Part shown: positions 1-64,000 of the stretch, piece after piece | How the letters are laid out: each line of letters begins with the position of its first letter | Position numbering within the stretch: the stretch's first letter is position 1 | Assembly: GCA_964016885.1 (NCBI GenBank) | Contig: OZ024747.1 | Span: forward strand, 44,764,001-44,828,000 | Length of the DNA stretch: 64,000 nucleotides | Source of the DNA: Eledone cirrhosa | Taxonomy: Eukaryota | Direction of reading: 5' to 3' | Notes under the pieces: generated by a model | Told to the model about the DNA's origin: nothing | The model's input: only the letters and a program-made list of their open reading frames with translations | The model's database searches: none | Made by a program: the position numbers and the translations under genes

Positions 1-1036
1 TCAGTCATGAATAAAATCTGTTTACCAAACACCCATTTTAGTGTTGTATCTTCTCAGTCCATATAGATTGACATAAACCTATACTAGGGTTGATTTAATC
101 AACTTTACATTTCCTTCAAAAGGTGTTGACTTTGAGCTTTAATTAAAATCAATATCTTCCTTTAGGAAGACAACTCATATATGGTAGAGAATGAGCGGAA
201 CATTCAATTAAATGCCTTGATATTACTGGTCCTGAGGTGTTCTGGGTTCAAATACTACTGGACTTGCTGTTATTTGTTAATCTCCCACGGTTGATAAATT
301 GAAATACCTGTAAGAATAGGGAGTCAATTCAATTGAGTTTTTTTTTAGCCATGGCTGCCCAAGTCATATCATTGACCTAGTTGATGGTTCAAATCTCATA
401 TGAGCACATTGAGGAGGAGGTTTAATTGAAGATCTGCATTAAAGATTTCATGATCATTATAATTACTAACAGAAAAACCACCCTTCGGATGGTTTTCTGC
501 TAGCATGTGTAGTGTGCATATTGATATTATACGCAAGTATATATACATCAAATATCATCGTGATTGACAATATCCACAGAAATTGAACGAAGACTGCATT
601 ACACTCTCTTATGTAATCAGTAACGTAATCCATGATACAATAAAAAAAGACGATATTATATATATAAACTGCATTAGGAGAAAATTAGTGATGGAAATAT
701 ATGAATGTTTATCGCTAACCGGAAGTGTTAACATTTAAAAATTTTAAAGAAGTGAATCTTAAAATAAGCAACAAAATTATTTATATTTAATCAAGAATAA
801 CCAAATTTAGTAGATAAATTATGTAATATTCATTCATTATTTATCCAAAGTAATCTGACTTATTTTACAAATGGGATATATTCTGGACGCAGTCTCACAC
901 TCCTTACTTTATTATAGTTTAGATTTTCTTTGATTATTTTCTTTAACCTTTTCGTTATCATAATCTTAATTGAATAAGTATTTTGTGTTTCAATTAATTT
1001 TCAAAATCGTCAAAAATCTGGAATGATTTAGAAAAA

Positions 1037-1252
1037 TAACTGTTTCTACTTTTGACACAAGGCCAGAAATTAGAAGGGAAATGGAAGGTCTGTGAGATTT
1101 GAACTTAGAATGTAACTTGACAATATTAGCTTTGCCTTTCAGCCTTATGGGGTCAATGAAATAAAGTGCCAGTAACACACTGGAATTAATTTAATCAACT
1201 TTCCATTTCCCTTTAAATTGCTGGCCTTGTGCCAAAAGTAGAAACAATTATT
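1037..1252. mobile_element. Two decayed, oppositely oriented pieces of the Nin/Deu-domain tRNA SINE
   Basis: 1037-1110 is the reverse complement of the SINE 3' end plus B box. 1125-1250 is the + strand core (ctttgcctttca...ggggtcaatgaaataaagt) plus the 3' end (ctggccttgtgccaaaagtagaaacaatta). Confidence 0.7.
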
Positions 1253-1571
1253 TTGTTAAATCCTTTTTACAAAAATAATATATTTTCCTCATTAGGCTAG
1301 TTGTTTAATAAATAACTTTGAAAATAATTAACAATTTGGAAGAATTGAGTAAAATTACTAACTTTTTTTATTATTAAGTTGGTTTTTAGAAGATATATCA
1401 ACTAAAGTTTCTAACATAAACCTATGATGGAAAATTTTAATTTAAATATCAGTGCCTTAGCCTTGCCATCACCTGTGATAATGTTGTCAGCATAATGGCT
1501 TACCACAAAAATTTCATTGACAATTGTGATGTGTGGCTGATCGTTGCACTTGGTGGTGAACTGATGGTCAT

Positions 1572-3994
1572 TTTATAATAATAATAATGAAATTATTGTG
1601 TACAGTGCTCAGTTGCACTACAACTCACTCATCAAAGGTGCATGCATAGTACATAGAATAATATACAAATGTCAGGGAAGTGAATAGTGTATGAGTCATG
1701 ATATACATGTGTGCTTGTGTATGGAGGGGGAATATTAGGTGTAGTGTTGGCGAAGCTCAGGAGGCATGGAGATTTTAAAGGATGCAGTGTCTCGACAGCT
1801 AATAACTGATGCAGGTTATTTGTTCCATGCTTCAGCAACTCTGAGCATGAAAAAATGTTTCCGAAAGTCATGGGAGCTGTGCTGTTTTCTGACTTTGTAG
1901 GTATGCCCACATGTGTTAGACACATGGAATTCAAAAAGGTAGTCAGGGTTGTTGTTGACAAGATGGTTAATAATTTGGTGGGTGTTTACTAAGTCAGTTG
2001 CCAGACGTTGGAGCTTCAATGTATCCATGCCCAGGGAAGCAAGGCATTCAGAGTATGGTAGATGCCTGATGGACGGTATTCGCTTGGTTGCACGTCTCTG
2101 AACAGTTTCCAGGCGGTCAATGTTCTGAGCAAGATAGGGGTTCCAGACTGGTGATGCAAATTCTAAGTGTGGCCATACCATAGCTATATACAGCTTTAAA
2201 TAGATGGCTGAAGAGCGGATGACAAAGGTCTTACTCCCAAAATACATGGTGGTACACTTGTCCACAGCTAGCTTGAGTTGCCAGTCCATGATCCATTGTT
2301 GCATTGTGTCCAGGTCAGATTGCAGGCAAGATCTATAGTGTTCAGGATCTGTCCTTTTTATCTCAAGGTACAGCTTGATGTCATCTGCATATTTCAGTAC
2401 TGTGGCATTCTTTAAGTTGACATCTATGTCATTAATATATGCCACAAACAAAAGGGGGCCAAGAACATATCCCTGTGGTACACCAGATGACATCTCATAT
2501 GGTGAGGAATGAAGGACTTCAACCAGTTAAAAAGATCTTCCTTCACACCCATTGCAGAGAGTTTTGCCATAAGTCTTTTGTGGAGCACAGAATTGAAAGC
2601 TTTAGCAAAGTCAAAGTAAATAACATCCGCCCATGAGCCGCCATCAGTGATCTGGGTGATGTCTTCAAGAAACTTGATAAGTTGATCACAGCAGCTGGAA
2701 TTAGGGATAAATCCAAATTGCGAGGGCCGGATAAGACTGTGAGAGTTCCAGAAGTTTCAAAGTGTTTCTCTGACACAGGATTCCATCAGTTTGGCAATGC
2801 AGCTAGTAAGACTGACTGGACGATAGTTGACAGGTGATGTGCGGTCACCCTTTTTGAATAGAGGAATGACACTGGCAGTTTTCCAATGTTCTGGAGTAGC
2901 ACTGTTGTTCAGACAGAATTGGAAGAAGTGTGATAGCTGGTGCAGAAGGAAGTACCCACCACGTTTGAGAAGCAGGTACGTAATACCATGAAGACCAGGA
3001 GAGGCCTGGTTGCATTTATTTTTAAGGTGACGTTGCAGCATTGCAGGTATAAATTCCATAGTTGTAATAGAATCCGATGTCAGAGGTGGTGGAGATGGTA
3101 CATTTTGTTCTTCAACAGTGAAAATGCCTGCATAGCATTCAGCAATGAGTTCTGCGCATTCCTTGGGTTCGTCAATAACCTGGTTTGTGTGGGGATTGTG
3201 AAGAGGACCAACTGGAGAGTGAGGCTTCTGCTTTGAGTGAACATACTTCCAGAACACCTTTCTGTCAGGGTTGGTTGCTATGCACTGCTCAAATTCAAGC
3301 ACTGCCTTTTTTGTCACCTGCTTGAGATGGTTGGATGATTTATTTCGCTTTTTTTTTTATTGATATCTGATTTATGCAGTTTGTTCTCACGTTCAGCATT
3401 ACGACATTCTTTCCTGGCAAGATGGACTGCTGCAGATGTTTTTTCTGCTTACGTGGCACCGATGCTGCACATGCTGTCCATATTGAGTTCAGGATGTTCA
3501 GGAGTACAGTGTTGATATCTCCAGAGTCGTAGAACTCAAGCCAGTTTGGACGTTGCAGCTCAGTGCAGTAACAGTTCCAGTCTGCTTTATTCCAGTCAAA
3601 ATGAGCAGTCTGGAGATGGTTGTGGTTTTTGTTTCTGACCATGAGGGTCAGATTGGCAATGATCATAGCATGATCAGAGTCACCTAAAGGTTCCTCAGTA
3701 GTAACACTAATAACCATTTCAGGAGTAGTGGTGAAAAGTAGATCCAAAGTGTTGTCACCTCTTGTTGGGGAGGTGTCTACTTGGGACTAGTTCGACTCCA
3801 GCACTAGCTCAAGCAAATCATTTGCACTTTGTGGTCAACAAAAAGTTTCCCAGTCAATCTCAGGGTAATTGAAGTCCCCTGCAATAAAAACATAAGTGGC
3901 TGTTTTCCTGGCAGCTGTTCTGAGGATATTACAAAGTTGAGTGCCCTGATGGTAATTTGGGGGACGGTAAATGACTCCAAGTAGCAGTATTGAC
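1572..3994 (-). mobile_element. 5'-truncated, degenerate CR1-clade non-LTR retrotransposon (APE endonuclease C-terminal part + RT), (TTA)n tail
   Basis: Minus-strand ORF fragments carry APE motifs (GDFNYPEIDW, TRGDNTLDLLFT, GDSDH) and RT motifs (KKGDRTSPVNYRPVSLTSC, GVPQGYVLGPLLF, KYADD), followed by the C-terminal LEFASPVWNP..QRRATK. There are multiple frameshifts. An ATT-repeat tail lies at ~1572-1590, and the direct repeat ATGGTCAT at 1564-1571 and 3995-4002 is a candidate TSD. Confidence 0.92.
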
Positions 3995-4648
3995 ATGGTC
4001 ATACATATATATTGCAGAAAAATACTTCTTGCTGCGATTGGTTCAAATCAACACAAGGAATTGCTGAAAAATGGTTCTGTTTCCTCCTGTGTTTTCTTTC
4101 TCTCACTCTGATCATATATTTGGGTGCATTATATTTGTGAGGTTCCTAGCAATTTATTATATGCATTTATATTTGTGTTTATATTTTCATTCTGATAGAA
4201 TTCTGAACAATCTTTAATATTATTTTACATCATAGAACCAATAGTAGTTTTCAACAGTTTAATATCAAAAGGATTAATAAATCTGATCCAAGCAATGTTG
4301 AATGAATTAGATGATAATAGTCCTTTACATATAAGCAAAGTAACTATTGAAATAGATATAATATTGTACTAGAATCTGCAAAGGTGTAAAAGTTTGAAAC
4401 TCATCACTCACTTATCAACCACGAGCTAAAGATACAATTATCCAGTTTATTATTCAATCTGCCATTTTACTTTTATAAAAGAGAGTCTATTTTTGTTGAT
4501 ATTTCATTAAAATTAACCAGAATGTGACAGTTTGATGAGAAGGTGAAAGAACATTCGTAACACATTTTGCAAATGTTAGCAGTAGAAATAACATAATGTT
4601 CTTCTCCAGCAGAAGTTTTATACATTCTTTACTCAATACTGAGTAATA

Positions 4649-4698
4649 AATGTTACTGATGATGGATTGAAAATCCTGAAATATTAGCGTCTGGTATT
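4649..4698 (+). ncRNA. Degenerate type-I hammerhead ribozyme-like motif
   Basis: aatgtta-CTGATGA-t-ggatt/gaa/aatcc-t-GAAA-tattagc-GTC-tggtatt. Both core boxes are intact and stem II has 5 bp. Stems I and III pair only through G-U wobbles, consistent with CpG decay. Confidence 0.55.
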
Positions 4699-5560
4699 AT
4701 CACACAGCTACTGAGATAGTTGTGACATGATCACAGTTATAAACATTCGAAGTAAGATGTATATGTTCATTTGATATAAACAGATCGTTTATGTCTTCAT
4801 ATGCACCTCTATTATGCCAATTTACAAAATCTGAATCAATATAGGATGGTTAACCACCAAAAACTGCAGAATAGAAGAGTTTTTATAACAATCATTAATG
4901 ATAATTTGAATATTAATTCATATTTGTGGAGTTTATTAAATTTTTATTAAGTGATTTTGAATTTGTGATGTATTATATTTGCAAATATTAATATAAGTGA
5001 AGATCAGTAATTATATTGTTGTAAAGGAAAATTGAGAATGACTCTAACTATGTAAACTAATTTAGAAATATTATATTAACTGGTATGTTTGTTGGCCTGC
5101 AGATATTATTGTCTATTTAAAGTAGATCTTATGATTAATGCGTAATTAATTCTAGTGTTTCACATTATTCATTTCAATCTATTGATACACATGCCACTGG
5201 AGAAACACATATTAATTCAGCCTTTTGTATTGCATGTATCAAAAGGATAAATCCTTTAATAATAACTGCCGCAGCAGCAACCACGCCACCTCTGTCGTCA
5301 CCACCACCACCATAGCAACAACAACAACAACAACAACTATGACAACAATAACTATAAAAATAATAACTGTAATAATAATAATAATAATAATAATAAGGAT
5401 AATAATAATTGCATATAATGAAATTGAGTGCGTTTTAGTTGGGATGAAATTTAACAGGAAATGTTTTCATTTACAGATAAACTGAAACAATGTGTCAGCA
5501 ATCAAACCACTATTTAACAACAATATCTCCATCTCTCTCTCTTCCTCTTTCTTCCCCTCA

Positions 5561-5609
<49 letters not shown>

Positions 5610-7187
5610 TAGTATATTACTATCTCTTTAACTGACTTTTCAGGGCAATGTCTATTGAAGTACATCTTACATAGTCCCTTCGGCTCCATGACTCTAATAG
5701 TTTGAACCAATTAGGTTGTTGATGTAAGATAGTATCAAAAGAATTTAGCAATAAACACTCATTATAACATTATAGTATTTTGGCCATGATAAAAGAACTG
5801 GAGTGATCTTCTGACAAAGCGAAAGACAATAAGCATTATAGCCTCATTCATGTGTTTCCTACTTATATGGCCAACAGGAATGAAGTTCTGTAATTACAAC
5901 TTCTATCATTATGAACTCTAATTCATTTCTACAAATTCTCATTGTTCTTCTTTCAAGTATTATCTGTTGTCAAAGCATAAAGTATTCTTATTGCCATAAC
6001 TTGTCTTGTGACTGGGAGTCAAGGAGTTTGTAAGCTTAAGTTCTTCGATTAATTTGAGACCTTTGGCATAAAAAGACAGCAGAGTACTTGACTTTGGCTT
6101 CAATTGATTGAATCGCCCATCATATTCCCCAAGAGGTCAATGTGGCTGGATATATTAGCAACAACTAGGAACTGTATTTCAATTGCTTTGTTCAACTTCC
6201 ACATGATGCAAATTTTGGTCAATGTTATAGGATATTAGTTAGAAAGTTAGTTTACAAAATCATCCAGCTTGATTGCTTGTTTGTGATTATGGAGAAATGT
6301 AAAGGAGATTTAAGCAATCCTGTGAACGTTAAACAAGTCACAAGAATAGTCTAGTACAAGAGGTGGGGGTAGCTGATTACCAAGAAATGGTAAAGTGGTA
6401 GAGTAGTAGACCTCCTTCAACCATATTTCAGTAGTATAATTTGCTTGAAATCGTAATTGATATTATAGAAATATTTTCTGTATTTTCAACCAAAATTCTA
6501 TTTGGAGACAATGATTTGATGACAAAAGTTCTTTACTTTCTGAAAGTTTGATAAAACCATTTTATCATTTTGTTATAATCATTTACTTTAGAAAGTTTTT
6601 TGGGGATCTATTATTACTTTTGGATTAAATAAAGGTAAATGACATCTTAAAAAACTATACAAATTTGATTTTATAAACCATTTATATCTTATAGTGCATT
6701 GACTTTTAACATTTTTATTCCTGTCAGAAACGTCTGTTCTGTATACAAGATTTTTAACTTTGATATTACATTAATATTGCGGCCAAAATATACAATTACT
6801 ATTTTAACTATATTACTTAAAATATTGGAATTTATGTTTTCCATGAATGCTAGAATTAGAATCAAAACTATAAAGACAAAAAATACAAGGAATTTAATGT
6901 ATATTTAAAGGTTGAACAGAGACATGTTATTCATGATTGCATTAACTCTTTTAGTATAATCCAGGATTAGCTGTTAAAGAGACATCTGATGTGCTATCAA
7001 ACACCATTGGCTGATTATAGGCAATCTAGTCAATGTTTTGTTACTTTAGTAAGTCTAATCAGTGATATAATAGGTTCCATGTTGTAGTAAATATAAAGTA
7101 AATATTAAATCAAGGTCAGCTTATCATTATGAGATAAACATGAATATTTTTCTTTTATGATTTTTATATATGACAAGTATGTATGTG

Positions 7188-7480
7188 TGAAGGTGTGTGG
7201 CTATGCATTTGGCTCCCAACCGTAAGGTTGTGAGTTCAGTTCCTGGCAGCACATTGTATCCTTGAGCAAGACACTTTATTTCATGTTGCTCCAGTCCACT
7301 CAGCTATCAAAAATGAGTTGTACCCATAGTTCAAAGGGTCAGCCTTGTCCTGTTAGGTGTTATGCTGAATCTCCCAGAGAACTATGTTAAGGGTATGCTT
7401 GTCTGTGGAATACTCAATCACTTGCATGTTAATTGATTAGATCAGTTGGATCACTTGTCATTGTAACTGATGGAGTGCCT
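7188..7480 (+). mobile_element. tRNA-derived SINE (second family, ccttgagcaagacacttt core), decayed
   Basis: B-box-like gagttcagttcc. The core ccttgagcaagacactttatttcatgttgctccagtccactcag is shared with the copies at 14928 and 60926, but the 3' half differs. Confidence 0.7.
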
Positions 7481-7519
7481 CCTTTCATGTATGTATGTAA
7501 CTATACCTTCTAGTAGTGT

Positions 7520-7781
7520 TGAGGGAGTTTAGTGAGTTGGTCACAGGCTTATTTACTTTGGAAAACACCACTGCAGGCCAACCACTAATTTGATTCGATA
7601 CAGATATAATAAGATTATAACAAACTCGCTCGTGAGTGAACTGCCCAAGAGCCGGTTGGCAAAAAGCCAAGATGTCTCTTTTCTCCCTCCTTTATAATTC
7701 CTAGACCAGAAGTTCAAGGAATCCTCTAGAATTCAACAGGAAGTAACCCCAGCTACTTCCCTTTGTCTAGAGAATGCTTCA
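7520..7781 (-). mobile_element. Putative 3' LTR of a Gypsy/Ty3 retrotransposon
   Basis: On the minus strand a polypurine tract GAGAGGGGAG (7794-7785) precedes TGAAG at 7781. A TATAAA lies at ~7696-7691, and the segment ends ...CCTCA near 7520. It sits downstream of the integrase fragment. Confidence 0.55.
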
Positions 7782-7900
7782 AGACTCCCCTCTCAGACGA
7801 GAAGTCGAATGACCAACCGAAGGTCATTGTAGCGAGAGAAAAAGTGTTAATGCTAACAGGGGCTAAACATACGCAGTTTTTGACAGTTTACTTGGCCATT

Positions 7901-8340
7901 TCACTGCTCTGCCACTTCATGTGACATAAGGTTGTGTGGTATGTGGTGTTTGCAGTGGAGTGTATGTATGAGTATGTCAGGCAGTGTAATGAGACTTTCA
8001 GAGAAAGCCTTCTTTGATCTGTCAACGGATATTATCTCTTTTCGACCATTGACAGCCACTGTAAAGTGTTTTCGTGTGTGCGAAAGCACACGAAAAGGTC
8101 CTTTATAGGGTGACGTAAGCGGTCCCTTGACGGAATCATTCCGTATAAAAATGTGTGCCCAACGTAGAGATGTCCGATGGGACAGCAGAAGAAATAGACT
8201 GGTCACAAGGGTTCATTGGTGAAAGATCCGAGAAATTCGAACGAATCCTGGTGACATATGATGCTGGGTCAAGATGCGATGAATCCACCGGTGCTAACAT
8301 TTGTCCAGGAAGAGTCAATGGGGTATCATACTGACATACA
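7901..8340 (-). mobile_element. Gypsy/Ty3 integrase C-terminal fragment (GPY/F motif), frameshifted
   Basis: Y..PLTLPGQML ... HIFIRNDSVKGPLTSPYKGPFRVL...FTVAVNGRKEIISVDRSKKAF is the typical Gypsy integrase GPY/F region. Confidence 0.85.
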
Positions 8341-8467
8341 ATGTGTCTTGGGTAATTTAAACTTGGCAGAATATATCTCTTCCCTAGTTTGAACACAGCC
8401 AATTTTTCCAGAGTAGGAGAGGGAGTGATAGAGAAGAAGTAAGAAAGAGATATAAAGGAAGAATCAA

Positions 8468-8608
8468 CTTTAGTACCAGATTAAGTCTTTTTTTTATTGA
8501 CCTCAAAATGCTGAAAGGTAAATTTGACATCAGTGGGATTTGAACTCAGAACATAGAGAGCTAGAACAGCAATCTATCTGACATTTTAATGACTTTGACA
8601 ATTCACCA
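8468..8608 (-). mobile_element. Decayed Nin/Deu-domain tRNA SINE
   Basis: Reverse complement of the B box (gggatttgaactcaga) and of the core (tttattgacc...tgaaaggtaaatttgac). Confidence 0.65.
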
Positions 8609-8633
8609 TATATATGACAAGTATTATTTGACT

Positions 8634-8912
8634 TGAATTGGCAGTATTGGTAGAGGATCAGACATGCTTTCCAACGTAGTTACGTCCCTTTGCGATCTGA
8701 GTTCAAATCCCGCCGAGGTCAACTTTGCCTTTCATCCTTACGGGGTCAATAAAATAAAGTACCAGTAAGGCACTGGGTAATTGCTGGCCTTGTGCCTAAA
8801 GTAGAAACAATTATTTGACTTTGTATTTCATCCTTACGGGGTCGATAAAATAAAGTACCAGTAATGCACTGGGTAATTGCTGGCCTTGTGCCTAAAAGTA
8901 GAAACAATTATT
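8634..8912 (+). mobile_element. Nin/Deu-domain tRNA SINE (short-3' variant) followed by a tandem duplicate of its 3' half
   Basis: A-box-like tggcagtattgg, B box gagttcaaatcc and core gccgaggtcaactttgcctttcatccttacggggtcaataaaataaagtaccag. The stretch 8822-8912 repeats the 3' half. Confidence 0.85.
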
Positions 8913-9054
8913 TATGAAATAGTTATTACGTATTTTGAATGTATGTTAGCTCAAAGTTAACTGCTTCAATGTAGGTTTTTGACTATGAAAAATTGTCAAA
9001 CACCAAAGCAAAGCTGACTACCCTCCCTTCATTTTAAAGCCTTATCTTTCAGCC

Positions 9055-9270
9055 AGTGGATATAAACAGCATTAGAGCATCAGACACCATGCCTTGCAGC
9101 ATGTAGTTTTGGCCCTTTACATTATCAGTTCATATCCCGCTGAGGTTAGCTTTGCCTTTCATCCTTATGTAGTCAATAAAATAAAGTACCAGTAATGCAC
9201 TGGGGTTGATTTAATCGATTTTCTCTTTCCTTCAAATTGCTGACCTTGTGCCAAAAATAGAAACAAATAT
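9055..9270 (+). mobile_element. Nin/Deu-domain tRNA SINE (long-3' variant)
   Basis: Same head and core. The 3' part contains ggggttgatttaatcgattttc..ttcaaattgctgaccttgtgcc. Confidence 0.8.
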
Positions 9271-10467
9271 TTGTTCCAGCTATCTGCTCTCTGAGTTCAA
9301 ATCCTTTAAAGGTTGATAAGATATACCAATCCAATATTGGCAGAATTATCAGAATATTGGATGATATGGTTTATAGTATTTGCTCCAGCTCCTTGCATTC
9401 TGAATTGATATCCCACTATAGCCTATTTGGGTGGTAGACTTATTCCAGCACCCAGTTTAACACTACCATCTGATTCTTAAGTGACTTTGGTATAGTCTAA
9501 TCTAATGCAAGCAGTCAAATGATATCTCCCACCCTCGCATCAGTCTCTGAAAATGGTTATGAGCATTGCCCTTCTTCTCTGACTAATTTCTTTTTTACAG
9601 CTGAATGCTCTCCTTAACATCTACCACTTTACAGCTTGGACTAAAAAACATTTAATCATGCCCTTAGAAAGTCTTGTCCACCCTAAGTTATTTGTGTTCA
9701 GCTCTTCATTTTTGGCTTGGTTTTTACAACAAGATGCCCTTCATAACACAAACCCTCTATAGTATAGACTGAGTGTAGCTTATTGTACCAATAGTAATGA
9801 ACTGGGATATTTAGTACACAGTCATAATAATGAGGTCTGAGATCTTGTTGATCATTTCCTCCATAATGATAATGAAGGAGTTAAATATAGGTTTACTGTA
9901 TTACAAAGAATGTGAAGATAAGGTAATGGAAGGTTAATGAAGAATATCATTAGTGTGGGTGTTTAATAGGAATTGAAATGGCTGACAGTGGTAGTGGTGG
10001 TGGTGGGGGGTTACGGAATTAGTTGAAACTTAAAACATTAACTGAAGTGTCGTGTTCATGGGTGGGTGAATAATGTAATTAATATAGATCACATGTGTTA
10101 GGGGATGACTGGGGTATGTCATTACTATAGACCTATATTTGGTAATGTGTTAGGGGAGGGCTGGAGTATGTTGTTACTATATTTGCAATTGGTTACGAAA
10201 GAAAATCTGATTGGTAATTAGAGCATTGTGACAATCAGAGCATAAATAAGGTTAGTTAAATTTTGAATGATAAAGTTAATAATAATTAATAGAGCACTCA
10301 ATTAGGGCGACATTAAAAGCTGAACATTGGCAAGTTTACAAACTTAATTACTTTTACTCAGTGTATGTTATTTATACACTTACTTTGCAATTTTACTTTT
10401 TCTCTGTGTATGTGAGGGGATCTAACATGATATACCATTATATTAACAATTATATTAACATGTGAGA

Positions 10468-10658
10468 GCAGTGGATTGGCAGAGTTGATAGAATATCAGA
10501 CAAATGCTTAATGGTATTTGTTCTAAGTTCAAATCCCGCTGAGGTCAACTTAGCCTTTTATACTACCTAGGTCAATAAAATAAAGTACCAGTGAAGTACT
10601 AGGGTTGATATAATTGACTTCCCTTTTCCCACAAATTTATGACCTTGTGTTAGAAACC
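10468..10658 (+). mobile_element. Nin/Deu-domain tRNA SINE with ~19-bp TSD
   Basis: Head gtggattggcagagttg, B box and core. It is flanked by attatat(t/a)aacatgtgaga at 10449-10467 and 10659-10677. Confidence 0.85.
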
Positions 10659-10799
10659 ATTATATAAACATGTGAGATTTTGTTATAAAAAATGTTGAAT
10701 TTTACCAGATTTAATGTTTATTTTCCATGGTTGCTTGCGTTAGACAGACTGTCACATTCTGAGACTAGGCACATCTTAAGTTGTATGCTCTGTTTTTGA

Positions 10800-11160
10800 C
10801 TTGCTTTCTTTTCATGGCTGGATGCCCTTCCTAATTGGGTACTTGGTTTGGCATAAGTAAGACCACCTTACAGAGTGGAGTGGGAGATTTTTGTCCTGGC
10901 ACCAACACTATTACTTTAGAGATAGGACAGGGTCATTTTATCATGGCACCAACACTAATACTTTACAGAGTGGATTTGGAGAATTTTATCATGGCTTGAG
11001 CACTAGCCTCTTAAAAAAATATAGAGCAACATGTATATATATATATATATAAATCATCATCACCATTATCATCGTTTAACGTTCATTTTCCATAGTAGCA
11101 TGGGCTAGAGGGGTTGTCTCATTAGAGGCAAGTTGGGTCAGGTGACCGTGTCTTGCTCAT
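10800..11160 (-). mobile_element. Decayed RTE 3'UTR-type fragments
   Basis: gctggatgcccttcctaa, internal ...tttacagagtgga... repeats, and a (CAT)n-gtttaacgttc end shared with the RTE at 12301. Confidence 0.6.
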
Positions 11161-11343
11161 ATGTACAGAAATGTACACAATCACGCACACACATGTAAAT
11201 ACTCAAACAGAAATAATTACTGTAAAAACTTACTTATATTCTGATGTGTAATTCACACATACATACACATACAAACATACGTACATACACATACTCAAAC
11301 ATAGAAACAATCATAGTAAAAAACTCATTATCTAAGACCTATA

Positions 11344-11446
<103 letters not shown>

Positions 11447-11491
11447 TACAAATACACACTTACACAAATAAACAAAGAAACACAGAAGGTG

Positions 11492-11580
<89 letters not shown>
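11492..11580. repeat. (GA)n microsatellite with a short (GC)n interruption
   Basis: Seen directly in the sequence. Confidence 0.98.
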
Positions 11581-11584
<4 letters not shown>

Positions 11585-12133
11585 ATTCATGATGGAAATA
11601 ACTGTAATTATTTTGTAGCAAGGAAACCAGTAAATAGTTGAGTCATATATAAATAAAGAATTTAGTTAAAATCACTCCAGTTTCTCTGGATGCCAATATA
11701 ATTACCAGCACTAGTTGGGTACTTCAATCAGACACAGTAGTTTTGGTAGTTCTTCAACAGGTAAAAATACCCACGGAAAGGAGAACAAAATAAATAGCTT
11801 CGAATGGAAGACTAATGTGCAACTAGAAACATATCTAGTAGTTAGAAAATACATCTTACTTTTTTATTCTTTGTTTTTGTAATTTACCTTGATAATTATT
11901 TTTCACTCCTGTTTCTTTTTTTACCTTTTTAGATAAGAAAGAGAAATGTATTATTTTTGTTAATTTTTCTTGTTTTATTTTCTGTTTTTTTTTTAATATC
12001 CGATACTATCCAGGGTGTTGTAGGTGGTGTAAAAAGGGAAAAATTATAGAATGAAACAAGTGAATGATGTACGGAAAAAATTTGGAAAAAAACCTAACAC
12101 AAAAAATATAGTAAGAAAAAATATAGAGCAACA

Positions 12134-12179
<46 letters not shown>

Positions 12180-12183
12180 TTAT

Positions 12184-12286
12184 GAGGTTAACTTTGCCTT
12201 TCATCCTTACGGGGTCGATAAAATAAAGTACTAGTAATGCACTGGGTAATTGCTGGCCTTGTGCCAAAAGTAGAAACAATTATTAT
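12184..12286 (+). mobile_element. 5'-truncated Nin/Deu-domain SINE inside (TA)n
   Basis: Only the core and the short-variant 3' end are present. Confidence 0.8.
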
Positions 12287-12300
12287 AAATATATATATAT

Positions 12301-14160
12301 CATCATCATCATCATCAACGTTTAACGTCCGTGTTCCACGCTTGCATGGGTTTGGACGGGGGTTTTCCCACTTGAGGCAAGAGGTATTGTCTTGCTCGCA
12401 TAGGACTGTCTGGCAGTTTTTCTACAGTTGGTTGCCCTTCCTAACACCAACCACATTTACAGTGTGGGTCTGGGAGGTTTTTACCGTGTTGCCTACACGA
12501 CCACATTACAGCGTGGACTGTGTGTTTTTTTGTCGTGACACCTACACGATCTCATTTGTTTTGGCCTGGATGGTGTGGCACCAACATAACTTTACATAGA
12601 AGGGGGCGGTGTGGATGGGGTGGGGGTGGTGGGACGGGGTGTATTTTGTTAGAGATGCCTACTGACTGTAGTAGGTTTTACTTTGTATTTAGGTAAGGCG
12701 GGTCTTCTCTATTACTGAGTATCGCCAAAGGTCTCGGTCTAGTGACATTGTCTTGGTGAGGTGTAAGTGTGTGAGGTCGGAGTTTATCAGCTCGTCCCAG
12801 GTTTTTCTGGGTCTGCCTATTCCGTGGCTACCGTCTATCTTTATTGCCCTGCACTTTGTTATACAGCTATCGTCCTTCATGCGCATCACGTGACCATACC
12901 AACGTAGCCTTCTCTCTAGTAAACAACATCTGATCCCTCTTATTTCTAATTTTTTCCTTAGTTCATTTATGCTTTGTCGTTCACGTATATTACTATTACA
13001 CATCCAGCGGAGCATGCAAGCTTCGTTTCTCTCTAGTCTGCGTATATCCTCTGCACACAATGCCCAGGTCTCACTGCCATGCAACATTGCTGTTCGTATG
13101 CAGGCATCGTACAGCCTGCCTTTCATTTTTAGGGGGAACCCTTTAGCGGCTAATAGTGGTATAAGCTCTCTGAACTTTTTCCACCCAGTTCTGACTCTAG
13201 CTACTGTACTTTCAGAGCACCCTCCCCCACTGCTGATTTTGTCACCCAGGTAACGGAAGCTGTCCACTATTTCTATAGAACCCTCTGCGCAGTTGAAAGA
13301 GCTAGTATTTTGTGGGCACTTGCTGCTACTTATTGCCCCAGAACACCGGCCACATGTAAATCTATGTTCTTAGTTAGCTTACCTGTGATCCCACTACATC
13401 TTTTATGCACACAAACTTTGCATTTGGGACACAAAATGGAATTTCTACCTATGCCTTTCCTACACTCTGCGCATGGCCACTTCCCGGAGGGGACCGCCAC
13501 CTTATTTTCTTTCTTACAAACTAGAACTTTAGTCTTAGCCAGGTTAATTTTAAGGCCTTTTGATTCTAGGCCGTGCTTCCATGTTTGGAATTTCTTCTCT
13601 AGCTCGGCCATTGATTCAGCTATGAGCGTTAGATCATCTGCGTATAGGAGTTCCCATGGGCAGCCGGTCTTGCACTCCACTGTTATAGCCTGGAGGGCAA
13701 TAATAAATAGTAGGGGGCTAAAAACAGAGCCCTGATGAACACCAACTTTTACACTAAACTCTTCACTATATTCGTTGTTAATTCTAACCTTGCTGACTGT
13801 TTCTTTATACATGGCTTGTATAGCTCTCACAAGCCATTCATCAACCCCTAGTTTTCTAAGAGCCCACCAGATAATGGAACGGGGGACTCTGTCGAAGGGC
13901 TTCTCCAAGTCGACGAAAGCTAAGTATAGGGGTTTACTTTTAGCTAGGTACTTCTCCTGTAGTTGTTGTACAATGAAAAGAGCGTCTGTGGTACTTTTTC
14001 CTGACACAAACCCGAACTGCATTTCATCTAGATCAATTCGCTCTCTGATTAGTTGCGCTATTACTTTTTCCGTGACCTTCATGACCTGGTCGATTAATTT
14101 AATGCCTCTATAGTTACTCCTATCTAGGGCATCTCCTTTACCCTTATAACAGTTAACGAT
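12301..14160 (-). mobile_element. 5'-truncated RTE-clade LINE (RT, Cys-rich insert, C-terminal domain, 3'UTR, (GAT)n tail)
   Basis: ORF 13330-14082 has QFGFVSGKSTTDA, FVDLEKPFD, GVHQGS, LLYADDL and CxxC motifs. ORF 12689-13267 has FRYLG, LHGSETW, RLRWYGHV and GRPRKTW. One frameshift lies near 13360. A (CAT)n tail is at 12301-12316, and (TA)n flanks both sides. Confidence 0.95.
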
Positions 14161-14209
14161 AATATATATATATATATATATATATATACATTATATATAT
14201 ATCATTATT

Positions 14210-14830
14210 GGTGGATTGGCAGTATCGGTAGAGGGTCGGACGCCATGCTTTGCAGCATAGAGTTACGGCTCTTTATGATCTGAGCTCAAATACCGCCGAG
14301 GTTAACTTTGCCTTTCATCCTTATGGGGTTGATAAAATAAAGTACCAGTCACGCACTGGGGTCGATTTAATCGACTTTCCCCTCCCCCCCAAATTACTGT
14401 CTTGTGCCTATATAAGAAACCATTATTATATATATATATCATGTGGATTGGCAGTATCGGTAGAGGGTCGGACGCCATGCTTTCCAGCATAGTTACGTCC
14501 CTTTACGATCTGAGTTCAAATCCCGCCGAGGTTGACTTTGCCTTTCATCCTTACGGGGTCGATAAAATAAAGTACCAGTAATGCACTGGGTAATTGCTGG
14601 CTTTGTGCCTAAAGTAGAAACAATTATTATATAGAGGGTCGTGGATTGGCAGTATCGGTAGAGGCTCGGACGCCATACTTTGACACATAGAGTTATGACC
14701 CTTGCCATTTCTGAGTTCAAATTCCGCCGAGGTTAACTTTGCCTTTCATCCTTACGGGGTCGATAAAATAAAGTACCAGTAATATACTGGCATAATAGCT
14801 GGCCTTGTGCCAAAAGTAGAAACAATTATT
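14210..14830 (+). mobile_element. Three head-to-tail Nin/Deu-domain tRNA SINEs (14210-14429, 14442-14630, 14641-14830)
   Basis: Each starts gtggattggcagtatcggtagag, has a B box (gag(t/c)tcaaat) and the core, and ends agaaac(c/a)attatt. CpGs are retained. Confidence 0.92.
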
Positions 14831-14922
14831 ATATAGAGAAATGACTTCAACAAGACTACAACTGTTTCATTTGTATGATTTCATATGAATGAAACAGTCC
14901 TGTAGAAGTCATTTCTATATAT
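14831..14922. repeat. Imperfect palindrome made of two hammerhead 3' halves
   Basis: Left arm atatagagaaatgacttcaacaagactacaactgtttcatttgtatga and right arm catatgaatgaaacagtcctgtagaagtcatttctatat. The arms match the 3' half of the motif at 56517-56567. Confidence 0.7.
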
Positions 14923-14927
14923 AATAT

Positions 14928-15262
14928 GGAGGCACATGGCTTAGTGGTTAGAGCATTGGGCTTGCAATCGAAATGTTGTGAGTTCTATTCTCAGAGCGAG
15001 TGATGTGTTGTTTCCTTGAGCAAGACACTTTATTTCATATTGCTCCAGTTTACTCAGTTGTAGAAACGAGATGGTAGGGACTGGGGTCCATATCATTCCA
15101 CTGCAAAGTGGTCATGGAGGTGCCATGGCAAAAAAGCACCCAGCACTCACGGTAAATGAGGTTGGTGTTAGGAAGGGCATCCAGCTGTAGAAATCAAACC
15201 AGAATCAGTTCCCATCCTACCCTTGCAAGCAGGGAAAAGCGGACGTAAAATGAAGGAAGAAT
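14928..15262 (+). mobile_element. tRNA-derived SINE with RTE-derived 3' tail
   Basis: A box tggcttagtgg, B-box-like gagttctattc and core ccttgagcaagacacttt. The 3' part gttggtgttaggaagggcatccagctgtagaaa...ggacgtaaaatga matches the RTE 3'UTR. Confidence 0.85.
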
Positions 15263-15411
15263 AAAGATGCCTATATTCTACTAATGCATTGAATACCTTT
15301 TTAACTGTGCTTACCCCTAACACAACTTGGGAATCTACATTATACACACACACAAATATATGTATTATATATATATATTTATGTTTGTATGTATGTATAG
15401 TGTCTATATAT

Positions 15412-15783
15412 TGTGATTAAGTCTTGGAAGTCTCTGCAATGCATGTGGGGCTGTAAATATTGAGACAACAAAATTGGATGAGGAATGAGAGATGGGAAGT
15501 TGATTGGTGAAGAGGAAGGAAAACAAAAATGAGAGATAATGTTATGCTGGAAATGTTTTTAGTTGCAATACATATCAGATGTACCATCTATTATCAAGAG
15601 ATCTGTTGCAAACCTCAGAGAATGTTGGAGAAGAAGACCTTTCTATGAATCTGTGGCAGCTTGTGTTGGAGATTTTTTCCTCTTCTCCATTCAACCTCAC
15701 CTCTCACATTCCTTACCCAAGTTTGTTGCCTTAATATTTACAAACCCATCTGCATTGTAGCAACTTTCAAGACATAATAACAA
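15412..15783. mobile_element. Old fold-back (long-TIR, MITE-like) element
   Basis: 15421-15517 is a diverged inverted copy of 15677-15773. Inner ttgcaa-containing arms surround a central agatg-tac-catct. Confidence 0.65.
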
Positions 15784-17869
15784 TTTTTCATACCCAGCAT
15801 TGCTTCAAGCAAACTACAACACTCTTATATATATATATATATATTCTTTAAGGACAAGTTTGAGTCATTTTACTCTGGAGTTTCTCCAGTGTACTCACAA
15901 TATTATCAAACTGTTGATACTAAGTGAACACACACACACACACAAACACATGTGGGAAATGTTTGTGGTATGGAGACAGGGAAGCTCACAAATCAAAGTA
16001 GTAATAAATGCATGCACATAGTTGGTATAGTAATTAGTAAAATCCTAATGGATGACCAATTCCATTTTGGCTGGTATGCAAGCTAACTGACATTGTACAG
16101 TTCAAATCCAGGGAACTTATATGTCAGTCAATTTGAAGTGGGAGCTCCATTACTGGTTTCACACTTTTCTGGACTGTAATCACATCAATCACAGGTTTTT
16201 ATTTCAAAGTTTCCCTCTTTTAGAAAGATACTGTAACAACAGCTTGGGGTCCATGACTCCCAGTGGATTTTCTTTTTATTCATCTGCAGGCCACCATACC
16301 AGCAAATGAGTTGCAATGATTTGCTAACTTTTTCATAAATGTAAACCAGGGACTCTATCCCATTTGAAAGTCGAAATGTAGAAAAAAAAATGTTTTTAAG
16401 TATATATAAAAAGAACTATTTAAAAGTCTTAAAATTAAAAAAAAAAGTTTTTAAAGGTTTAAAAATATTTTTTTAATTAAAAAAAAAGTTAAAAAATTTT
16501 TTTTTTATGCAAAGGTCAGCACGCAGACAAGCATAAAATCAATTCTACACAAACACACTGTAAATACATATTTACAAAAATCACCCTTCTCACCAAGCAA
16601 GCTTAGTGGGGTTGCTGGTTTAGTTACCAATGGCCTACCCATGTGACAAGTTGTACTGGGTTACATGTTACCAGTAGCACTCAAGGGCAACCATACATAC
16701 ATACACATATGATGGCTGCAACTCAATTTTGAGTAATACCATCGCTTGATACTTAAGCATGAGCATCGTGGACATGGCTTTTTAGTCTTGCCTAGGAATT
16801 GCTTATGACCAGCAATGCCATACACTGCCAAAAATGTGACACATCAAGTGATGCATGTGCTTGAAGCTTTTTTAAGTGAGGAAAAGCTTTGCATGGGACC
16901 AGTCCCAGTCTCTGAACATCGAATACATTTACCCAAAAAGAAGAAGTGGTCTACATCATTGGATGCAAACAAAGTCGCAGGTTTTATATGAGAGTGACCT
17001 TCTCTTAGAGAGATGTCTTAATGAAGACTACAAGTCTCTCATTCGATAAAAAAACAAACAAACTTTCTTGGATAGCTATTGATTCCCTTGAGTTCCTCCA
17101 CCCTTTGACAAGTTTTAATTTTCCTCCCCCAAACAAACTTGGTGGGGTTGCCGGTGTCAACCTGGCTATGCACACACATACATACATACATACATACATA
17201 CACACATACATACATAAATATGCATAAGTATGTGTACATGTTCAGGCATGTTAAACAAACACATTTATCTATTACATAATTTACAACTTCTTACCATTTT
17301 GACACAGTATGTGACAAGGATGGATCTTTGAAATACAGACAGAGTACGTCTGACAGGCATTCACTCAAGTTTCCATCACCCCAAGAGTTGCATTGACATC
17401 AACCTGTGTTATATACACTTTCCCTAGATTCCACCTAGAATCCCATGATTAGTAAGCATAACTTTTAACCACAGAGCCAAGCTTGTGAGCTGAAGGAAAC
17501 CATATAAACTCCAAATTACGAGAAAGTTATGAAAGATATGAAATTATCATACATAGTATGTTCAGCTTAGAAAGACCAAACTATGCAGTTTATTTTGTTT
17601 GTTTTGGCTTTTCTTTTTTTTTTTTTTTGGTTTCTTGAAGTTCATTGATTGATGATGTTCTATATTTTTAGATTAGGTTTTCAAGTACTTGTTTGTCAGA
17701 AAGCATAAATCATTCATATGAATATTTTAGAAACCTCAGCAATAATAAGCTAGGTTTATTGAACTCAGAACATGTTTAAAATTATCCAAACTTAAAACTT
17801 TCCTTTGGATTTGTTTCCTATATAAATTTTTCACCAAGTTTTATTGCAAAGGTCAGCAAAATACAGAAT

Positions 17870-20800
17870 AAAGACCAAATCAGGTTCACAGCTATATTTA
17901 ATCCAGCCACCAAGCTAAATCTGTTCTACAGCTATATTTAATCTAGCCAACAAGCTTAATCTGTTCTACAGCTATATTTAATCCAGCCCACAAGCCAAAT
18001 CTGGCCCACAGCTATATTTCATCCAGCCCACAAGCCTAATCTGGCCCACAGCTATATTTCATCCAGCCCACAAGCCTAATCTGGTAACAGCTATATTTCA
18101 TCCAGCCCACAAGCCTAATCTGGCCCACAGCTATATTTCATCCAGCCCACAAGCCTAATCTGGCCCACAGCTATATTTCATCCAGCCCACAAGCCTAATC
18201 TGGCCTACAGCTATATTTCATCCAGCCCACAAGCCTAATCTGGTAACAGCTATATTTCATCCAGCCCACAAGCCTAATCTGGCCCACAGCTATATTTCAT
18301 CCAGCCCACAAGCCTAATCTGGCCTACAACTATATTTCATCCAGTCCACAAGCCTAATCTGGCCCACAGCCATATTTCATCCAGCCCGCAAGCCTAATCA
18401 GGCCCACAACTATATTTCATCCAGCCCACAAGCCTAATCTGGCCTACAACTATATTTCATCCAGTCCACAAGCCTAATCTGGCCCACAGCCATATTTCAT
18501 CCAGCCCGCAAGCCTAATCAGGCCCACAACTATATTTCATCCAGCCCACAAGCCTAATCTGGCCCACAGCTATATTTCATCCAGCCCACAAGCCTAATCT
18601 GGCCCACAGCTATATTTCATCCAGCCCACAAGCCTAATCTGGCCCACAGCTATATTTCAGCAGTCCACAAGCCTAATCTGGCCTACAACTATATTTCATC
18701 CAGTCCACAAGCCTAATCTGGCCCACAGCCATATTTCATCCAGCCCGCAAGCCTAATCAGGCCCACAACTATATTTCATCCAGCCCACAAGCCTAATCTG
18801 GCCCACAGCTATATTTCATCCAGCCCACAAGCCTAATCTGGCCCACAGTCATATTTCATACAGCCCACAAGCCTAATCAGGCCCACAGCTATATTTCATC
18901 CAGCCCACAAGCCTAATCTGGCCTACAACTATATTTCATCCAGTCCACAAGCCTAATCTGGCCCACAGCTATATTTCATCCAGCCCACAAGCCAAATCTG
19001 GCCAAAAAATAAGTTTCATCCAGCCCACAAGCCAAATCTGGCCCACAGCTATATTTCATCCAGTCCACAAGCCAAATCTGGCCCACAACTATGTTTCATC
19101 CAGCCCACAAGCCAAATCTGGCCCACAGCTATATTTCATCCAGCCCACAAGCCAAATTTGGCCCACAACTATATTTCATCCAGTCCACAAGCCTAATCTG
19201 GCCCACAGTCATATTTCATACAGCCCACAAGCCTAATCAGGCCCACAGCTATATTTCATCCAGCCCACAAGCCAAATCTGGCCCACAGCTATATTTCATT
19301 CAGCCCACAAGCCAAATCTGGCCCACAACTATGTTTCATCCAGCCCACAAGCCAAATCTGGCCCACAGCTATATTTCATCCAGCCCACAAGCCAAATCGG
19401 GCCCACAGCTATATTTCATCCAGCCCACAAGCCAAATTTGGCCCACAACTATATTTCATCCAGTCCACAAGCCAAATCTGGCCCACAGCTATATTTCATC
19501 CAGCCCACAAGCCAAATCTGGCCCACAGCTATATTTCATCCAGCCCACAAGCCAAATCTGGCCCACAGCTATATTTCATCCAGCCCACAAGCCAAATCTG
19601 GCCCACAACAATATTTCATCCAGCTCACAAGCCAAATTTGGCCCACAACTATATTTCATCCAGCCCACAAGCCTAATCTGGCCCACAGCTATATTTTATC
19701 CAGCCCACAAGCTAAATTTGGCCCACAACTATATTTCATCCAGTCCACAAGCCTAATCTGGCCCACAGCTATATTTTATCCAGCCCACAAGCCAAATCTG
19801 GCCCACAGCTATATTTCATCCAGCCCACAAGCCTAATCTGGCCCACAGCTATATTTCATCCAGCCCACAAGCCAAATCTGGCCCACAGCTATATTCATCC
19901 AGCCCACAAGCCTAATCTGGCCCACAGCTATATTTCATCCAGCCCACAAGCCTAATCTGGTAACAGCTATATTTCATCCAGCCCACAAGCCTAATCTGGC
20001 CCACAGCTATATTTCATCCAGCCCACAAGCCAAATCTGGCCCACAGCTATATTTCATCCAGCCCACACCCTAATCTGGCCCACAGCTATATTTCATCCAG
20101 CCCACAAGCCAAATCTGGCCCACAGCTATATTTAATCCAGCCCACAAGCCAAATCTGGCCCACAGCTATATTTTATCCAGCCCACAAGCCAAATCTGGCC
20201 CACAGCTATATTTCATCCAGCCCACAAGCCAAATCTGGCCCTCAGCTATATTTCATCCAGCCCACAAGCCAAATCTGGCCCACAGCTATATTTCATCCAG
20301 CCCACAAGCCTAATCTGGCCCACAGCTATATTTCATCCAGCCAACAAGCCTAATCTGGCCCACAGCTATATTTCATCCAGCCCACAAGCCTGATCTGGCC
20401 CACATCTATATTTCATCCAGCCCACAAGCCAAATCTGGCCCACAGCTATATTTCATCCAGCCACAAGCCTAATCTGGCCCACAACTATATTTCATCCAGC
20501 CCACAAGCCTAATCTGGCCCACAACTATATTTCATCCAGCCCACAAGCCTAATCTGGCCCACAACTATATTTCATCCAGCCCACAAGCCTAATCTGCCCA
20601 CAACTATATTTCATCCAGCCCACAAGCCTAATCTGGCCCACAGCTATATTTAATCTATGCAGCCCACAAGCCAAATCTGGCCCACAGCTATATTTCATCC
20701 AGCCCACAAGCCTAATCTGGCCCACAGCTATATTTCATCCAGCCCACAAGCCTAATCTGGTAACACGTATATTTCATCCAGCCCACAAGCCTAATCTGGC

Positions 20801-23800
20801 CCACAGCTATATTTCATCCAGCCCACTAGCCTAATCTGGCCAACAGCTATATTTCATCCAGCCCACAAGTCTAATCTGGCTCAGGGCTATATTTCATCCA
20901 GCCCACAAGCCAAATCTGGCCCACAGCTATATTTCATCCAACCCACAAGCCTAATCTGGGCCACAACAATATTTCATCCAGCCCACAAGCCAAACCGGCC
21001 CACAGCTATATTTAATCTATCCAGCCCACAAGCCAAATCTGGCCCACAGCTATATTTCATCCAGCCCACAAGCCTAATCTGGCCCACAGCTATATTTCAT
21101 CCAGTTCACAAGCCTAATCTGGTAACAGCTATATTTCATCCAGCCCACAAGCCAAATCTGGCCCACAGCTATATTTCATCCAGCCCACAAGCCTAATCTG
21201 GCCCACAGCTATATATCATCCAGCCCACAAGCCTAATCTGGCCCACAGCTATATTTCATCCAGCCCACAAGCCTAATCTGGCCCACAGCTATATTTCATC
21301 CAGCCCACAAGCCTAATCTGGCCCACAGCTATATTTCATCCAGTCCACAAAGCTAATCTGGCCCACAGCTATATTTCATCCAGCCCACAAGCCTAATCTG
21401 GCCCACAGCTATATTTCATCCAGCCCATAAGCCTAATCTGGCCCACACTATCTTTAATCCAGTCCACAAGCCTAATCTGGCCCACAGCTATATTTCATCC
21501 AGCCCGCAAGCCTAATCTGGCCCACAGCTATATTTCATCCAGCCCACAAGCCTAATCTGGCCCACAGCTATATTTCATCCAGCCCACAAGCCTAATCTGG
21601 CCCACAACTATATTTCATCCAGCCCACAAGCCTAATCTGGCCCACAACTATATTTCATCCAGCCCACAAGCCTAATCTGCCCACAACTATATTTCATCCA
21701 GTCCACAAGCCTAATCTGGCCCACAGCTATATTTCATCCAGCCCACAAGCCGAATCTGGCCCACAGCTATATTTTATCCAGCCCACAAGCCTAATCTGGT
21801 AACAGCTATATTTCATCCAGCCCGCAAGCCTAATCTGGCCCACAGCTATATTTCATCCAGCCCACAAGCCTAATCTGGCCCAGAACTATATTTCATCCAG
21901 CCCACAAGCCTAATCTGCCCACAACTATATTTCATCCAGCCCACAAGCCTAATCTGGCCCACAGCTATATTTCATCCAGCCCACAAGCCGAATCTGGCCC
22001 ACAGCAATATTTTATCCAGCCCACAAGCCTAATCTGGTAACAGCTATATTTCATCCAGCCCGCAAGCCTAATCTGGCCCACAGCTATATTTCATCCAGCC
22101 CACAAGCCTAATCTGGCCCACAGCTATATTTCATCCAGCCAACAAGCCTAATCTGGCCCACAGCTATATTTCTCCAGCCCACAAGCCTAATCTGGCCCAC
22201 AGCTATATTTCATCCAGCCCACAAGCCTAATCTGGCCCACAGCTATATTTCATCCAGCCCACAAGCCTAATCTGGCCCACAGCTATATTTCATCCAGCCC
22301 ACAAGCCTAATCTGGCCCACAGCTATATTTCATCCAGCCCACAAGCCAAATCTGGCCCTCAGCTATATTTCATCCAGCCCACAAGCCAAATCTGGCCCAC
22401 AGCTATATTTCATCCAGCCCACAAGCCTAATCTGGCCCACAGCTATATTTCATCCAGCCAACAAGCCTAATCTGGCCCACAGCTATATTTCATCCAGCCC
22501 ACAAGCCTGATCTGGCCCACATCTATATTTCATCCAGCCCACAAGCCAAATCTGGCCCACAGCTATATTTCATCCAGCCCACAAGCCTAATCTGGCCCAC
22601 AACTATATTTCATCCAGCCCACAAGCCTAATCTGGCCCACAACTATATTTCATCCAGCCCACAAGCCTAATCTGGCCCACAACTATATTTCATCCAGCCC
22701 ACAAGCCTAATCTGCCCACAACTATATTTCATCCAGCCCACAAGCCTAATCTGGCCCACAGCTATATTTAATCTATGCAGCCCACAAGCCAAATCTGGCC
22801 CACAGCTATATTTCATCCAGCCCACAAGCCTAATCTGGCCCACAGCTATATTTCATCCAGCCCACAAGCCTAATCTGGTAACACCTATATTTCATCCAGC
22901 CCACAAGCCTAATCTGGCCCACAGCTATATTTCATCCAGCCCACTAGCCTAATCTGGCCAACAGCTATATTTCATCCAGCCCACAAGTCTAATCTGGCTC
23001 AGGGCTATATTTCATCCAGCCCACAAGCCAAATCTGGCCCACAGCTATATTTCATCCAACCCACAAGCCTAATCTGGGCCACAACAATATTTCATCCAGC
23101 CCACAAGCCAAACCGGCCCACAGCTATATTTAATCTATCCAGCCCACAAGCCAAATCTGGCCCACAGCTATATTTCATCCAGCCCACAAGCCTAATCTGG
23201 CCCACAGCTATATTTCATCCAGTTCACAAGCCTAATCTGGTAACAGCTATATTTCATCCAGCCCACAAGCCAAATCTGGCCCACAGCTATATTTCATCCA
23301 GCCCACAAGCCTAATCTGGCCCACAGCTATATATCATCCAGCCCACAAGCCTAATCTGGCCCACAGCTATATTTCATCCAGCCCACAAGCCTAATCTGGC
23401 CCACAGCTATATTTCATCCAGCCCACAAGCCTAATCTGGCCCACAGCTATATTTCATCCAGTCCACAAAGCTAATCTGGCCCAGAGCTATATTTCATCCA
23501 GCCCACAAGCCTAATCTGGCCCACAGCTATATTTCATCCAGCCCATAAGCCTAATCTGGCCCACACTATCTTTAATCCAGTCCACAAGCCTAATCTGGCC
23601 CACAGCTATATTTCATCCAGCCCGCAAGCCTAATCTGGCCCACAGCTATATTTCATCCAGCCCACAAGCCTAATCTGGCCCACAGCTATATTTCATCCAG
23701 CCCACAAGCCTAATCTGGCCCACAACTATATTTCATCCAGCCCACAAGCCTAATCTGGCCCACAACTATATTTCATCCAGCCCACAAGCCTAATCTGCCC

Positions 23801-26800
23801 ACAACTATATTTCATCCAGTCCAGAAGCCTAATCTGGCCCACAGCTATATTTCATCCAGCCCACAAGCCGAATCTGGCCCACAGCTATATTTTATCCAGC
23901 CCACAAGCCTAATCTGGTAACAGCTATATTTCATCCAGCCCGCAAGCCTAATCTGGCCCACAGCTATATTTCATCCAGCCCACAAGCCTAATCTGGCCCA
24001 GAACTATATTTCATCCAGCCCACAAGCCTAATCTGCCCACAACTATATTTCATCCAGCCCACAAGCCTAATCTGGCCCACAGCTATATTTCATCCAGCCC
24101 ACAAGCCGAATCTGGCCCACAGCAATATTTTATCCAGCCCACAAGCCTAATCTGGTAACAGCTATATTTCATCCAGCCCGCAAGCCTAATCTGGCCCACA
24201 GCTATATTTCATCCAGCCCACAAGCCTAATCTGGCCCACAGCTATATTTCATCCAGCCAACAAGCCTAATCTGGCCCACAGCTATATTTCTCCAGCCCAC
24301 AAGCCTAATCTGGCCCACAGCTATATTTCATCCAGCCCACAAGCCTAATCTGGCCCACAGCTATATTTCATCCAGCCCACAAGCCTAATCTGGCCCACAG
24401 CTATATTTCATCCAGCCCACAAGCCTAATCTGGCCCACAGCTATATTTCATCCAGCCCACAAGCCTAATCTGGCCCACAGCTATATTTCATCCAGTCCAC
24501 AAGCCTAATCTGGCCCACAGCTATATTTCATCCAGCCCACAAGCCTAATCTGGCCCACAGCTATATTTCATCCAACCCACAAGCCTAATCTGGTAACAGC
24601 TATATTTCATCCAGCCCACAAGCCTAATCTGGTAACAGCTATATTTCATCCAGCCCACAAGCCTAATCTGGCCCACAGCTATATTTCATCCAGCCCACAA
24701 GCCAAATCTGGCCCACAGCTATATTTCATCCAGCCCACAAGCCTAATCTGGCCCACAGCTATATTTCATCCAGCCCACAAGCCAAATATGGCCCACAGCT
24801 ATATTTCATCCAGCCCACAAGCCAAATCTGGCCCACAGCTATATTTCATCCAGCCCACAAGCTAAATTTGGCCCACAACTATATTTCATCCAGTTCACAA
24901 GCCTAATCTGGCCCACAGCTATATTTCATCCAGCCCACAAGCCTAATCTGGCCCACAGCTATATTTCATCCAGCCCACAAGCCTAATCTGGCCCACAGCT
25001 ATATTTCATCCAGCCCACAAGCCAAATCTGGCCCACAGCTATATTTCATCCAGCCCACAAGCCTAATCTGGCCCACAGCTATATTTCATCCAGCCCACAA
25101 GCCAAATCTGGCCCACAGCTATATTTCATCCAGCCCACAAGCCAAATCTGGCCCACAGCTATATTTCATCCAGCCCACAAGCCAAATCTGGCCCACAGCT
25201 ATATTTCATCCAGCCCACAAGCCTAATCTGGCCCACAGCTATATTTCATCCAGCCCACAAGCCAAATCTGGCACACACACACAGCTATATTTCATCCAGC
25301 CCACACCCTAATCTGGCCCACAGCTATATTTCATCCAGCCCACAAGCCAAATCTGGCCCACAGCTATATTTCATCCAGCCCACAACCCAAATCTGGTCCA
25401 CAGCTATATTTTATCCAGCCCACAAGCCAAATCTGGCCCACAGCTATATTTCAGCCAGCCCACAAGCCAAATCTGGCCCTCAGCTATATTTCATCCAGCC
25501 CACAAGCCAAATCTGGCCCACAGCTATATTTCATCCAGCCCACAAGCCTAATCTGGCCCACAGCTATATTTCATCCAGCCCACAAGCCTAATCTGGCCCA
25601 CAGCTATATTTCATCCAGCCCACAAGCTGATCTGGCCCACATCTATATTTCATCCAGCCCACAAGCCAAATCTGGCCCACAGCTATATTTCATCCAGCCC
25701 ACAAGCCTAATCTGGCCCACAACTATATTTCATCCAGCCCACAAGCCTAATCTGGCCCACAACTATATTTCATCCAGCCCACAAGCCTAATCTGGCCCAC
25801 AACTATATTTCATCCAGTCCACAAGCCTAATCTGGCACACAGCTATATTTCATCCAGCCCACAAGCCTAATCTGGCCCACAGCTATATTTCATCCAGCCC
25901 ACAAGCCTAATCTGGTAACAGCTATATTTCATCCAGCCCACAAGCCAAATCTAGCCCACAACTATATTTCATCCAGCCCACAAGCCAAATCTGGCCTACA
26001 ACTATATTTCATCCAGCCCACAAGCCTAATCTGGCCCACAGCTATATTTCATCCAGCCCACAAGCCTAATCTGGCCCACAGCTATATTTCATCCAGCCCA
26101 CAAGCCAAATCTGGCCCACAGCTATATTTCATCCAGCCCACAAGCCTAATCTGGCCCACAGCTATATTTCATCCAGCCCACAAGCCTAATCTGGCCCACA
26201 ACTATATTTCATCCAGCCCACAAGCCTAATCTGGCCCACAACTATATTTCATCCAGCCCACAAGCCTAATCTGGCCCACAACTATATTTCATCCAGCCCA
26301 CAAGCCAAATCTGGCCTACAACTATATTTCATCCAGCCCACAAGCCTAATCTGGCCCACAGCTATATTTCATCCAGCCCACAAGCCTAATCTGGCCCACA
26401 GCTATATTTCATCCAGCCCACAAGCCAAATCTGGCCCACAGCTATATTTCATCCAGCCCACAAGCCTAATCTGGCCCACAACTATATTTCATCCAGCCCA
26501 CAAGCCTAATCTGGCCCACAACTATATTTCATCCAGCCCACAAGCCTAATCTGCCCACAACTATATTTCATCCAGTCCACAAGCCTAATCTGGCCCACAG
26601 CTATATTTCATCCAGCCCACAAGCCTAATCTGGCCCACAGCTATATTTCATCCAGCCCACAAGCCTAATCTGGTAACAGCTATATTTCATCCAGCCCACA
26701 AGCCAAATCTGGCCCACAACTATATTTCATCCAGCCCACAAGCCAAATCTGGCCTACAACTATATTTCATCCAGCCCACAAGCCTAATCTGGCCCACAGC

Positions 26801-29800
26801 TATATTTCATCCAGCCCACAAGCCTAATCTGGCCCACAGCTATATTTCATCCAGCCCACAAGCCAAATCTGGCCCACAGCTATATTTCATCCAGCCCACA
26901 AGCCTAATCTGGCCCACAGCTATATTTCATCCAGCCCACAAGCCTAATCTGGCCCACAGCTATATTTCATCTAGCCCACAAGCCTAATCTGGTCCAAAGC
27001 TATATTTAATCTATGCAGCCCACAAGCCAAATCTGGCCCACAGCTATATTTCATCCAGCCCACAAGCCTAATCTGGCCCACAGCTATATTTCATCCAGCC
27101 CACAAGCCTAATCTGGCCCACAGCTATATTTCATCCAGCCCACAAGCCTAATCTGGCCCACAGCTATATTTCATCCAGCCCACAAGCCTAATCTGGCCCA
27201 CAGCTATATTTCATCCAGTCCACAAGCCTAATCTGGCCCACAGCTATATTTCATCCAGCCCACAAGCCTAATCTGGCCCACAGCTATATTTCATCCAGCC
27301 CACAAGCCTAATCTGGTAACAGCTATATTTCATCCAGCCCACAAGCCTAATCTGGTAACAGCTATATTTCATCCAGCTCACAAGCCTAATCTGGCCCACA
27401 GCTATATTTCATCCAGCCCACAAGCCAAATCTGGCCCACAGCTATATTTCATCCAGCCCACAAGCCTAATCTGGCCCACAGCTATATTTCATCCAGCCCA
27501 CAAGCCAAATCTGGCCCACAGCTATATTTCATCCAGCCCACAAGCCAAATCTGGCCCACAGCTATATTTCATCCAGCCCACAAGCTAAATTTGGCCCACA
27601 ACTATATTTCATCCAGTTCACAAGCCTAATCTGGCCCACAGCTATATTTCATCCAGCCCACAAGCCAAATATGGCCCACAGCTATATTTCATCCAGCCCA
27701 CAAGCCTAATCTGGCCCACAGCTATATTTCAACCAGCCCACAAGCCAAATCTGGCCCACAGCTATATTTCATCCAGCCCACAAGCCTAATCTGGCCCACA
27801 GCTATATTTCATCCAGCCCACAAGCCAAATCTGGCCCACAGCTATATTTCATCCAGCCCACAAGCCAAATCTGGCCCACAGCTATATTTCATCCAGCCCA
27901 CAAGCCAAATCTGGCCCACAGCTATATTTCATCCAGCCCACAAGCCTAATCTGGCCCACAGCTATATTTCATCCAGCCCACAAGCCAAATCTGGCACACA
28001 CACACACAGCTATATTTCATCCAGCCCACACCCTAATCTGGCCCACAGCTATATTTCATCCAGCCCACAAGCCAAATCTGGCCCACAGCTATATTTCATC
28101 CAGCCCACAACCCAAATCTCGCCCACAGCTATATTTTATCCAGCCCACAAGCCAAATCTTGCCCACAGCTATATTTCATCCAGCCCACAAGCCAAATCTG
28201 GCCCTCAGCTATATTTCATCCAGCCCACAAGCCAAATCTGGCCCACAGCTATATTTCATCCAGCCCACAAGCCTAATCTGGCCCACAGCTATATTTCATC
28301 CAGCCCACAAGCCTAATCTGGCCCACAGCTATATTTCATCCAGCCCACAAGCTGATCTGGCCCACATCTATATTTCATCCAGCCCACAAGCCAAATCTGG
28401 CCCACAGCTATATTTCATCCAGCCCACAAGCCTAATCTGGCCCACAACTATATTTCATCCAGCCCACAAGCCTAATCTGGCCCACAACTATATTTCATCC
28501 AGCCCACAAGCCTAATCTGGCCCACAACTATATTTCATCCAGTCCACAAGCCTAATCTGGCACACAGCTATATTTCATCCAGCCCACAAGCCTAATCTGG
28601 CCCACAGCTATATTTCATCCAGCCCACAAGCCTAATCTGGTAACAGCTATATTTCATCCAGCCCACAAGCCAAATCTGGCCCACAACTATATTTCATCCA
28701 GCCCACAAGCCAAATCTGGCCTACAACTATATTTCATCCAGCCCACAAGCCTAATCTGGCCCACAGCTATATTTCATCCAGCCCACAAGCCTAATCTGGC
28801 CCACAGCTATATTTCATCCAGCCCACAAGCCAAATCTGGCCCACAGCTATATTTCATCCAGCCCACAAGCCTAATCTGGCCCACAGCTATATTTCATCCA
28901 GCCCACAAGCCTAATCTGGCCCACAACTATATTTCATCCAGCCCACAAGCCTAATCTGCCCACAACTATATTTCATCCAGTCCACAAGCCTAATCTGGCC
29001 CACAGCTATATTTCATCCAGCCCACAAGCCTAATCTGGCCCACAGCTATATTTCATCCAGCCCACAAGCATAATCTGGTAACAGCTATATTTCATCCAGC
29101 CCACAAGCCAAATCTGGCCCACAACTATATTTCATCCAGCCCACAAGCCAAATCTGGCCCACAGCTATATTTCATCCAGCCCACAAGCCTAATCTGGCCC
29201 ACAGCTATATTTCATCCAGCCCACAAGCCTAATCTGGCCCACAGCTATATTTCATCTAGCCCACAAGCCTAATCTGGCCCACAGCTATATTTAATCTATG
29301 CAGCCCACAAGCCAAATCTGGCCCACAGCTATATTTCATCCAGCCCACAAGCCTAATCTGGTAAGAGCTATATTTCATCCAGCCCACAAGCCTAATCTGC
29401 CCACAACTATATTTCATCCAGTCCACAAGCCTAATCTGGCCCACAGCTATATTTCATCCAGCCCACAAGCCTAATCTGGCCCACAGCTATATTTCATCCA
29501 GTCCACAAGCCAAATCTGGTAACAGCTATATTTCATCCAGCCCACAAGCCAAATCTGGCCCACAGCTATATTTCATCCAGCCCACATGCCTAATCTGGCC
29601 CACAGCTATATTTCATCCAGCCCACAAGCCTAATCTGGCCCACAGCTATATTTCATCCAGCCCACAAGCCTAATCTGGCCCACAGCTATATTTCATCCAG
29701 CCCACAAGCCTAATCTGGCCCACAGCTATATTTCATCCAGCCCATAAGCCTAATCTGGCCCACACTATATTTCATCCAGTCCACAAGCCTAATCTGGCCC

Positions 29801-32800
29801 ACAGCTATATTTCATCCAGCCCACAAGCCAAATCTGGCCCACAGCTATATTTCATCCAGCCCACAAGCCTAATCTGGCCCACAGCTATATTTCATCCAGC
29901 CCACAAACCAAATCTGGCCTACAACTATATTTCATCCAGCCCACAAGCCTAATCTGGCCCACAGCTATATTTCATCCAGCCCACAAGCCTAATCTGGCCC
30001 ACAGCTATATTTCATCCAGCCCACAAGCCAAATCTGGCCCACAGCTATATTTCATCCAGCCCACAAGCCTAATCTGGCCCACAGCTATATTTCATCCAGC
30101 CCACAAGCCTAATCTGGCTCACAGCTATATTTAATCTATGCAGCCCACAAGCCAAATCTGGCCCACAGCTATATTTCATCCAGCCCACAAGCCTAATCTG
30201 GCCCACAGCTATATTTCATCCAGCCCATAAGCCTAATCTGGCCCACACTATATTTCATCCAGTCCACAAGCCTAATCTGGCCCACAGCTATATTTCATCC
30301 AACCCGCAAGCCTAATCTGGCCCACAGCTATATTTCATCCAGCCCGCAAGCCTAATCTGGCCCACAGCTATATTTCATCCAGCCCGCAAGCCTAATCTGG
30401 CCCACAGCTATATTTCATCCAGCCCACAAGCCTAATCTGGCCCACAGCTATATTTCATCCAGCCCACAAGCCTAATCTGGCCCACAGCTATATTTCATCC
30501 AGCCCACAAGCCTAATCTGGTAACAGCTATATTTCATCTAGCCCACAGGCCTAATCTGGCCCACAGCTATATTTAATCTATGCAGCCCACAAGCCAAATC
30601 TGGCCCACAGCTATATTTCATCCAGCCCACAAGCCAAATCTGGCCTACAACTATATTTCATCCAGCCCACAAGCCTAATCTGGCCCACAGCTATATTTCA
30701 TCCAGCCCACAAGCCTAATCTGGCCCACAGCTATATTTCATCCAGCCCACAAGCCAAATCTGGCCCACAGCTATATTTCATCCAGCCCACAAGCCTAATC
30801 TGGCCCGCAGCTATATTTCATCCAGCCCACAAGCCTAATCTGGCCCACAGCTATATTTAATCTATGCAGCCCACAAGCCAAATCTGGCCCACAGCTATAT
30901 TTCATCCAGCCCACAAGCCTAATCTGGTAAGAGCTATATTTCATCCAGCCCACAAGCCTAATCTGGCCCACAACTATATTTCATCCAGCCCACAAGCCAA
31001 ATCTGGCCCACAGCTATATTTAATCTATCCAGCACACAAGCCAAATCTGGCCCACAGCTTTATTTCATCCAGCCCACAAGCCTAATCTGGCCCACAGCTA
31101 TATTTCATCCAGTCCACAAGCCTAATCTGGTAACAGCTATATTTCATCCAGCCCACAAGCCAAATCTGGCCCACAACTATATATCATCCAGCCCACATGC
31201 CTAATCTGGCCCACAGCTATATTTCATCCAGCCCACAAGCCTAATCTGGCCCACAGCTATATTTCATCCAGCCCACAAGCCTAATCTGGCCCACAGCTAT
31301 ATTTCATCCAGCCCACAAGCCTAATCTGGCCCACAGCTATATTTCATCCAGTCCACAAGGCTAATCTGGCCCACAGCTATATTTCATCCAGCCCACAAGC
31401 CTAATCTGGCCCACAGCTATATTTCATCCAGCCCATAAGCCTAATCTGGCCCACACTATATTTCATCCAGTCCACAAGCCTAATCTGGCCCACAGCTATA
31501 TTTCATCCAGCCCGCAAGCCTAATCTGGCCCACAACTATATTTCATCCAGCCCACAAGCCAAATCTGGCCCACAGCTATATTTCATCCAGCCCACATGCC
31601 TAATCTGGCCCACAGCTATATTTCATCCAGCCCACAAGCCTAATCTGGCCCACAGCTATATTTCATCCAGCCCACAAGCCTAATCTGGCCCACAGCTATA
31701 TTTCATCCAGCCCACAAGCCTAATCTGGCCCACAGCTATATTTCATCCAGCCCATAAGCCTAATCTGGCCCACACTATATTTCATCCAGTCCACAAGCCT
31801 AATCTGGCCCACAGCTATATTTCATCCAGCCCGCAAGCCTAATCTGGCCCACAGCTATATTTCATCCAGCCCACAAGCCTAATCTGGCCCACAGCTATAT
31901 TTCATCCAGCCCACAAGCCTAATCTGGTAACAGCTATATTTTATCTAGCCCGCAAGCCTAATCTGGCCCACAGCTATATTTCATCCAGCCCACAAGCCTA
32001 ATCTGGCCCACAGCTATATTTCATCCAGCCCACAAGCCAAATCTGGCCTACAACTATATTTCATCCAGCCCACAAGCCTAATCTGGCCCACAGCTATATT
32101 TCATCCAGCCCACAAGCCTAATCTGGCCCACAGCTATATTTCATCCAGCCCACAAGCCAAATCTGGCCCACAGCTATATTTCATCCAGCCCACAAGCCTA
32201 ATCTGGCCCACAGCTATATTTCATCCAGCCCACAAGCCTAATCTGGCTCACAGCTATATTTAATCTATGCAGCCCACAAGCCAAATCTGGCCCACAGCTA
32301 TATTTCATCCAGCCCACAAGCCTAATCTGGCCCACAGCTATATTTCATCCAGCCCATAAGCCTAATCTGGCCCACACTATATTTCATCCAGTCCACAAGC
32401 CTAATCTGGCCCACAGCTATATTTCATCCAGCCCGCAAGCCTAATCTGGCCCACAGCTATATTTCATCCAGCCCGCAAGCCTAATCTGGCCCACAGCTAT
32501 ATTTCATCCAGCCCGCAAGCCTAATCTGGCCCACAGCTATATTTCATCCAGCCCACAAGCCTAATCTGGCCCACAGCTATATTTCATCCAGCCCACAAGC
32601 CTAATCTGGTAACAGCTATATTTCATCTAGCCCACAGGCCTAATCTGGCCCACAGCTATATTTAATCTATGCAGCCCACAAGCCAAATCTGGCCCACAGC
32701 TATATTTCATCCAGCCCACAAGCCAAATCTGGCCTACAACTATATTTCATCCAGCCCACAAGCCTAATCTGGCCCACAGCTATATTTCATCCAGCCCACA

Positions 32801-35800
32801 AGCCTAATCTGGCCCACAGCTATATTTCATCCAGCCCACAAGCCAAATCTGGCCCACAGCTATATTTCATCCAGCCCACAAGCCTAATCTGGCCCGCAGC
32901 TATATTTCATCCAGCCCACAAGCCTAATCTGGCCCACAGCTATATTTAATCTATGCAGCCCACAAGCCAAATCTGGCCCACAGCTATATTTCATCCAGCC
33001 CACAAGCCTAATCTGGTAAGAGCTATATTTCATCCAGCCCACAAGCCTAATCTGGCCCACAGCTATATTTCATCCAGCCCATAAGCCTAATCTGGCCCAC
33101 ACTATATTTCATCCAGTCCACAAGCCTAATCTGGCCCACAACTATATTTCATCCAGCCCACAAGCCTAATCTGCCCACAACTATATTTCATCCAGTCCAC
33201 AAGCCTAATCTGGCCCACAGCTATATTTCATCCAGCCCACAAGCCTAATCTGGCCCACAGCTATATTTCATCCAGCCCACAAGCATAATCTGGTAACAGC
33301 TATATTTCATCCAGCCCACAAGCCAAATCTGGCCCACAACTATATTTCATCCAGCCCACAAGCCAAATCTGGCCCACAGCTATATTTCATCCAGCCCACA
33401 AGCCTAATCTGGCCCACAGCTATATTTCATCCAGCCCACAAGCCTAATCTGGCCCACAGCTATATTTCATCTAGCCCACAAGCCTAATCTGGCCCACAGC
33501 TATATTTAATCTATGCAGCCCACAAGCCAAATCTGGCCCACAGCTATATTTCATCCAGCCCACAAGCCTAATCTGGTAAGAGCTATATTTCATCCAGCCC
33601 ACAAGCCTAATCTGCCCACAACTATATTTCATCCAGTCCACAAGCCTAATCTGGCCCACAGCTATATTTCATCCAGCCCACAAGCCTAATCTGGCCCACA
33701 GCTATATTTCATCCAGTCCACAAGCCAAATCTGGTAACAGCTATATTTCATCCAGCCCACAAGCCAAATCTGGCCCACAGCTATATTTCATCCAGCCCAC
33801 ATGCCTAATCTGGCCCACAGCTATATTTCATCCAGCCCACAAGCCTAATCTGGCCCACAGCTATATTTCATCCAGCCCACAAGCCTAATCTGGCCCACAG
33901 CTATATTTCATCCAGCCCACAAGCCTAATCTGGCCCACAGCTATATTTCATCCAGCCCATAAGCCTAATCTGGCCCACACTATATTTCATCCAGTCCACA
34001 AGCCTAATCTGGCCCACAGCTATATTTCATCCAGCCCACAAGCCAAATCTGGCCCACAGCTATATTTCATCCAGCCCACAAGCCTAATCTGGCCCACAGC
34101 TATATTTCATCCAGCCCACAAACCAAATCTGGCCTACAACTATATTTCATCCAGCCCACAAGCCTAATCTGGCCCACAGCTATATTTCATCCAGCCCACA
34201 AGCCTAATCTGGCCCACAGCTATATTTCATCCAGCCCACAAGCCAAATCTGGCCCACAGCTATATTTCATCCAGCCCACAAGCCTAATCTGGCCCACAGC
34301 TATATTTCATCCAGCCCACAAGCCTAATCTGGCTCACAGCTATATTTAATCTATGCAGCCCACAAGCCAAATCTGGCCCACAGCTATATTTCATCCAGCC
34401 CACAAGCCTAATCTGGCCCACAGCTATATTTCATCCAGCCCATAAGCCTAATCTGGCCCACACTATATTTCATCCAGTCCACAAGCCTAATCTGGCCCAC
34501 AGCTATATTTCATCCAACCCGCAAGCCTAATCTGGCCCACAGCTATATTTCATCCAGCCCGCAAGCCTAATCTGGCCCACAGCTATATTTCATCCAGCCC
34601 GCAAGCCTAATCTGGCCCACAGCTATATTTCATCCAGCCCACAAGCCTAATCTGGCCCACAGCTATATTTCATCCAGCCCACAAGCCTAATCTGGCCCAC
34701 AGCTATATTTCATCCAGCCCACAAGCCTAATCTGGTAACAGCTATATTTCATCTAGCCCACAGGCCTAATCTGGCCCACAGCTATATTTAATCTATGCAG
34801 CCCACAAGCCAAATCTGGCCCACAGCTATATTTCATCCAGCCCACAAGCCAAATCTGGCCTACAACTATATTTCATCCAGCCCACAAGCCTAATCTGGCC
34901 CACAGCTATATTTCATCCAGCCCACAAGCCTAATCTGGCCCACAGCTATATTTCATCCAGCCCACAAGCCAAATCTGGCCCACAGCTATATTTCATCCAG
35001 CCCACAAGCCTAATCTGGCCCGCAGCTATATTTCATCCAGCCCACAAGCCTAATCTGGCCCACAGCTATATTTAATCTATGCAGCCCACAAGCCAAATCT
35101 GGCCCACAGCTATATTTCATCCAGCCCACAAGCCTAATCTGGTAAGAGCTATATTTCATCCAGCCCACAAGCCTAATCTGGCCCACAACTATATTTCATC
35201 CAGCCCACAAGCCAAATCTGGCCCACAGCTATATTTAATCTATCCAGCACACAAGCCAAATCTGGCCCACAGCTTTATTTCATCCAGCCCACAAGCCTAA
35301 TCTGGCCCACAGCTATATTTCATCCAGTCCACAAGCCTAATCTGGTAACAGCTATATTTCATCCAGCCCACAAGCCAAATCTGGCCCACAACTATATATC
35401 ATCCAGCCCACATGCCTAATCTGGCCCACAGCTATATTTCATCCAGCCCACAAGCCTAATCTGGCCCACAGCTATATTTCATCCAGCCCACAAGCCTAAT
35501 CTGGCCCACAGCTATATTTCATCCAGCCCACAAGCCTAATCTGGCCCACAGCTATATTTCATCCAGTCCACAAGGCTAATCTGGCCCACAGCTATATTTC
35601 ATCCAGCCCACAAGCCTAATCTGGCCCACAGCTATATTTCATCCAGCCCATAAGCCTAATCTGGCCCACACTATATTTCATCCAGTCCACAAGCCTAATC
35701 TGGCCCACAGCTATATTTCATCCAGCCCGCAAGCCTAATCTGGCCCACAACTATATTTCATCCAGCCCACAAGCCAAATCTGGCCCACAGCTATATTTCA

Positions 35801-38800
35801 TCCAGCCCACATGCCTAATCTGGCCCACAGCTATATTTCATCCAGCCCACAAGCCTAATCTGGCCCACAGCTATATTTCATCCAGCCCACAAGCCTAATC
35901 TGGCCCACAGCTATATTTCATCCAGCCCACAAGCCTAATCTGGCCCACAGCTATATTTCATCCAGCCCATAAGCCTAATCTGGCCCACACTATATTTCAT
36001 CCAGTCCACAAGCCTAATCTGGCCCACAGCTATATTTCATCCAGCCCGCAAGCCTAATCTGGCCCACAGCTATATTTCATCCAGCCCACAAGCCTAATCT
36101 GGCCCACAGCTATATTTCATCCAGCCCACAAGCCTAATCTGGTAACAGCTATATTTTATCTAGCCCGCAAGCCTAATCTGGCCCACAGCTATATTTCATC
36201 CAGCCCACAAGCCTAATCTGGCCCACAGCTATATTTCATCCAGCCCACAAGCCAAATCTGGCCTACAACTATATTTCATCCAGCCCACAAGCCTAATCTG
36301 GCCCACAGCTATATTTCATCCAGCCCACAAGCCTAATCTGGCCCACAGCTATATTTCATCCAGCCCACAAGCCAAATCTGGCCCACAGCTATATTTCATC
36401 CAGCCCACAAGCCTAATCTGGCCCACAGCTATATTTCATCCAGCCCACAAGCCTAATCTGGCTCACAGCTATATTTAATCTATGCAGCCCACAAGCCAAA
36501 TCTGGCCCACAGCTATATTTCATCCAGCCCACAAGCCTAATCTGGCCCACAGCTATATTTCATCCAGCCCATAAGCCTAATCTGGCCCACACTATATTTC
36601 ATCCAGTCCACAAGCCTAATCTGGCCCACAGCTATATTTCATCCAGCCCGCAAGCCTAATCTGGCCCACAGCTATATTTCATCCAGCCCGCAAGCCTAAT
36701 CTGGCCCACAGCTATATTTCATCCAGCCCGCAAGCCTAATCTGGCCCACAGCTATATTTCATCCAGCCCACAAGCCTAATCTGGCCCACAGCTATATTTC
36801 ATCCAGCCCACAAGCCTAATCTGGTAACAGCTATATTTCATCTAGCCCACAGGCCTAATCTGGCCCACAGCTATATTTAATCTATGCAGCCCACAAGCCA
36901 AATCTGGCCCACAGCTATATTTCATCCAGCCCACAAGCCAAATCTGGCCTACAACTATATTTCATCCAGCCCACAAGCCTAATCTGGCCCACAGCTATAT
37001 TTCATCCAGCCCACAAGCCTAATCTGGCCCACAGCTATATTTCATCCAGCCCACAAGCCAAATCTGGCCCACAGCTATATTTCATCCAGCCCACAAGCCT
37101 AATCTGGCCCGCAGCTATATTTCATCCAGCCCACAAGCCTAATCTGGCCCACAGCTATATTTAATCTATGCAGCCCACAAGCCAAATCTGGCCCACAGCT
37201 ATATTTCATCCAGCCCACAAGCCTAATCTGGTAAGAGCTATATTTCATCCAGCCCACAAGCCTAATCTGGCCCACAGCTATATTTCATCCAGCCCATAAG
37301 CCTAATCTGGCCCACACTATATTTCATCCAGTCCACAAGCCTAATCTGGCCCACAGCTATATTTCATCCAGCCCGCAAGCCTAATCTGGCCCACAGCTAT
37401 ATTTCATCCAGCCCGCAAGCCTAATCTGGCCCACAGCTATATTTCATCCAGCCCACAAGCCTAATCTGGCCCACAGCTATATTTCATCCAGCCCACAAGC
37501 CTAATCTGGCCCACAGCTATATTTCATCCAGCCCACAAGCCTAATCTGGTAACAGCTATATTTCATAAAGCCCACAGGCCTAATCTGGCCCACAGCTATA
37601 TTTAATCTATGCAGCCCACAAGCCAAATCTGGCCCACAGCTATATTTCATCCAGCCCACAAGCCAAATCTGGCCTACAACTATATTTCATCCAGCCCACA
37701 AGCCTAATCTGGCCCACAGCTATATTTCATCCAGCCCACAAGCCTAATCTGGCCCACAGCTATATTTCATCCAGCCCACAAGCCAAATCTGGCCCACAGC
37801 TATATTTCATCCAGCCCACAAGCCTAATCTGGCCCGCAGCTATATTTCATCCAGCCCACAAGCCTAATCTGGCCCACAGCTATATTTAATCTATGCAGCC
37901 CACAAGCCAAATCTGGCCCACAGCTATATTTCATCCAGCCCACAAGCCTAATCTGGTAAGAGCTATATTTCATCCAGCCCACAAGCCTAATCTGGCCCAC
38001 AACTATATTTCATCCAGCCCACAAGCCAAATCTGGCCCACAGCTATATTTAATCTATCCAGCCCACAAGCCAAATCTGGCCCACAGCTATATTTCATCCA
38101 GCCCACAAGCCTAATCTGGCCCACAGCTATATTTCATCCAGTCCACAAGCCTAATCTGGTAACAGCTATATTTCATCCAGCCCACAAGCCAAATCTGGTC
38201 CACAGCTATATTTCATCCAGCCCACATGCCTAATCTGGCCCACAGCTATATTTCATCCAGCCCACAAGCCTAATCTGGCCCACAGCTATATTTCATCCAG
38301 CCCACAAGCCTAATCTGGCCCACAGCTATATTTCATCCAGCCCACAAGCCTAATCTGGCCCACAGCTATATTTCATCCAGTCCACAAGGCTAATCTGGCC
38401 CACAGCTATATTTCATCCAGCCCACAAGCCTAATCTGGCCCACAGCTATATTTCATCCAGCCCATAAGCCTAATCTGGCCCACACTATATTTCATCCAGT
38501 CCACAAGCCTAATCTGGCCCACAGCTATATTTCATCCAGCCCGCAAGCCTAATCTGGCCCACAGCTATATTTCATCCAGCCCGCAAGCCTAATCTGGCCC
38601 ACAGCTATATTTCATCCACCCCACAAGCCTAATCTGGCCCACAGCTATATTTCATCCAGCCCACAAGCCTAATCTGGCCCACAGCTATATTTCATCCAGC
38701 CCACAAGCCTAATCTGGTAACAGCTATATTTCATCTAGCCCGCAAGCCTAATCTGGCCCACAGCTATATTTCATCCAGCCCACAAGCCTAATCTGGCCCA

Positions 38801-41800
38801 CAGCTATATTTCATCCAGCCCACAAGCCTAATCTGGCCCACAGCTATATTTCTCCAGCCCACAAGCCTAATCTGGCCCACAGCTATATTTCATCCAGCTC
38901 ACAAGCTTAATCTGGCCCACAGCTATATTTCATCCAGCCCACAAGCCTAATCTGGCCCACAGCTATATTTCATCCAGCCCACAAGCCTAATCTGGCCCAC
39001 AACTATATTTCATCCAGCCCACAAGCCTAATCTGGCCCACAACTATATTTCATCCAGCCCATAAGCCTAATCTGGCCCACAACTATATTTCATCCAGCCC
39101 ACAAGCCTAATCTGCCCACAACTATATTCCAGCCCACAAGCCTAATCTGGCCCACAGCTATATTTCATCCAGCCCACAAGCCTAATCTGGTAACAGCTAT
39201 ATTTCATCCAGCCCACAAGCCAAATCTGTCCTACAACTATATTTCATCCAGCCCACAAGCCTAATCTGGCCCACAGCTATATTTCATCCAGCCCACAAGC
39301 CTAATCTGGCCCACAGCTATATTTCATCCAGCCCACAAGCCAAATCTGGCCCGCAGCTATATTTCATCCAGCCCACAAGCCTAATCTGGCCCACAGCTAT
39401 ATTTCATCCAGCCCAAAAGCCTAATCTGGCCTACAGCTATATTTAATCTATGCAGCCCACAAGCCAAATCTGGCCCACAGCTATATTTCATCCAGCCCAC
39501 AAGCCTAATCTGGCCCACAGCTATATTTCATCCAGCCCACAAGCCTAATCTGGTAACAGCTATATTTCATCCAGCCCACAAGCCTAATCTGGCCCACAGC
39601 TATATTTCATCCAGCCCACAAGCCTAATCTGGCCCACAGCTATATTTCATCCAGCCCACAAGTCTAATCTGGCCCACAGCTATATTTCATCCAGCCCACA
39701 AGCCAAATCTGGCCCACAGCTATATTTCATCCAGCCCACAAGCCAAATCTGGCCCACAGCTATATTTCATCCAGCCCACAAGCCTAATCTGGCCCACAAC
39801 TATATTTCATCCAGCCCACAAGCCTAATCTGGCCCACAGCTATATTTCATCCAGCCCACAAGCCTAATCTGGCCCACAGCTATATTTCATCCAGTCCACA
39901 AGGCTAATCTGGCCCACAGCTATATTTCATCCAGCCCACAAGCCTAATCAGGCCCACAGCTATATTTTATCCAGCCCATAAGCCTAATCTGGCCCACACT
40001 ATATTTCATCCAGTCCACAAGCCTAATCTGGCCCACAGCTATATTTCATCCAGCCCGCAAGCCTAATCTGGCCCACAGCTATATTTCATCCAGCCCGCAA
40101 GCCTAATCTGGCCCACAGCTATATTTCATCCAGCCCGCAAGCCTAATCTGGCCCACAGCTATATTTTATCCTGCCCACAAGCCTAATCTGACCCACAGCT
40201 ATATTTCTTCCAGCCCACAAGCCTAATCTGGCCCACAGCTATATTTCATCCAGCCCACAAGCCTAATCTGGTAACAGCTATATTTCATCTAGCCCGCAAG
40301 CCTAATCTGGCCCACAGCTATATTTCATCCAGCCCACAAGCCTACTCTGGCCCACAGCTATATTTCATCCAGCCCACAAGCCAAATCTGGCCTACAACTA
40401 TATTTCATCCAGCCCACAAGCCTAATCTGGCCCACAGCTATATTTCATCCAGCCCACAAGCCTAATCTGGCCCACAGCTATATTTCATCCAGCCCACAAG
40501 CCAAATCTGGCCCACAGCTATATTTCATCCAGCCCACAAGCCTAATCTGGCCCACAGCTATATTTCATCCAGCCCACAAGCCTAATCTGGCCCACAGCTA
40601 TATTTAATCTATGCAGCCCACAAGCCAAATCTGGCCCACAGCTATATTTCATCCAGCCCACAAGCCTAATCTGGTAAGAGCTATATTTCATCCAGCCCAC
40701 AAGCCTAATCTGGCCCACAACTATATTTCATCCAGCCCACAAGCCAAATCTGGCCCACAGCTATATTTAATCTATCCAGCCCACATGCCTAATCTGGCCC
40801 ACAGCTATATTTCATCCAGCCCACAAGCCTAATCTGGCCCACAGCTATATTTCATGCAGCCCACAAGCCTAATCTGGCCCACAGCTATATTTCATCCAGC
40901 CCACAAGCCTAATCTGGCCCACAGCTATATTTCATCCAGTCCACAAGGCTAATCTGGCCCACAGCTATATTTCATCCAGCCCACAAGCCTAATCTGGCCC
41001 ACAGCTATATTTCATCCAGCCCATAAGCCTAATCTGGCCCACACTATATTTCATCCAGTCCACAAGCCTAATCTGGCCCACAGCTATATTTCATCCAGCC
41101 CGCAAGCCTAATCTGGCCCACAGCTATATTTCATCCAGCCCGCAAGCCTAATCTGGCCCACAGCTATATTTCATCCAGCCCGCAAGCCTAATCTGGCCCA
41201 CAGCTATATTTTATCCTGCCCACAAGCCTAATCTGACCCACAGCTATATTTCATCCAGCCCACAAGCCTAATCTGGCCCACAGCTATATTTCATCCAGCC
41301 CACAAGCCTAATCTGGTAACAGCTATATTTCATCTAGCCCGCAAGCCTAATCTGGCCCACAGCTATATTTCATCCAGCCCACAAGCCTAATCTGGCCCAC
41401 AGCTATATTTCATCCAGCCCACAAGCCTAATCTGGCCCACAGCTATATTTCTCCAGCCCACAAGCCTAATCTGGCCCACAGCTATATTTCATCCAGCCCA
41501 CAAGCTTAATCTGGCCCACAGCTATATTTCATCCAGCCCACAAGCCTAATCTGGCCCACAGCTATATTTCATCCAGCCCACAAGCCTAATCTGGCCCACA
41601 ACTATATTTCATCCAGCCCACAAGCCTAATCTGGCCCACAACTATATTTCATCCAGCCCATAAGCCTAATCTGGCCCACAACTATATTTCATCCAGCCCA
41701 CAAGCCTAATCTGCCCACAACTATATTCCAGCCCACAAGCCTAATCTGGCCCACAGCTATATTTCATCCAGCCCACAAGCCTAATCTGGTAACAGCTATA

Positions 41801-43467
41801 TTTCATCCAGCCCACAAGCCAAATCTGTCCTACAACTATATTTCATCCAGCCCACAAGCCTAATCTGGCCCACAGCTATATTTCATCCAGCCCACAAGCC
41901 TAATCTGGCCCACAGCTATATTTCATCCAGCCCACAAGCCAAACCTGGCCCGCAGCTATATTTCATCCAGCCCACAAGCCTAATCTGGCCCACAGCTATA
42001 TTTCATCCAGCCCACAAGCCTAATCTGGCCCACAGCTATATTTAATCTATGCAGCCCACAAGCCAAATCTGGCCCACAGCTATATTTCATCCAGCCCACA
42101 AGCCTAATCTGGCCCACAGCTATATTTCATCCAGCCCACAAGCCTAATCTGGCCCACAGCTATATTTCATCCAGCCCACAAGCCTAATCTGGCCCACAGC
42201 TATATTTCATCCAGCCCACAAGTCTAATCTGGCCCACAGCTATATTTCATCCAGCCCACAAGCCAAATCTGGCTCACAGCTATATTTCATCCAGCCCACA
42301 AGCCAAATCTGGCCCACAGCTATATTTCATCCAGCCCACAAGCCTAATCTGGCCCACAACTATATTTCATCCAGCCCACAAGTCAAATCTGGCCCACAGC
42401 TATATTTAATCTATCCAGCCCACAAGCCAAATCTGGCCCACAGCTATATTTCATCCAGCCCACAAGCCTAATCTGGCCCACAGCTATATTTCATCCAGCC
42501 CACAAGCCTAATCTGGCCCACAGCTATATTTCATCCAGCCCACAAGCCTAATGTGGCCCACAGCTATATTTCATCCAGCCCACAAGCCTAATCTGGCCCA
42601 CAACCATATTTCATCCAGCCCACAAGCCAAATCTGGCCCACAGCTATATTTCATCCAGCCCACAAGCCTAATCTGGCCCACAGCTATATTTCATCCAGCC
42701 CACAAGCCTAATCTGGCCCACAGCTATATTTCATCCAGCCCACAAGCCTAATCTGGCCCACAGCTATATTTCATCCAGCCCACAAGCCTAATCTGGCCCA
42801 CAGCTATATTTCATCCAGCCCACAAGCCAAATCTGGCCCACAGCTATATTTCATCCAGCCCACAAGCCTAATCTGGCCCACAGCTATATTTCATCCAGCC
42901 CACAAGCCAAATCTGGCCCACAGCTATATTTCATCCAGCCCACAAGTCTAATCTGGCCCACAGCTATATTTCATCCAGCCCACAAGCCAAATCTGGCCCA
43001 CAGCTATATTTCATCCAGCCCACAAGCCAAATCTGGCCCACAGCTATATTTCATCCAGCCCACAAGCCTAATCTGGCCCACAACTATATTTCATCCAGCC
43101 CACAAGCCAAATCTGGCCCACAGCTATATTTAATCTATCCAGCCCACAAGCCAAATCTGGCCCACAGCTATATTTCATCCAGCCCACAAGCCTAATCTGG
43201 CCCACAGCTATATTTCATCCAGCCCACAAGCCTAATCTGGCCCACAGCTATATTTCATCCAGCCCACAAGCCTAATCTGGCCCACAGCTATATTTCATCC
43301 AGCCCACAAGCCTAATCTGGCCCACAGCTATATTTCATCCAGCCCACAAGCCTAATCTGGCCCACAGCTATATTTCATCCAGCCCACAAGCCTAATCTGG
43401 CCCACAACTATATTTCATCCAGCCCACAAGCCAAATCTGGCCCACAGCTATATTAAATCTAGCCCAT
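17870..43467 (+). repeat. ~25.6-kb tandem satellite, 40-bp monomer CCCACAGCTATATTTCATCCAGCCCACAAGCC(T/A)AATCTGG (roughly 640 copies by length)
   Basis: Continuous array with recurring variants: a 39-bp ggtaacag unit, a 44-bp atttaatctatgcag unit, cccgc and cccat. Confidence 0.99.
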
Positions 43468-44220
43468 AGTTTTATTTTATCTAGCATGTAGACTACATTG
43501 AATATGTAATGTTGCATACAAATATTATACATTTTAGGCCCACAAGAAAACAAAAATACAATCCATCTAAACTCTAAAAGTGGTTGTGACTCATATCATA
43601 AAGGTGACCCCCAAAATGCTATTGTCTAGCCCCAGATACATTCTGATTGGGGCACAGCATACCATTTTTGTTTAGGCCACTGTGTATTCAGGACTACATT
43701 ATCCTTGTTACACATTTCTTTATTTCTTTTTTAAAGAATGTAGATTGTGACTTGAGGAGGAAGGGTGGTTGGCTGCTATTTCTAGCAGGTCAGGTGACAA
43801 CATTAAAGTTCCCTTAACGAATACATCTTTTACAATCTGAGGTGTGATATAATTGATAGTTAAGAACTATTAATTATAAAACAACGTACTGTAAAAATAA
43901 ATAAATAAATATATTTGGTTTGCCATTAATATTCTGTTCAATACATATATATTAGGCAGAGTTTCATATTATTATTATTATTATTATTATTTTGTTTAAA
44001 AGGCAAACTCCCATTAAACTACTTACTATTTACATGATCCTCAGTTGTACTGACTAAAAGATAAAAATTATATATTTAAATTGAACAATAGTTTGTAAAA
44101 ATGCCAGCAAAAGCATCTGAGTAAGATGACTTTTTGTTTCTTGTCAACAAAATAATAAAGAAAAGCAATAAACTGGAAAACAGATGAAAGCCATCAAAAT
44201 ATTACTTGTAAAATGTCTGT

Positions 44221-44309
44221 GAATATGTAATTTGGCTTTGATATATACATATATACATTCATATATATACATTCATATATATATATATATATATATTCAT
44301 ATATATACA

Positions 44310-44346
<37 letters not shown>

Positions 44347-44420
44347 TCATATATATATATATACATTCATATCCAAACCCATGCTAGCGTGGAAGATGGA
44401 CGTTAAACGATGATGATATA

Positions 44421-44496
<76 letters not shown>

Positions 44497-44640
44497 CATT
44501 CATATATATATATATATATACATATATACTTATACATATACATTCATATACCTATATATATACATTCATATATATATATACCTATATATATACATTCATA
44601 TATATATACCTATATATAAACATATATATATATATATATA
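44221..44640. repeat. Compound (TA)n/(TACATTCA) microsatellite containing a ~47-bp RTE 3' tip at 44371-44417
   Basis: aacccatgctagcgtggaagatggacgttaaacgatgatgat matches the extreme 3' end of the RTE copy ending at 48971. Confidence 0.9.
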
Positions 44641-44776
44641 TTCTATTTCCCTTTGATTTATAAGTGTGAAATATAGATTGGACATTCCTCCCCAACCCTC
44701 TCTCTGCAATATTTCTTAATTACTTCTGATATATTTAATATTAACAACTAATCAGGCAAAAAATTAACAAGAAAAC

Positions 44777-44821
<45 letters not shown>

Positions 44822-45509
44822 TATAGAATCTATAGACATTAAATTACTTTTTTTTTTACCTTTTTTAGCCAATTCACATTTCTTCTAATTTAAAACTTAG
44901 CAGAATGTTCTGTATGAGAAAACTGAAAATAATATTTCTATTTGTTTTCAATTCCATTCCGGTAATGTTTCTGAGTCTGAGAAAACTGGCAATATATTGA
45001 AGAGCTAAAGAAATCAATTACAAAGCTCATATTATTTAACATAAATCATAAAATAATAGCAAAAAAGTTATTTGATTGCTGTTAATTTCTACACCTAACT
45101 TAAATTTTGAAAGCTTTGCACATTTCTAAACATTAAACTACATTTCCTAAATGAAATATTTGCAGAAAAAAAAATTATTTTTACCAATAAAATATTTATT
45201 CATTAGAATTAATGAGTTAAACTGTTTATGAAATAGAATAATTATATTATTCCATGTACAGGTGGAAAAGGTGAAATTTCTTGGCCACTCCATCTTTTTG
45301 TTTCTATAAATTGACCCCACAAAAACAAAGGGTGACCCATATTACAGTTCTGTCCACATATTTGGGCTGGTGTACCATCCCAAATTGAAAGCACACATAC
45401 ACATCTTCTGGCTACTTGACAAGATTCATTCACCAACATGCTACAGTCATTATTTCTCATACATGTCACTTCCTCTTTCTGACTCTACTGTAATTACAAC
45501 AATTGCCTC

Positions 45510-45654
45510 CAGTGCTGGACCAATGAGGCCCTGTGCTAGTTAAGTTATGAGGCCCCTTACTTGGGACTTGAATGAGGTAAACATTTTTCGGGGAAAGAAG
45601 ATGTCCCACCTGCTGGCCACCAGAGCCCAAAGCAGAATGGTAAATCCAGCACTG
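45510..45654. mobile_element. hAT-type MITE (145 bp)
   Basis: TIRs CAGTGCTGGA (45510-45519) and TCCAGCACTG (45645-45654), with a perfect 8-bp TSD ATTGCCTC at 45502-45509 and 45655-45662. Confidence 0.88.
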
Positions 45655-46814
45655 ATTGCCTCTGTTTCTCTGAAATAGTTCACTATATATTATCTGGGTT
45701 ACCAAACACACATACCTCTCTTCTTATAGGTCTCATTTTCTAGGTTTTCCATGAAACATTTTGCTCAAACCTTTCTTCCTCAAATCTGCATTCACTTTTG
45801 TAATCTCCTTTCGCTCTCATTTTTTCCACAAGTTGTTAGCCTACAGATGTTCAAATTGAGCACCAACTATATCATTAGCACAAGTCATAGAAGTCCAGCA
45901 AACATCAAGGACTTTGCCCCAACTCATCTGATCATTATTATTTTAGGTCTGCCTTCCATGCTGGCACATGTTGGATGTACTGTCATGATCTGTGATAAGA
46001 TGTGTTGAAACAACCCTTCTTACTTATTATGTTCCATATTTGGCATGGTTTCTCTGACTAAATGCTCTTCCTAACACCAAATGTGTTGGGGTAATTCATC
46101 TTGCTCATTATGTTTCATATTTGGTATGGTTTGTATAGCTGGATGCTTTTCCTAATGCTAAACCTTTTAAAGGAAACACCCCCTCCTTTGACAGTGAACA
46201 ACCATCTGACAGAGCATTAAAAGAAAAGGCTGATGCAAATTAGTTTAAACCAGTTATTGAAGCCAAATCACTGCTCTGTTGCTTTATACTGCTCACCTGG
46301 AGGATATGGAGGTTATCATTTGAGCCCAAATTCTTTATCCTTCCACAGATATCTAGGAGACATCATGAGAGAGTGGAGGAGGTACTGTGGGGGGATAATA
46401 TGTTGACTACATTCTTTTCTCTTTCATGTTTCCTAGATTGATTCCCAGCAGGAAGAGGAAAGGCCCAGAGGTGAGATGAGTCACTGCCCTAATGGAATAA
46501 TGTATGTTTGAGCGTATGTTTATGTGTGTCTATATATATGTGTGTGAGTATATGTGTAAATATGCATGTGTAGGGTGAGGTGTCACTACTTACATTTATA
46601 TATCTCTGCCTGCATCTTTTTAACCTATGACATTTACAAGTTATAAGGGATAGCTAAAGAGTGTATAGTATATGGAAGTCAGTGAGTCATCCACTTAACA
46701 TTCAAATAGGGGAAAATATTTAAAAGTAAAGTAGAAATTCTAAATAACAGTTTGTTTGTCCAGCTGACATTCAAGAAATAATCAGAAGACATTCAGGCAT
46801 TTCTTTTCAAATAT

Positions 46815-46843
46815 ATCATCATCATCATCATCATCATCATACC

Positions 46844-46912
<69 letters not shown>

Positions 46913-46930
46913 CATTATTATTATTATCAT
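46815..46930. repeat. (CAT)n + (TAT)n microsatellite
   Basis: Seen directly in the sequence. Confidence 0.97.
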
Positions 46931-47385
46931 AATGAACAACTATATGAAAATAAAAAAATAAAACACCCAACATAAAACACAAAATAAAAATAAAGTATTA
47001 ACCATAATCTATGGATGAAAAAAAAAGCAAAGAGAGCAAAGTCTTTTAGATTGATAGATAATGGAAAAAAACTGCAGGAGATAGGGTATGAAATAACATA
47101 TTCATATTCTGTTTGGTGGCTTTCATGCCAACACCTCATTGTATTGTGGCCTTTTTACTTTGTTAAACTATATATCTAATTGTGCCCATCAGAGAGGATC
47201 GTCAATAGAACAGAAACATTAGCTACTGATGTAAGCGGATATTTTAAAAAAGGAGACACTCTGTGAAGTAACACCGAAAATACAGTTTCTAAAAGAATTT
47301 TTATATATATATTTTTTGTTATTAACAATAAAATGTATTAATATTTATTTCATATCACCTAGTTTTTTTGTGTGCGTATGTGTGC

Positions 47386-47420
<35 letters not shown>

Positions 47421-47425
<5 letters not shown>

Positions 47426-48265
47426 TAGACAACAAGACAAACAGATTGTAATAAATACTAAGGCCTTCTTGGGGAAGAATGCACTGCCCAGCACAAGTTA
47501 GGAAAATAAGGAGACAGAGGGTATGGGAGCTAAAGGACCTCTCAGTTAAATAAAAGTTTAAAACAGCCCTACAGGATACACTTAATGAGAGGAATGACAA
47601 GCTAGATACATACAACATAGAGGACAACTGTAAATTCTTACATGACAACCTTTTGTGAACTACTGGTGAGATAAGTTCCAGTTCCATCCATTAGGAAGTT
47701 ACAAAATAATTTTCTTCTCTATTGCTTTTCATAGCCTGAATGGGTTCCAGAAATGTAAGAACCCCAAAACTCATTAAAATAAAATTGATTCATTGGTTGA
47801 TAGCTTCTGCTACCTAGGTGACCTGATTAGTAGTGGAGGGATCTGCTCTGAGAGCATAGTAACTAGAATAAGAAGAGGATGGAAGAAGTTCAGCAACTAC
47901 TATCTCTGTTGACAATAAAAGGTTTCTCTCTATGAATGAAAATCTAGTGTGTGATGTGCAATACTGTATGGTATTGAAACATGGGCAGTGAATGCAGAGG
48001 ATATGCTAAGGTATGAGAGAAATGAAGTGAGCATGCTTCAATGGATGTGTAATGTTAATGTGCATAAATCATGAAGCATGGACGAATTCAGAGAAAAGAG
48101 GCATATAAGAGGAATCAGATGTGAGAGCTGATCTGAAATCACTGAAGCTCTGAGAGAAGATGCCGAAGGAATCTGACAAGAAGGGAGGTGCTGTGCTAAA
48201 ACAAAACCACCCAAAACGTTCAACTCATGCAAGCATGGAAAAGCAGGAGTAAAATGAGAGTGTTG
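47421..48265 (+). mobile_element. Internally deleted, decayed RTE LINE relic
   Basis: APE end (IRQQDKQIVINTKAFLG..C..QHKL) and linker (RVWELKD..IEDNCKFLHDNLL) are joined to the C-terminal region VDSFCYLGDLISSGG..RIRRGWKKF and LYGIETWAVNAED..ERNE, then a 3' tip caactcatgcaagcatggaaaag. Confidence 0.8.
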
Positions 48266-48373
48266 ATGGTCTATATGATTTACTTCATATAGAAATTATA
48301 TCGCTTCTCTTCATAATGTATTGAGTACCATGATATAACTATAGCCTATTTCCATTCCTGTTCCATAAGCTAT

Positions 48374-48417
<44 letters not shown>

Positions 48418-48537
48418 ACTGTAAAAGCAGAGCAGTAAATTACATCCCTTTTACAGCCAAGATGTAAAATATTACTATTAATAAATTGAGACTAATAAAA
48501 TAAGTACCATATTGAAATAAGAACTGGAATCAATGAT

Positions 48538-48971
48538 GACTTGGGATGAGGTGATAAAAGCCGACCTTACCCAACTACACCTCTCAAAGTCAATGACACA
48601 CGACCGTGACTTCTGGCATCACGCAGTAATACAGGGTACCCGACCTCCCATGGGTACATGCTGAAGCATATAAACAATATGCCCCCCCCCCCCACCGCAA
48701 GGTGGTCGTGGAGGTGCCACGGCAAAAAAGCACCCAGCCCACACTGTAAAGTGGACGTGTAGGCGCCACGAAAAAGCACCCAGCACTCACTGTAAATGAG
48801 GTTGGTGTTAGGAAGGGCATCCAGCTGTAGAAATCAAGCCAGATCAGTTCCTGTATGAGCAAGGCATGGTCAGCCGACCAGACACTGCCCACAACAGGAC
48901 AACCCGTCTAACCCATGCTAGCGTGGAAGAACGGACGTAAAACGGTGATGATGATGATGATGATGATGATG
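48538..48971 (+). mobile_element. 5'-truncated RTE LINE (last ~37 codons + 3'UTR + (GAT)n tail)
   Basis: TWDEVIKADLTQLHLSKSMTHDRDFWHHAVIQGTRP parallels TWDELINSDLTHLHLTKTMSLDRDLWRYSVIEKTRL of the 12689 ORF. The GAT tail is at 48947-48971. Confidence 0.88.
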
Positions 48972-49890
48972 AATCAATGTTATCAAGTAAAATCATTGAA
49001 GACAATGCTCCAGCATGGCCACTGGCTATTGACTGAAAAAAAAATGAAAGAATAAATGAATCAATACAGACACAGTGTGATAGCAAAGAATGAAGAAAGG
49101 AAAATAATAAGAAATATTTGAAAAAATGATGCCAAAGGCTGACAAAAGAGTAATGTAGAATGACCGTTAGATTACTAAAGGGGAATATTGCTGAACTGGC
49201 TCGAGAAATTGCATTGATAGCTTCCCAGAAGAAGGAAAATATAGTATTAGGAAGACATTTTATTTGACAGTCCTTCCCACACCAACTCCACACTCCCCCA
49301 AAAAAACAACAAAAAATTTTCAGATAAATATACAGAATTGGAAAAAAGAAAACAACCAAAGATAATAAGAAAATGATTATCACCAGAGAAAAAGAAAAAG
49401 AAAAAAAATACTAACCAAAAATCAAATCAGCTGAACAAAAAAAAAATATATATATACAGAACATTTTAAAGAACTATTAAATATATCATCAGACCCAGGA
49501 AATCTCCTAAGAGAGCAGGCACAGATTTGCTCATAAATTGGAGTGTGATTTTTCCATGGAAATTGGGATAATCCTTTTATAGAAATTAGAACTGTCATAA
49601 ATATAAATTGGAATAATTCTTCCACAGGAATTAAAAATGTCATCTAACATGTGAAATCAGAAATGGTAGAAGAAGCAAATAATTTAAAGTGCAGAAGGGA
49701 AACCCAAGTGTATGCAGTTAACTTCCGAAAATAAATCATATCAAAAACTCTCTAGTATAATTTGTATTAGTGCTGGTATTCTCTATTGTTGCTCCAGGTT
49801 CAATAAAAATAAATACCAGTAATATACTGACTAGTTGTAATTAAATTTTCTTCTTTAGGGAGAAAAAGAAATAAAAAAATTAGAGCACTA

Positions 49891-50082
49891 AAGGATTGGT
49901 AGAGCATCAGTTAAAATGTCATTGTGGTGTTTGTCCTGACATTCTCAGTTCAAATCCTGCCAAAGTTAACTTTGCCTTTCATCTATCAATAAAATAAAAT
50001 ACTAGTCAAGTATTAGGGTTGATTTAATCAACTTTGCCCATTCCTCCAAATTTGCTGGCCCTGTGCCTAAATAAAAAATCAA
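49891..50082 (+). mobile_element. Decayed Nin/Deu-domain tRNA SINE
   Basis: B box cagttcaaatcc, the core, and the 3' end gctggccctgtgcctaaa. Confidence 0.75.
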
Positions 50083-50159
50083 TAATTATAAAAATCAATT
50101 TTTTGAGTTGAAATAAACTGTTCGTTTGAAGAGCATGTAATCTATTAATTTATACTTTA

Positions 50160-50358
50160 GTCACAAGGCCAGTAAATTTGTGGGTAGGGCACAGTTGATT
50201 AAATTAACCTCAGTGCTTGACAAGTACTTTATAGTGTTGACCCTGGAAGGATGAAAGGCAAAGTTGACCTTGGGGGGATTTAAATTGTCAGAATGTAAAG
50301 AGCCAGAACAAATACGGCAATAGCATCTTATCCAACACTCTACTGATTCTTCCAATCC
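50160..50358 (-). mobile_element. Decayed Nin/Deu-domain tRNA SINE
   Basis: Reverse-complement core ggatgaaaggcaaagttgacct and 3' end cacaaggccagtaaatttg. Confidence 0.75.
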
Positions 50359-50656
50359 ATCACCTTTCAATAGTATGTGAGATATTAATAGCATTAATAT
50401 TATTGTTATTTTTGTATCATTAATTGATTAGAGTTGCCAAAAATGGAAAATACAAATGAGATCAGGTTCCCTGATCCATCTAAGAGGGTTTAACTCCAAA
50501 TAGGAATTGGCTCAGACCGTAATGACTTGTTCAACCCATGCCAATGTGGAAATTAGACAGAAAGAAATGACGATGATGTTGTACTTGCTGCTATCAATTT
50601 CTTTTTGCTATACTAATCTGTGCAGCAGAAAAAAATCATTATTATTTCTTCCTTCA

Positions 50657-50844
50657 GGGCAGTGGATTGGCAGTATCAATAGAAAGTCGGACACCATGAT
50701 TTGCAACATAGAGTAACGGTCCTTTACAGTCTGAGTTCAAATCCCGCCGAGGTTAACTTTGCCTTTCATCCTTACAGCGTCGATAAAATAAAGTACCAGT
50801 AATGTACTGGGATAATTGCTGGCCTTGTGCCAAAAGTAGAAACA
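50657..50844 (+). mobile_element. Young Nin/Deu-domain tRNA SINE (short variant) with 19-bp TSD
   Basis: Full head and core. attattatttcttccttca occurs at 50638-50656 and 50845-50863. Confidence 0.92.
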
Positions 50845-53147
50845 ATTATTATTTCTTCCTTCATTTCTTTGCTCTTACCTGACTTTATGAAATATTATTT
50901 TATCTCTTTTCCCCACAAAGCTACCTGAAAGCACCTCTAGTTTGTTGATACAAAATTGTTTATTTCTAAGTGTTTATATTTAGCTAAAAACCTTTCAATA
51001 TAATTTGTGTAAAAAAACCTTTGTTAAGCCAACTGAATGAAAAAGTTATAATACTAAAACCCTAAAAAATCTCAATTATTTACAAAATTAATCAAAATTA
51101 TAAGCAGTGTTTTATTAGAAACTAGCTGAGGTATCTGGCTTTGCCTAGGAGAACAGAAAATGACTGTATTGGATGTGTTGTCTGGTATGGGGTGAGACTG
51201 TAATGTGTGTGTGTGTGTGTGTGTGTGAGTGTGTGAGAGAGACATAAAAAAAAAACAATCATAAAACTTCCTTATTAGGCTGGGGGAGTAAACTGCCAAT
51301 TAAATGGTAGCATTGGCCTTGGATTTGAAATGTGAAATAACCATAGCCAGTATGATCTTTTTCAGCTCCAAAGCAATATACCGCATAACATTGCTTCTGA
51401 AGTGTTTAGCTTCGTTAGTACGGTCTGTAAGTAGTATATAGATAAAAGCTGGAGGGTAGATTGATTTCAAATAGTATCAATTTTTCTTTGTTCTGTAAAA
51501 TCAAAGACTGTAAAACGACTTTACAAAAGCTAATGCAATATTGTTAAACTGTCAACTGATACTTTTGTGGGACATCACTCTCTCTTTCTCTCTGAATATC
51601 TAACACTTTAATTGTATCTCTCTCTGTATAACGGCTTATCTCTCTCTTTCTGCCTCTCCCTCTGTGTCTCTCTCTCTCTTTAGATGTGTGTGTATGTGTG
51701 TGTGTGTGTGAGTATAGTTTTTGTGTGATTCAACCAACCAACCAATAAACATCTTTCTTTTATATTATATATAGATATGGTAACAAATGAGTTAAATGTA
51801 AAATATACTATTTTAGACAGTTTGTCAAAAACAAAGCATAAAACCTTTAAGAATAATCTAAATTATGTATGGATGTATATTGGAATAAATAGGATATATT
51901 AATATTTTATCGAAGTGGAGGGGAAAAATAATTTCTTTCACTTGATATTCACTATTCTTAACTATATATTTCACTCCTTACAGCTAAGAAACAGGACATT
52001 ATAAAATCAGACTCATTTATAATATAATGGGTACATTAAAAAGATATTTGAAAGGTGTTTCAAATTCAAAATTTTTCCAATATTTATGAAATCTGTTTTT
52101 TAATTGATTAGTTAGTTGCCCTTGACTCAACAATTCCCTGTAGTGATTTTAATTTGTATGAAAGCTGTTTGAGAATGTTTACTATTTTTTAAGTTTTCTG
52201 CAACACAACTGAAGCAATATATGGCTTCCTATTAGTGATTGACTAATTTCTATGATTTCATGTTTCTTAAGGCTGGTTTTATGCATTATTTTTATAGACA
52301 TATATCATATTCTACTTCTTAATCAGTGGGTTATTGAAGACAATTACTGGCTAATACAAGGACCTGTTTCATTTTATCGGCAAATGTGTGACAGGAATAT
52401 CTTTATTTTGCTATCACTACATATTTTTGTCTATCTATGAAAGAGTTCTATTGAAGATAGCTGGGAATACAAAACAAGGTAATAAATGGAAAATATCTTC
52501 TATTTTAAATTATGTTTTAATCATGAATCCTATCAAAGCACTGAACTGTTTCAACCACAGCCTTGCTATTTCTAATCTCTCCTGTGAAAGATCAATGTTC
52601 CACATTTACTGAATGTAGCACAGATGAAACATAATAATTTCATTATTCATTTATTCACTGCTAGACTGTAATTTCCCAGTAAATAGTGGCCATCAAATTG
52701 GCCATCTTACTTTATATTATATATCTTTAGCTTTTATTATAGGTTATTCTCCGATCGCTGTAATGTGGTAAGATACTGTCATAAGTAGCAGAAGAAAAAT
52801 ACCCATCTTTTCACAAATAACAGAACATGTTAATCTATTTATTATAGTAGCAATGAATAAAGTATTTACTGCTTTGCAGGTCCTTTCCAATTTCCATGTA
52901 TTTCTACAGCAAAGGCTGTTTTAATGGTAGTTTGATATATAGATTGAGAAATATCTGCATTTTAAAGGAATTGGTGTGTGTCAGGAGTGGAATGGGGTGG
53001 GAGTAGAAAGAAGTGATTATAGACAATTCATTTCATTCACACTGTTAAAGTTACTTTTTGTCATTGTTGTTTAACCACAAGTTAGACCTGATTAAGTAGA
53101 TCTATGACCATTCTGCCATTTTCTACATAAGTTAAGACAGCAAGAAC

Positions 53148-53353
53148 AGTGGATTGGTAGGGTTATTAGAACATCGAACAAATGTGTAGCATATTTTTTC
53201 TGACTTACATTCTGAGTTCAAATCCTGTTGAGGTCAACTTTGGCTTTTATACTTCTATGCTTGATGAAATAAAATACCAGTCAAGTACTGAGGTCAATAT
53301 TATTGACTTTCCCTTCACCCTAATATTACTGGCCTTGTGTCAAAATTAGAACC
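53148..53353 (+). mobile_element. Decayed Nin/Deu-domain tRNA SINE (long variant)
   Basis: cagtggattgg head, gagttcaaatcc B box, core and 3' end. Confidence 0.8.
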
Positions 53354-53562
53354 TTTGATATATTCTAAACATCAACTTAATGATGAGAGAGTCAGCTGGT
53401 GTTTGGAACATAACTTAACAAAGGTTCTTACATTAAATTATGTTGGAAGATTTTTAGATAAACAGTTTTTTTTATCATAGATCCAAAAGACGGTTTCAAG
53501 CAGCTTGGTACCAAAAGGGTTAATAGTGTTTAGTTACAACATTATACTGTACTCAGAGTGCT

Positions 53563-53607
53563 CAGTCACTGATGAAATTACAAGTTAGATTGAAACTAGT
53601 CTAGCTG
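53563..53607 (+). ncRNA. Minimal type-I hammerhead ribozyme-like motif
   Basis: cagtca-CTGATGA-aatt..gatt-GAAAC-ta-GTC-tagctg. The core is intact, the stem/loop III is the palindrome ACTAGT, and stem I has one mismatch and one G-U pair. Confidence 0.65.
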
Positions 53608-53889
53608 TTCACTGTATTTTTTGGTTTCATTTTGGTTCATGGAAATATTGTATATAGAGACACGGTACTTACATTTGTCAATACATACAGTGTTGGTTAC
53701 CAATAGATATATTCTGAAGCAGAGTATAGCAATGATGTGAAACAAGCTTAATGCAACAGTATGCTGGGTTACTCAGTCAATGAAGCAAAACAAAAAAAGT
53801 ATCAATTTATTTATTTCATCATTGAATTGCAGAAGTGAAAAGACACAGCCAGTGGGAAAAATACTTGCTTTAAAAAATGATTTTTTTAT

Positions 53890-54180
53890 GAAGATGATGG
53901 TGGTGTTGTTCCTGTTACTGCTGTTATTGTTGCTAATGTTGTTGCTGTTGTTGTTGCTACTGTTGTTGCTGTTGTTACTGCTGTTGCCGTTGTGGCTGTT
54001 GTTGTTGCTGTTGTTGCTGTTGTTGCTATTATTGCTGATGCTGCTGCTGTTGTTGTTGTTGTTGTCGTTGCTGTTGTTATTGCTACTGTTGTTGCTGTTG
54101 TTGTTGCTATTGCTGTTGTTGTTGTTATTGTTACTGTTGTTGTTGTTATTGTTACTGGTGTTGTTGTTATTGTAGGTGTT
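53890..54180. repeat. Compound (GTT/GCT)n trinucleotide microsatellite
   Basis: Seen directly. It explains the poly-Leu and poly-Val ORFs. Confidence 0.97.
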
Positions 54181-54477
54181 TAGCCCCAGATCAACTCTAG
54201 TTCAGTAAATCTATATTCAAAGGACGTTCCAATTATGCCATCCCATCTTAGACTTTTTCCCATACATAATATTTCTATCTGTACTTTAAAATTTGTTGTA
54301 GATTTGGCTACACTCTCTAGCATGCCAAGTAACTATACTGAGACTCCATTGTTAGATAGAATGATCCTGTATGTTAAGTGAGCAATGATAAATGAGGTGT
54401 TGTGACATGCATGCCTTTCCCAAAAGCCCTAAGAGTATAAGGGAAGTGAATTTAAATCAACTAGGGGTAACAAAACA

Positions 54478-54537
54478 CAACCACCACCTCCACCACCACC
54501 ACCAACCACCACCACCACCACCACCAAAAACAACAAC

Positions 54538-54579
<42 letters not shown>

Positions 54580-54580
54580 C
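54478..54580. repeat. (CAC)n + (CAA)n microsatellite
   Basis: Seen directly in the sequence. Confidence 0.97.
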
Positions 54581-54584
54581 CTCC

Positions 54585-55003
54585 TCTTGCTCATACATTC
54601 TATTTTTTGGCTTGGTTTTCAATGGCTATATACCCTTCCCAATGCCAACCATTTTACAATGTGTACTGGGAGAATTTTATCATAATTCCAGCTTTACCAC
54701 CTTACAAAATGAACTAGGTACTTGTGGCCCCAGCACTACCACCTTACAGAGTCGACTGGGAGCTTTTTTGCATGGTACCAAACTACCAATTTACAGTGTG
54801 TACTGGGTATATTTTTTGGGGGGTAGATTGGGTAATTTTTGTCGTGGCATCAGCACTATCACTTTACAGGTTGGATTTGGTGTTTTTTGCTGTGGTACCA
54901 GTACTACCACATTACAGGGTGGACTGGAAGCATTTTATTATTGCTCCAAAACTATCACTTTACAGAGTGTGCTGGGTGCATTTTATCATGGCATGAACAC
55001 TAA
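54585..55003 (-). mobile_element. Old RTE 3'UTR fragment with ~8 diverged internal subrepeats
   Basis: Repeated c(c/a)actttacag(a/t)gtg..ctggg..tttt..tgg(c/t)acc units homologous to the 48-bp unit at 58880. Confidence 0.7.
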
Positions 55004-55247
55004 ACATACTGATTTAATTTAGTTAGACATATGCAGTGTCTATTTCTTACATGAAAGTATTAATTATAATCAACCTAATTAACTCCCACCTTTATGTATT
55101 TCTCTTTTTTATGTGAACCTACAAGGAGTATCTACATGAGGGGTATCCGAAGTGGTCACCCTCATGATTTGATGGAACTACACAGGTGGTCAATTGATTT
55201 TTTGGGCCAAAACCTGACATTTGTATAAGAAAGGAAAATATATAAAA

Positions 55248-55370
55248 TAATAGTTTCTATTTTTGGCACAAGGCCAGCAATTTGAAGGGGGGAGGGGGGT
55301 CTATTAAATCGACCCTAGCGCATTACTAGTATCTATTTTATTGACCCCATAGGGATGAAAGGCAAAGCTA
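55248..55370 (-). mobile_element. Nin/Deu-domain SINE 3' half
   Basis: Reverse complement of the 3' end and the core. Confidence 0.75.
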
Positions 55371-56270
55371 ACAATAAAATACAGCTTGCTTATTCAGGTT
55401 TCCAATTAATATATAATTAGCATTTATTGTCAATCTTGTTTTACTGTATATTTAGTTATTTATTTGCTTATTTATTTTTGTACATAACTCAGATAATCGA
55501 GTCTTCAAGGATTCCATGAAGGAGCCAATGATTAAAAGATTTTTGTGACTCTTGGTCTACATTGTCACTTGGCTTGCTAGAAATAGTAGTCAAAATTTAC
55601 TCAACTCACACTCTACCATCTTAAAATATAAGGTCACATTGAAAACTCAATTTACATGCTTCTCAGATGGTGGGGAACCCTAAATCATATATCAGCTTGA
55701 TCAGTTCTGATCTGGGGTTAAACAACAACAATAGAAGTAACAGTAACAGCAGCTACAACAACAAAAACAACAATCAATGGCTTCAGCAGCAGTAATGGTA
55801 TGAAACACACCTTCAACAACAACAAAAGCAGCAGCAGTAGTAGCAGTAGCTCCTGCACTAGAACTATGACCACATCAAGCAACAACTGATATGTATTTTA
55901 TTGATTCCTCGGGAGCAGATGAAATTCACAGATGGCACAGCCATTGAAATAAAACCTGCTTCTATAATGTACAACAGATGCTACCAATGATGGTTTGCTT
56001 TTAACTAAGCTTAAAATTGTTACTGTTTTTGTTGTTGTTATTATTGTTTCCTTAGACTTTTAAGAGTAAGTAGAAACTCTAACACCACATCTGTTACCTA
56101 CCACAGGTAAAAGAAAACAACTTACAGTATTAATCTTTTGATTTTTATATGTGATGTTAAATAATATATATACATATAAAGTAATGATAATAAATGTGAA
56201 GACTAAAATCCAAAGAGTGCTCGATAAGGATAATATATATATATATAATATATAAGAACCCTAGAGCAAA

Positions 56271-56433
56271 TATTTATTAAAATAACAGATTAAAGTTTAA
56301 GCAAAGAATCATTGCTCTCACTCTTAACGGGATCTTCTGAAACTAAAAATTGATTTTTTAGTTTCAGAAGATCCCGTTAAGGGTGAAAGCAGCGATTCTT
56401 TGCTTAAACTTTAATCTGTAATTTTAATAAATA
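56271..56433. repeat. Near-perfect ~80-bp-arm palindrome, each arm containing a hammerhead-like fold
   Basis: tatttattaaaat..gatcttctgaaactaaaaa-ttga-tttttagtttcagaagatc..attttaataaata. Confidence 0.93.
56360..56410 (+). ncRNA. Type-I hammerhead-like fold with variant core CAGAAGA (mirror copy at 56294-56344, minus strand)
   Basis: Stem I agttt/aaact, CAGAAGA, t-ccc/ggg-t stem II, GAAA, stem III agca/tgct and triplet CUU. The mirror copy has GAGA in place of GAAA. Confidence 0.6.
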
Positions 56434-56516
56434 TATACATATATATATAAGTTATTCTGGGTTGAATCGGAGGTAACCACAGTAAGAAAGGTACTCAATA
56501 CATAGCAGAGTATAAA

Positions 56517-56567
56517 AGCTTCCTGTTGATTTCTCACGAATGAAACAGTTCTAGTCCTGTAGAAGCT
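56517..56567 (+). ncRNA. Type-I hammerhead-like fold with variant core CTGTTGA
   Basis: Stem I agcttc/gaagct (6 bp), t-ttc/gaa-t stem II, GAAA, stem III acag/ctgt and triplet GUA. Confidence 0.65.
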
Positions 56568-56602
56568 CTTCTATATTAATACATATATATATATATATAT
56601 AT

Positions 56603-56977
56603 AGTTTTGCGAGGTTTTTGATATGAAATCGTGTGTCGAAACAAATATTGTTATACTTGGGGAGGGTCATACTTGTGTAATAATATTTAAAGATGGCGTA
56701 GGCATACAATGCAATGGGAGGAAACATAATAGCACCACTGACGATGTTGCAGATGTGCAATGAAAGAATTTTGTTAGACTATATATATGTGTTTGTGTCT
56801 ATATTGTATCTGTATTTTTGACTGTTGATCAGTCAATGGCAACATTGAGGACTGAATAAATTAGATTACCGATATAAAAGACACAGAAGCAAAAACCAAC
56901 CAAACAGTGAGTGTGTTCTGTTATTAATTCTGGCAATATTATTACACAAATATGACCCTCCCCAAGTATAACAATAT
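56603..56977. mobile_element. Inverted-repeat element (TIR family atattgttatacttggggagggtcat...)
   Basis: 56645-56687 is the near-exact reverse complement of 56936-56977. Confidence 0.7.
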
Positions 56978-57134
56978 ATATATATATATATATAATCATC
57001 ATCATTACTATTGTTTTCACATCCACGAATTGTACAGGAGTGTGAGATGATGTTTTATAGCCGGATGCCCTTCCTAATGCCAACCTTCTTAGTCTCCTCT
57101 TATCATATGCAGGGATATAATGTACCTATTCTAA

Positions 57135-57690
57135 AATCTGAGATACATATTATTATTCTTTATGAGGGTCATGCTGCCAATAAAAACACAGGCACCAGTT
57201 GAGTTTTGCTTTCAGTTCATTATTAACCAGGTAATTAGCCAGAAGGCAGTGGATTGGCAGTATCAGTAGAGAGTCGGACGCCATGCTTTGACGCATGGAG
57301 TTACGGCCCTTGCCATTCTGAGTTCAAATCCCGCCGAGGTTAACTTTGCCTTTCATCCTTACGGGGTCGATAAAATAAAGTACCAGTAATGCACTGGGTA
57401 ATTGCTGGCCTTGTGACTAAAGTAGAAACTTTAATTAGCCAGCTAACTAATCTATATCTTGGTTAGTTTAGCAACTAGATGGTTATTTGTAATTTTGAAA
57501 ATTAAATATGACAATTAGATAACCAGCTGGTTAACTAACTAACTAAGGAATGGATTTCTTACTTAACTAATAATGAAACTGAAGTGACCTTAACTGTAGC
57601 ATGTTTTTATTGACAGCATAACTCTCCTAAAGTATAACAATATCTGTATTCAGTGCATGATTTCACATCAGGAATCTTGCTAAACAAATA
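57135..57690. mobile_element. Older long-TIR element of the same family, interrupted by a SINE
   Basis: 57141-57232 is a diverged inverted copy of 57560-57650. The reverse complement of 57620-57690 matches 56603-56670. Confidence 0.65.
57243..57431 (+). mobile_element. Young Nin/Deu-domain tRNA SINE (short variant) with 11-bp TSD
   Basis: Full head and core with CpGs intact. taattagccag occurs at 57232-57242 and 57432-57442. Confidence 0.92.
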
Positions 57691-57781
57691 CAAAAGAAAA
57701 GTGAGTAAATATATATATATACATATATATATATATACACAATATATTAATAAATGGAAACTATATTTATAAAACCATATT

Positions 57782-57847
57782 TATTTTATTATATATATTT
57801 CAAGGGCAACCAAGGCAAATTATGGTGTGCTTTCATCAGATAAAATA
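57782..57847 (-). ncRNA. Type-I hammerhead ribozyme motif (copy 1)
   Basis: Minus strand: tattttat-CTGATGA-aagcacacca..tggttgccctt-GAAA-tatat-ATA-ataaaata. It has a perfect 8-bp stem I, an intact core and a palindromic stem/loop III. Confidence 0.8.
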
Positions 57848-58017
57848 CAGATTTGTTTTATAAATAAATACTGACATACCCGGAAAAAAGACAACCTTAA
57901 CGATTGGAGCTTCCTGGAAGCTCCAACCGTTATCCAGGAAGCTCCAACCGTCAAGAAATTATTGGAGTAAATATACAATATATTAACAAATGGAAACTAT
58001 ATTTATAAAACCATATT

Positions 58018-58083
58018 TATTTCATTATACATATTTCAAGGGCCACCATGGCAAATTATGGTGCGCTTTCATCAGATAAAATA
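58018..58083 (-). ncRNA. Type-I hammerhead ribozyme motif (copy 2)
   Basis: Minus strand: tattttat-CTGATGA-aagcgcaccat/aatttgcc/atggtggccctt-GAAA-tatgt-ATA-atgaaata. Confidence 0.8.
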
Positions 58084-58138
58084 CAATACAATATAGATTA
58101 GTTTTATAAATATTTATTTATAAAACTAATCTGTATTG

Positions 58139-58204
58139 TATTTTATCTGATGAATGCGCACCATAATTTGCCTTGGTGGCCCTTGAAATATGTATAATGA
58201 AATA
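58139..58204 (+). ncRNA. Type-I hammerhead ribozyme motif (copy 3, inverted partner of copy 2)
   Basis: tattttat-CTGATGA(58147-58153)-atgcgcacca..tggtggccctt-GAAA(58185-58188)-tatgt-ATA-atgaaata. Confidence 0.78.
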
Positions 58205-58340
58205 AATATGGTTTTATAAATATTGTTTCCATTTGTTAATATATTCTATATATATATTTGCTCTACGGTTCTTATATATTTGATATATATTTATCCTTAT
58301 CGAGCCATCTTTGGATTTTAGTCTTCAAATTTATTATTAT

Positions 58341-58392
<52 letters not shown>

Positions 58393-58727
58393 CAAAGGTA
58401 AAACTATATACACAATGCTCAAAGAAAAGTAGAGAATTATATATGATAGTATATAACTGGTATGTCTTTGCAGAATTAGCTCAATGTGCTTATATATTAT
58501 ATAGGTTTGAAGAGAAAGACATTTTTAGAGAGAAAGATTAAGAGATGCAGACATAAACACAGAGCAAATATAAACAATTATATCGATGGAAATAATTATC
58601 TTTTATCTTTTAAAACCATGATTGTGGGTGTAAGCTTATTTGTGTTGGTATGTTGCTAAACACTAACCTGTATAAGTGTGATTATATGGATGCTAGTATT
58701 TCTGTGTGGGTATACAACTGTCTCTTT

Positions 58728-59575
58728 ATCATCATCATCGTTTAATGTTTATTTACCAAGCTAGCATGGGTTTGACAGGTTTGCTCCATTAGAAGCAAGT
58801 TGGGTCGGATGACCATGTCTCCTTCATATAGGAGTGTTACTGGCTAGTTTTCTATGGGTGGATGCCCTTCCTAATGACAACAACTTTACAGTGTGTGCTG
58901 GGTGCTTTTTGCCATGTCTCCTACACTACCACTTTACAGTGTGTGCTGGGTACTTTTTGCCATGTCTCCTACACTACCACTTTACAGTGTGTGCTGGGTG
59001 CTTTTTGCCATGTCCCCTACACTACCACTTTACAGTGTGTGCTGGGTGCTTTTTACCATGTCTCCTACACTACCACTTTACAGTGTGTGCTGGGTGCTTT
59101 TTGCCATGTCCCCTACACTACCACTTTACAGTGTGTGCTGGGTGCTTTTTGCCATGTCCCCTACACTACCACTTTACAGTGTGTGCTGGGTGCTTTTTGC
59201 CATGTCCCCTACACTACTACTTTACAGTGTGTGCTGGGTGCTTTTTGCCTTGTCTCCTACACTACCACTTTATAGTGTGTGCTGGGTACTTTTTGCCATG
59301 TCCCCTACACTACTACTTTACAGTGTGTGCTGGGTGCTTTTTGCCTTGTCTCCTACACTACCACTTTATAGTGTGTGCTGGGTACTTTTTGCCATGTCTC
59401 CTACACTGCCACTTTACAGTGTGTGCTGGGTACTTTTTGCCATGTCTCCTACACTACCACTTTACAGTGTGTGCTGGGTACTTTTTGCCATGTCTCCTAC
59501 ACTACCACTTTACAGTGTGTGCTGGGTGCTTTTTGCCATGTCTCCTACACTACCACTTTACAGTGTAGGCTAGAT
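58728..59575 (-). mobile_element. RTE 3'UTR fragment hosting a minisatellite
   Basis: (CAT)n-gtttaatg end, gctagcatgggtttgac and ggatgcccttcctaa, as in the other RTE 3' ends. Confidence 0.8.
58882..59566. repeat. 48-bp minisatellite, ~14 copies (ccactttacagtgtgtgctgggtgctttttgccatgtctcctacacta)
   Basis: Seen directly. The overlapping ORFs show 16-aa periodicity. Confidence 0.98.
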
Positions 59576-60529
59576 GCTTTTGTGGTACCATATATACATT
59601 TGGAAAGAGGTGAATTTTTCAGGCAACTTGTATTTCCATATTTAGCCTTAAAACAGTTGATATCAAAGTAAACATATAGCATTTAAGCTGGTGTATACAG
59701 TTGCATATATTTTGATGTGTGCAGGCATACACTTCTAGATATATAGATCATTAAGGGCATGGATGTACATATGCATGTAGGTGTGTATATGTGTCTGTGT
59801 ATGGGGGCATGTGTGTATATATATATATATGTGTGTGGGTATGAATGTAGGTGTACATCTTTATATGGATATATAGATATGTATCTATATGTATCTATGA
59901 GTATCTAAAGGTACCTATGAGTATATAGGTATATAGATAGCTATATAGGTGTGATTATTAGAATATATACATATATGTATGTGGATATACATAAGTATAT
60001 GTGTGTGTGTATATATATAATTATGCAGGTCCGTCAATGAGCCTGTATGAGTGTATGTATATGTGTGTATGTGAATGTGGATGTGTCCCTCTATATACGT
60101 GGTGCTAATTGCTATTCATTTTAAATTAGTCTACTTTACCCCTCCCCCGCATATAAAAGACGGTTAAATTCCATTAATTATTTCCTTTTGTTAGAAGTAA
60201 AATAAGGTTTGTTTGTTTGATTTTGAAAATATTTTTATTTCCTTTTTATATCTTTAAAGTTAGGAAAATGAGGTTACGAGAGCCACAGAAAAAGCGTTAA
60301 ATTTTATGCACTGGCACTGGTATCTTTTCCAGGAGAAGTCTTGTACTCTCTGTCACTTAACATCACAGAAACTGGGATAAACAACACTGACCTAGTGAGC
60401 CTCTGGGCTCAAGACAGACATTAGACTTAATATATATATAAATTCAGTGAGAATCGCATTTCGGCGGGTAGAAAAAGCGAAACGCAACGCAAATTCCGAG
60501 TCATGCTGGCAAGCGCTCCAAAGTCTCTA

Positions 60530-60561
<32 letters not shown>

Positions 60562-60562
<1 letters not shown>

Positions 60563-60925
60563 CATCATCAGCATTTTACGTCCATTTTTCCCTGCTTGCA
60601 AGGGTGGGACGGGAACTAATTCTGGCTTAATTTCTACAGCTGGATGCCCTTCCTAACACCAACCTCATTTATAGTGAGTGCTGGGTGCTTTTGTTCCGTG
60701 GTGCCTACACGTCCACTTTACAGTGTGGGCTGGGTGCTTTTTTGCCATGGTACCTCCACGACCACTTTGCAGTGGAATGTTAGGGACCCCAGTCCTATCA
60801 TCTCATTTTTACAGCTGAGTAAACTGGAGCAATGTGAAATAAAGTGTCTTGCTCAAGGAAACAATACATCACCCGGTGTGAGAATTAAACTCACAACCTT
60901 TCGATTGCAAGGCCAATGTACCTCA

Positions 60926-60926
<1 letters not shown>
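60562..60926 (-). mobile_element. tRNA-derived SINE with RTE-derived 3' tail (same family as 14928-15262)
   Basis: Reverse complement aligns along its length with the 14928 copy, retains an extra 3'UTR subrepeat, and is flanked by (TA)n. Confidence 0.85.
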
Positions 60927-60966
<40 letters not shown>

Positions 60967-61477
60967 TAAATTCAGCGAGAATCGTATTTTGGCGGGTAGA
61001 AAAAGGGAAACGAAATGCAAAATCGTAGTAATGCTGGCAAGTGCTCCAATAGTTAAAAAACTAGAGCTAAACAATATGTTAAAACGCCATATAAACTGAA
61101 AAAGTGGTCAAGAAGGCATTAACCACCTAAGCCAAAAAAACAAATCAAGCTAAACAGGTCAAACAAAATAAATGATAAAGACAGACCTGGACCCAAATGG
61201 AATTGATGGTAAAATCCAAATGCAGGGCTTCTATGACACCTAAATCAATAATACTGTCTGCTTAAAACTATAAGCTTTTGGTAAAATGATCGAACAAGGA
61301 ATATCACGTTATCAACAGGTATTTTGCTCTGCACCAACTTTGTGAATGACGTAGAGCTTTGTAAAAGCACATGTGTAATTCACAAGGGGAAAACCCCTGA
61401 TTTTGGCAAATGAATTCAGTATGTGTGTATCATGCAAAAAATTGCATTGATAGCAGAAATTGAATAAGCACTCAACA

Positions 61478-61640
61478 CATCCATGCTGGGTCGTTCACGC
61501 ACATTGGCACTGCACATCCAACGGGAAGCATGCTTGCCTCATTTCTCTCCAGCCATCGCATATCCTCTGCAGTTTCTGCCCATGTCTCACTACCATGCAG
61601 CATTATATCCATATGCGGTTGACGGCTGAGAGAAAGAAGT
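61478..61640 (-). mobile_element. RTE LINE C-terminal fragment
   Basis: Minus-strand translation MLHGSETWAETAEDMRWLERNEASML/RWMCSANVRERPS. Confidence 0.85.
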
Positions 61641-61687
61641 GTTCAATATCAAAGTAAATATTTAATATTTATTCTATTAAGACAATT

Positions 61688-61737
61688 TCTTGTCTGATGA
61701 TCCTGTGATAAGCAGGTGAAACTCCAGACTAACAAGA
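61688..61737 (+). ncRNA. Type-I hammerhead ribozyme-like motif
   Basis: tcttgt-CTGATGA-t-cctg/tgataag/cagg-t-GAAAC-tccaga-CTA-acaaga. Stem I (6 bp) and stem II (4 bp) are perfect, with one mismatch at the 15.2-16.2 pair. Confidence 0.7.
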
Positions 61738-61777
61738 CTCATTATTTAGCTTTAATAAAATGAATATATATATACAT

Positions 61778-61789
<12 letters not shown>

Positions 61790-61819
<30 letters not shown>

Positions 61820-64000
61820 TTTTCTTTATTAACCACAAGGGTTTACATAAAGTAGACATTAAGGACAGTACAGGACAATACAGGACGGTACAAATGGGCA
61901 TTTCTGCGTGTAAAAAAAACAGAGGTTGAAATAAAATAACAAAGAAAAAAAAAAACAAAAAAAAAAAAACAAAGAAAAATTCCCCAATAGGGGGAGACTT
62001 CCGAGGGACATTTGTGGAGAAAGCCCATTAAAAAACCACAGTGGCCCTGACCACCAGGGCAAGTGCCCTCTCCCAGTTTTCCACCTTTAATTTACAGACA
62101 CATACTCAGAGAAGGCCCATTCATTCGGGCCATACTTGCTTCTCTCACCCATCTTTCAACAAAATGCTGGGAAGAGAGCACTTCCCTCTCTACCCTGATT
62201 TTCCTTTTCAAATGAAATTTGAAAAAGTTAATCAGGGCATCACCGAAGAGGTAAGTGCTCGTCTTCAGCCCTTTCAAACGTGTCCACCATACTATCTCTT
62301 TCGCCATGGCCACCAGACAGATAAAAACTGCCTGCCCTTCCAGGCTAAAGGAAGGGGGCGGGGCAATCCTCACGATGGACTCAGCTGATAGCTGGATCCG
62401 TCCTACACGTGACAGCAGGTGTTCGACATAAACCCACAAGTCAGCAATGCTCGGACACTGGACGAGTGCGTGCAGGACGGTTTCGTCGCCCTGCGCGCAT
62501 CTCGGACATGCCCGGCTGACGGCACTTCCATGCCTGTAGAGTTTATCCCGAACTGGCAAAGCTCCTCGGTAGCACTGCCAGGCCAGGGATTTCTGGAAGT
62601 TGTCCATAGGCCCCGGCCCGAAAGTCCTTCCGAAGAGATTGGCTAGTTGATTTTCGTCGACGCCTAGAGTTTCTCCAAGTACGTCGTCGCTCTTCCCCTC
62701 CACTAATCCCCTATAGAACGCCAAGGTGGAGTTTCCACCGATCACATTGCCCGATTGGTCGAGGGCTGTGAGCGCCTGAAGACATTCCAGTCTCCAAGCG
62801 CTCCCTCTCGGTTTTCGCTTGACCCAGGACTGCAGCTCCGTCAAGGAGACGAGCTGGGGAAAAACGTGTCTTGCAAACGGCGACCACACCTGATCACCGT
62901 CGAGGAAGAGGTGGAGATGTCGTAGCCTGAGCGCGTGTCTGCGCATCATCAGCCACGGCATGCCCAGCCCTCCACGTAGCGGGTGTTGACAGCAGATGGA
63001 CCGCCTGACCATCGGAGCGCGTCCCTTCCACAAGAAGCGAAAGAGCAAACGCTCCAGCGCAGTCAGGCGGGGCTTAGGACAAGGTACGACGGTCAGGCGG
63101 TAGTAGATGACGGATGCGATGTACGCATTCGCCACCTCCGCTCGACCTTTCAGGGATAGCTTCCTCTCGGCCCATTTCTGGGTGAGAGAAGCCACCCTGC
63201 TCGTCACCTCGTCCCAGTTTTTGTCCGTCTGGAGGTCTGGACCGAACCAGACCCCTAGCAATTTAACCGGTCCGTCCGTCCAGCGCCCGACGGCGCTGTT
63301 GGACGGCATGGACCTGCCTCTCCAGGTGCCGAGCTGCAGGCCCACTGACTTTTCCTGGTTGATCATTGCTCCTGTCACCGCTTCGTATTCCCTTAGTGTA
63401 GTGCCGATCGCCTCGATGTGTTTGGCGTTCGACACCACTACGGTGACATCGTCGGCATATGCTGACACGGATCTTCCGCATCCTAGTTCGCGCGGGACCC
63501 CCCTCAACGTCTCCAGTTTGTGCAGTAATGGCTCGAGAGTCAATACGTACAATAGGGTCGAGAGGGGACATCCTTGGCGGACCGAGCGCATGATGTTGAA
63601 CGGTTCCGAAAGGTGACCGTTCACTCTCACTACAGAGCAGATGTCGCTGTGCATGGCAGCGATCCAGCCTCTGAAGACGGGCCCAAAGCCAGCCGCCCTC
63701 AGGACTGCCGTTAGGTAACGATGGTCGACCCTATCGAAGGCTTTCGACTGATCTAAATTGATCAAAGACCCACCCGTGCCAGGTTCCCTAGCTACCCTCT
63801 CTACGATGTATCGCATGAGGTGGAGGTTGTCGTGGATGGATCTGTCGGGAATGGCGCATGTCTGTGCCTCTCCCACCAGACCACCAACGACAAGCGCCAA
63901 CCTCTTTGCTAGCACCTTGGCCAAAATCTTGAACTCTGTGTTTAGCAGAGTTATGGGCCTAAAATTATCTATGTTATCCCCCTTGTTCGGATCCTTTCTC
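61790..64000 (-). mobile_element. Young Tx1/L1-clade non-LTR retrotransposon, 3' part (continues beyond the window)
   Basis: Uninterrupted ORF2, 3'UTR, AATAAA (minus strand, 61830-61825) and a (TTA)n tract at ~61790-61818. It is GC- and CpG-rich relative to its flanks. Confidence 0.93.
62092..64000 (-). CDS. Tx1/L1-type ORF2: reverse transcriptase + C-terminal CCHC zinc finger (5'-partial)
   Basis: The frame is open to the window edge (RKDPNKGDNIDNFRPITLLNTEFKILAKVLAKRL). Motifs include LDQSKAFDRV, SVRQGCPLS, AYADD, LSLKGR, GGLG and CPRC..ETVLHALVQC. Confidence 0.93.
   Translation of the reverse strand, partial: RKDPNKGDNIDNFRPITLLNTEFKILAKVLAKRLALVVGGLVGEAQTCAIPDRSIHDNLHLMRYIVERVAREPGTGGSLINLDQSKAFDRVDHRYLTAVLRAAGFGPVFRGWIAAMHSDICSVVRVNGHLSEPFNIMRSVRQGCPLSTLLYVLTLEPLLHKLETLRGVPRELGCGRSVSAYADDVTVVVSNAKHIEAIGTTLREYEAVTGAMINQEKSVGLQLGTWRGRSMPSNSAVGRWTDGPVKLLGVWFGPDLQTDKNWDEVTSRVASLTQKWAERKLSLKGRAEVANAYIASVIYYRLTVVPCPKPRLTALERLLFRFLWKGRAPMVRRSICCQHPLRGGLGMPWLMMRRHALRLRHLHLFLDGDQVWSPFARHVFPQLVSLTELQSWVKRKPRGSAWRLECLQALTALDQSGNVIGGNSTLAFYRGLVEGKSDDVLGETLGVDENQLANLFGRTFGPGPMDNFQKSLAWQCYRGALPVRDKLYRHGSAVSRACPRCAQGDETVLHALVQCPSIADLWVYVEHLLSRVGRIQLSAESIVRIAPPPSFSLEGQAVFICLVAMAKEIVWWTRLKGLKTSTYLFGDALINFFKFHLKRKIRVEREVLSSQHFVERWVREASMARMNGPSLSMCL

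Follow-up and report, generated by a model that had tools for sequence, protein, structure and literature searches.

What kind of element built a 2.2-kb nest of inverted repeats in the genome of Eledone cirrhosa, and why does the same module of about 90 bp close the nest at both ends, each time beside a different hammerhead fold? The nest occupies positions 56181-58343 of the 64,000-nucleotide stretch of DNA analyzed here (contig OZ024747.1, positions 44,764,001 to 44,828,000; hereafter the window). The reading we favor, and hold to be moderately likely, is that the region comprises at least five hammerhead or inverted-repeat units lying between TA runs, likely separate insertions of Penelope-like elements (PLEs) of the Hydra-clade type, and that the hairpin of the module is likely a PLE tail and a predicted site for the reverse transcriptase (RT).

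The inverted modules and the units between them

A preliminary description of this DNA had reported 56181-56273 as a diverged reverse complement of 58251-58343, and the alignment bears this out. The core 56181-56272 matched 58343-58255 at 89.1% of 92 columns, with 7 substitutions among 86 aligned bases and one 3-nt gap inside an internal TA run, and the score of the pair was reached by none of 1000 shuffles. With the TA flanks included, BLAST aligned 56164-56284 with 58360-58242 (87.7% of 122 columns, E 1e-36). The outer ends of both copies stop at the same base. A covariance model built from the two copies found no third copy in the 64-kb window (next best E 0.86), and the whole module-to-module unit occurs once in 64 kb, with no target duplication readable in its TA flanks. 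From left to right the region reads module (-), A, TA, C, TA, D, TA, repeat fragment, E, TA, B, TA, module (+) and TA, with the following features.

56181-56269, minus strand: left copy of the module, a one-sided extension of palindrome A with AT-rich/TA sequence at its end; likely PLE tail
56216-56267, minus strand: conserved motif, made of P1 (UGCUC/GAGCA), an inner stem whose loop is a TA run, a 3' bulge, then AC and pyrimidines; identified by fold and strict motif match
56270-56349, minus strand: left arm of palindrome A, a damaged hammerhead (core from 56339, cleavage position 56299) with its 3' flank
56355-56434, plus strand: right arm of palindrome A, with a type I fold at 56360-56410 (core CAGAAGA, U.U spacer, CUU site); this end has no tail and leads into (TA)n 56440-56449
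56450-56582, plus strand: unit C, some 130 bp flanked on either side by a TA run; it contains a hairpin on the 5' side and a hammerhead fold at 56517-56567
56604-56977, no strand assigned: element D, with 43-bp inverted arms (56645-56687 and 56935-56977) that have 1 difference
56991-57146, no strand assigned: fragment of a common dispersed repeat, abutting (TA)n here and at several other sites in the window
57147-57685, no strand assigned: element E, an old inverted-repeat element with arms 57147-57225 and 57568-57643 and a one-sided hairpin at 57644-57685
57243-57431, plus strand: dispersed 190-bp SINE-like repeat inside E, with an 11-bp target duplication (57232-57242 and 57432-57442)
57729-57870, minus strand: B2, terminal direct pLTR-like copy with an intact fold (57839-57790) and (TA)n 57710-57737 at its end
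57871-57967, minus strand: B body, a non-coding spacer of 97 bp in which 21 bp are duplicated and a strong hairpin is present
57968-58110, minus strand: B1, a direct pLTR-like copy that lies 236 bp from B2; its hammerhead fold (58075-58026) is intact
58112-58254, plus strand: B+, inverted copy with core at 58147, damaged stem II, cleavage position 58196 and (TA)5 58247-58256 at its end
58258-58343, plus strand: right copy of the module, in which the AC after P1 has become CA; stops at (TA)17 58344-58377

Palindrome A is symmetric up to a TA-like junction, beyond which the module extends on one side only. The left module starts 29 nt past the cleavage position of the left-arm hammerhead (A-), at the point where the symmetry stops, and no TA run separates the two. 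The ends of A accordingly lie 94 nt (without the module) and 183 nt (with it) from the hammerhead. The arms of A and B point outward, each carrying its hammerhead in the arm's own sense, and an outward inverted copy beside a direct copy was found at A (56270-56434), at B (57968-58254) and at 14827-14926. Unit B (57729-58254) is complete without the module, as an inverted pLTR, a pLTR, the 97-bp body and a second pLTR. Its body shows no relation to the module (all 1000 shuffles scored as high), and B+ is set apart from the right module by the (TA)5 run. B+ differs from B1, which has the body downstream, at 4 of 130 positions and from B2 at 9 of 130, a small gap. Both flanks of the B unit and the B body start with TA-TTTRCTC, which suggests that B was primed where the target mimics its own junction.

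Between the modules, the preliminary description had placed a third hammerhead and two inverted-repeat elements, and all of them were recovered, as unit C (fold at 56523) and elements D and E. Relatives of unit C lie at 14827-14926 and 15272-15315. Element D carries a one-sided 41-nt hairpin (56604-56644) and a fourth, decayed hammerhead core (F) at +56738-56775; E is related to D at its ends (53/72). In the one-sided hairpin of D and E, 8 of 8 pairs are kept with 4 one-sided changes on the D+/E- strand, and this pair conservation argues for a D/E polarity opposite to a tail reading. Decayed hammerhead halves in E point outward, contrary to the polarity based on the hairpin. The 190-bp repeat inside E is SINE-like, and the SINE and LINE-end repeats of the window are presumably octopus-like.

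Hammerhead folds and their TA-rich ends

A type I hammerhead descriptor, whose thresholds were fixed after the sequence had been inspected, found five folds in the whole window, four of them inside 56181-58343 (+56365-56405, +56523-56561, -58075-58026 and -57839-57790). Among 300 dinucleotide shuffles of the region, the mean was 0.01 folds; one fold appeared in 3 shuffles and four folds in none. For each of the four folds, the minimum-energy structure is a different one (z 0.07 to -0.88). A scan with Rfam returned no hammerhead at E<=1 in the window and none at E<=10 in the region; its matches were generic miRNA-hairpin families below gathering scores, which we dismissed as palindrome artefacts. 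The core of the right-arm hammerhead of A (A+) has one change (CAGAAGA), and that of C reads CUGUUGA.

Each module had been described as following a hammerhead that sits in a palindrome. This holds insofar as both modules adjoin a hammerhead arm; the adjoining copies are damaged, and the intact folds lie on the opposite arms. The hammerhead beside the left module (A-) has GAGA for GAAA and fails the descriptor, as does the one beside the right module (B+), in which the first stem II pair is broken. The earlier statement that the two hammerheads are unrelated agrees with our comparison of A and B plus flanks, in which 201 of 1000 shuffles scored as high. More broadly, the five pairs compared among hammerheads A, B, C and F were no more alike than shuffled sequences (152 to 873 of 1000 scored as high). 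At the level of the core, A, C, F and a copy (G) at 61694 have the form ctgaNgaT...Tgaa with at most one mismatch.

Four other hammerhead-type ends are present in the window, an inverted pair at 14.8 kb and 14.9 kb and single ends at 15.9 kb and 61.7 kb. A (TA)3 or longer run lies within 42 nt of the cleavage position at 10 of the 11 hammerhead-type ends, and the eleventh (A-) continues into the module, which supports the earlier view of a TA-rich insertion hotspot. The module lies downstream of 2 of the 11. The distance from hammerhead to end is 85-127 nt for tail-less ends and 183 nt for the tailed one. The outward inverted arms, the one-sided extension, the hammerheads and the (TA)n ends together support a pLTR/PLE-type origin of these pieces.

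These features were compared with published PLEs, as far as the cited papers and supplements were covered. PLE insertions are described as partial tandems that have an inverted, 5'-truncated copy beside them and sometimes a tail on one side; the hammerhead-bearing, (TA)n-targeted Hydra clade includes Hydra-1_Obim of Octopus bimaculoides, with (TA)n marked for 26 of 27 listed Hydra families (Craig 2021, PMC8557442). The region resembles Hydra-clade PLEs in its (TA)n targets, in minimal type I hammerheads near the 3' end and in distances of about 100 or 180 nt. Among 24 Hydra families, the hammerhead lies 87-130 nt from the consensus end in 12 (median 102.5), 152-210 nt in 11 (median 180) and 425 nt in one. 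In an eye count of File S2 of PMC8557442, the form ctgaNgat...tgaa occurred in 14 of 26 Hydra rows and in 0 of 8 other rows, and a cleavage-site U (H17=U, the state seen in A) was found in 10 of the 26 Hydra rows, also by eye. By contrast, Hydra-clade PLEs have an RT/GIY-YIG ORF and the region has none, and the hammerhead of Hydra-1_Obim, compared by eye, is matched by no hammerhead of the window. No PLE ORF of at least 80 aa (RT plus C-terminal GIY-YIG lacking CCHH; RWK, DKT and CxCX5C motifs) was found in 56181-58343. We therefore class the locus as truncated or non-autonomous PLE-like pieces whose source element lies outside the window.

As in Penelope and Poseidon (PMC3846280, PMC11167929; in the parts considered), an inverted pLTR lies by a direct pLTR, with a likely one-sided tail and AT-rich targets. 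The Penelope/Poseidon tail, however, is 30-40 bp, the textbook PLE length, and lies in the start of the ORF, whereas the one-sided extension of A measures 89 bp and has no coding potential when read in A's sense frame; the gap between the two Hydra length classes is roughly 78 nt. Unit B has the two-direct-plus-one-inverted layout of Arkhipova 2013 (PMC3846280), with the 97-bp body where the ORF would be. B1 and B2 also resemble non-LTR retrozymes as portrayed in the covered parts of Cervera and de la Pena 2020 (PMC7229834) and Li et al. (bioRxiv 2026.07.22.740005), being a non-coding 236-bp tandem of low GC whose two copies each hold a complete type I hammerhead. Retrozymes are called from at least two consecutive units of 150-450 bp, each with a complete type I hammerhead, and B1 and B2 are two such units, the first 5'-truncated. 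Loop 1-loop 2 contacts in a canonical hammerhead and expression as circular RNA are further marks of retrozymes. Unlike non-LTR retrozymes, unit B is only a partial dimer and has an inverted third copy. The B hammerhead is minimal-looking, with a 2-bp stem III beyond A15.1-U16.1 that is short as in PLE-type minimal motifs and unlike that of non-LTR retrozymes. The main text of an O. vulgaris repeat paper (PMC13282606) makes no mention of hammerheads.

A hairpin motif in the module and in published Hydra-clade termini

The left module folds better than most shuffles (z -2.52, 4 of 200 shuffles as good), while the right module, which has lost the AC, folds no better than shuffles (z -0.64, 47/200). 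Strict matches to the motif were found only twice in the window, in the left module and at 61067-61040. The latter site belongs to a family (H) represented by two pieces outside the region.

60963-61075, minus strand: family H piece that starts with the strict motif (61067-61040) and reaches (TA)n 78 nt later
60430-60521, minus strand: second family H copy, truncated inside the motif, between microsatellites, 87% identical to the first

Beyond the motif, the first piece is unrelated to the module (394 of 1000 shuffles scored as high). The two H copies are direct, unpaired and 528 bp apart, no same-strand hammerhead was found upstream of either, and the pair provides a local precedent for tail-only insertions. 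P1 is identical in all three window copies, so there is no covariation within the window. The loose pattern GCTC-N8-38-GAGC alone is not enriched in the window (9 observed versus 14.4 expected), and hence only the longer motif is informative. A looser descriptor gave 11 distinct sites outside the satellite, with (TA)4 or longer within 110 nt only at the left module and the 61067 site; this 2/11 compares with a background rate of 10% for (TA)4 or longer within 100 nt.

The hairpin was noticed first in the window and afterwards located by eye in published Hydra consensus sequences, where six new consensuses of the covered supplement supplied six informative termini, half of them 3' tails and half complete 5' starts. 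The likeness consists of GCTC-hairpin-GAGC-AC in both tails and 5' starts. GCTCT-hairpin-GAGCACT is exact in three of the six (the Hydra-2_Amil tail, the Hydra-2_Ajap tail and the Hydra-1_Ajap 5' start) and altered in two, namely the Hydra-1_Crog 5' start (GCCC/GGGC, a two-sided change) and the Crog tail (one mismatch); at the Hydra-1_Obim 5' start only the motif's first half is present. The hosts of the motif-bearing ends are a coral, a sea cucumber and a sea louse, from three phyla. The sole two-sided change in P1 is thus that of one published consensus, Hydra-1_Crog, read by eye. The chance of the motif in a random 90-mer is 3e-5 to 1.7e-4 in strict form and up to 1.3e-3 in relaxed form. 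GAGCACT occurs 22 times in the covered Craig supplement, 5 of these in the 14-kb Hydra file; a search of its Hydra sequences with three module motifs gave no match.

Judged from its sequence, the module is likely a PLE tail, that is, the start of the next unit. That it might serve RT recognition had been proposed as a question in the preliminary description, and the match to published Hydra-clade termini strengthens the case for a likely RT-recognition end. For one Poseidon protein, reverse transcription was shown to begin at two internal positions, with the tail spanning the distance from one to the other (Frangieh 2024, PMC11167929, in the part considered). By analogy with this Poseidon-clade protein, the hairpin is predicted to be a candidate recognition or docking site of the RT. 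Neither the motif nor an 80-90-nt tail is mentioned in the covered passages of Craig 2021 (PMC8557442), and the motif is undescribed in the literature searched on PLEs, hammerheads, pLTRs and the Hydra clade, as far as that literature was covered, though Repbase entries, figures or Cervera and de la Pena 2014 could hold it. The cross-phylum tail motif and the 90-nt tail thus appear to be undescribed.

Other identities were considered for the module. A protein reading was rejected, since the short open stretch is antisense with the same stop in both copies and the sense-strand motif accounts for the conservation. SECIS and twister, considered on the basis of consensus features, were dropped; the Rfam scan gave no such match. 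Two exact-pattern scans of a prokaryotic genome collection for contaminating copies of the module returned 0 matches, a result that says little about a repeat of animal origin.

As to how PLE proteins select an RNA and why reverse transcription begins internally, one protein has been studied in vitro (PMC11167929, in the part considered). A motif common to tails and 5' starts across phyla is a concrete, mutable candidate for the RT recognition step. It also gives a means to spot ORF-less PLE pieces, which are otherwise likely to be annotated as MITEs, hairpin RNAs or unknown repeats. The PLE clade is sister to telomerase RT.

Assembly of the nest and origin of the right module

The architecture of the nest, with its inverted arms, tail and TA targeting, is known PLE behavior. 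Extrapolating from what has been published on PLEs, a PLE protein made from another locus would nick (TA)n and prime cDNA on an RNA template whose order would be hammerhead, short flank, TA junction and the start of the next unit. An RT start at the TA junction would leave a tail-less end and a start some 90 nt further a tailed end, and two such starts on opposite strands would yield outward inverted arms with a tail on one side. Palindrome A fits this scheme, its ends at 94 and 183 nt matching the two published Hydra length classes, and B has its inverted pLTR, pLTR, body and pLTR in order without the module. The right module would then be an A-family tail, most likely a tail-only insertion, with B having landed in the TA run at its head; such a landing is suggested because the first 11 bases of the module mimic B's own junction.

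The preliminary description had instead proposed two subfamilies that kept a common 3' module and swapped ribozymes, so that B+ and the right module came on one RNA. Part of this proposal stands, as both modules (2/2) lie directly 3' of a same-strand hammerhead end and stop at one base, and a heterologous tail has a precedent in the covered Hydra-1_Crog consensus, whose tail differs from its own 5' start while both keep the motif. Yet B's tandem neighbor is the 97-bp body and not the module, B+ is nearer to B1 than to B2, (TA)5 intervenes between B+ and the module, and a module lies behind just 2 of the window's 11 hammerhead ends. Since the B unit is already whole when the module is left aside, and its downstream body is a different one, it more likely inserted before an existing tail, and we regard a swap as rather unlikely. 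Its alternative, that the modules are the ends of one composite element, makes the right module the displaced tail of A+, either because later elements piled into the TA junction or because the interior was captured between PLE ends. Several observations give this some appeal: the A arms (5/80) and the modules (7/86) are equally diverged and the arms of B (4/130) and D (1/43) look as young or younger, A+ stops in TA where the right module begins from TA, and capture of host DNA between pLTRs is documented (Arkhipova 2013, PMC3846280, in the part considered). The E arms, however, are far older than the ends: they differ at 31/138 positions, and the A arms and modules taken together at 12/166 (Fisher p=2e-4). 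A SINE-like repeat later inserted into E itself, the TA flanks hold no readable target duplication, and it is not unusual for two independent insertions in 64 kb to fall within 2.2 kb (about 7%), the H pair being clustered likewise. One composite event is accordingly disfavored, and we consider it improbable. From the sequence, the right module would rank foremost as a tail of family A at whose head B inserted, then as a heterologous B tail and lastly as the displaced tail of A+.

The geometry of the module pair is also that of terminal inverted repeats (TIRs), with 89% identity, equal outer endpoints and TA-microsatellite flanks, and D and E look MITE-like as well, so that the modules might be the TIRs of a 2.2-kb non-autonomous DNA transposon with the hammerhead folds as incidental passengers. 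But the inner edge of each module falls where a hammerhead palindrome ends, PLE termini from three phyla carry matches to the motif (in the covered supplement), its relative H occurs as direct, unpaired copies, and the region holds no transposase ORF, all of which make a DNA transposon very improbable. Starting again from the favored pile-up of separate PLE insertions, we offer one tentative extension, which is possible but speculative: Hydra-type PLEs may share a clade-wide terminal RNA element, GCUC-hairpin-bulge-GAGC-AC, from corals to molluscs, acting both as an RT docking site on RNA and as a landing mark on DNA. Hammerhead cassettes inserting in front of it would become mobilizable, and ribozymes and tails could recombine freely, building multi-family stacks.

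Elsewhere in the window, an RT lies at 13333-14154; its best match, at 76%, is a protein labelled as from a bacterial MAG, and named animal matches reach 64% (Hydractinia).

Unit C and hammerhead-type sequences

Unit C, the hammerhead-bearing unit of about 130 bp between TA runs (56450-56582, + strand), has a relative of its 5' half on the - strand at 15272-15345. Since this relative begins right after a TA run and carries a similar hairpin, unit C is suggested to be a full-length mini-element of ~130 bp. Further sequences of hammerhead type are distributed as follows.

Hammerhead-type sequences elsewhere in the window
14827-14926, inverted pair of unit C-type hammerhead 3' halves; both ends lack a tail and lie in TA
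15843-15911, - strand, slightly decayed Hydra-type hammerhead, end in (TA)n
53569-53610, + strand, perfect CTGATGA...GAAA core with poor stems
61689-61765, + strand, slightly decayed Hydra-type hammerhead, end in (TA)n

The two Hydra-type hammerheads are related to each other (76% over 51 nt), and the core at 53569-53610 is possibly a decayed hammerhead. A SINE-like repeat stack (14211-14831) adjoins the inverted pair.

Reach of the tail motif

The strict tail motif (GCTCT-hairpin-GAGCACT) was also present in one of two family H pieces, and two short pieces following TA have a TT-R-CTC-like start.

Family H copies and possible tail remnants
60963-61075, - strand, family H copy with the strict motif, end in (TA)n
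60430-60521, - strand, family H copy truncated within the motif, end in (TA)n
57686-57711, - strand, short piece
58400-58444, - strand, short piece that folds with a CUC/GAG stem

The short pieces, related at 79% over 24 nt, are possibly additional tail remnants. In the PMC8557442 supplement, the Naiad_Ptep consensus likewise has at its 5' start an AT-rich run followed by GCTC...GAGCACT, a resemblance that may be due to chance or may mean that the motif is conserved more deeply. Immediately past 61080, the strand opposite family H has what may be a decayed hammerhead core.

Retrotransposon remnants and tandem arrays

Reading frames, coding remnants and arrays
1632-3786 and 7901-8480, - strand, frameshifted remnants of non-LTR RT, together with fragments resembling an LTR-retrotransposon integrase end (labelled by eye)
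12689-14190, - strand, disrupted non-LTR RT that includes a PHD-like finger
62092-64000, - strand, GC-rich 635-aa frame, still open where the window ends
17887-43466, 25.6-kb satellite, 40-bp unit, ~639 copies, 93% matches
58883-59581, minisatellite, 48-bp unit, 14.6 copies, 95% matches

Relatives of the RT at 12689-14190, at 52-76%, bear PF00078 and PF00628. Judged by eye, the 635-aa frame looks like a non-LTR RT, and it is possibly young. The satellite has a strong strand skew, and arrays of 47-49-bp units at 10868 and 60668 are related to the minisatellite.

Follow-up and report, generated by a model that had tools for sequence, protein, structure and literature searches.

Does the cluster of three hammerhead motifs at 57735..58343 mark a small self-processing retroelement, or is it what remains of a larger one? 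It lies in a 64-kb stretch of Eledone cirrhosa DNA, which we refer to as the window. A sequence-only reading had described this interval as an ORF-less cassette of three hammerhead copies with intact core. It regarded the unit as a Penelope pseudo-LTR or as a retrozyme-like family with a ~236-nt monomer, and proposed as checks Rfam models, a descriptor scan and a genome-wide survey of copies, stem covariation and ORF linkage.

All three copies are present at the sites described. A 118-nt direct repeat (57732-57849 and 57968-58085; 93% identity, offset 236 nt) and a 132-nt inverted repeat (57968-58099 and 58123-58254; 93%) confirm that two copies are direct repeats on the minus strand and that the third mirrors the second. 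Each copy has the three helices and the type I core (CUGANGA / GAAA / UH), with CUGAUGA, GAAA, an 8-bp stem I, a 31-nt stem II region, an AUA triplet and a self-complementary 8-nt stem III, which is AUAUAUAU in copy 1 and AUAUGUAU in copies 2 and 3. Motifs 1 (57782..57847) and 2 (58018..58083) are located on the minus strand, with H17 at 57790 and 58026 and predicted cuts, 236 nt apart, at 57790/57789 and 58026/58025. Motif 3 (58139..58204) is located on the plus strand, with H17 at 58196 and a predicted cut at 58196/58197. A generic hammerhead descriptor applied to the whole 64-kb window recovered copies 1 and 2 and nothing more, and the same descriptor gave 0 matches in 40 Markov-resampled windows, indicating that the hammerhead motifs of the cassette are not due to chance. 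Copy 3 was missed since the second pair of its stem II is a U.U mismatch, a point on which the earlier description has to be corrected. Rfam hammerhead models gave no match at E ≤ 10 in 55000-61000. The pair 10.1-11.1 is A-U in the cassette hammerheads, instead of the usual G-C, and the hammerhead fold of each copy, as a monomer, lies ~7 kcal/mol above the predicted minimum-energy fold.

The sequence surrounding related motifs elsewhere in the genome identifies the source of the unit. A genome search with the unit returned 45 matches from 40 scored of 90 candidates, and an exact 25-mer of the motif has 12,273 genomic matches. Followed upstream, the shared sequence continues through a long AT-rich stretch into an ORF in which YRDD, a cysteine linker and a GIY-YIG-like segment can be recognised. 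In 8 long copies the hammerhead is found 1290-1993 nt behind the stop codon, and in three loci (L077, L079 and L081) a hammerhead cut is predicted 186-197 nt upstream of the ATG. The unit represents the 3' end, or pseudo-LTR, of a Hydra-type Penelope element, here called family A, and long copies link it directly to an ORF for an RT and a putative endonuclease, in agreement with the Penelope assignment of the sequence-only reading. A tblastn search of the window with the family ORF was empty, and the cassette is indeed without it.

The ORF of ~740 aa (742 aa in L079; damaged at two motifs in L077) combines a telomerase-like RT with a putative GIY-YIG-type domain. A protein search of the genome yielded 105 matches with at least 79% identity, several of them in open frames longer than 700 aa; its 87,289 first-look candidates do not represent a copy number. 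The L079 protein carries YRDD, DKT, RW-R, CxCx5C, YVG and CxxC-EE motifs and lacks CCHH. RWR is situated at about residue 38 and DKT at 118 (present in 39 and 54 of 54 aligned proteins, respectively), CNCRNKSNC at 601, CDLCIEE at 699 and CRH/CKH near the end. Among the matches listed, 274 relatives share 33-48% identity with it, and the one that carries a species name is from Argonauta hians. Since the single-sequence model of the protein reached a pLDDT of 35, an alignment-based model with 53 relatives was used instead (pLDDT 87), and its top 7 Foldseek matches are telomerase RTs (best E 3e-9). The fold search supports the RT, whereas the putative endonuclease is without such a fold match; inspection reveals YVG and a conserved pattern of R, E and N, and the model contains a three-strand/helix module. 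Pfam GIY-YIG was matched weakly by 3 of 54 relatives (E ~0.001-0.01) and by none of family A's own ORFs. Pfam searches with 5 ORF fragments and 3 long ORFs returned nothing meaningful, and neither a single protein nor a 54-row profile had a significant match among PDB sequences. The probable placement in the Hydra clade is based on the motif match, the (TA)n targets and the architecture, with the RT recognized by fold. A Naiad identity, considered for this family and for the second family (B) introduced below, was ruled out by the C-terminal endonuclease motifs and the CxCx5C linker. The summed element length is ~3.7-4.4 kb, compared with 'generally <3 kb' for Hydra families. Literature searches on hammerheads with Penelope and octopus, and on the Hydra clade, revealed no description of families A and B. 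A repeat paper on Octopus vulgaris reports 31 young Penelope-like families and, in the text available, leaves hammerheads unmentioned (PMC13282606), so that both families may sit unnamed in repeat libraries.

Compared with family A, the cassette resolves into distinct parts between two (TA)n tracts read from the sequence, at 57706..57731 (left insertion boundary) and 58344..58377 (right boundary). Copy 1 (57732..57918, minus strand) is a 5'-truncated 3' end forming a tail-less arm with (TA)n at its end, and its subfamily differs from that of copies 2 and 3. It is identical at 180 of 187 positions to element ends in L088 and L030, and, over 136 nt, shares 99% identity with the pLTR that precedes the ORF of L077. 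Its nearest neighbours are L077, L030 and L039 (1-3 differences), with which it shares diagnostic letters as well as a shorter upstream segment, which occurs in 5 other copies. Two short inverted 3' UTR pieces of ~17 and ~25 nt follow (57916..57955, plus strand), matching the 3' UTR of L084, L088 and L012 in reverse orientation; they are likely what is left of the other arm of the copy-1 insertion. The next 16 nt (57956..57971, minus strand) are the first of the family's ~90-nt tail, which then breaks off and is complete in 30 other copies. This tail sequence is also the start of the 5' UTR, being found between hammerhead and ATG in L077, L079 and L081. Copy 2 (57972..58111, minus strand) is a 5'-truncated pseudo-LTR and the tail-bearing arm of a two-armed insertion, of which copy 3 (58112..58253, plus strand), an inverted 5'-truncated pseudo-LTR with a short TA run at its end, is the tail-less arm. 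Copies 2 and 3 differ from each other at 3 of 105 positions, and copy 1 has 6 and 7 differences from them. As the within-locus pairs at L018 and L020 likewise differ at 7 of 105 positions, this distance alone is suggestive and does not prove two events. In four contig sets (from one study, kind unrecorded), the units of the cassette occur in very many repeats, and no single piece reaches across the whole cassette.

The remaining part, 58250..58343 on the plus strand, is a solo tail of family B and lies outside the hammerhead cassette proper. A search with it gave 796 first-look candidates, 40 of which were scored, at 96-100%. In L044, L049 and many of L098-L127 it is found behind the body of family B, which rules it out as the cassette's own tail. 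The interval 57735..58343 that had been proposed as the cassette is thus correct for the hammerhead units but not for its last part, 58250-58343, which is the tail of another repeat family.

The arrangement of copies 2 and 3 recurs throughout family A. The ~90-nt tail is present on one arm only in 18 of the 19 scorable back-to-back pairs, the same pattern as in copies 2 and 3; 21 pairs had passed the equal-stem-II-start filter, 2 were unscorable at a locus edge, and the count left out the window loci, loci inside larger re-fetched ones and L098-L127. A tail on one side of a two-armed insertion is the architecture drawn for PLEs (PMC8557442). Tail-less ends run into TA tracts in 31 of 36 cases and full-tail ends in 21 of 30. 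The first 100 listed sites of the 25-mer, examined by eye, include 9 back-to-back pairs separated by less than 300 nt and 0 same-strand pairs within 900 nt.

We propose that the element protein nicks (TA)n DNA and that reverse transcription would start at two fixed internal points of the RNA, ~50 and ~140 nt past the hammerhead cut, in line with the two internal RT starts and optional tail reported in vitro for an anole PLE (PMC11167929). An early stop of reverse transcription would leave one tail-less arm and one tailed arm. Copies 2 and 3 would represent one insertion event, and copy 1 with the short inverted pieces a second event involving the other subfamily, whose other arm would have been lost together with most of the tail of copy 2. 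Partial deletion of the facing arms of the two insertions would be the simplest history. The cassette is, with high probability, composed of three truncated Hydra-type Penelope 3' ends with predicted hammerheads, likely from two neighbouring two-armed insertions into a TA tract, which were then likely fused by deletion. Alternatively, a single insertion with template switching, beginning on a copy-1-type RNA and passing through two fold-backs, a jump to the tail of a second RNA and another fold-back, might have generated the structure with no later deletion. This would fit the short inverted pieces, the few bases of apparent microhomology at 57951-57956 and the lack of a TA tract separating copies 1 and 2, but it requires a start 16 nt into the tail, and only 2 of the 32 tail-bearing ends in the sample scored short. 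Moreover, one break accounts for both truncations in the deletion model. Template switching is therefore an unlikely course of events, albeit one to be taken seriously, and we favour two insertions joined by a deletion.

The same pieces bear on the proposal of a non-LTR retrozyme, in which two hammerheads would excise a 236-nt non-coding unit that then circularises and re-inserts as a family of its own. Two intact motifs 236 nt apart on one strand fit the 150-450-nt range given for animals (PMC7229834), the proposed origin of retrozymes is in PLE pLTRs (bioRxiv 10.64898/2026.07.22.740005), and a related subfamily forms a three-unit tandem with spacings of 251 and 238 nt on contig C1063 (L096). 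However, a genome-wide search for same-strand pairs of an exact 17-mer at 221-251 nt, which misses some pairs but would not miss a family, found 5 pairs (one in the window, two isolated ones and two that overlap within the C1063 three-unit array), against 12,273 motif matches. All their spacers are different, ruling out 236 nt as a conserved period; for other array periods, the inspection covered the first 100 listed sites. No 236-nt unit appears in the output of Tandem Repeats Finder at score 150. Units 1 and 2 come from different subfamilies, and the spacer is composed of junction pieces, in the order end of copy 2, 16-nt tail stub, two inverted 3' UTR pieces and 5'-truncated sense end. A retrozyme is expected to be a non-coding family separate from its autonomous element, with an amplified monomer of 150-450 nt in tandem or dispersed; the unit instead ends an ORF-bearing element, and no such amplification was found. 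The claim of a retrozyme-like family with a ~236-nt monomer is not supported, since the unit is not amplified and the spacer is a patchwork of truncated family pieces. We consider a retrozyme at this locus highly improbable, and the 236-nt tandem is likely a one-off junction of two insertions. At L096 (C1063:12564-15818), the three same-strand units have similar spacers and are accompanied by an opposite arm; this array is possibly an incipient retrozyme-like array or a local duplication.

A further claim was that the palindrome places a ribozyme on both strands. This holds for the DNA. It is nothing special to this locus, the inverted arm being routine in the family. For an RNA that reads through the fold-back, the prediction is that the arms pair into a long hairpin, in which the probability of stem I is ~0 on both strands; freeing both minus-strand motifs would require 98 kcal/mol, compared with 11 kcal/mol if copy 3 is excluded. 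Read-through of the fold-back is thus predicted to lock the ribozymes in a hairpin, and the hammerhead in this cassette would be a passive passenger.

The situation may be different in the full element. The collected loci yielded 103 motifs, of which 100 were kept after dropping 3 from overlapping loci; the core is intact in 85 and all criteria are satisfied in 73. Core conservation in this sample is partly built in by the search pattern, which left stem II free. Across 16 chosen representatives, two-sided changes occur in 9 of 9 stem II pairs and 93.7% of cells are paired, a value as high being reached in 0 of 500 shuffles (a test inflated by relatedness) and slid controls giving 36-53%. Stem I shows one-sided wobble changes only, the pairs of stem III are invariant, and a mismatch at the fourth position of stem II, C.C or C.A, persists. 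Stem III is AUAUAUAU, AUAUGUAU or, once, AUACGUAU, with self-pairing duplexes of -3.2, -2.2 and -6.5 kcal/mol, respectively. The covariation of stem II across subfamilies suggests that the fold was selected in master elements and is likely under selection in full elements. Distant hammerhead families were also observed (L085 1057-1190, minus; L073 470-603, plus; L095 2719-2840, minus; L094 1985-2127, minus), with the same stems I and III and an unrelated, fully compensated stem II.

It could be argued that the hammerheads are decayed relics, functionless today even in master elements. The hammerhead fold is not the predicted ground state, the pair 10.1-11.1 is A-U, the sister family B reaches 15,173 matches with a U4-to-A core, and the anole PLE inserts in vitro without hammerhead cleavage (PMC11167929). 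Against this, the stem II changes are compensatory across eight sequence classes, and 12 core positions are fixed in 16 of 17 representatives while the flanks diverge, making a relic quite improbable. If kept by selection, the hammerhead of the full element would most likely cut weakly, as a stem III dimer or assisted by protein, and cutting would serve to process tandem transcripts. PLE hammerheads with a self-pairing stem III are described as cutting weakly, as dimers (PMC4209133), and the anole hammerhead needed protein, its cleavage not being required for insertion in vitro (PMC11167929). All collected copies span the cut site, from which we infer that the copied RNA was uncut or re-joined there.

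Family B adds a second case. Its endonuclease end is found ~930 nt upstream in 5 of 30 loci and is 42% identical to that of family A, and it is another Hydra-type element. At the hammerhead position it has a hammerhead-shaped motif with CAGAAGA, that is, U4 changed to A; exact matches to this version number 15,173, against 133 with C, G or T at that position. Three stems can be drawn for the putative family B hammerhead. A U4C change is reported to lower activity and yet to support a viroid (PMC3088659), and a literature search on U4A core variants of the hammerhead found no natural U4A core. In the copies of the window, L044, L049 and L098-L127, this motif has a CUU triplet and a 3-bp stem II with a U.U mismatch below it. 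A two-armed family B remnant is present in the window at 56164-56434, with the fold-back at 56270-56434 and the tail at 56164-56270. Family A keeps, likely under structural selection, a canonical core and a palindromic stem III suited to dimer cleavage in at least 12,273 copies, and its sister B has spread at least as well (15,173 matches). It is conceivable, although we rate it as rather doubtful, that U4A is an active natural variant or that the fold is a structural signal rather than a cutter, and that in family A a cut-to-cut RNA of ~4 kb, possibly circular, is the template of the cut-spanning copies.

Other repeats of the window include a 25.6-kb satellite at 17887-43466 (40-bp unit, ~639 copies, 93% matches, strong strand skew) and a 48-bp minisatellite of 14.6 copies at 58883-59581, to which single units near 60641-60791 are related. 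On the minus strand, open frames of 226-635 aa at ~62100-63999, 13300-14200 and 1800-2530 resemble fragments of LINE reverse transcriptases by inspection, and inverted repeats of 42-43 nt around 250-410 nt (56645-56687 / 56935-56977 and 57147-57188 / 57602-57643) are MITE-like. The cassette locus itself is ordinary transposon debris. It cautions that two hammerheads at retrozyme-length spacing need not be a retrozyme, and it draws attention to two Hydra-type Penelope families that are large, fairly young and equipped with long open ORFs. Taken together, the canonical-core and U4A families make it testable in vitro whether Penelope elements need hammerhead cutting, a matter presented as open in two studies (PMC8557442, PMC11167929).

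Family A corresponds closely to the Hydra clade as described by Craig et al. (2021, PMC8557442): a single ORF for an RT and, in family A, a putative EN, with RW(K/R), DKT and CxCx5C and no CCHH, a canonical hammerhead close to the 3' end, (TA)n targets, partial tandems, an inverted 5'-truncated arm and a one-sided tail. A Hydra-clade Penelope with a hammerhead, Hydra-1_Obim of Octopus bimaculoides, has already been described, and its hammerhead differs in sequence from that of family A (PMC8557442). With the PLE hammerheads of Cervera and de la Pena (2014, PMC4209133), family A shares type I, a short palindromic helix III suited to dimers, a long helix II with an internal defect and the pLTR location. 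It differs from those presented there in its 8-bp helix I, often extendable past a bulge, in the A10.1-U11.1 of most subfamilies instead of the conserved G-C, and in having, as the fourth pair of helix II, a C.C or C.A mismatch that is conserved. The cassette shares with metazoan non-LTR retrozymes (Cervera and de la Pena 2020, PMC7229834; Li et al. 2026 preprint) a spacing of a few hundred nt between type I hammerheads, a low GC content and the lack of an ORF at this locus; in contrast to them as reported, it has no amplified monomer or array and its sequence is the end of a coding element. Finally, the Poseidon PLE of Anolis carolinensis (Frangieh et al. 2024, PMC11167929) resembles family A in that its insertions end at two fixed points downstream of the hammerhead, its targets are rich in AT and its copies span the cut site. 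Poseidon belongs to another clade and its hammerhead overlaps the start of the ORF, whereas the family A cut is situated ~190 nt upstream of the ATG.
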